DNA from: a virus
Lineage: Duplodnaviria > Heunggongvirae > Uroviricota > Caudoviricetes
Direction: 5' to 3' (one strand)
Virus record (IMG/VR): IMGVR_UViG_3300037504_000201
Location: 64,001 to 77,750 of that record
DNA length: 13,750 nucleotides
Shown here: positions 1 through 13,750 of the stretch, in pieces
How the letters are laid out: each line of letters starts with the position of its first letter
Numbering within the stretch: position 1 is the first letter of the stretch
The notes under the pieces: generated by a model
Told to the model about the DNA's origin: nothing
The model's database searches: none
What the model saw: only the letters and a program-made list of their open reading frames with translations
Translations under genes and position numbers: made by a program

Positions 1-738
1 TGACTTCACTCTCACCCGCTCGGCCCGTGCGCGTGCCCGACGGCGGCGCGCTGGCTTGCGGGTCTGCTGCTGCTCGATTAAAAGCGCGCGCAAGGCGTCG
101 CGCTCCGCGTCTGACTTGGGGGCGGGGTCCACGGTCTGCTTGCAGCCGTTGACCCAGTAATTGGGGCAGCCCCAGAACAACAGATGCCCCTCCGACTCGT
201 AAAGCTCCATCGTTCGCCCGCACCGCTGGCACGTCGGCGCCGTTGGCTTGGGCGGGTCGAAGTACAGCATGCCCAATGTCCAGCGGGCGATGTGCTCACC
301 CGTCCGGGCGTCGAATACGTCGGTGTATCCGCGCCCGCGTTGTGCGATGACGGGGCGGTCGGAGCTGGACAGGCGCGCGGTGAACGTCGCTTGGTCCATC
401 CGCTGCGACGATGTGAATTTGTCGCGCGGTGTGTACAGCTCGCCCGCTTCGATCCGCTCGGCCACGCCCGCGTAAAAGCTGGCGATGGCACGCAATGTGC
501 TGAGCGCCTCGTCGTCGGGGATCTCGCTCGCGTCAAGCTGGGCGTTGACGAATGCCTTGACGTCGTCGGCCCGGTCGGGGTAGACGCTTGCGATCAGCTC
601 GCGCACCCGCTGCGCTGCCTCGCCGGCCTCACGCTCGGCAATGGCGCGCGCGACCTCGGCGTCGTATTCGGCGTGGCGCGCCACACGCGCGGCGACGGTG
701 GGGGGTAGCTGGCGGGTGGGGATGGTGACGATGTTCAT
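1..738 (-). CDS. Hypothetical protein with a topoisomerase-type C4 zinc-ribbon motif; runs off the left end of the window
   Basis: Not in the ORF track. ATG at 738 follows the RBS GAAGGAGACA, and the frame stays open to base 1 (246 codons, MNIVTIPTRQLPPTVAARVARHAEYDAEV...). It contains TCQRCGRTMELYESEGHLFWGCPNYWVNGCKQT at ~135-232 and has its own leftward promoter (781-809). Confidence 0.85.
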   Translation of the reverse strand, partial: MNIVTIPTRQLPPTVAARVARHAEYDAEVARAIAEREAGEAAQRVRELIASVYPDRADDVKAFVNAQLDASEIPDDEALSTLRAIASFYAGVAERIEAGELYTPRDKFTSSQRMDQATFTARLSSSDRPVIAQRGRGYTDVFDARTGEHIARWTLGMLYFDPPKPTAPTCQRCGRTMELYESEGHLLFWGCPNYWVNGCKQTVDPAPKSDAERDALRALLIEQQQTRKPARRRRARARAERVRVKS

Positions 739-780
739 TACTGTCTCCTTCTCGATCTAATCTCTCTCCGAACTAGCTAT

Positions 781-846
781 ACTATACCATATATCCTAGA
801 ATGTGTCAAGTAATTGCTTGACGCTTCCATACATTCGTGATAGTAT
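781..846. promoter_or_regulatory. Back-to-back divergent sigma70-type promoters
   Basis: Minus strand: TTGACA (809-804), 17 nt, TATAGT (786-781), with a TG extension. Plus strand: TTGACG (818-823), 17 nt, TAGTAT (841-846). The two -35 boxes form the inverted repeat GTCAAG-taattg-CTTGAC. Confidence 0.75.
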
Positions 847-866
847 AGGATTTAGGAGGTGATATA

Positions 867-1079
867 GTGAAAAAGCTAAAATTGAACGTGAAGCAGTTAG
901 CAGAAGAGAGAGGCCTGAGCGTCGCCGATTTGGCGCGCGCGTCAGGCATGGTCTATGACACCGCTTACCGCCTGTTCCAACCTGGGCGAACGCGGATCGA
1001 CTTGGTCACACTGGCCGCCGCTTGCGAGGCGTTGGACGCCGACGTGAGCGACGTACTGGTGTGGAAGGAGGAGGAATAG
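867..1079 (+). CDS. XRE/Cro-C1-type helix-turn-helix transcriptional regulator (HTH_26-like)
   Basis: GTG start after RBS AGGAGGT (854-860). The sequence LKLNVKQLAEERGLSVADLARASGMVYDTAYRL...IDLVTLAAACEALDADVSDVL is a typical XRE HTH pattern. Confidence 0.9.
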   Translation: MKKLKLNVKQLAEERGLSVADLARASGMVYDTAYRLFQPGRTRIDLVTLAAACEALDADVSDVLVWKEEE

Positions 1080-1312
1080 TGAGCGAGAACAAGTTCAAGT
1101 TTACGGCAAGGGTGTTGCCGAACATTGACGTAATCGTAAGGATTTACGTCAATGGTGGTAAAAGCGTCGATGTCCCATTCGACAGCGCCGAAGAGGCCGA
1201 GGCGTTTGCCGACCTGGTCAACGCGCCGCGTGGCGTGAGCGTCAATCAGCGCGCTGATGTGGTCGAGCAAGGATCGACCATCGTGGGTGCCACAATCGGG
1301 AGGATCGGATGA
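1079..1312 (+). CDS. Hypothetical protein, 77 aa
   Basis: GTG at 1079 overlaps the TAG of the HTH gene and follows the RBS AAGGAGGAGG, giving MSENKFKFTARVLPNIDV...GATIGRIG. The track's start at 1022 has no RBS. Confidence 0.75.
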   Translation: MSENKFKFTARVLPNIDVIVRIYVNGGKSVDVPFDSAEEAEAFADLVNAPRGVSVNQRADVVEQGSTIVGATIGRIG

Positions 1313-1407
1313 AAGCAAAGGTGTGGACGGCGCTTAGCCTTGTGCTCGGTGGCGCGGGGTTGCTTTACGTGCTGACCCGCAACGCCGTAGCGATACTGGC
1401 GAGCTAG
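1309..1407 (+). CDS. Small hydrophobic peptide, 32 aa, with one predicted transmembrane helix
   Basis: Below the track cutoff. ATGA overlap with the upstream stop and RBS GGGAGG at 1298-1303. MKAKVWTALSLVLGGAGLLYVLTRNAVAILAS ends just before a terminator. Confidence 0.7.
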   Translation: MKAKVWTALSLVLGGAGLLYVLTRNAVAILAS

Positions 1408-1412
1408 CAAGG

Positions 1413-1443
1413 AGGCCCCACCCGCCGAGGTGGGGCCTTTTTT
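1413..1443 (+). terminator. Rho-independent terminator
   Basis: AGGCCCCACC-cgccga-GGTGGGGCCT followed by a T run. Confidence 0.9.
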
Positions 1444-1494
1444 ATGTCAGTTATACACGGTTCCGTGTTAGTTAGCCGACTTAGTTTTAGCTCC

Positions 1495-1541
1495 TAAAAC
1501 ATTATATATATATTTTAAGGGAATCAATTATGTCAAATTGA
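1495..1541. repeat. 47-bp AT-rich direct repeat, copy 1 (copy 2 at 3261-3307)
   Basis: TAAAACATTATATATATATTTTAAGGGAATCAATTATGTCAAATTGA, 42/47 identical to copy 2. Confidence 0.9.
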
Positions 1542-1552
1542 ATTCTAGCGTG

Positions 1553-1587
1553 GAATAAAAAAGCCCCGCCGGGGTGGGCGGGGCTGG
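1553..1587 (-). terminator. Rho-independent terminator of the leftward cassette; duplicated at 2391-2425
   Basis: AGCCCCGCC (1562-1570) pairs with GGCGGGGCT (1577-1585). A6 at 1557-1562 is the U tract on the minus strand. 33/35 identical to 2391-2425. Confidence 0.85.
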
Positions 1588-1604
1588 GGGGGGCGATTGG
1601 CGGG

Positions 1605-1916
1605 CTAATTGCGGGACTCGACAACCTCCATTCGGTCGTTATCGATCCACAGCCGTTCGACCGATGCGCCGGACTCTGGCGGCGCCGACGTCTCCACAAG
1701 CGACTTGGGCCATCCGTCCTGTACGACGGTGGCAGTCCACTTGCCGTCCACACGCACTGTGTCCCATTGGCCTGGGCGATCCACAGCTCTCACCTCCTCT
1801 CTATACAATCTATCCACGGCCACCGCGATGACCGTGGAGATCGAATCATACCCCATCGCCACAAGCTCTACGGCTTGGGCGTGGGTTTTATCGGGCACCC
1901 TAACCGATTTACTCAC
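1605..1916 (-). CDS. Ribbon-helix-helix (CopG/Arc/MetJ-like) domain protein, 103 aa
   Basis: GTG at 1916 overlaps the upstream stop (GTGAGTAA) and follows AAGGTG. The N-terminus SKSVRVPDKTHAQAVELVAMGYDSISTVIAVAVDRLY has the beta-alpha-alpha RHH pattern. The track start is 1931. Confidence 0.65.
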   Translation of the reverse strand: MSKSVRVPDKTHAQAVELVAMGYDSISTVIAVAVDRLYREEVRAVDRPGQWDTVRVDGKWTATVVQDGWPKSLVETSAPPESGASVERLWIDNDRMEVVESRN

Positions 1917-2289
1917 TGGGCACCTTGCCATTCAATACCGACACGACCGCAGACACCAGCGCAGATTTGGAGTCGAAACTATAAAAAATCTCGGCCCCGG
2001 CATCGAAGCGCTCTCCCGTGATCACGCAGCGCCCGTCATAGCGCGACTCCATTTGCCTGCCGTTGGTCGCCAGGTCGTAGACTACCATAATAGTGTCTGC
2101 GATGTGCGCGCCAGGCTCGCCGGCTTCAGCGGCCGCCTTGGCGTAGCTGAATGCCCACGCCGGGGCGTCCTCGCCAGCGATGAGGACGCTGACAGTTTCT
2201 TCATCGCGCTCGGTTACCAACGCCTTGCGAACGGCCATTCCCCGTCCGAACTCCCGCTTGCGAATCTCGATCTTGATTTTGTGTGCCAT
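1909..2289 (-). CDS. Hypothetical protein, 126 aa, with a degenerate zinc-ribbon-like motif near the C-terminus
   Basis: ATG after RBS AGGAG and directly downstream of the promoter at 2332-2360. Contains MESRYDGRCVITGERFDAGAEIFY. Confidence 0.8.
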   Translation of the reverse strand: MAHKIKIEIRKREFGRGMAVRKALVTERDEETVSVLIAGEDAPAWAFSYAKAAAEAGEPGAHIADTIMVVYDLATNGRQMESRYDGRCVITGERFDAGAEIFYSFDSKSALVSAVVSVLNGKVPSE

Positions 2290-2331
2290 TTGTTTATCTC
2301 CTATTTGGTGGTATTTGTCTCAACTGGTTAT

Positions 2332-2394
2332 ATCGTACCACACAGCGTGGTATATGTCAAGGAATTGCTCGGAGTTTTTAAGGTTAGGTAGAAT
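2332..2394 (-). promoter_or_regulatory. Leftward sigma70 promoter module B with an operator-like inverted repeat
   Basis: TTGACA (2360-2355), 17 nt, TACGAT (2337-2332), with a TG extension. TACCAC-N5-GTGGTA lies across the spacer. Bases 2354-2394 are 38/41 identical to 3196-3236. Confidence 0.8.
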
Positions 2395-2425
2395 AAAAAA
2401 GCCCCGCCGGGGATGGCGGGGCTGG
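2391..2425 (-). terminator. Rho-independent terminator, near-identical to 1553-1587
   Basis: AGCCCCGCC (2400-2408) pairs with GGCGGGGCT (2415-2423). A6 at 2395-2400. Confidence 0.85.
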
Positions 2426-2438
2426 CGAGGGTGCGGGA

Positions 2439-2768
2439 TTATCTGTACTTTTCATCCGGCTCCAGAGCGGGTAACTTATCCCGATGAACAAGCCAAGAGT
2501 TCCCGACCTTCATCCCGGCGCCGAAACGCTCGTGGCGATTCTTGATAAGTGCCCGTGCGCGCCTGGGCGAAATGCCGAAATGGTCCGCAACATCCTGAAC
2601 TGTCATCAGTCCCATCAAGGCGTCGTGACGCCCGGCGATGAACGCCCGTTGTGCCACTTGTTCCAAAGCGTGGCGCACGCGACGATCAGATGCATGACCG
2701 GCGCCGTGTGGAAACATCATACTCATTGCGTTTTCGATTGCCCGATTGACTATGTCATTAGTTTTCAT
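2439..2768 (-). CDS. Helix-turn-helix protein (HTH_17/excisionase/MerR-like C-terminal domain), 109 aa
   Basis: C-terminal LMTVQDVADHFGISPRRARALIK...GMKVGNSWLV fits an HTH-plus-wing pattern. ATG at 2768 overlaps the end of the upstream gene; the track uses TTG at 2774. Confidence 0.75.
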   Translation of the reverse strand: MKTNDIVNRAIENAMSMMFPHGAGHASDRRVRHALEQVAQRAFIAGRHDALMGLMTVQDVADHFGISPRRARALIKNRHERFGAGMKVGNSWLVHRDKLPALEPDEKYR

Positions 2769-3129
2769 CGTCAAGGATATCCCGAACGCGGTCGGTCATC
2801 GGTAGGTCTTCTTCCTCGCAAACCAATGCGTCCCACACCTCGTTGTTAGCCTGATTACGTAGCGCCACCAGGTCGATCTCGACGTCGTGGGTGGGGTCCC
2901 ACATCCCGTGCTCATCGGTGTTTTCGCCATACACCTCACCCAGTACCTCGCTGGTGCTGGGTTGCCAGTAGATGGACGAGTCGCCTGCCTCAGCGCACAA
3001 TTCCTCAAAGCGCTCGGCGACCAGGTCGCCCAGCGCTTCCCCCTGCTCCGGGGTAATGTTGTCGCCCCAGTCGTCGTACAAAGCCGATATGCCCCAGCCT
3101 GAGCCGCGTGTAAAAACTGCCGTTGTCAT
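2758..3129 (-). CDS. Highly acidic hypothetical protein, 123 aa
   Basis: ATG at 3129 after RBS GGAGGAGG, first gene behind promoter A. By hand count it has 31 D/E, 5 R and no K. Confidence 0.85.
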   Translation of the reverse strand: MTTAVFTRGSGWGISALYDDWGDNITPEQGEALGDLVAERFEELCAEAGDSSIYWQPSTSEVLGEVYGENTDEHGMWDPTHDVEIDLVALRNQANNEVWDALVCEEEDLPMTDRVRDILDDEN

Positions 3130-3173
3130 TTGAATCCCTCCTCCTTCGTCTGAACGGTCAATCAACTAAATGT

Positions 3174-3236
3174 ACTATACCACAAGCGGTATAGCATGTC
3201 AAGTAATTGGTCGGAGTTTTTAAGGTTTGGTAGAAT
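3174..3236 (-). promoter_or_regulatory. Leftward sigma70 promoter module A with an operator-like inverted repeat
   Basis: TTGACA (3202-3197), 17 nt, TATAGT (3179-3174), with a TG extension. CTATACC-N6-GGTATAG overlaps the -10 and spacer. Confidence 0.8.
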
Positions 3237-3260
3237 TCAATGTGACTTAATTGATCGCAT

Positions 3261-3307
3261 TAAAACATATATTATATATTTTAAAGGAATCAATTATGTC
3301 AAATTGA
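3261..3307. repeat. 47-bp AT-rich direct repeat, copy 2
   Basis: TAAAACATATATTATATATTTTAAAGGAATCAATTATGTCAAATTGA, same orientation as 1495-1541. Confidence 0.9.
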
Positions 3308-3351
3308 TTGCTCTTGAATGCACTAAACGAGTGGGCAAGCTGGCATGCGCG

Positions 3352-3422
3352 TCTTGTTAACTCTTGTTAAGATTCTTAACAAGTTCTTGTTAACCCGACC
3401 TATTCTTGACAAGGCTTAACAA
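3352..3422. repeat. Cluster of five TTGTTAA/TTAACAA boxes
   Basis: Copies at 3352-3360, 3362-3370, 3375-3383 (inverted), 3385-3394 and 3415-3422 (inverted). Includes the perfect inverted repeat CTTGTTAAG-att-CTTAACAAG. Confidence 0.85.
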
Positions 3423-3432
3423 CACAAGGGTC

Positions 3433-3461
3433 TTGACGGCGGGGTAGAACGGGGGTAGAAT
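3433..3461 (+). promoter_or_regulatory. Rightward sigma70-type promoter with no supported protein gene behind it
   Basis: TTGACG (3433-3438), 17 nt, TAGAAT (3456-3461). Confidence 0.6.
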
Positions 3462-3466
3462 AGGGA

Positions 3467-3534
3467 TGTCTCCTTCCATCTATGGTGGAAGACGAAAGGC
3501 CCGCGACTCCCCAAGCTCGCGGGCCTTTTGATTT
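3467..3534 (+). ncRNA. Candidate small RNA (~65 nt) with a 5' anti-Shine-Dalgarno seed
   Basis: Lies between the promoter at 3433-3461 and the terminator at 3495-3529. It begins UGUCUCCUUCC and has an internal hairpin CUUCCAUC/GGUGGAAG. This is inferred; there are no expression data. Confidence 0.45.
3495..3534. terminator. Probably bidirectional Rho-independent terminator
   Basis: AAAGGCCCGCGA (3495-3506) pairs with TCGCGGGCCTTT (3517-3528), followed by TGATTT. It abuts the stop codon of the leftward operon at 3533. Confidence 0.85.
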
Positions 3535-4021
3535 ACCGTGCGTGGGCGCAACTAAGCGCAAGGAAGCGGCACACGAATGCCGCCTCATCGCGTGTCGGCG
3601 CCAGCTCCATCAGCGCCGGCAGCACCTCGCGCGCGCATCGCTCCGCTTTGTCGTACCATCCCCCGCACCCGACATAGTACTCGTCCGCCCACGCGCGGAA
3701 GGCGCGCATGGCGCGATTGAACCAGGCCGCCCGACCAGCGATGAATACAATTGTCTCGGGATCCGGCGCGGCGCGTGGCGTGTAGCGGACACGCACGAAC
3801 CGCCCGCACTGCTCGACCGGCTCGCATTCCTTCAGTGGCGCCCGTATCTGGCGCGCCACGAGCACCGCCACAACGTCGCCGGGCACCTCGACGCGCTCCA
3901 GTGGGTAATAGTCGGGCTGCTCGTACCACATCGCGCTCAGCTCCGCGCGTGTCGCCACCGGTTGACCGACCACGACCGGCGCGTCGAACAGTGTCTTTGT
4001 CGTCACAACTTGCCTATCCAT
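3533..4021 (-). CDS. Hypothetical protein, ~162 aa
   Basis: RBS GGAGGT at 4033-4028. The GTG/ATG start (4024 or 4021) overlaps the upstream stop, and the gene is the last of the leftward operon before the terminator. Confidence 0.8.
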   Translation of the reverse strand: MDRQVVTTKTLFDAPVVVGQPVATRAELSAMWYEQPDYYPLERVEVPGDVVAVLVARQIRAPLKECEPVEQCGRFVRVRYTPRAAPDPETIVFIAGRAAWFNRAMRAFRAWADEYYVGCGGWYDKAERCAREVLPALMELAPTRDEAAFVCRFLALSCAHAR

Positions 4022-4239
4022 CACTTTACCTCCAATGCCCAGTAGAGCCTACCGGGCCGATATTGCGCCACCGTCAACGTCACCGTCTGGCACGCCAAAA
4101 ACGCCAGCACCGCCAGCGCGGCGATACGCAGAATACCCCGCGCCCCACGCGCCGGACCGTCTACCACGACACGATGGGCGGTGATCACGGCGGCGAGAAT
4201 GATAATCAACGCACGAACTGATTTTAGCACCTCTAACAT
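4021..4239 (-). CDS. Small membrane protein, 72 aa, with two hydrophobic segments
   Basis: ATG at 4239 after RBS AGGAGGAG. Hydrophobic stretches are VRALIIILAAVITA and ILRIAALAVLAFLACQTVTLTV. The track start at 4299 has no RBS. Confidence 0.75.
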   Translation of the reverse strand: MLEVLKSVRALIIILAAVITAHRVVVDGPARGARGILRIAALAVLAFLACQTVTLTVAQYRPGRLYWALEVK

Positions 4240-4249
4240 CTGTCTCCTC

Positions 4250-4435
4250 CTATAATATGGTGGCGATGAACAAAAGAGCGATGAGCGCGGCGGACGCAAT
4301 CCCCACGACGAGCCAGATCAGTTCAATCAGCGGCGTAGTCTCCGGGCCTTGCAGCTCAAAGACCTCCTTATAGCCGTCTGAGTACTCGTATATTTTGCGC
4401 ACGAGTCGCCGCTTGCCTTGTTGCTCTTCGTCCAT
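4250..4435 (-). CDS. Small protein, 61 aa, with a C-terminal transmembrane helix
   Basis: Ends LIELIWLVVGIASAALIALLFIATIL. A purine-rich AAAGAAAGGG stretch precedes the ATG, and the gene fits the operon spacing. Confidence 0.75.
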   Translation of the reverse strand: MDEEQQGKRRLVRKIYEYSDGYKEVFELQGPETTPLIELIWLVVGIASAALIALLFIATIL

Positions 4436-4511
4436 TTCGCCCTTTCTTTCTACTACCCGGCGATACCCCCCTTTTGGGGCGGGTAGAACGCGGGGTAGAA
4501 GGTAGAATCGT

Positions 4512-5831
4512 CTATCTCGCCGGCCCTAGCACTTCCCGGACGCGCTCGTTGGCCTTCCCGCCGGTGTAGCCACGCACGGCCAACTCAATCTGCCCGCGAT
4601 TAAGGCCCATCTCGTCAAGGCGCCGGATCATCGCCGCCTCTTCGTCCTCGTCTTGCTCGTCGCCGCCTGGCAAGGCGTCATTGATCGGCCCGCCGGTGCG
4701 CAAGATGCGCTCAAACTCGTCCCGCCCGACCCACGGCGCCTGTAGCTCGCGCTGTTCCTGGCCGACGAGCTGCACGAACATTCGGCCCGGTGCCTTGATC
4801 TCGGCAGCGTCGCCCGAACCCAAGACAACGTGGCTGGACGACTTTGGCAACTTTAGCGCCGCGCGCGTCGAGAACTGATCGCGCACCTGCGGCGGCATCA
4901 CGCGGTAGCCCACGCTTTGCCCGGTGAGCACGACGTACACGCCATATTGGCGCGCCGTCTGTACGAGATCCCGCAGCGGTTCCCCAATTGCGCCGTCATT
5001 CAGCGCCGCAGTCCCTTCGTCCACCACCACGACCCAGGGGGGCACATCTTGTCCCGTCGCGCCGTTGTACTCGATGAGATTGGTCGCCTTGGGCGCGTTG
5101 GCTTCGTACTGGTCGCGCCGCCGACCAACCTCGGCCCGGCACGCGGCAAGCACCTGCGCCGCCGAACGCCCGTCGCGCGCCACGGGCCACAACAGTTTAT
5201 CCCACTCACGCGCCACGTTGAACTCTGAGCCGTAAGGATCAATCAGCGCCACCTCGACCGTCTCACGCGCCTGGGCAAGCTGGGTAAGCAGTGCCCGAAG
5301 GAACACGCTCTTTCCCCATCCGGAGGCCCCCACCGCCAGCACGTGCATCAGCTCGTGGAGCGGCGCGCTCACCGACTGCATGCCGCGCTCGGTGGGGTAA
5401 GCGCCGATGACCAGATTGTCAATCGTCGGGCGAGAGACGAGCTTGGACAGCGCCACTTGCTCCGGCCATCGCGGCGCCATCGCCTCGTCAACCGCTTGCT
5501 GGACGTTGGCGGGTAGCGCACGCCCACCGATCTGCTCTTGAATCATCGCCATCATTTGCAGCATCGGATTGAAAAAGCGCTGCTCCAGGTCGCGGTAGCT
5601 GTTGCCGGTTTCGAGGTCGAGGATAGCCTTGGTGCCGGGGTCGTAGGCGTAGCGGTCACCGATGACGCGCAAGCTCTCTGCGCGCATCTCTTGCTCGCGC
5701 CAGCGGTACGATTGCCGCACGTTAAGTAGGCGCGTGTAGCGCTCGAACGCGGCGTCGTATAGCTTGAATGCAACGGGGACGCTAAGCGCCCCCAGTCCCA
5801 GCCCGGCCCCCAAGATCGTCAGAACGTCCAT
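4512..5831 (-). CDS. FtsK/SpoIIIE-family ATPase (TraB/TcpA-like DNA translocase candidate) with an N-terminal membrane anchor
   Basis: Walker A HVLAVGASGWGKS, then VALIDPYGSEF, Walker B WVVVVDEG and the ARQYGVYVVLTGQ motif typical of FtsK/HerA-clade ATPases. Hydrophobic N-terminus; RBS GAGGGAG. Confidence 0.85.
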   Translation of the reverse strand: MDVLTILGAGLGLGALSVPVAFKLYDAAFERYTRLLNVRQSYRWREQEMRAESLRVIGDRYAYDPGTKAILDLETGNSYRDLEQRFFNPMLQMMAMIQEQIGGRALPANVQQAVDEAMAPRWPEQVALSKLVSRPTIDNLVIGAYPTERGMQSVSAPLHELMHVLAVGASGWGKSVFLRALLTQLAQARETVEVALIDPYGSEFNVAREWDKLLWPVARDGRSAAQVLAACRAEVGRRRDQYEANAPKATNLIEYNGATGQDVPPWVVVVDEGTAALNDGAIGEPLRDLVQTARQYGVYVVLTGQSVGYRVMPPQVRDQFSTRAALKLPKSSSHVVLGSGDAAEIKAPGRMFVQLVGQEQRELQAPWVGRDEFERILRTGGPINDALPGGDEQDEDEEAAMIRRLDEMGLNRGQIELAVRGYTGGKANERVREVLGPAR

Positions 5832-6105
5832 CGTCTCCCTCGTTCATCGGCTCAATAGCCACCAGCGGCAACCCGTCGGGCGTCCCGCCGGGATGCACGC
5901 ATATCAATACCGCCCCATCCAGATCGCGCAATTGCCCCACCGTGACGCGGCGCAAGGTTGTCAACTGCCACTCCACAGCAAACTCGCCCTCTGGCGGTAC
6001 AAAGCGGGCGATGGGCAAGCCACCAGACACAATCAACTCTCTATCGCGTCCGGCAGCACGCAATCCCTCTTTTGATACTATCCTAAAATCTGTTACCGTC
6101 TTCAT
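5782..6105 (-). CDS. Hypothetical protein, 107 aa, with possible tandem Phd/YefM-like DNA-binding repeats; probably leaderless
   Basis: ATG lies 6 nt after the -10 TATACT and has no SD. MKTVTDFR...ELIVSGGLPIARFVP and RRVTVGQLR...GLPLVAIEP both resemble the Phd/YefM N-terminal pattern. Confidence 0.6.
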   Translation of the reverse strand: MKTVTDFRIVSKEGLRAAGRDRELIVSGGLPIARFVPPEGEFAVEWQLTTLRRVTVGQLRDLDGAVLICVHPGGTPDGLPLVAIEPMNEGDDGRSDDLGGRAGTGGA

Positions 6106-6111
6106 AGTTCA

Positions 6112-6197
6112 AGTATACACGGAATCGGGTATACTGTCAAGCAATTGATGGCAAATGATGGCAAATGCTTGACAAGATTTAACAAATGGCTTATAAT
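6112..6197. promoter_or_regulatory. Main divergent control region
   Basis: Minus strand: TTGACA (6140-6135), 17 nt, TATACT (6117-6112), with inverted repeat AGTATAC-N10-GTATACT. Plus strand: perfect TTGACA (6169-6174), 17 nt, TATAAT (6192-6197). GATGGCAAAT occurs twice in tandem (6147-6166) between the -35 boxes. Confidence 0.85.
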
Positions 6198-6238
6198 GGG
6201 AGCGTCGATTGGATTTTAGTTAGGAAGGAGACTTAAAG

Positions 6239-6652
6239 ATGGATTGGATTAAAGGATCGGAAATTGCTATCGAGGTGTACGAAGAGAATCGGGATCGACT
6301 GGCTAACAAGCTAGTCGATGCTTGGGCCGTCAAGTGCGCGGAACTTGGTATCGGCGTGACCGACGAGGATTTTGTCGCCGCCAAGGACGAGTTCTTGAAC
6401 CGGTTTTTAGGCGCGCCGCGCAAGGCCAAGTCCGTGCCCACCCCCAAGCGCCGCATCGCCGTGTATGACATCAAGGATTGCGATTACTCCTTAAAGTTCT
6501 CAACATCCGATATGGGCATCGTGGCCCAGGCGCGCGAGATGGGCAACGTGTACGAGATATTCGAGGGGAAGTACGCGTTTTACGTGAGCCGTTGCTACGA
6601 CTTTTACGAGGTCGTGGCGTGGCTCGAATCTTTTAATGAGGAAGGAGAATAA
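6239..6652 (+). CDS. Hypothetical protein, 137 aa
   Basis: RBS GGAAGGAG at 6223-6230; first gene behind the consensus promoter. Confidence 0.85.
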   Translation: MDWIKGSEIAIEVYEENRDRLANKLVDAWAVKCAELGIGVTDEDFVAAKDEFLNRFLGAPRKAKSVPTPKRRIAVYDIKDCDYSLKFSTSDMGIVAQAREMGNVYEIFEGKYAFYVSRCYDFYEVVAWLESFNEEGE

Positions 6653-6655
6653 CCT

Positions 6656-7642
6656 ATGACCCGTTCAAAGTTCACGTCGTGGACCGAGTTCCGCGACACG
6701 TTGCAAGGCGGCCTGGCCGCCATGCTGGGAATGAGAGAGGGGGGCGGCGACGTCCCCGCCGGATACGCCCGGCGCATCAAGGCGCTGTATACCCGCGCCG
6801 GGATGGACTACACCGACTTTGACCGCCAGTCGATTGCGGCGAACGTGACCGACCTTGATTCGTTCGCCGAGTGGCAAAAAGGCATCAAGGCGATGTTCCT
6901 GGACATGGTCGCCAGGCTGGGTGCATTGAGTTCCGAGCTGGACGTGACCGTCAAGCCCTACAATCTGGACGGCGTCACTCTCAAGGCGACCGACTGGGAC
7001 GGCGTACACAAAGTGCGCCTCGCCATCGTCGAGGTGCTCAAGCTGATGGGCAGCCACTTGACGGCACTGGAGAGCGCGTCGGTCCAGCAACCGCCCGAAC
7101 CGCCCCCGGCGCCTGAAGAGACGACGGTCAAACCGGAGACCAAGGCGAAGGTGGAAGCGCCGGAGGCAAAGCCGGAGGTGCCAGAGGTGACCAAGGCCGA
7201 GGTCGAGGCAGCGGTGGGCAATCGCTTACCGACGCTGTCCGAGGTGATGGATCTGGTGGCAGAGAATCGCCGCCTCGTTGCGTCGTTCCCGGCGCTTGTG
7301 GCGCAAGTACGTGAGGCCGAGGACGCCAAGAAGGGCATCGAAGGCGTTATCAAGGGCATTGAGCTTGAAATCCAAGCGGCGGTGAGTAGCGAGCTAACCG
7401 AGGACGGTGATCGCGCATTCCCCAACAAGGAATCGCGTAAGGCCGAACAGTACGCGCGCACAACTGCTCACGAAGGCTTTCGTGAGTATTCGCAAAAGCT
7501 CACCAAGGCCGAGATGGACCTGGTGGCGCTTGAGGATCAGCTAGACCAGCTCGAACGCGAGCTGAGCAACAACCGCGCGATTTTGCGCATCTATGAAGGT
7601 GTGCTCAAAGCGGCGCACCTCTACATTGAAGGAGAGGACTAA
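6656..7642 (+). CDS. Hypothetical protein with a Pro/Glu-rich linker and C-terminal coiled coil
   Basis: RBS AAGGAG; linker QQPPEPPPAPEETTVKPE; heptad-like C-terminus FPNKESRKAEQY...LEDQLDQLERELSNNRAILR. TAATG overlap with the next gene. Confidence 0.85.
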   Translation: MTRSKFTSWTEFRDTLQGGLAAMLGMREGGGDVPAGYARRIKALYTRAGMDYTDFDRQSIAANVTDLDSFAEWQKGIKAMFLDMVARLGALSSELDVTVKPYNLDGVTLKATDWDGVHKVRLAIVEVLKLMGSHLTALESASVQQPPEPPPAPEETTVKPETKAKVEAPEAKPEVPEVTKAEVEAAVGNRLPTLSEVMDLVAENRRLVASFPALVAQVREAEDAKKGIEGVIKGIELEIQAAVSSELTEDGDRAFPNKESRKAEQYARTTAHEGFREYSQKLTKAEMDLVALEDQLDQLERELSNNRAILRIYEGVLKAAHLYIEGED

Positions 7643-8517
7643 TGAGTAACGAGTTGACCGTGTTTGAAAAAGATTTAGCCGAGATGGACGACCGCGAGTT
7701 GCGCGCCGCCCTGCAAGTCGGCGGGCTGGAGAAGATCGACCCCGGTAGGCACATGCCGACATTGCCACGTCTGGTTCTGGCGCAGAAGAAAGTGGGCGAA
7801 AACGTCAACCCCGGCGAGTGGTATATCTCTGGGCGCGAGGATGAGTTGGGTAGCCACGAAGTCGCCCACGTCATCCCGCTGGCGTTCCTTGGTGACGGGC
7901 AGGTCAAGTGGCCCGAGACGTTTAGCACCGAGAACATGCCAATGTGCGCCAGTGACGACGGGATCAATCCCCGTCCGTCCACTCAGCAACGCCCGCTGTC
8001 CAACCCGCAACCTGGGCCGTGCGCGACGTGCCCCGACGGACCAAATAGCTGGGGGCCGAACAACGAGCCCCCGCGATGCGCCAGCTTGCTCAAGTTCCTC
8101 GTGGCTGTCCAGTTCACCACCGACGAGGCGGAGGATCCGACCGTTTGCTTGACCAGCTTTCAGCGCACCGGCATGAACGCCGGGCGTCGCTTGGTTGAGT
8201 TGATCACGAGCCGCTATGGCGTGCGCCAGGTCATCGGCTTTTCGTCCCGCTTTAAAGAAGGGGACAAGGGCAGTTGGTACGAACCGGTCGTGGCTCGCTT
8301 GAAAGTGGTCCCCATCAAGAACCAGCGCGGAGAAGGGACCAACCCGATGGTCAAGTTGATCGCAGGCCTCAAGGCCGACAACGAGGGACGCATTGAGCGC
8401 GGCGAGCTGATTGCCGCTGCTGACGTGCGTGACGAGGGTGACGTCATCGACGGCGAGGTTGTCAACGAGACGCCCGCCCCGCCCGAAGAAGAGATGGGCG
8501 ACCCGATTCCGTTCTAG
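7642..8517 (+). CDS. Phage-type single-stranded DNA-binding or recombination protein candidate with Cys ligands
   Basis: Acidic tail ending EEEMGDPIPF, like the DDIPF tip of SSB. Cys motifs MCASDDG, CATCP and PRCAS; internal LPRLVLAQK and KGSWYEP. Confidence 0.6.
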   Translation: MSNELTVFEKDLAEMDDRELRAALQVGGLEKIDPGRHMPTLPRLVLAQKKVGENVNPGEWYISGREDELGSHEVAHVIPLAFLGDGQVKWPETFSTENMPMCASDDGINPRPSTQQRPLSNPQPGPCATCPDGPNSWGPNNEPPRCASLLKFLVAVQFTTDEAEDPTVCLTSFQRTGMNAGRRLVELITSRYGVRQVIGFSSRFKEGDKGSWYEPVVARLKVVPIKNQRGEGTNPMVKLIAGLKADNEGRIERGELIAAADVRDEGDVIDGEVVNETPAPPEEEMGDPIPF

Positions 8518-8527
8518 ATTATCAATC

Positions 8528-8555
8528 TGGCGGGGCGCCTCACGACGCCCCGCCA
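8528..8555 (+). other. GC-rich intergenic hairpin without a U tract
   Basis: TGGCGGGGCG-cctcacga-CGCCCCGCCA, immediately before the RBS of the ParM-like gene. Confidence 0.65.
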
Positions 8556-8574
8556 AAGGAGGGAGACGAGAGAT

Positions 8575-9576
8575 ATGACCAACAAACTTTTAGCCGCAGA
8601 CCTTGGCTACGGATTCACCAAAGGCCAGGCCGTCATCAATGGGGAGACACGCAGCACCTTCTCCCCTTCTGCCGTCATTGTGCGCCCGCCCGTCGGATTC
8701 TCAATCGGGCAAAAGCACATCGGCGTCGAGATCGACGGTGTACAGTACCTGGTCGGCAGCCAAGTGCGCAAGCTGGTCCCCACTGACCGGGACCACCAGT
8801 TGACGTCGGACTGGACCAAAACCGACGAATGGCTGGCGCTATTTATCACGACCGCGAGTGTCTTGTTCCCCGGCGGCGGGCAGATTGCCGTGTGTACCGG
8901 GCTACCCTTGGGGCACTACACTGAAGAGAACAAAGCGTTCCTGCAAGAGCGCATCCAAGCCGTGACGTCCATCACGCCCCTGGAGGGGGACCCCATCGCC
9001 GTGGACTTTACGACGGTGCGCGTCGTCCCGCAACCGTGGGGCACGTTCCTGTCGCTGGCATTCGACGCGCGGGGGGAGCTGACCAACGACGCGTTACTTG
9101 ACCGCCGCGTGCTGGTCGTGGACATCGGCAGCCGCACGACTAACCTGCTGGTCACCATCGACCTGGATACGGTGGACGAGGAAAGCACCACCGTGCTGGA
9201 AGGGCTGTGGGATTGCGCCGCCCGGCTCAAGGCGTGGGCCGAGGACGAGGGGCAACCCATTACGTCCGCCCAGGCACTGGATTCGCTCAAGAGCGGAAAG
9301 TACCGCTGGCGCGGGCGCGAGTACTCGTGCCGTGATACCGCCGACAAGATTCTCAACGACTTTGCCTATCGGGTGCAATCCGCAATCAGTGCCCGCTCCG
9401 GCAGCGGACTTGGCCAGATTGATAAAATCTTGGTCTCCGGTGGCGGTGGCGCGATGCTCAACGGGCGCCTTCAACGCCTGATCGACCACGGCGACATGAC
9501 CGTGGTGCCAGACGCCTTCTGGGCCAACTCAACCGGCTACATACGCTTCCTGCGCTTCTTACAGAGTCGGCAATGA
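8575..9576 (+). CDS. parM: ParM/StbA-family actin-like ATPase
   Basis: Phosphate-1 ADLGYGFTK, phosphate-2 VVDIGSRTT and adenosine VSGGGG motifs, plus TGLP and VVPQPWG. 333 aa. Confidence 0.9.
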   Translation: MTNKLLAADLGYGFTKGQAVINGETRSTFSPSAVIVRPPVGFSIGQKHIGVEIDGVQYLVGSQVRKLVPTDRDHQLTSDWTKTDEWLALFITTASVLFPGGGQIAVCTGLPLGHYTEENKAFLQERIQAVTSITPLEGDPIAVDFTTVRVVPQPWGTFLSLAFDARGELTNDALLDRRVLVVDIGSRTTNLLVTIDLDTVDEESTTVLEGLWDCAARLKAWAEDEGQPITSAQALDSLKSGKYRWRGREYSCRDTADKILNDFAYRVQSAISARSGSGLGQIDKILVSGGGGAMLNGRLQRLIDHGDMTVVPDAFWANSTGYIRFLRFLQSRQ

Positions 9577-9863
9577 GCGCCGTTACGCAGACCATCAGCT
9601 TTTTCACCGATGGGCCGGGCTATCAATATTTGCAAGCCTTGCCTGCCGGTGAGCGGTCAAGCTGGGTCCGCTCAGCGTGCGACGCCGCAGCGCAGGGCGG
9701 TGAAGAGCGACCTGGCGAACTGTTGCAAGAGATCGTCGAGCGACTTGACCGGATCGAGCGCAAACTGACCGCCGGGCACGTCGCTCGCCAGCCGGTCGAG
9801 ATGGCTGACAGCAATAACAGCGATGACCCGCGACTGGACAAGCTAACCAATCTTGGGCTATAA
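9573..9863 (+). CDS. ParR-like small DNA-binding adaptor (RHH-type N-terminus)
   Basis: ATGA overlap with parM. QTISFF...YQYLQALPAGERSSWVRSAC has the beta-alpha-alpha pattern, followed by a short coiled coil and an acidic tail. Confidence 0.65.
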   Translation: MSAVTQTISFFTDGPGYQYLQALPAGERSSWVRSACDAAAQGGEERPGELLQEIVERLDRIERKLTAGHVARQPVEMADSNNSDDPRLDKLTNLGL

Positions 9864-9868
9864 TGGAG

Positions 9869-9895
9869 AGGCGCCGGTGTACGTCCGGCGCCTTT
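9869..9895 (+). terminator. Hairpin or weak terminator after the parMR pair
   Basis: AGGCGCCGG-tgtacgt-CCGGCGCCT followed by only a short T run. Confidence 0.5.
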
Positions 9896-9910
9896 GACAA
9901 AGGAGGAGTT

Positions 9911-10180
9911 ATGGCGACGACAGGAGAGTTGGTTTATCGCGTGCTGGTCAGCACCGCAGCCGGCTATGTAAAGTACATCGAAGAAGAAGACGCCAAGCTG
10001 CTCAAGTTTTGGGGCAGCGTCTACGGACAAGGAGACATTCAAGCGTGGGCAAAAAGTCAGATCGAAGAGATCGCCGAAAGAGCAAGCAAGATCAACCTGG
10101 ATTTAGACCAACTCACATCTGCCCGGAGTGCGGCGGCCCGACACATCGAACGACTGGACCGGGCGGGCTATCAGTTTTAG
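9911..10180 (+). CDS. Hypothetical protein, 89 aa
   Basis: ATG at 9911 after RBS AGGAGGAG (MATTGELVYRV...). The track start at 9863 has no RBS and runs through the hairpin. Confidence 0.8.
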   Translation: MATTGELVYRVLVSTAAGYVKYIEEEDAKLLKFWGSVYGQGDIQAWAKSQIEEIAERASKINLDLDQLTSARSAAARHIERLDRAGYQF

Positions 10181-10202
10181 ATCGGGTGGTACGAGGATTG
10201 AG

Positions 10203-10232
10203 TTGACAGCCGGGCCAGGTTTGTGGTAGAAT
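10203..10232 (+). promoter_or_regulatory. Sigma70-type promoter for the methyltransferase operon
   Basis: TTGACA (10203-10208), 18 nt, TAGAAT (10227-10232), with a TG extension. Confidence 0.7.
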
Positions 10233-10258
10233 AGTTTTACAATCAAATAACCAAGTGG

Positions 10259-10375
10259 CCGTGGCAAGCCCAATCAGACAGTAAACCGCGCTACTATTCA
10301 GCGCCGGTAGCCGCTACCTTTGTCTGGGTAATTGCCACCGGCACCGGCTCTGAGTAGTGACGCGGTTTTTTTATT
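10259..10375 (+). ncRNA. Structured leader RNA with two interleaved pairings and a terminator-like end
   Basis: A (10261-10280, GTGGCAA..CCCA..CAGACA) pairs with A' (10321-10338, TGTCTGGG..TTGCCAC). B (10283-10308, AAACCGCG CTACT TCAG GCCGGT) pairs with B' (10343-10368), followed by a T run. The order is A-B-A'-B'. Confidence 0.6.
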
Positions 10376-10397
10376 CCCCCACACGCAAGGAGAAATA

Positions 10398-11939
10398 ATG
10401 GATAGAATCAAAATAGAAGACGTTGTAATTGTCGAGAGCAGACAACGTCGCTTGAGACGATGGCAGGTCGAACGCATTGCGAGCAAAATGCAAGAGAAAG
10501 GCTTTAACGTCTCGTACCCAATTACATTGGAGATGGATGGACAATCATTGATTGACGGTGGGCACAGGTTGGCAGCGGCAAAAGAGGCTGGCATTGAATC
10601 TGTGCCTTTTATCGTTACGGACGAGGACCCCATAGCCCATTCAATCCGCTGCAACTCGGACGGCGAGGACACCGAATCGCATGACGTGTTCGACTTGGCC
10701 GTTCTTTGCTCGAATATGTCCAACGATGGAATGACCGGCGCCGAGATCGCGCAAAGATTGGGATGGAGCACCGCTCCAATGGTTACCTATCATAAGCAAA
10801 TCAAGGAACGCCTGCATCCGAGGTGCTTTGATTTAGCTACCGGGGAATTAAATAAAAACGATAATTTGTTTAATAGCATCGACGACGATTCATTTAATCC
10901 ACAATTAAATAAATTTAATTGGCGAGTAACGCATCTTATGGAAATCGTCTCCGAAATCCCCTACACCGACCGGGCGAGTTACCGGGCGCAATGGCGCGTT
11001 ATCTCTCAGATACTTGAGCTTGCGGACAATGATAAGAAGATCACCGCTGCCAAGATCGCCAAGATCGCCAAGCGCGAATCATGGCACGCGCAACTAGGGC
11101 GTGTGATACGTGACGAATTGCTTCAGGATGTTCCATTGCGCGACTGGATAAGGCTGTGGCATAGCGTTAGGCATGGTGTATTTGGTGACAAGCAAGATGA
11201 TGAGGACTTGAGCAAGATCAAGCAAGCCATTGCGGCGCTAAATGAGCGTGCGACGGGCGTAAAACTATACTGCGATGACGCTGCAAAGCGGATACCGCAA
11301 CTTGATGATAATTCTATCGCCCTGGTTGTGACAGATCCCCCCTACAACGTCACAGATTATGATTGGGACGACAAGGGCACGCCGGATGAGTACGTGCAAT
11401 GGCTGATTGGTATACTGGAATTACTCAAGCCCAAGCTAAAGCAGGACTATCACTTGTTTATGTTCTGCGCGCCACAGCACGAAGCAGTGATAGAGATTGC
11501 ATTGCGTAACGCTGGATGGCCCATTAAGTCAAAGGTGATTTGGGAGTATCGCAATCTCGTGCAAGGTCGTGACGTAAAAGACAAATTCATCGTCAACTAT
11601 CAGCCGTGCTTCCACATCGGTACCCATGCGCTGAACTGGTCGCCGGAATGGAGTGATAAACGATTTGCCGTCCAGAATCACGCAGCGCCACAGAGTAACT
11701 TTAAAGACGGCAAGGATCACCCGCACCAAAAGCCGATTGAACTAATCGAGCTATTTGTTAAAATCGGAAGCAGCCCAGGCGATATAGTTATAGACATGTT
11801 CGCCGGAAGCGGCACGACCGGCACGGCTTGTAACAATCTTGGCGCGCGAAGATGCGTACTGATTGAACAAGATGACGATTACTGCTCTGTGATAGAGCGC
11901 AAGTTAAAGATAAGGAGAATATCTGAATGGCAGGGATAA
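10398..11939 (+). CDS. ParB-N (ParBc/Srx) domain + HTH + N6/N4 DNA methyltransferase (beta-order motifs) fusion, 513 aa
   Basis: ATG at 10398 after RBS AAGGAG. ParB-like PITLEMDGQSLIDGGHRLAAAKEAG; HTH GMTGAEIAQRLGWS; catalytic VTDPPY precedes HPHQKP and the SAM-binding DMFAGSGTT. Confidence 0.9.
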   Translation: MDRIKIEDVVIVESRQRRLRRWQVERIASKMQEKGFNVSYPITLEMDGQSLIDGGHRLAAAKEAGIESVPFIVTDEDPIAHSIRCNSDGEDTESHDVFDLAVLCSNMSNDGMTGAEIAQRLGWSTAPMVTYHKQIKERLHPRCFDLATGELNKNDNLFNSIDDDSFNPQLNKFNWRVTHLMEIVSEIPYTDRASYRAQWRVISQILELADNDKKITAAKIAKIAKRESWHAQLGRVIRDELLQDVPLRDWIRLWHSVRHGVFGDKQDDEDLSKIKQAIAALNERATGVKLYCDDAAKRIPQLDDNSIALVVTDPPYNVTDYDWDDKGTPDEYVQWLIGILELLKPKLKQDYHLFMFCAPQHEAVIEIALRNAGWPIKSKVIWEYRNLVQGRDVKDKFIVNYQPCFHIGTHALNWSPEWSDKRFAVQNHAAPQSNFKDGKDHPHQKPIELIELFVKIGSSPGDIVIDMFAGSGTTGTACNNLGARRCVLIEQDDDYCSVIERKLKIRRISEWQG

Positions 11940-12511
11940 CAAGGGTGAACATCACCGACGGTGTCAGTGGTCGCGGCGCGCAAAGATTTAGGGATGCGCA
12001 AAGACTGTGGCCCGTTGCTAATAAATTATACAGGGAAATCTTTAATGATATGGGATGCTCTCTTAAAGACGGTGATGCGCTACTCGATTGCGCGGGTGAT
12101 GAATTTTACGCCGGGTACGACCACTCGCTTGGGATAGACACGGTTTTAAGAACTGAGCAAGGTAACATACTCACAATGCAAGAGAAGTTCTTGTTTACGC
12201 CATTTAACACTGTTACTGTTGAGTATATGCAGAACCAAACAACGGGCGAGCATGGCGATTGGTTTAATATCAAGTGCCAGCTTTACTTTGTGGGCTATGA
12301 TTATCCCCAGACGGGTAAGAGATTTGTTAGTTGGATTTTATTGGATTGGGCGCGCGTTGTCTTGGCGACGCAAAAGGGTCAAATAAACTGGAAGCTAAGG
12401 CCAAATAAATGGGATGGAGCAAAAGCAAATTTTAGATACGCCTCAATAGCTGATATTCCAAAATATTGCTGCATTCGCAGGGGCGGCCGTTGGCAGGATG
12501 GTAGATTATAA
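11927..12511 (+). CDS. PD-(D/E)XK-like nuclease-fold protein
   Basis: RBS AAGGAG at 11912-11917; start overlaps the methyltransferase 3' end. GID-x11-TMQEK...TVTVEY resembles a PD-(D/E)XK core. Confidence 0.55.
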   Translation: MAGITRVNITDGVSGRGAQRFRDAQRLWPVANKLYREIFNDMGCSLKDGDALLDCAGDEFYAGYDHSLGIDTVLRTEQGNILTMQEKFLFTPFNTVTVEYMQNQTTGEHGDWFNIKCQLYFVGYDYPQTGKRFVSWILLDWARVVLATQKGQINWKLRPNKWDGAKANFRYASIADIPKYCCIRRGGRWQDGRL

Positions 12512-12714
12512 TGTCTAACCTAATCCACCGTCAACTCGACAACATCCTAACCTGCTACGAGCAAGCCGCAACGCTTCCGCGCAACAGCCCCGGCGCATGG
12601 CACAATGCACTAATCAAGGCCGTGCGCGACGCGGGATATGATGTGCGCAATTATCGAGAAGCCAAGGAGAAAGCAAGTGAAGTCATCAACGCTTACACCC
12701 GACCAACGCGCTGA
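12511..12714 (+). CDS. Small hypothetical protein, 67 aa (paralog 1)
   Basis: TAATG overlap with the upstream gene; similar in sequence to 12677-12880. Confidence 0.75.
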   Translation: MSNLIHRQLDNILTCYEQAATLPRNSPGAWHNALIKAVRDAGYDVRNYREAKEKASEVINAYTRPTR

Positions 12715-12880
12715 AATCATCGCAATGTATGAGTATGTTTTGAGTCGTGAAGATGCTTACGGCGTGGCTGGCGGTGCTCATTGGGAACTGCTGGCTTGTC
12801 TTGATCAGTGTGGCATTCGGTGTAATAGCACCGACGAGGCCAAGCGCATCGCCAGTGAGGTGTATAATGGAAAACGTTAA
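12677..12880 (+). CDS. Small hypothetical protein, 67 aa (paralog 2)
   Basis: GTG at 12677 after RBS AAGGAG gives MKSSTLTPDQRAEII...ASEVYNGKR. The track start is 12638. Confidence 0.75.
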   Translation: MKSSTLTPDQRAEIIAMYEYVLSREDAYGVAGGAHWELLACLDQCGIRCNSTDEAKRIASEVYNGKR

Positions 12881-13184
12881 CCCAGGCGACGTCTTACGCA
12901 TTGCCGGACACTGCGGCGTCGTCGTCGCCGTGTATCACTCAAGCGACGCGCCGCCGGTGCTCAAGGTGGTATTTGTAAAGAACGCTGTTCGCCAGAACGT
13001 CGCCGAGTTGGTTGACTTGGGTGTTGTGCCGGATCGCGTAGTGCAACCGGCGACAGTTGATGATCTAAGAGAGGAATGGGGGACAATCATAGACAGACAA
13101 CAGCGCTTCGTTGACGAATTGATAATCTTGGCAGGAGACACAGAGTGCCCCCACCATCACCGCCGCCAAACAAACCCACAGTAG
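12867..13184 (+). CDS. Hypothetical protein, 105 aa, with a KOW/SH3-like N-terminus
   Basis: ATG at 12867 after RBS GAGGTG; begins MENVNPGDVLRIAGHCGVVVAV. The track start at 12747 lies inside the upstream gene. Confidence 0.7.
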   Translation: MENVNPGDVLRIAGHCGVVVAVYHSSDAPPVLKVVFVKNAVRQNVAELVDLGVVPDRVVQPATVDDLREEWGTIIDRQQRFVDELIILAGDTECPHHHRRQTNPQ

Positions 13185-13750
13185 TAACGGACTACCTGCG
13201 CGACCTGCAACGCAAGCGCGAGGCCGACCGCGCGAGGTGGTCAGACCGTCCGGTCTTTGACGCGCCACCCGACGACCGGCTGAATTATTCATTGTATCGC
13301 GGCGCGCCGCCGGAAGGCCAGCGCGTCATCGAGCAGATCACGCCCGGCGGGCCGGTCATGGGACAGGACGAGATCCGGGACTTGATTCAGCGCGAGGTGT
13401 ACGACTATTTGCGCTCCCCGTCGGGCCTTCTAATCCTACGCATCCCCGCCGGCGTCGGCAAGACCCACGCCATGATCGATGTGGCGCAAAAGCTGTCATA
13501 CCAAGACTGGCGCTGCTTGTTCACCGCAAGTCAGAAGAACTTTTGGGCAAGCTTGAATCGCTTCGAGTGCTTCAACCGTCGTCTCTGGTACAACTGGCAG
13601 CCCGTCCGACCTGCCACCGAGCAACAGCCCGCCACGTGTCGTTACGCCCACGAGATGATTTCGTGGATGAAAAAGGGCTACCCCGGCATGGAGATGTGCC
13701 TGCAACTTTGCACCGGCGACGGGCACATTCACGATTGCCCATTCCGCCGC
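13145..13750 (+). CDS. P-loop NTPase, SF2 helicase-like, with a Cys cluster; runs off the right end of the window
   Basis: Not in the ORF track. GTG at 13145 after AGGAG, open for 202 codons to the end. Walker A LILRIPAGVGKT (GKT at 13457-13465), then RCLFTAS and a Cys-rich TCRY...MCLQLCTGDGHIHDCPFRR. Confidence 0.8.
   Translation, partial: MPPPSPPPNKPTVVTDYLRDLQRKREADRARWSDRPVFDAPPDDRLNYSLYRGAPPEGQRVIEQITPGGPVMGQDEIRDLIQREVYDYLRSPSGLLILRIPAGVGKTHAMIDVAQKLSYQDWRCLFTASQKNFWASLNRFECFNRRLWYNWQPVRPATEQQPATCRYAHEMISWMKKGYPGMEMCLQLCTGDGHIHDCPFRR

Follow-up and report, generated by a model that had tools for sequence, protein, structure and literature searches.

Two adjacent phage operons, each probably self-repressing, with a layout resembling that of acr-aca loci

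Two neighboring gene units with nearly identical control sequences, each pairing a gene of no recognized family with a gene for a small DNA-binding protein, raise the question of whether this phage carries interchangeable, self-regulated cassettes of the acr-aca kind. The window analyzed here (13,750 nucleotides, positions 64,001 to 77,750 of IMG/VR record IMGVR_UViG_3300037504_000201) is the final part of a phage record of 77,750 bp that includes capsid, terminase, and helicase genes and has a CheckV completeness of 86%. Between positions 1553 and 3236 of the window, two tandem units lie on the minus strand, and each reads from a promoter with a dyad, through a cargo gene and a small DNA-binding gene, to a terminator (Table 1). 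A sequence-only reading had proposed this anatomy; all of the elements that it described were present, and the identities that it gave for the upstream modules (Table 1) and for the terminators (33/35, i.e., 94.3% over 35 nt) were reproduced. The explanation that we prefer, to which we give a probability of about 60%, is that the early region of this uncultivated tailed phage contains two accessory-gene operons side by side, which are transcribed independently, each probably repressing itself.

Table 1. Positions of the genes, control elements, and repeats of the two units in the window.
Feature	Position	Strand	Remark
A1 cargo, 123 aa	2758–3129	-	pI 4.05; 31 D/E vs. 5 K/R
A2 regulator, 109 aa, basic	2439–2768	-	Pfam HTH_17; overlaps A1 stop by 11 nt
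B1 cargo, 126 aa	1909–2289	-	no detectable relative
B2, RHH (ORF residues 6–49) + KOW/SH3-like beta-barrel (50–108)	1605–1916	-	predicted fold
In-frame Shine-Dalgarno GAGGAGGTG (codons E-E-V) + GTG	1782–1799	-	junction of the two B2 domains
Promoter A	3174–3202	-	TTGACA, 17-nt spacer, TG-extended TATAGT; 11/12 consensus match
Promoter B	2332–2360	-	TTGACA, 17-nt spacer, TG-extended TACGAT
Shared promoter-upstream (UP-like) module + -35, cassette A	3196–3236	-	38/41 (93%) identical to 2354–2394
Shared promoter-upstream module + -35, cassette B	2354–2394	-	adjoins terminator A
Dyad A, candidate operator of A2, CTATACC-N6-GGTATAG	3175–3194	.	exact inverted repeat
Dyad B, candidate operator of B2, TACCAC-N5-GTGGTA	2336–2352	.	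exact inverted repeat
Intrinsic terminator, cassette A	2391–2423	-	9-bp stem, 8 G-C pairs (hairpin 2423–2400), then T-run
Intrinsic terminator, cassette B	1553–1585	-	9-bp stem, 8 G-C pairs (hairpin 1585–1562), then T-run
AT-rich ~50-nt repeat, upstream copy	3261–3312	-	promoter-like (TTGACA-18-TATATA)
AT-rich ~50-nt repeat, downstream copy	1495–1546	-	repeat comparison

The codon-usage score favors the four minus-strand open reading frames as coding (A1, 0.43; B1, 0.33; B2, 0.17–0.27; and A2, 0.05), and all of the plus-strand alternatives scored negative. No paralogues were found within the 77.75-kb genome. Each unit ends with its regulator gene, A2 or B2. A2 exceeded the gathering cut-off of the Pfam model HTH_17 (PF12728), with 28.3 bits against 27 (residues 54–98, E = 2e-6), which bears out the earlier assignment of an HTH. 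Its structural model places a MerR/Xis-type winged HTH after two N-terminal helices, and weak Foldseek matches in the PDB (BldC, RacA, and Xis) point to a winged helix of this type; by sequence, A2 matched no PDB chain. The start of B2 is most likely the GTG at 1916 rather than the ATG at 1931, as in its closest relative, P0031, which is 84% identical and lies on a 52-kb contig. Foldseek matches of the B2 model (pLDDT 79) in the PDB were weak; in the predicted fold, residues 6–53 compared with the RHH domain of ParD2 at Z 6.2 (rmsd 1.7 Å over 48 residues), and residues 50–108 compared with KOW domains at Z 8.0. The RHH call made earlier for B2 thus agrees with the predicted fold, but B2 is not a plain RHH gene, since a second domain is fused to the first.

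The cargo proteins A1 and B1 each retrieved only themselves in a word-seeded search of 5.8 billion proteins, and the ESM Atlas gave no usable lead for either. Across Pfam, PHROGs, NCBIfam, PADLOC, and the PDB sequences, A1 and B1 matched no family, toxin families included, the cargo of related loci gave no anti-CRISPR match, and neither the cargo nor the regulators matched a known Acr, Aca, or other anti-defence family. A direct sequence comparison of A2 and B2 with Aca chains in the PDB, limited to Aca proteins with solved structures, also gave no match.

Each promoter contains an exact inverted repeat of its own (Table 1). Dyads A and B occur once each in the 77.75-kb genome, in which other promoter classes share other dyads, and the expectation that each regulator has a different repeat in its own cassette was upheld: each has a private dyad that is exact and unique in the genome. 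When random spacers were joined to a -10 hexamer, arms of ≥ 7 nt arose in 0.3% and arms of ≥ 6 nt in 1.5%, and these are the chance levels for dyad A (arm of 7 nt) and dyad B (arm of 6 nt), respectively. Since the TRTG-extended -10 itself makes up the right arm in both dyads, free information comes from the left arm only.

For cassette A, this left arm could be compared with related loci. There were 23 A2 homologues, all metagenomic, with 52–69% identity. Wherever an A2 homologue of at least about 50% identity has readable DNA upstream, TTGACA-NN-CTRYRCC(G)-N5-GGTATA stands at the head of the operon (L004, L005, L012, L015, L016, L017, L018, L020, and L033, with a variant form in L030), except in L008–L011, where a more distant A2 homologue (about 50% identity) lies upstream of an integrase and has no dyad. 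The core of promoter A was kept in 10 related loci. In an alignment of 11 loci, the invariant bases clustered in the promoter core, including seven spacer bases, and comprised those of the left arm of dyad A; the upstream flanks were unconserved. Besides the dyad, the relatives carry a direct repeat of the half-site, CTRTACCGRAT, which occurs twice at about 32–33 nt from start to start. In 12 related loci, the regulator is the last gene of the operon. An all-versus-all comparison of the neighboring genes divided those between the promoter and the regulator into at least six unrelated families, and some A2-type operons contain no gene in this position: the regulators of L017 and L018 are 100% identical, and L018 has no upstream gene. 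Part of the cargo of the relatives is not variable, because six of them share a conserved first gene, “X,” which is absent from this phage. At the sequence level, these comparisons show an A2 family in which the regulator and the dyad-bearing promoter are conserved and the cargo is variable. Variability of the cargo among relatives had been named beforehand as a test of the acr-aca-like, interchangeable layout, and the cargo did differ between A2-type loci. This supports the proposed layout for cassette A, which the comparison of related loci covers; dyad B was read from this genome alone.

Two of the three matches to the A pattern (L031 and L032) were rejected, as their sequence, CTGCGCC, forms no dyad, and they lack an A2 homologue. 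Likewise, the B-type dyad pattern was found in 16 unrelated IMG/VR phage promoters, none of them with a B2 homologue, and these matches were rejected as evidence; they are explained by TRTG-extended -10 promoters, and chance plus promoter constraint can account for all 16. Scans of IMG/VR with A1, A2, or B2, alone or as alignments, returned nothing, as did tblastn searches of isolate phages with A2 and B2. A Dehalococcoidia metagenome-assembled genome (MAG) contains one of the A2 homologues. The host assignment stays weak, because the A2 profile, run against 401 genomes from the phylum to which the L030 MAG belongs, matched just one, which was already known.

The relatives of B2 connect the two cassettes. 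Elsewhere, the B2-type RHH domain is joined to many unrelated C-termini. In P0044, it is fused to the sole homologue of A1 (65% identical, E = 2e-50), which surfaced only through the B2 search, and in L029, it is fused to a homologue of the acidic cargo of L005, an A2-type operon. The B2-type barrel also occurs as free proteins of 56–92 aa, and a free barrel protein is found within the A2-type operon of L030. Because the RHH fusions carry an A1 homologue and the cargo of an A2-type operon, the two regulator families share a cargo pool, and these homologies show cargo moving between A2-type and RHH-type regulators. The locus designated L022 is that of P0034. The internal Shine-Dalgarno and start arrangement of B2 recurs in L024, L026, and L029, and the stand-alone barrel proteins begin at this same point; an internal start that gives a free barrel protein is possible.

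In the explanation that we prefer, host RNA polymerase would fire each near-consensus promoter on entry. The last gene of each operon would then yield a small DNA-binding protein, either A2 (MerR/Xis-type winged HTH) or B2 (N-terminal RHH), which would switch its own unit off by binding the private dyad that spans the spacer and the -10 of the promoter, and the strong terminator would insulate each unit from its neighbor. The exchangeable part would be the cargo, namely A1, B1, and the barrel domain of B2. The DNA binding, the repression, and the early timing in this scheme are inferred.

Both units are two-gene and look autoregulated, with candidate dyad operators, and this would also suit toxin-antitoxin or addiction modules, in which B2, as an RHH antitoxin, would neutralize B1 through its C-terminal domain, and A2 with A1 would form a second pair. 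The ParD2 antitoxin is the best fold match of the B2 N-domain, and the actin-like partition protein and ParB-methylase encoded by the same 77.75-kb phage suggest a plasmid-like lifestyle. However, an examination for type II toxin-antitoxin pairs found no recognizable toxin, with neither A1 nor B1 matching a toxin family, and A2-type regulators are accompanied by unrelated upstream genes, or by none even at 100% regulator identity. The barrel of B2, which would have to act as the neutralizing domain, exists as free proteins, and the order would be atypical, with the putative toxin first and the N-terminal RHH antitoxin second. We consider such modules quite improbable here. It is also unlikely that A2, instead of being a dedicated repressor of its own cassette, acts as an excisionase (recombination directionality factor) or controls lysis-lysogeny in general and that its neighbors are ordinary early genes. 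HTH_17 is the excisionase/MerR fold, A2 weakly matched an excisionase PHROG (E = 4e-4) and TIGR01764, RdfS, Pukovnik Xis, and Tn916 Xis are among its weak fold matches, and an integrase lies just downstream of the A2 homologue in L008–L011 and adjoins L017. Nevertheless, no tyrosine integrase turned up in the 77.75-kb record (86% complete by CheckV), the integrase of L017 already has another HTH_17 gene (65 aa) next to it, and the site that is conserved lies within the promoter of the operon itself and not at an attachment site.

A further alternative concerns the repeats and not the genes. An AT-rich element of ~50 nt, which adds to the earlier description of the locus, brackets both units and has at least 10 copies genome-wide; its upstream copy (3261–3312) forms an inverted pair with 3231–3283. 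A third copy of the promoter-upstream module lies at genome positions 58952–58917, and the parts of these junctions, which consist of terminator, AT-rich element, and promoter, are found again beside unrelated operons at 55.9, 59.0, and 62.6 kb of the genome. The repeats may therefore be merely reused regulatory junctions that were copied within the genome, in which case the units would be neither mobile nor interchangeable, and their tandem arrangement would reflect a historical duplication of control regions. Consistent with this, a DNA similarity search with window positions 1400–3400 found no match among phages and plasmids, and no relative with the same promoter/terminator flanks, around different cargo or otherwise, was found in the phage, plasmid, and IMG/VR collections. 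On the other hand, ATTCTACC is common to the terminator tail and the end of the AT-rich element at the junctions, which would allow recombination, and a PeSL-like shuffling of cassettes through their repeated flanks may have taken place. We regard mere reuse of junctions as a substantial possibility, although it falls somewhat short of an even chance; it is compatible with the operon explanation of gene function and disputes only the PeSL-like shuffling.

By analogy with acr-aca operons, Aca14, and AcrIE10, the cargo most likely consists of host-takeover or anti-defence proteins, and for a putative anti-defence function as such, we see roughly one chance in three. A wider proposal is tentative and rather doubtful: two unrelated regulator families, the HTH_17 type with its conserved promoter dyad and the modular RHH domain, would mark a common exchangeable pool of more than 10 small proteins in a clade of uncultivated phages, possibly of Chloroflexota, and would define anti-defence loci of a new class. 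For the RHH branch, the codons of the conserved R-E-E end of the domain would double as a Shine-Dalgarno sequence for an in-frame start, so that one ORF would give both a repressor–cargo fusion and free cargo. Should the regulators prove to be Aca-like in their action, searches could be anchored on the A2 family, on its promoter motif, and on the RHH domain; these would point to dozens of small phage proteins as candidate defence inhibitors, in lineages with no known anti-defence gene, and RHH fusions with a built-in internal start would represent a compact coupling of repressor and cargo. Otherwise, the locus would still illustrate clearly how early operons can be privately autoregulated.

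Among known systems, acr-aca operons, the RHH-type Aca14, and the RHH-Acr fusion AcrIE10 come closest. Like the units described here, acr-aca operons combine a strong promoter that contains an inverted repeat with at least one small variable gene and, in the last position, a conserved small DNA-binding gene; as in the A2 family, regulators of the Aca1/Aca2 type stay the same from one mobile element to another, and the genes upstream of them change. In contrast, A2 is an HTH_17 (MerR/Xis-type) protein with no PDB sequence match, its relatives add the half-site direct repeat (CTRTACCGRAT × 2) to the dyad, and no cargo is a known Acr. AcrIE10 is a bifunctional RHH-Aca/Acr protein of the acrIE9.2-acrIE10 operon (PMC13530269). 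As with B2, it is the second of two operon genes, joins an N-terminal RHH to a distinct C-terminal domain, and has an inverted repeat in its own promoter (PMC13530269). However, phmmer and profile searches of the PDB sequences with B2 returned no AcrIE10 chain at E up to 10, the C-domain of B2 is a predicted KOW/SH3-like barrel that is also a free protein, and its in-frame Shine-Dalgarno and start at the domain junction suggest two products per ORF. Aca14 is an RHH-type Aca that represses candidate anti-defence operons through promoter inverted repeats (bioRxiv 10.64898/2026.07.27.740549). It resembles B2, a predicted RHH regulator with a candidate operator dyad in its promoter, but Aca14 acts on two operons, and dyad B has a single copy in this genome. 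The T4 PeSL elements similarly place near-identical promoter-proximal and terminator sequences around short tandem early-gene units. Here, the repeats were found in this genome alone among the phage, plasmid, and IMG/VR collections searched, with no exchange between genomes seen, and each unit has its own regulator, which PeSL units do not. In archaeal viruses, a shared regulatory sequence guided the discovery of anti-defence genes, with a conserved strong promoter motif marking unrelated small early genes and Aca-like regulators (PMC11065993), as is the case here. The promoters of the present phage are of the bacterial sigma-70 type, and the motif is tied to one regulator family instead of to all early genes.

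The sequence-only reading had described two tandem, self-contained cassettes, A and B, each with a promoter, a cargo gene (A1 or B1), a small DNA-binding gene (A2 or B2), and a terminator, and our analysis bore this out: the promoters, their dyads, the genes, the terminators, and the repeat identities are all present, with every feature of both cassettes on the minus strand. Between the cassettes, a 41-nt stretch with the −35 box and its upstream sequence is identical at 38 positions, and the terminators at 33 of 35. The dyads (A, CTATACC-N6-GGTATAG; B, TACCAC-N5-GTGGTA) have exact arms and occur once apiece across the whole 77.75-kb genome; in simulated spacers, an arm of at least 7 arose in 0.3% and an arm of at least 6 in 1.5%. 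When codon usage was scored as log-odds, with 16 confident genes as the training set, 4/4 minus-strand ORFs came out positive and all plus-strand alternatives negative. A1 is strongly acidic (pI 4.05; 31 acidic vs. 5 basic residues), and no family, solved relative, or informative Atlas neighbour was found for A1 or B1.

Coordinates of the cassettes and of related elements (window positions unless a locus or the genome is named)
Feature	Location	Strand	Remarks
Promoter A	3202..3174	-	TTGACA-17-TATAGT, TG extended -10
A1	3129..2758	-	123 aa
A2	2768..2439	-	109 aa; 11-nt overlap with A1 stop
Terminator A	2423..2400 + T-run	-	end of cassette A
Promoter B	2360..2332	-	TTGACA-17-TACGAT, TG extended -10
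B1	2289..1909	-	126 aa
B2	1916 or 1931..1605	-	two possible starts
Terminator B	1585..1562	-	end of cassette B
"X" genes	L004 5229-5597; L005 4726-5106; L012 1237-1611; L015 1028-1387; L016 2792-3181; L017 2250-2618; L021 1372-1746		
Hairpin + RBS	L030 3660-3716, 4230-4267, 4935-4967		n=3
5'-UTR box (G/A)TACCGGATAGGGAATAGA	6-25 nt past -10 in L004, L005, L012, L015-L018, L020, L033		half-site direct repeat, conserved
AT-rich element	1495-1546, 3231-3312; genome near 1.7, 8.3, 10.1, 19.5, 30.4, 47.2, 55.8, 59.0, 62.6 kb		
Promoters with spacer ATTCTAGAAT or near-variant	781-809; L001 4876-4904; genome 2156, 3025		
RHH-operon promoter dyads	relatives		GTATACC-N5-GGTATAC; GTATAGC-N6-GCTATAC; ATAGCA-N3-TGCTAT

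The source record (77,750 bp; GC 57.7%; window at bases 64,001–77,750) is listed as a linear virus with a completeness of 86% (CheckV). Judged by its genes, it is a tailed phage: its products include the major head protein, large terminase, and helicase and, inside the window, an FtsK-like ATPase, an actin-like partition protein, and a ParB-methylase. No close relative was found in isolate-phage or plasmid collections.

With 28.3 bits, the regulator A2 clears the cut-off of 27 for Pfam HTH_17. In its structure model (24 input sequences; pLDDT 72), a winged helix of the strand-helix-helix-hairpin form comes after two N-terminal helices, and there are weak fold matches to BldC, RacA, RdfS, and phage and transposon Xis proteins. 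There are 23 metagenomic homologues (52–69% identity); we read the contexts of 12 homologues, and two more loci were added: L030, which a genome scan located in a Dehalococcoidia MAG, and L033, from IMG/VR. The contigs with recognisable genes were phage-like (terminase, portal, integrase, amidase). The A2 homologue nearly always closes a short same-strand operon, the exceptions being L018, where it is the first gene, and L008–L011, where it lies under its own promoter. When neighbouring genes were grouped by all-vs-all comparison, those immediately upstream of the A2-type regulator fell into at least six unrelated families and included two very acidic proteins (pI 4.1); the regulators of L017 and L018 are 100% identical, yet no gene lies upstream of the regulator in L018. 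Most A2-type operons (6–7 loci) open with a conserved basic protein of ~122 aa, "X" (65–78% identity), which this phage lacks, and neither X nor the other cargo of these operons had a match in Pfam or PHROGs. In L030, an intercistronic hairpin and RBS (GCCCGGCACCC...GCCGGGCAAGGAGATTGAAATG) precedes successive genes of the A2-type operon.

The A2-homologue operons start from the same promoter as cassette A. The motif TTGACA-NN-CT[AG][TC][AG]CCG-N5-GGTATA[CG]T occurs once per locus in L004, L005/6, L012/13, L015, L016, L017, L018, L020, and L033, with a near-variant in L030. In an alignment of 11 loci, where the upstream flanks are unconserved and the proteins only ~60% identical, the invariant columns concentrate in the 29-nt promoter core and include seven spacer positions, none of which is needed by a sigma-70 promoter itself. 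The half-site CTRTACCGRAT is directly repeated ~32–33 nt downstream of the spacer copy in the relatives, an arrangement that suits head-to-tail binding of the Xis/BldC kind; promoter A of the window has no second, downstream half-site. The possibility that A2 is an excisionase is weakened because the conserved site sits inside the promoter and because no tyrosine integrase was found in the record. The view that the cassettes are toxin-antitoxin units is weakened by partner genes that are variable or missing.

For B2, the other candidate autorepressor, an exhaustive HMMER search gave a close homologue, P0031, which is 84% identical and begins at B2 residue 6, and one distant full-length homologue (P0034); the remaining matches cover residues 7–48 only or 52–107 only. 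In the B2 model (pLDDT 79), the extended N-terminus and two helices superpose on the RHH of ParD2 (Z 6.2; rmsd 1.7 Å over 48 residues), and the rest is a five-stranded, KOW-like barrel (Spt5, Z 8.0; NusG, Z 7.9), a match that indicates likeness of fold only, because such Z values are common among small barrels. Proteins that begin with the RHH domain carry many unrelated C-termini, and the RHH-operon promoters of relatives, read by eye, have dyads that overlap the −10 and differ in sequence. Comparison among phages gave dyad B no support. The pattern TTGACA-NN-TACCAC-N5-GTGGTA with a good −10 occurs in 16 unrelated, often AT-rich, IMG/VR phage contigs (L034–L049), 0/16 of which carry a B2 homologue; a widespread operator is possible, but we did not accept these matches as operator evidence, since the TRTG-extended −10 and chance probably explain them.

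Three links show that a single cargo pool serves both regulator families. P0044 is an RHH fused to an A1 homologue, the two aligning over 119 aa at 65% identity (E 2e-50); in L029, the RHH is joined to a relative of the acidic cargo from the A2-type operon of L005, with the alignment running from cargo residue 1; and the B2 barrel domain is a free 78-aa protein within the A2-type operon of L030. This sharing gives the strongest support to the earlier proposal of interchangeable units. That interpretation is borne out in part, and exchange through the flanks is the part that we infer. At the end of the RHH, the conserved R-E-E codons read GAGGAG, a Shine-Dalgarno, in the window (1782–1799), L024, L026, and L029, lengthened to GAGGAGGTG in the window and L029, and an in-frame ATG/GTG follows after 4–6 nt in all four. 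Because free cargo homologues begin at this RHH-cargo junction, internal initiation is suggested, by which one gene may yield both the fusion and the free cargo.

An AT-rich, promoter-like element of ~50 nt (CAATTTGACATAATTGATTCC...TAAAATATATA) flanks the cassette pair (1495–1546 and 3261–3312) and has at least 10 copies genome-wide, some in inverted pairs. A third copy of the UP-like module, the shared promoter-upstream repeat, lies at genome 58,952–58,917 before another promoter, the spacer palindrome of which (ATTCTAGAAT) differs from dyads A and B, and the terminator repeat recurs at 55.9 and 62.7 kb of the genome. Therefore, the early region is assembled from a junction of terminator, AT element, and UP module that is used repeatedly, with varying promoter-spacer dyads. 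The palindrome ATTCTAGAAT is exact in two promoters and a near-variant in two further ones, and these form a separate class, a shared regulon under one putative regulator; TACAC-N6-GTGTA was found in ~3 promoters of the genome. The first gene of the third UP-module promoter (L001 4381–4836, minus strand) encodes a 151-aa protein with no family match, and a 79-aa zinc-ribbon-like protein comes next. In no genome did we find different cargo between these UP and terminator flanks, so shuffling through repeated flanks, as with the PeSL repeats of T4, is put forward conditionally.

The acr-aca operons have the same layout as the cassettes. Aca14 is an RHH-type regulator of acr-aca-like loci (bioRxiv 10.64898/2026.07.27.740549), and AcrIE10, an N-terminal RHH fused with an Acr domain, is encoded second in its operon, where it binds an inverted repeat of the operon promoter (PMC13530269), an architecture the same as that of cassette B. 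In archaeal viruses, anti-defence genes were discovered through a promoter motif (PMC11065993). The layout and the A-type promoter conserved with variable cargo favor the acr-aca reading, but neither A2 nor B2 matched the acr-aca, Aca14, AcrIE10, or archaeal-virus sets by sequence, and we therefore file the locus as one that would work like an acr-aca unit outside any named Aca/Acr family, mainly useful as an anchor for discovery.

Follow-up and report, generated by a model that had tools for sequence, protein, structure and literature searches.

Does the short interval between positions 3433 and 3534 of this DNA, where a promoter runs almost directly into a terminator, encode a small RNA, and if so, against what would this RNA be directed? 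The window (i.e. the whole stretch analysed) is the final 13.75 kb of a single 77.75-kb contig whose source is a tidal-flat metagenome. The genome is that of an uncultivated tailed phage, and not of a conjugative or plasmid element; the window is its non-structural (early, DNA-handling) region. Besides the genes for an ATPase, an actin-like protein and a methylase listed in Table 1, an HTH protein is recognisable there, most of the other genes in the window being orphans. The gene set of the phage comprises 126 genes from a simple caller, with a codon-bias model trained on long ORFs, and the start sites come from the same caller.

Table 1. Features of the small RNA locus, its surroundings and its predicted targets (window positions unless stated otherwise)
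Feature	Position	Strand	Remarks
Array of CTTGTTAA / TTAACAAG 10-bp boxes	3352..3422		Just upstream of the promoter; repeat families D1, D4, D9, I2, I6, I13-15
-35 hexamer TTGACG	3433..3438	+	Promoter scan: 10/12 match, 17-nt spacer
-10 hexamer TAGAAT	3456..3461	+	Promoter scan; second copy of the GGGGTAGAA direct repeat, 3441-3462
Predicted small RNA, ~63-67 nt	3468..3532	+	Start at G3468 inferred; 3' end in the U-tract
Anti-SD seed, exact complement of GGAAGGAGACA	3467..3477	+
Hairpin 1, 8 bp, 3-nt loop	3473..3491	+	3473-3480 with 3484-3491; buries the 3' half of the seed
Bidirectional rho-independent terminator	3493..3534	+	Inverted repeat I4, 12/12 complementary; folds; hairpin 3493-3530
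162-aa gene, last of an early leftward operon	3533..4021	-	Its mRNA ends at the same terminator as the candidate RNA
FtsK/SpoIIIE-type ATPase	4512-5831	-
Actin-like ParM/ALP protein	8575-9576
DNA methylase	10332-11939
Target: RBS of first gene (137 aa) behind the 12/12 rightward promoter	6223..6232	+	10 nt perfect
Target: RBS of 247-aa gene behind an early promoter	742..751	-	10 nt perfect
Target in two blocks: RBS of 72-aa gene and upstream CCACCATA	4241..4263	-	10 bp with one G-U (RBS); 8 bp (CCACCATA)
Target: RBS of 328-aa gene	6640..6648	+	9 nt perfect
Weaker target: RBS of ParM-like gene	8558..8567	+	10 bp, one G-U
Weaker target: RBS of FtsK-like gene	5833..5841	-	9 bp, one G-U
Weaker target: RBS before GTG at 13145	13133..13140	+	8 nt perfect
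Second orphan promoter-RNA-terminator unit	genome 20213-20322 (L005:213-322)	+	Outside the window

Promoter scanning and folding bear out the arrangement described in the earlier note, a promoter TTGACG-17-TAGAAT at 3433-3461 leading into a strong terminator about 65 nt further on. At the sequence level, a short non-coding stretch is here enclosed by its own promoter and its own rho-independent terminator. The phage clearly employs host-type promoters: the whole contig holds 23 promoter-like sites matching at 10/12 or better, vs. 4.3 +/- 2.4 in genomes simulated by first-order Markov chains (a five-fold enrichment), and at least 16 of the 23 are intergenic and located 6-54 nt ahead of a co-oriented start codon. 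Three promoters directly abut a start codon (leaderless mRNAs), the A of the ATG being the 7th base after the -10. Because of this 7th-base rule, we place the start of the candidate RNA at G3468. A host-type RNA polymerase would thus begin at about this base, 7 nt after TAGAAT, and would stop at the terminator ~65 nt later.

Folded from 3467, the RNA shows 6 free nucleotides, hairpin 1 and the terminator hairpin, with a folding energy of -36.4 kcal/mol (z -6.7; 0/200 shuffles as good). Hairpin 1 on its own reaches -9.8 kcal/mol (z -3.1) and beats 199/200 shuffles, while the terminator on its own has a z of -6.4. The terminator hairpin counts 14-16 bp and is followed by a U-tract, which on the + side (four U, GA, three U) is better than that of the - side (three U followed by C, G, U, C, U, U). 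Rfam covariance models gave no match at 3400-3560, even at E up to 1.

Instead of a non-coding RNA, the promoter might serve a 21-aa peptide translated from the ATG at 3466 on a leaderless mRNA, as the earlier note had suggested for an alternative. The three phage promoters set straight against start codons would provide a precedent, but here the A of the ATG is the 5th base after the -10 and not the 7th, i.e. 2 nt too near, and a transcript starting at 3468 would lack part of the ATG. The frame has no SD sequence, crosses the terminator hairpin and ends with a TGA (3529-3531) in the U-tract, so that most transcripts would carry no usable stop. The second unit described below has no ATG at its start either. 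We regard such a peptide as extremely improbable.

The name of orphan unit, given in the earlier note, fits the + strand, where the nearest gene downstream of the terminator is 2.8 kb off, but not the - strand: being bidirectional, the terminator is used by the leftward 162-aa gene too, its stem beginning ~3-4 nt beyond the stop of this gene. The 162-aa gene is to be taken as real because 55 homologues of similar length, from a representative library of 1.8 billion proteins, align with its product up to the C-terminus. This protein, for which no Pfam or PHROG family was matched, is a member of an unnamed, fairly widespread family. On the + strand, a 187-aa ORF (3482-4045) was discarded as a shadow frame of this conserved minus-strand gene.

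With such a convergent layout, the RNA might act in cis only, as does the OOP RNA of lambda, by pairing with the last 35-40 nt of the leftward mRNA (the common terminator hairpin) and with read-through RNA, to both of which it is fully complementary; its anti-SD match would then be a by-product. Its effect would be double-strand cleavage upon pairing, unless transcription merely insulates the operon. The bidirectional terminator held in common, 3 nt past the 162-aa gene, speaks for this reading, as does the fact that the second unit likewise faces the end of a leftward gene block. Moreover, size and build recall OOP (77 nt) and sar (68-69 nt), as these RNAs are presented in the relevant passages of a 2025 review of phage small RNAs (PMC12197685). 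However, no coding gene, and no RBS with a canonical ORF behind it, lies opposite the candidate, the overlap being limited to the 3' untranslated terminator of the 162-aa gene and containing no coding sequence. A role restricted to cis also leaves unexplained both the UCUCCU start that the two RNAs have in register and the agreement of the seed with the early RBS consensus, and we consider it distinctly unlikely.

The first 11-14 nt of the predicted RNA are the mirror image of a leader/RBS module, (GAU)GGAAGGAGACA, which marks a subset of the early genes, above all the first gene behind strong early promoters. The 11-mer GGAAGGAGACA has three copies in the 77.75-kb genome, namely two RBSs and the seed site, and the 10 genome copies of AGGAGAC correspond to 8 RBSs, 1 gene-internal site and 1 seed site. 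The six complementary sites listed in the earlier note are all real; each lies at RBS distance from a start codon and pairs over the length that had been claimed. To these we can add a 14-bp duplex containing one G-U with the gene at genome 3090, which is the best predicted one. When the costs of opening hairpin 1 and the target structure are paid in co-folding, the net pairing energies of the top eleven targets range from -12.2 to -6.7 kcal/mol. The 72-aa gene with the two-block leader occupies 4021-4239.

We compared the seed with random ones in which the CUCC core was kept and the other seven positions were randomised (n = 1500). Seven start regions pair perfectly with the real seed over at least 9 nt, vs. 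a mean of 0.18 for random flanks, and only 1/1500 random flanks equals the real seed. A control sequence resembling the 16S tail finds no start region with pairing of at least 9 nt, and 6 when the limit is lowered to 8 nt. Several unlinked targets therefore show complementarity to the seed beyond chance. Among the top targets, one encodes a DUF5131 protein and the others are orphans with neither a Pfam nor a PHROG match. The proposal that replication, partition and transfer genes are repressed together does not stand up to this: the best targets are orphan early genes, in most cases the one that comes first after a strong early promoter, and the leaders of the ParM-like and FtsK-like genes need a G-U pair.

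The GAGAC extension of the target sites goes beyond a generic SD, as had been pointed out: it is absent from 49/49 structural genes, in addition to the rarity of equally good random flanks. GGAGAC-type RBSs precede 11/77 non-structural and 0/49 structural genes (P = 0.0066). When only GGAG-bearing leaders are considered, the extension to GGAGAC is found in 11 out of 48 non-structural vs. 0 out of 20 structural genes (P = 0.026), and it is the commonest extension of GGAG in non-structural genes. Of the 11 GGAGAC genes, six come first after a strong early promoter, at the head of early operons. The structural genes have SDs of GGAGG/GAGGT type or weaker ones. Thus, the phage uses two RBS dialects, the GGAGAC type being confined to non-structural genes. 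The objection that GGAGAC might be a non-specific RBS is answered by these counts as far as the phage itself goes: among its 126 genes, GGAGAC is not the general SD.

The way in which the seed is presented agrees less well with a role in pairing. It is the exact complement of the RBSs, as had been claimed, but only 5-6 nt of it are unpaired in the best predicted fold, the remainder being held in the 8-bp stem of hairpin 1; in the centroid fold, even GUC is paired, with GAC. Known SD-blocking sRNAs usually expose a C/U-rich motif. Two further points go against a repressor: on the minus strand, which is the coding strand at both sides, the same bases form a perfect copy of the early RBS module, and the terminator is required anyway for the leftward operon.

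The match to the RBS module would be explained equally well by an inert relic, i.e. an early leader with its RBS module, left over or duplicated on the minus strand past the leftward terminator, with a + strand promoter that is weak or silent. The motif has the sense orientation of both flanking operons, 8/10 AGGAGAC copies are true RBSs, and the likeness to two other leaders continues upstream of the SD. About 4 promoter-like matches of such quality are expected by chance per genome. Furthermore, the -35 resembles the neighbouring TCTTGAC boxes, and the -10 belongs to a repeat with further copies at 4481-4508. Against this, a relic needs three coincidences at one spot, namely a promoter match that stops 6 nt short of the motif, a U-tract that is better on the + than on the - strand and an 8-bp hairpin, the latter being unnecessary for an inert leftover. 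Neither a start codon nor a promoter of the module is left, and the layout is repeated in register at a second site. We judge an inert relic to be somewhat unlikely.

The repeats that overlap the promoter deserve a separate description. Direct repeats of GGGTAGAA are found at 3441-3462 (+), inside the candidate promoter, and at 4479-4508 (+), and the 8-mer GGGGTAGAA has all four of its genome copies at 3441-3462 and 4481-4508. The copies at 4481-4508 are situated in the gap that separates the FtsK-like gene from the small gene next to it, and have no -35 or promoter context. Given this occurrence, the TAGAAT hexamer may be present for a reason other than a promoter, and the GGGTAGAA repeats may constitute a putative protein-binding repeat. 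In favour of a promoter, TAGAAT with the following AG is also the -10 of the promoter at 10203-10232, which looks functional and heads the methylase operon (GGTAGAATAG). The idea of a parC-like centromere made of GGGGTAGAA repeats was abandoned, as there are 2-3 repeats per site and GGTAGAAT is a plain -10 elsewhere.

Rearrangement to the left of the unit is a further point in favour of a relic, since the region left of ~3340 differs among strains and would be a recombination-prone spot. Contigs of related strains swap or delete cassettes left of ~3340: in two other runs, they either pass from 818 straight to 3216, leaving out 2.4 kb, or connect ~3325-3342 with the terminators of the cassettes at 1557 and 2395. 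The block of small leftward cassettes (818-3340) thus varies from strain to strain and can be swapped, and similar promoter and AT-rich sequences delimit it. Between this block and the promoter, the box array possibly represents a putative regulator-binding site, which we assign to the unit only with reservation. In the genome, the box 8-mer has 4 copies, all of them within the array at 3352-3422, and one TTAACAA box is found at 6179, in the spacer of the 12/12 main rightward promoter (6169-6197). A 40-nt AT-rich inverted repeat (3232-3312) adjoins the array, the two together resembling an origin or operator. For this AT-rich, iteron-like region, a replication primer RNA was considered and dropped, the promoter pointing away from it.

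The minus-strand copy of the module could also have a function of its own. In read-through RNA, a hairpin-held SD would serve a micro-ORF of 23 codons beginning with ATT, or would dock a ribosome. The ATT lies 6 nt after GGAGAC, which is the spacing typical of the class, and GGAGAC pairs with GUCUUC in the minus-strand fold. As noted before, however, this SD has no start codon after it: ATT apart, neither ATG, GTG nor TTG follows for ~40 nt. The site is behind a terminator and has no promoter of its own, the ORF would enter the box array, and the second unit offers just a 16-codon ORF with an SD spacing of 2-3 nt. Since the + strand promoters would also be left unexplained, we consider a minus-strand function very unlikely. 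A type I toxin-antitoxin pair was rejected: the opposite strand holds only the 23-codon ATT frame without a promoter and, at the second unit, a 16-codon non-hydrophobic frame.

The second unit, to which several of the preceding arguments refer, is placed where the last rightward gene is followed by the final leftward gene of the structural block. Its promoter (TTGACA-17-TACAAT, genome 20213-20241) matches at 11/12. By the 7th-base rule, its RNA of ~72 nt would start at A20248 with the letters AUCUCCUCCUU, which come close to the universal 16S 3' tail sequence and of which all 11 nt are unpaired. The RNA ends in a terminator with six U (-33.4 kcal/mol, z -5.0). The two units can be aligned without gaps and in register at CTTGAC, TA-AATAG and TCTCCT (RNA +2 to +7), while their spacers and RNA bodies are unrelated. 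A -10-like hexamer followed by CTCCT within 4-9 nt occurs at 3 genome sites, and is accompanied by a -35 in these two units only. Under the same randomisation, the second seed finds 4 start regions with pairing of at least 9 nt (P = 0.003). Its best targets are a different set, of AAGGAGGAG type, and pairing of at least 7 nt concerns 18/77 non-structural vs. 0/49 structural genes. Searching viral contigs for the same design (-35, -10 with AG, TCTCCT) gave 1 match, an ordinary pre-gene promoter without terminator, as chance predicts.

On balance, we consider it fairly likely that a real small RNA is made from the unit, because a relic leaves unexplained the promoter 6 nt before the motif, the + side U-tract, hairpin 1 and the second in-register unit. 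The description of a short, terminated, non-coding transcript with its 5' end tuned to a special RBS class is supported on sequence grounds. We are less confident of the anti-SD mechanism, since the larger part of the seed sits in a stem and since the case is drawn from sequence. The reading that the unit is a tailed-phage gene whose product, a small non-coding RNA, represses early RBSs is accordingly put forward tentatively, as a good possibility that falls short of even chances.

According to this reading, the RNA would consist of a short free 5' end, GUCUC, followed by the 8-bp hairpin and by that of the terminator. Pairing would begin with the docking of the free GUCUC on GAGAC, the extension specific to the class, and would then proceed into the SD as the growing duplex opens hairpin 1. 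Binding of the 30S subunit would be blocked, which would lower translation of the module-bearing early genes. The exposed AUCUCCUCCUU of the second RNA would pair with the other strong early SD type, AAGGAGGAG, and jointly the two RNAs would act as a brake, made of RNA, on the translation of early genes, leaving the structural genes alone. With a second RNA of this design in the genome, small RNAs may well be a means by which the phage damps the translation of its early genes.

A stronger version, which we rate as unlikely, would be a translational timer of two RNAs with a common promoter design and a 5'-terminal UCUCCU, by which the early genes are shut off as a class. The RNA studied here would be matched to GGAAGGAGAC(A) sites and the RNA of genome 20248 to AAGGAGGAG sites, and structural genes, with their other SD forms, as well as leaderless mRNAs would be untouched. 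The extended early RBS would then be maintained by selection as an address label, and the system would be the counterpart, in RNA, of RegA/RegB in T4. If this is true, a whole temporal gene class is marked by an extended RBS 'address' and silenced by one 65-nt RNA, which would amount to a cheap, protein-free timing of gene expression. It would also explain why the SD of some early genes has the extension GAGAC, which is mismatched to the usual 16S rRNA tail sequence.

Trans-acting sRNAs of the LhrC and RoxS/RsaE types in Gram-positive bacteria pair with many SD regions through a C/U-rich motif; they are cellular, carry several loop-exposed motifs and bind generic SDs. By analogy, the candidate RNA would work most like these bacterial C/U-rich SD-blocking sRNAs, but it comes from a phage, and its single motif, at the 5' end, is lengthened to match the phage-specific GAGAC. 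The proteins RegA and RegB of T4 silence early mRNAs at ribosome sites. The outcome proposed here, a class-wide shut-down of early translation, is the same, but these are proteins and not RNAs and the analogy is one of role only. In P22, sar, which has its own promoter and terminator and limits an early function, is transcribed opposite a single target gene, whereas the candidate has no opposite ORF and at least 7 complementary RBSs scattered over 78 kb.

With regard to likenesses, the phage RNAs treated in the passages of the review cited above provide several. sar is a phage RNA of equal size, is complementary to an RBS and blocks the RBS of ant (PMC12197685). The c4 RNA of P1 and P7 pairs around an RBS with repeated complementary sites, beyond its own antisense strand (PMC12197685), and the two-block match of the candidate to the leader of the adjacent operon (4241-4263) is comparable. 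However, c4 is processed from the transcript of its target, has its pairing bases in loops and acts on one operon, whereas the candidate has its own promoter on the opposite strand, no excision from a target transcript and a stem-bound seed. OOP of the lambdoid phages, at the cII 3' end, is convergent as well: this short RNA, which has a promoter and a terminator of its own, lies where an early gene ends, next to an origin-like region (PMC12197685). It differs in overlapping the cII coding end and in acting via RNase III, the candidate overlapping a terminator only. In the passages of the same review on 'Shine-Dalgarno' and 'ribosome binding site', no phage RNA directed against the phage's own early RBS class is described (PMC12197685). 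The known RBS-blocking phage RNAs (sar, c4) each guard one gene. If our reading is right, the SD-blocking design is thus known, and what differs is its aim at a class of the phage's own early RBSs.

Relatives of the phage were looked for in several collections. No match was obtained by blastn in phage and plasmid collections, and no relative was found among metagenome contigs, or among viral contigs by neighbouring protein and DNA patterns. In a set of 5.8 billion proteins, the 162-aa protein has no close homologue of near or shorter length. The distant homologues of the 162-aa protein and of the FtsK-like protein have other gene neighbourhoods, on contigs without the downstream region or a unit of such design. 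The DNA itself is present in four runs, as DNA contigs in each. Relatives with 85-95% identity are present as short contigs in three other runs, and one of these contigs covers 3467-3733 with 29 differences (not itemised). Among the strain variants near the unit, 3431 T>G is outside the -35 hexamer.

Finally, we observed other promoter-like elements in the window. TTGACA-17-TATACT at 6105-6140 (-) abuts the ATG at 6105, whose A is the 7th base after the -10; the 107-aa ORF 5782-6105 probably opens a leaderless mRNA and stands at the head of the leftward operon with the FtsK-like gene. At 12505-12534 (-) lies TTGACG-18-TATAAT (11/12), an orphan promoter-like site that points antisense into the rightward operon at the junction of the genes 11927-12511 and 12511-12714, and possibly yields an antisense RNA. 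The elements TGGTAGAAT / AGGTAGAAT at 3228-3236 and 2386-2394 (+), the 3228 copy having the TG of an extended -10, are directed rightward, back-to-back with two leftward cassette promoters. Rightward transcripts from 3228-3236 would likewise stop at the 3493-3530 terminator.

Follow-up and report, generated by a model that had tools for sequence, protein, structure and literature searches.

A candidate terminator/antiterminator leader before a methyltransferase operon in an uncultivated phage

Introduction

Why would a phage place a long hairpin, together with an upstream segment able to pair with part of it, in the untranslated stretch before a DNA methyltransferase gene? The leader that raises this question belongs to an uncultivated phage with a genome of 77.7 kb (~78 kb), and was analysed within a stretch of 13,750 nt (positions 64,001 to 77,750 of the viral record), referred to here as the window. 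The preliminary description of this DNA had listed interleaved repeats in the order A, B, A' and B', had called a terminator in the B:B' pair, and had suggested that A:A' would form first and either compete with this terminator or make a pseudoknot. Judging from the sequence and from folding models, we lean, with somewhat less than even confidence, towards a leader that acts in cis as a terminator/antiterminator transcription gate before a methyltransferase/nuclease-like operon.

A predicted promoter and terminator frame the leader

The layout is the one expected of an attenuator: promoter (10203-10232), terminator (10283-10372) and start codon (ATG 10398) follow each other with no gene between them (Table 1). 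All of the sequence elements listed in the preliminary description were recovered in their places, by repeat search and in the sequence itself, and the leader also holds a GGTAGC/GCTACC hairpin at 10306-10318 and a tandem CACCGG at 10336-10347. By its sequence, the promoter is of consensus type and of the phage's own class: the window has more promoter-like sites than expected (20 versus 6.3), and the context GGTAGAATAG is common to this promoter and to the one that precedes a short RNA at 3433. Units of promoter, short RNA and terminator occur at least twice more in the phage, at 3433 of the window and 20213 of the genome; a search for tRNA or tmRNA genes found none. Promoter spacing would place the transcription start at ~10240, where a -10-like hexamer could, by analogy with lambda PR', be a sigma-dependent pause element, or be due to chance.

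Table 1. Features of the leader and of the two genes behind it (window coordinates).
Feature	Position	Strand	Basis
Sigma-70-type promoter with extended -10, TTGACA-18-TGgTAGAAT	10203..10232	+	11/12 consensus match, with TG
TACAAT, -10-like hexamer at predicted transcript start	10238..10243	+	read off sequence
Segment A: core GUGGCAA 10261-10267, in loop of weak 5' hairpin; then GCCC, CAGACA	10255..10280	+	inverted repeats
86-nt imperfect terminator hairpin, B:B'	10283..10368	+	inverted repeat and fold
Segment A': core AUUGCCAC 10331-10338	10321..10344	+	MFE and centroid structures
U7 tract, predicted 3' end of short RNA	10366..10372	+	read off sequence
Shine-Dalgarno AAGGAG of methyltransferase	10388..10393	+	5 nt ahead of ATG 10398
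ParB-like N-terminal domain and N6/N4 DNA methyltransferase, 513 aa, first gene behind proposed gate	10398..11939	+	PF01555 1.9e-34
194-aa partner, PD-(D/E)XK-like fold	11927..12511	+	overlaps methyltransferase by 13 nt

The terminator call was borne out in silico by the 86-nt hairpin and its U7 tract. The arms (10283-10308/10343-10368, 26 nt) are 85% complementary in the repeat search and fold into a lower stem of 28 bp, interrupted by two 1x1 mismatches and a single bulge and topped by a small apical stem-loop; folded alone, the hairpin reaches -49.3 kcal/mol, and it is about four times as long as the ordinary terminators of the same phage (20-24 nt). Its GC-rich base, CCGCG/CGCGG, followed by the U7 tract at 10366-10372, has the form of an intrinsic terminator, and the short RNA ending there is predicted to measure ~131-134 nt, with its 3' end near 10370. 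As a whole, the 161-nt leader folds at -55.5 kcal/mol (z -4.1; 0 of 200 shuffles equally stable), and it contains neither an ATG nor a mini-ORF preceded by a Shine-Dalgarno sequence.

The operon upstream starts at a promoter at 6169, and its sole terminator is the 10283-10372 hairpin. The U7 tract ends 25 nt before the methyltransferase start, and the short gap from the terminator to the ribosome-binding site is free of promoter-like sites. With no promoter of its own past the terminator, and no other terminator in the operon upstream, the methyltransferase operon would depend on read-through.

An upstream segment pairs with the terminator loop

In the terminator fold, the core of A' (AUUGCCAC) is the sole internal loop of the hairpin, on its 3' side, and GUGGCAA at 10261-10267 is its perfect 7-nt complement. 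This core of A is itself available for pairing, with an unpaired probability of ~0.8-0.9 in the full-length ensemble. In all, A:A' comprises 10255-10267/10332-10344 (13 nt, 85%) together with CAGACA/TGTCTG at 10275-10280/10321-10326; the complementarity thus reaches past the loop, since GCCC/GGGU and CAGACA/UGUCUG carry it into the paired part of the terminator fold.

Prefix folding, with A:A' at -37.5 kcal/mol and the later terminator at -53, bears out, in silico, the suggestion that A:A' folds before B:B'. The extended A:A' structure is the MFE for transcripts ending at 10335-10350, at -31.8 to -38.6 kcal/mol, and the terminator overtakes it only from 10355 on, once B' has emerged. An alternative fold that forms first and is mutually exclusive with the terminator is therefore what these nested-pair models predict. 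The A:A' state lies at -38.6 kcal/mol versus -52.7 for the terminator state, with a direct-path barrier of ~30 kcal/mol, to be read as an upper bound because the nested-pair model forbids pseudoknots. At equilibrium, terminator pair probabilities exceed 0.99, so antitermination would rest wholly on kinetics.

Could the complementarity be fortuitous? When only the 5' segment was shuffled, 5-7 of 1000 shuffles matched the observed A:A' prefix energy or interaction gain, the gain itself (-13.0 kcal/mol) being attained by 5 in 1000; the 7-nt loop match was attained by 140 of 20000 shuffles, and taken alone has p ~0.01-0.02. On their own, these tests in the window are moderate evidence for A:A', and they become strong only jointly with two further loci, L162 and L083.

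The same design recurs in two unrelated leaders

In L162 and L083, a homologous methyltransferase and a 194-aa PD-(D/E)XK-like partner stand behind a 70-nt terminator hairpin of the same shape as that of the window, with one 3'-side internal loop of 7-9 nt. This loop has a perfect complement in the 5' segment of 10 nt in L162 and 9 nt in L083, which 0 and 9 of 20000 shuffles attained, respectively; in control segments, downstream or reversed, the loop complement was just 4-7 nt. There is no sequence similarity among the three leaders, and these two comparators, both short metagenomic contigs, are not alignable base by base. From the shuffle counts, the joint chance probability of the loop-to-5' match in three leaders is far below 1e-6. 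Considering that the same match, rare in shuffles, occurs in three leaders of unrelated sequence, the pairing looks selected. The preliminary description had looked to covariation among homologs, which is found at the level of the whole helix, in L162 and L083, between unrelated sequences.

In all three leaders the core of A', or its equivalent, is unpaired in the terminator fold, with matches of 7-10 nt. In L162 the complementarity extends to 17 bp, into bases paired in the terminator fold; in L083 an energy-based shuffle test was not significant (113-310/1000). L083 has no space for a promoter of its own, with a stop codon at 22-24, so the hairpin there would gate read-through from the upstream gene. 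At another locus, L082, a 68-aa helix-turn-helix gene occupies the position of the leader, behind a similar promoter, which suggests that the place before the methyltransferase is a regulatory slot. The preliminary description had thought it unusual to gate a methyltransferase/nuclease operon in this way; this view calls for some toning down, as a terminator hairpin lies directly 5' of the methyltransferase in three of the seven loci with visible upstream DNA. A possible fourth example, L287, was rejected: what looks like its leader is probably an ORF of 67 aa coupled in translation, and its shuffle test was not significant.

Searches with the leader itself returned little. Blastn found no homolog in cultured phages and plasmids, and a covariance model built from this single sequence matched only itself among 32 loci, including the whole phage genome. 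No riboswitch or leader family of Rfam 15 matched the window at gathering score, or L162 and L083 at E up to 1, and 10283-10368 drew just below-threshold look-alikes of microRNA hairpins. The c4 family, named with the riboswitches in the preliminary description, gave no match either, at gathering score across the window or at E up to 10 in 10150-10450; the P1 C4 and P4 CI systems therefore stand as analogies only. Nor could an aptamer, a convincing leader peptide or a site for a binding protein be recognised in the leader. An 11-mer shared with the promoter region of L082, AAATAACCAAG, was considered as a conserved operator and discarded, as it occurs mostly within AAATAACCAAGGAG, which is a leader plus ribosome-binding site in unrelated phages. 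Both the window (GTG 10255 to TAA 10284) and L162 (AUG 35 to UAA 64) have a mini-ORF of 9 codons that stops at the base of the hairpin; we give leader-peptide attenuation low weight, as the mini-ORF of the window lacks a Shine-Dalgarno sequence and none of this kind is present in L083. The leader also lacks the anti-Shine-Dalgarno motif seen in the two other short RNAs of the phage, and a trans-acting RNA of their type was likewise set aside.

The operon encodes a methyltransferase and a nuclease-like partner

The first gene encodes a methyltransferase with a ParB-like N-terminus, also according to PHROG, and its start at ATG 10398 is consistent with the homolog alignment. Of its 483 homologs the closest is 68% identical, and the 92 homologs of the 194-aa partner are repeatedly on contigs of the same lengths as those with methyltransferase homologs; by tblastn, the gene pair is present in L082, L083, L002, L162, L003 and L004. 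The AlphaFold2 model of the partner has a pLDDT of 88.9, and structurally it comes closest, with few exceptions, to restriction enzymes or Holliday-junction resolvases, among them DpnI, PvuII, MspI and Hjc, at Z 4.4-6.3 (VIA-align) and a Foldseek E of 0.05 or worse; D65, D71 and Q85-E86-K87 are invariant or nearly so. Of the 'methyltransferase-nuclease' operon of the preliminary description, the methyltransferase thus stands (PF01555), and the PD-(D/E)XK-like nuclease is weakly supported. The pair is at most a candidate type II restriction-modification system: the methyltransferase domain is clear, the fold matches of the partner are weak, and its D71 and Q85-E86-K87 are conserved. The operon belongs to the replication arm and not to the late genes, and a reverse promoter (12534-12505) is located where the nuclease-like gene ends.

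By tblastn, no full-length relative of either protein was found in cultured phages or plasmids, and no further gene pair turned up when the phyla of two MAGs with methyltransferase matches were searched (401 and 285 genomes). Scans of metagenomes and genome collections, dominated by the generic methyltransferase motif, yielded only L082, L083 and L162. In IMG/VR, the queries were the methyltransferase and the homolog closest to it, the ParM-like protein, a degenerate DNA pattern for DVFDLAELC and two alignments of the 194-aa partner; no close relative appeared, and only L287, L289 and L290 were found. The loci compared here leave out ~65 closer methyltransferase homologs.

Discussion

How might such a leader work? 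In the gate that we tentatively prefer, RNA would begin at the 10203 promoter, and A would pair with A' as the latter leaves the polymerase, closing ~10-30 nt ahead of the emergence of B', the 3' arm of the terminator. Once closed, A:A' would keep B' from winding onto B, because all A:A' pairs cross all B:B' pairs and the lower stem of ~28 bp takes more than two helical turns; this three-dimensional exclusion is deduced from helix topology. The polymerase would then pass U7 and transcribe the methyltransferase/nuclease-like operon. If A were held off A', or if A:A' melted in time, the 86-nt hairpin would zip and transcription would stop near 10370, releasing an RNA of ~133 nt whose A' lies in an open internal loop, where A could still bind it for less than one helical turn. 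Termination at U7, and any factor that sets the on/off ratio, are presumed here.

Classical antiterminators have bases in common with the terminator stem. An A' core that is unpaired in the terminator fold suits a tertiary loop contact equally well as a competitor; of the suggestion that A:A' competes or pseudoknots, the pairing is thus upheld by two leaders of the same layout, and it may belong to a competitor or to a pseudoknotted terminator. The latter, which we consider unlikely, would be a constitutive terminator that is read through with the help of a factor for processive antitermination, on the model of lambda PR'-6S RNA-tR'. Here the promoter would always fire and most transcripts would stop at U7; the A-loop contact would serve as a tertiary clamp, giving the short RNA its shape or stability or making the hairpin fold faster, and the operon would be expressed only with a phage factor making the polymerase terminator-resistant, or by a fixed leak. 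Indeed, a strong promoter, a short RNA and a strong terminator right before the operon are the pattern of the lambdoid late unit, a -10-like TACAAT stands at the predicted start, the loop matches in the three leaders fall within one helical turn, and the promoterless L083 hairpin fits read-through from upstream. However, no Q-, N- or other antiterminator family was matched among the neighbouring or replication-arm proteins scanned, most of which have no family at all, the operon is not among the late genes, and the complementarity beyond the loop, in L162 as in the window, is needed by a competitor and not by a clamp.

Perhaps the short RNA is instead the product, a stand-alone gene acting in trans, with the terminator just ending it and the upstream operon while the methyltransferase operon lives on leak. 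The other short-RNA units of the phage would agree with this, as would the released RNA as modelled, with an accessible 5' tail of 43 nt and a 3' end rich in U; a precedent is the IsrK RNA of Gifsy-1, a terminated leader isoform of which is reported to act on its own read-through isoform (PMC4825925). We find it quite improbable, considering that no complementary target is conspicuous across the genome of 77.7 kb (about nine 11-mers versus 4.6 expected, and one GC-rich 14-mer in a coding region), that the leader has no paralog there and no anti-Shine-Dalgarno 5' end, unlike the phage's other two units, and that A finds its best complement within its own molecule, in three unrelated leaders. 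At 24-28 bp, the near-continuous helix has the length that an RNase III substrate needs. The hairpin might then be a processing site, a DNA-level palindrome or a plain operon-boundary terminator, being the only one after the 6169 operon, with an upstream complementarity due to chance, as the p value of the window's 7-nt match alone might allow. This is very improbable in our view: the order of promoter then terminator is the reverse of an ordinary boundary, the loop match recurs in three independent leaders, and the hairpin far exceeds the phage's normal terminator length.

To return to the gate, it is conceivable, if on the unlikely side, that the three leaders represent a class of self-contained 'topological lock' gates not described before. 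If so, an unusually long terminator hairpin would show one internal loop, to be captured by a 5' segment before closure; the unit would travel with, or be repeatedly recruited by, mobile phage methylase/nuclease cassettes, and a gene pair that is potentially self-toxic would have its timing or dose set without a dedicated controller protein.

Where would this gate fit among known systems? The lambdoid late unit consists of PR', the 6S RNA and the terminator tR', released by the antiterminator Q. The leader shares with it a constitutive-looking strong promoter, a terminated RNA in the range of 130-200 nt, a strong terminator right before the operon and, as at PR', a -10-like hexamer at the predicted transcript start; unlike the late unit, it comes with no Q-like gene or Q-binding element that we could find, and the gated genes are not lysis or structural genes. 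With P1 C4, P4 CI and N15 CA it shares a phage leader whose A, B, A' and B' repeats would decide the early end of transcription of the downstream operon. Once released by processing, these three work as antisense RNAs, with sites in an antirepressor or replication operon as their targets; the partner here is an intrinsic terminator loop in the same leader.

Terminator/antiterminator leaders and riboswitch expression platforms, such as trp, PyrR and T-box, are the class modelled by the PASIFIC predictor (PMC5314783). Like them, this leader has a promoter-proximal intrinsic terminator between transcription start and first gene, and an earlier-forming alternative fold that excludes it (here in silico). 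Unlike in these leaders, the competitor pairs with the internal loop and apical part of the hairpin and not with its 5' arm, so exclusion would be topological rather than by shared bases. If the gate works as proposed, it would represent RNA-only control with a competitor aimed at a displayed terminator loop and not at the stem, unlike textbook attenuators, in a compact and easily mutated design (7-10 nt per side) for studying long-range loop capture versus terminator folding during transcription.

Lastly, phage-borne methylase/nuclease pairs need careful dosing or timing, and the purpose of the gate would match that of restriction-modification control, namely a low or timed level of the pair. 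Such control is known to use C proteins, methyltransferase autoregulation and antisense RNAs from reverse promoters, as covered in one review (PMC3874152), within which 'riboswitch' is absent and 'terminator' appears once, in a passage on the Fst toxin-antitoxin system. The helix-turn-helix gene of L082 is placed much as a C protein gene would be, and the reverse promoter in the window parallels reverse-promoter control. If our reading holds, an RNA gate would be another control route for these cassettes, and would let them move between phages as units with their own control.

Leader of the methyltransferase operon

A sequence check and an inverted-repeat search recovered every leader element that the preliminary description had listed, each in its reported place; these are collected in the table with the corresponding elements of two metagenomic methyltransferase loci, L162 and L083. 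Promoter-like sites are about threefold enriched in the window (20, against 6.3 in shuffles), and the leader promoter belongs to the phage's own promoter class, because its -10 context GGTAGAATAG recurs in the promoter of a short RNA unit at 3433. The 161-nt leader folds at -55.5 kcal/mol (z -4.1), and its hairpin is about four times longer than stopping transcription needs, since the other terminators of this phage are compact hairpins of only 20-24 nt.

Elements of the hairpin leaders in the window and at loci L162 and L083
Locus	Element	Position	Strand	Details
Window	Promoter TTGACA-18-TGgTAGAAT	10203-10232	+	11/12 match, extended -10
Window	RNA start	near 10240	+	predicted from promoter spacing
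Window	5' segment	43 nt from predicted start	+	
Window	Imperfect hairpin, 86 nt	10283-10368	+	GC-rich base leading into U7
Window	Shine-Dalgarno AAGGAG	15 nt past U-tract	+	
Window	Methyltransferase ATG	10398, 25 nt past U-tract	+	
Window	Internal loop AUUGCCAC			5' complement GUGGCAA, 7 nt; reached by 140/20000 shuffles
L162	TATAAT	21-26		followed by leader
L162	Hairpin, 70 nt, with U6	leader end, 15 nt ahead of ATG		
L162	Internal loop GCAUCUA			5' complement UUAGAUGCGU, 10 nt; reached by 0/20000 shuffles
L083	Hairpin, 70 nt, 21-bp perfect stem	U-rich tail nearly abutting GAGGAG		
L083	Internal loop AAUCCGUUU			5' complement AACGGAUUU, 9 nt; reached by 9/20000 shuffles

Whatever else holds, the methyltransferase operon can be transcribed solely by polymerases that read through the leader terminator, because there is no promoter-like site between this terminator and the ribosome-binding site, and the upstream operon, driven by a perfect promoter at 6169, contains no terminator ahead of the leader hairpin. 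A further promoter-like site (TGGACA-18-TATAAT, 9835-9864, 11/12 match), whose -10 hexamer overlaps the ATG (9863) of the 105-aa gene just 5' of the leader, may be another promoter of leaderless type. Mini-ORFs of nine codons span the 5' segment A (core GUGGCAA in the window) at 10255-10284 of the window and at 35-64 of L162, each with a UAA stop that runs into the opening bases of the terminator stem; that of L162 would be nearly leaderless, its AUG lying ~9 nt past the -10 hexamer. These may be due to chance, because the window mini-ORF lacks a Shine-Dalgarno sequence and the L083 leader has no such ORF.

Predicted order of folding

The preliminary description proposed that pairing of A with A' (10321-10344) precedes formation of the terminator, whose arms we call B and B' (10283-10308 and 10343-10368), and minimum-energy structures computed for growing transcripts bear this out in silico. 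An extended A:A' hairpin, in which GUGGCAAGCCC pairs with GGGUAAUUGCCAC and CAGA with UCUG, with an additional inner hairpin made out of B, is the minimum-energy fold for 3' ends 10335-10350 (-31.8 to -38.6 kcal/mol). Not until 10355 does the terminator overtake it, reaching a final energy of -53 kcal/mol; in the equilibrium ensemble of the full-length leader the terminator prevails, its pairs having probabilities above 0.99. Direct refolding from the A:A' state meets a barrier of about 30 kcal/mol because each A:A' pair crosses each B:B' pair, a value that is an upper bound since the nested-pair model forbids pseudoknots. The A:A' complementarity of the window is above chance, if not overwhelmingly so: the observed values are matched by 5-7 of 1000 shuffles of the 5' segment only, and the duplex alone by 26 of 1000.

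The same design at other loci

Sequence searches returned no homologs of the leader. In L162 and L083, the two comparators and both short contigs, the DNA directly 5' of the methyltransferase start is non-coding and designed like the window leader, although the three sequences are mutually unrelated. All three hairpins share a long lower stem (about 28 bp in the window, 18 bp in L162 and 21 bp in L083), a small apical stem-loop and just one internal loop, an asymmetric one with 7-9 nt in the 3' strand, which is the perfect complement of a short 5' segment; control segments (downstream, reversed, parallel) gave matches of 3-7 nt only. With the 3' arm removed in silico, the best fold of L162 (-28.8 kcal/mol, z -3.2) and of L083 (-22.9 kcal/mol, z -1.8) becomes a long-range helix in which the 5' segment pairs with the interior of the hairpin. 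An energy-based test was significant for the window (5/1000) and L162 (2/1000), and not for L083.

On the sequences compared, this recurring match amounts to covariation at the level of the whole helix, tied to a homologous gene pair; the covariation among homologs that the preliminary description had looked to is thus present at this level, in three leaders of unrelated sequence. It is mainly for this reason that we regard A:A' as probably selected, and not accidental.

A hairpin leader occupies three of the seven loci with a visible upstream region, other coding sequence a further three, and a helix-turn-helix gene the remaining one, L082. Here (L082:48-323) a promoter resembling that of the window (TTGACA-18-TACACT), with the same 11-mer, AAATAACCAAG, after it, stands ahead of a 68-aa helix-turn-helix gene that takes the position of the hairpin leader before the methyltransferase; perhaps L082 has a protein controller in exchange for the RNA one. 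We rejected locus L287 as a fourth leader, its 'leader' probably being a translationally coupled 67-aa gene.

The downstream gene pair and its setting

Metagenomic homologs of the methyltransferase number in the hundreds, and its overlapping 194-aa partner has 92 homologs; those of both genes are repeatedly on contigs matching in length, and none of the partner was found in cultured phages or plasmids. The two genes are adjacent by tblastn in L082, L083, L002, L162, L003 and L004; the pair (10398-12511) is conserved and overlapping, mainly on metagenomic contigs (those six loci and L287). Whilst the N-terminal domain of the methyltransferase differs among loci (ParB-like or other), the partner is retained. 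Its confident model (pLDDT 88.9) has as best structural matches nearly all PD-(D/E)XK restriction enzymes and resolvases, all weak (Z 4.4-6.3; Foldseek E 0.05 or worse), and its conserved residues are D65, D71 and Q85-E86-K87, so that 'nuclease-like' is a reasonable but unproven label for the modelled protein. On the minus strand, a reverse promoter (TTGACG-18-TATAAT, 12534-12505, 11/12 match) spans the junction between the stop of this gene and the next start, antisense toward both genes; it precedes no convincing ORF. Read in the minus-strand direction, the leader hairpin and the UUUACUGU that follows it could form the end of such an antisense RNA.

The source record, an IMG/VR virus of 77,750 nt estimated to be 86% complete, ends with the window, its final 13.75 kb. 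A rough gene map places the structural block on the minus strand at about 20 to 64 kb, whilst a plus-strand arm begins at window position 6239 and extends off the contig end; in a circular or permuted genome it would continue into helicase, primase and RNA ligase genes. The leader lies within this replication arm, preceded by an operon in which two small genes accompany a ParM-like partition gene (8575-9576) and followed by one whose first gene is the ParB-domain/N6-N4 DNA methyltransferase. From about 0.60 upstream, GC content drops to 0.44-0.51 over the leader, methyltransferase and partner (10001-12500) and rises past 12500, as would fit an acquired cassette with its left boundary at or close to the leader.

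How the leader might work

We tentatively favour, at somewhat under even confidence, a kinetic gate between terminator and antiterminator, on the strength of the order of emergence, topology and the displayed loop. A' would leave the polymerase ahead of B', and the A:A' helix would close a loop enclosing B. For a second strand to wind more than about one turn round part of a closed loop, an end must be threaded, and the polymerase retains the 3' end. Early formation of A:A' should thus keep the lower terminator stem, of 18-28 bp, from closing, and the polymerase would run on. We infer this topological block rather than compute it. Were the hairpin to form first, the displayed loop could remain open to the free 5' end, as their 7-10 nt of pairing falls short of a full turn; this would be why A' is unpaired in the terminator fold. 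The same mechanism would account for the complementarity of the window and L162 leaders reaching past the loop into bases that are paired in the terminator fold.

The displayed, unpaired loop could equally suit a constitutive terminator that the loop contact clamps and a phage factor overrides, as in lambda PR'-6S-tR'. The TACAAT at the transcript start fits such a clamp, as does L083, where a stop codon at 22-24 leaves too little space for the leader to have its own promoter; however, the genes behind the terminator are not late ones and no antiterminator gene is recognised, though most proteins of this phage match no family, and we hold this reading to be rather unlikely. Could the leader instead be a trans-acting small RNA? 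The phage has a habit of promoter/short RNA/terminator units, yet no target stands out, and in all three unrelated leaders A finds its best partner within its own RNA, which makes action in trans distinctly improbable. Two other such units have 5' ends of CUCCUU type: one lies outside the window, on the plus strand of the genome at 20213-20330, the other at window 3433-3534. A 14-nt exact complement (GCCGGTGCCGGTGG) of 10335-10348, the tandem ACCGGC region, lies at genome about 19118 on the minus strand, inside a 74-aa minus-strand ORF; it is GC-rich and repetitive, with about 0.07 expected by chance. Least probable of all, and to our minds very unlikely, is that the complementarity is accidental, or that the structure serves RNase III processing only or is a palindrome at the DNA level, as these are hard to fit with a promoter placed before a terminator and with the recurrence of the design.

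Comparison with known systems

The C4 family of P1 C4 and P4 CI RNAs had been named as an analogue, and a check against it and the riboswitches proposed. Rfam, searched with the window leader, gave no match to this family or to any riboswitch, only sub-threshold microRNA-hairpin look-alikes, and nothing for the L162 and L083 leaders; by covariance-family membership, the leader is not a C4 RNA. Judged from its sequence, the leader is a putative transcription attenuator in function. In textbook attenuators, however, the competitor hits the terminator stem, whereas here the terminator loop would be targeted, and the leader has no recognisable aptamer, leader peptide or protein site. In a review of restriction-modification control (PMC3874152), 'riboswitch' is absent and 'terminator' occurs once, in a passage on the Fst toxin-antitoxin system. 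The same review treats control by reverse-promoter antisense RNA at length, and the window likewise has a reverse promoter where the nuclease-like gene ends, in a position resembling that of the EcoRI and Eco29kI reverse promoters described there.
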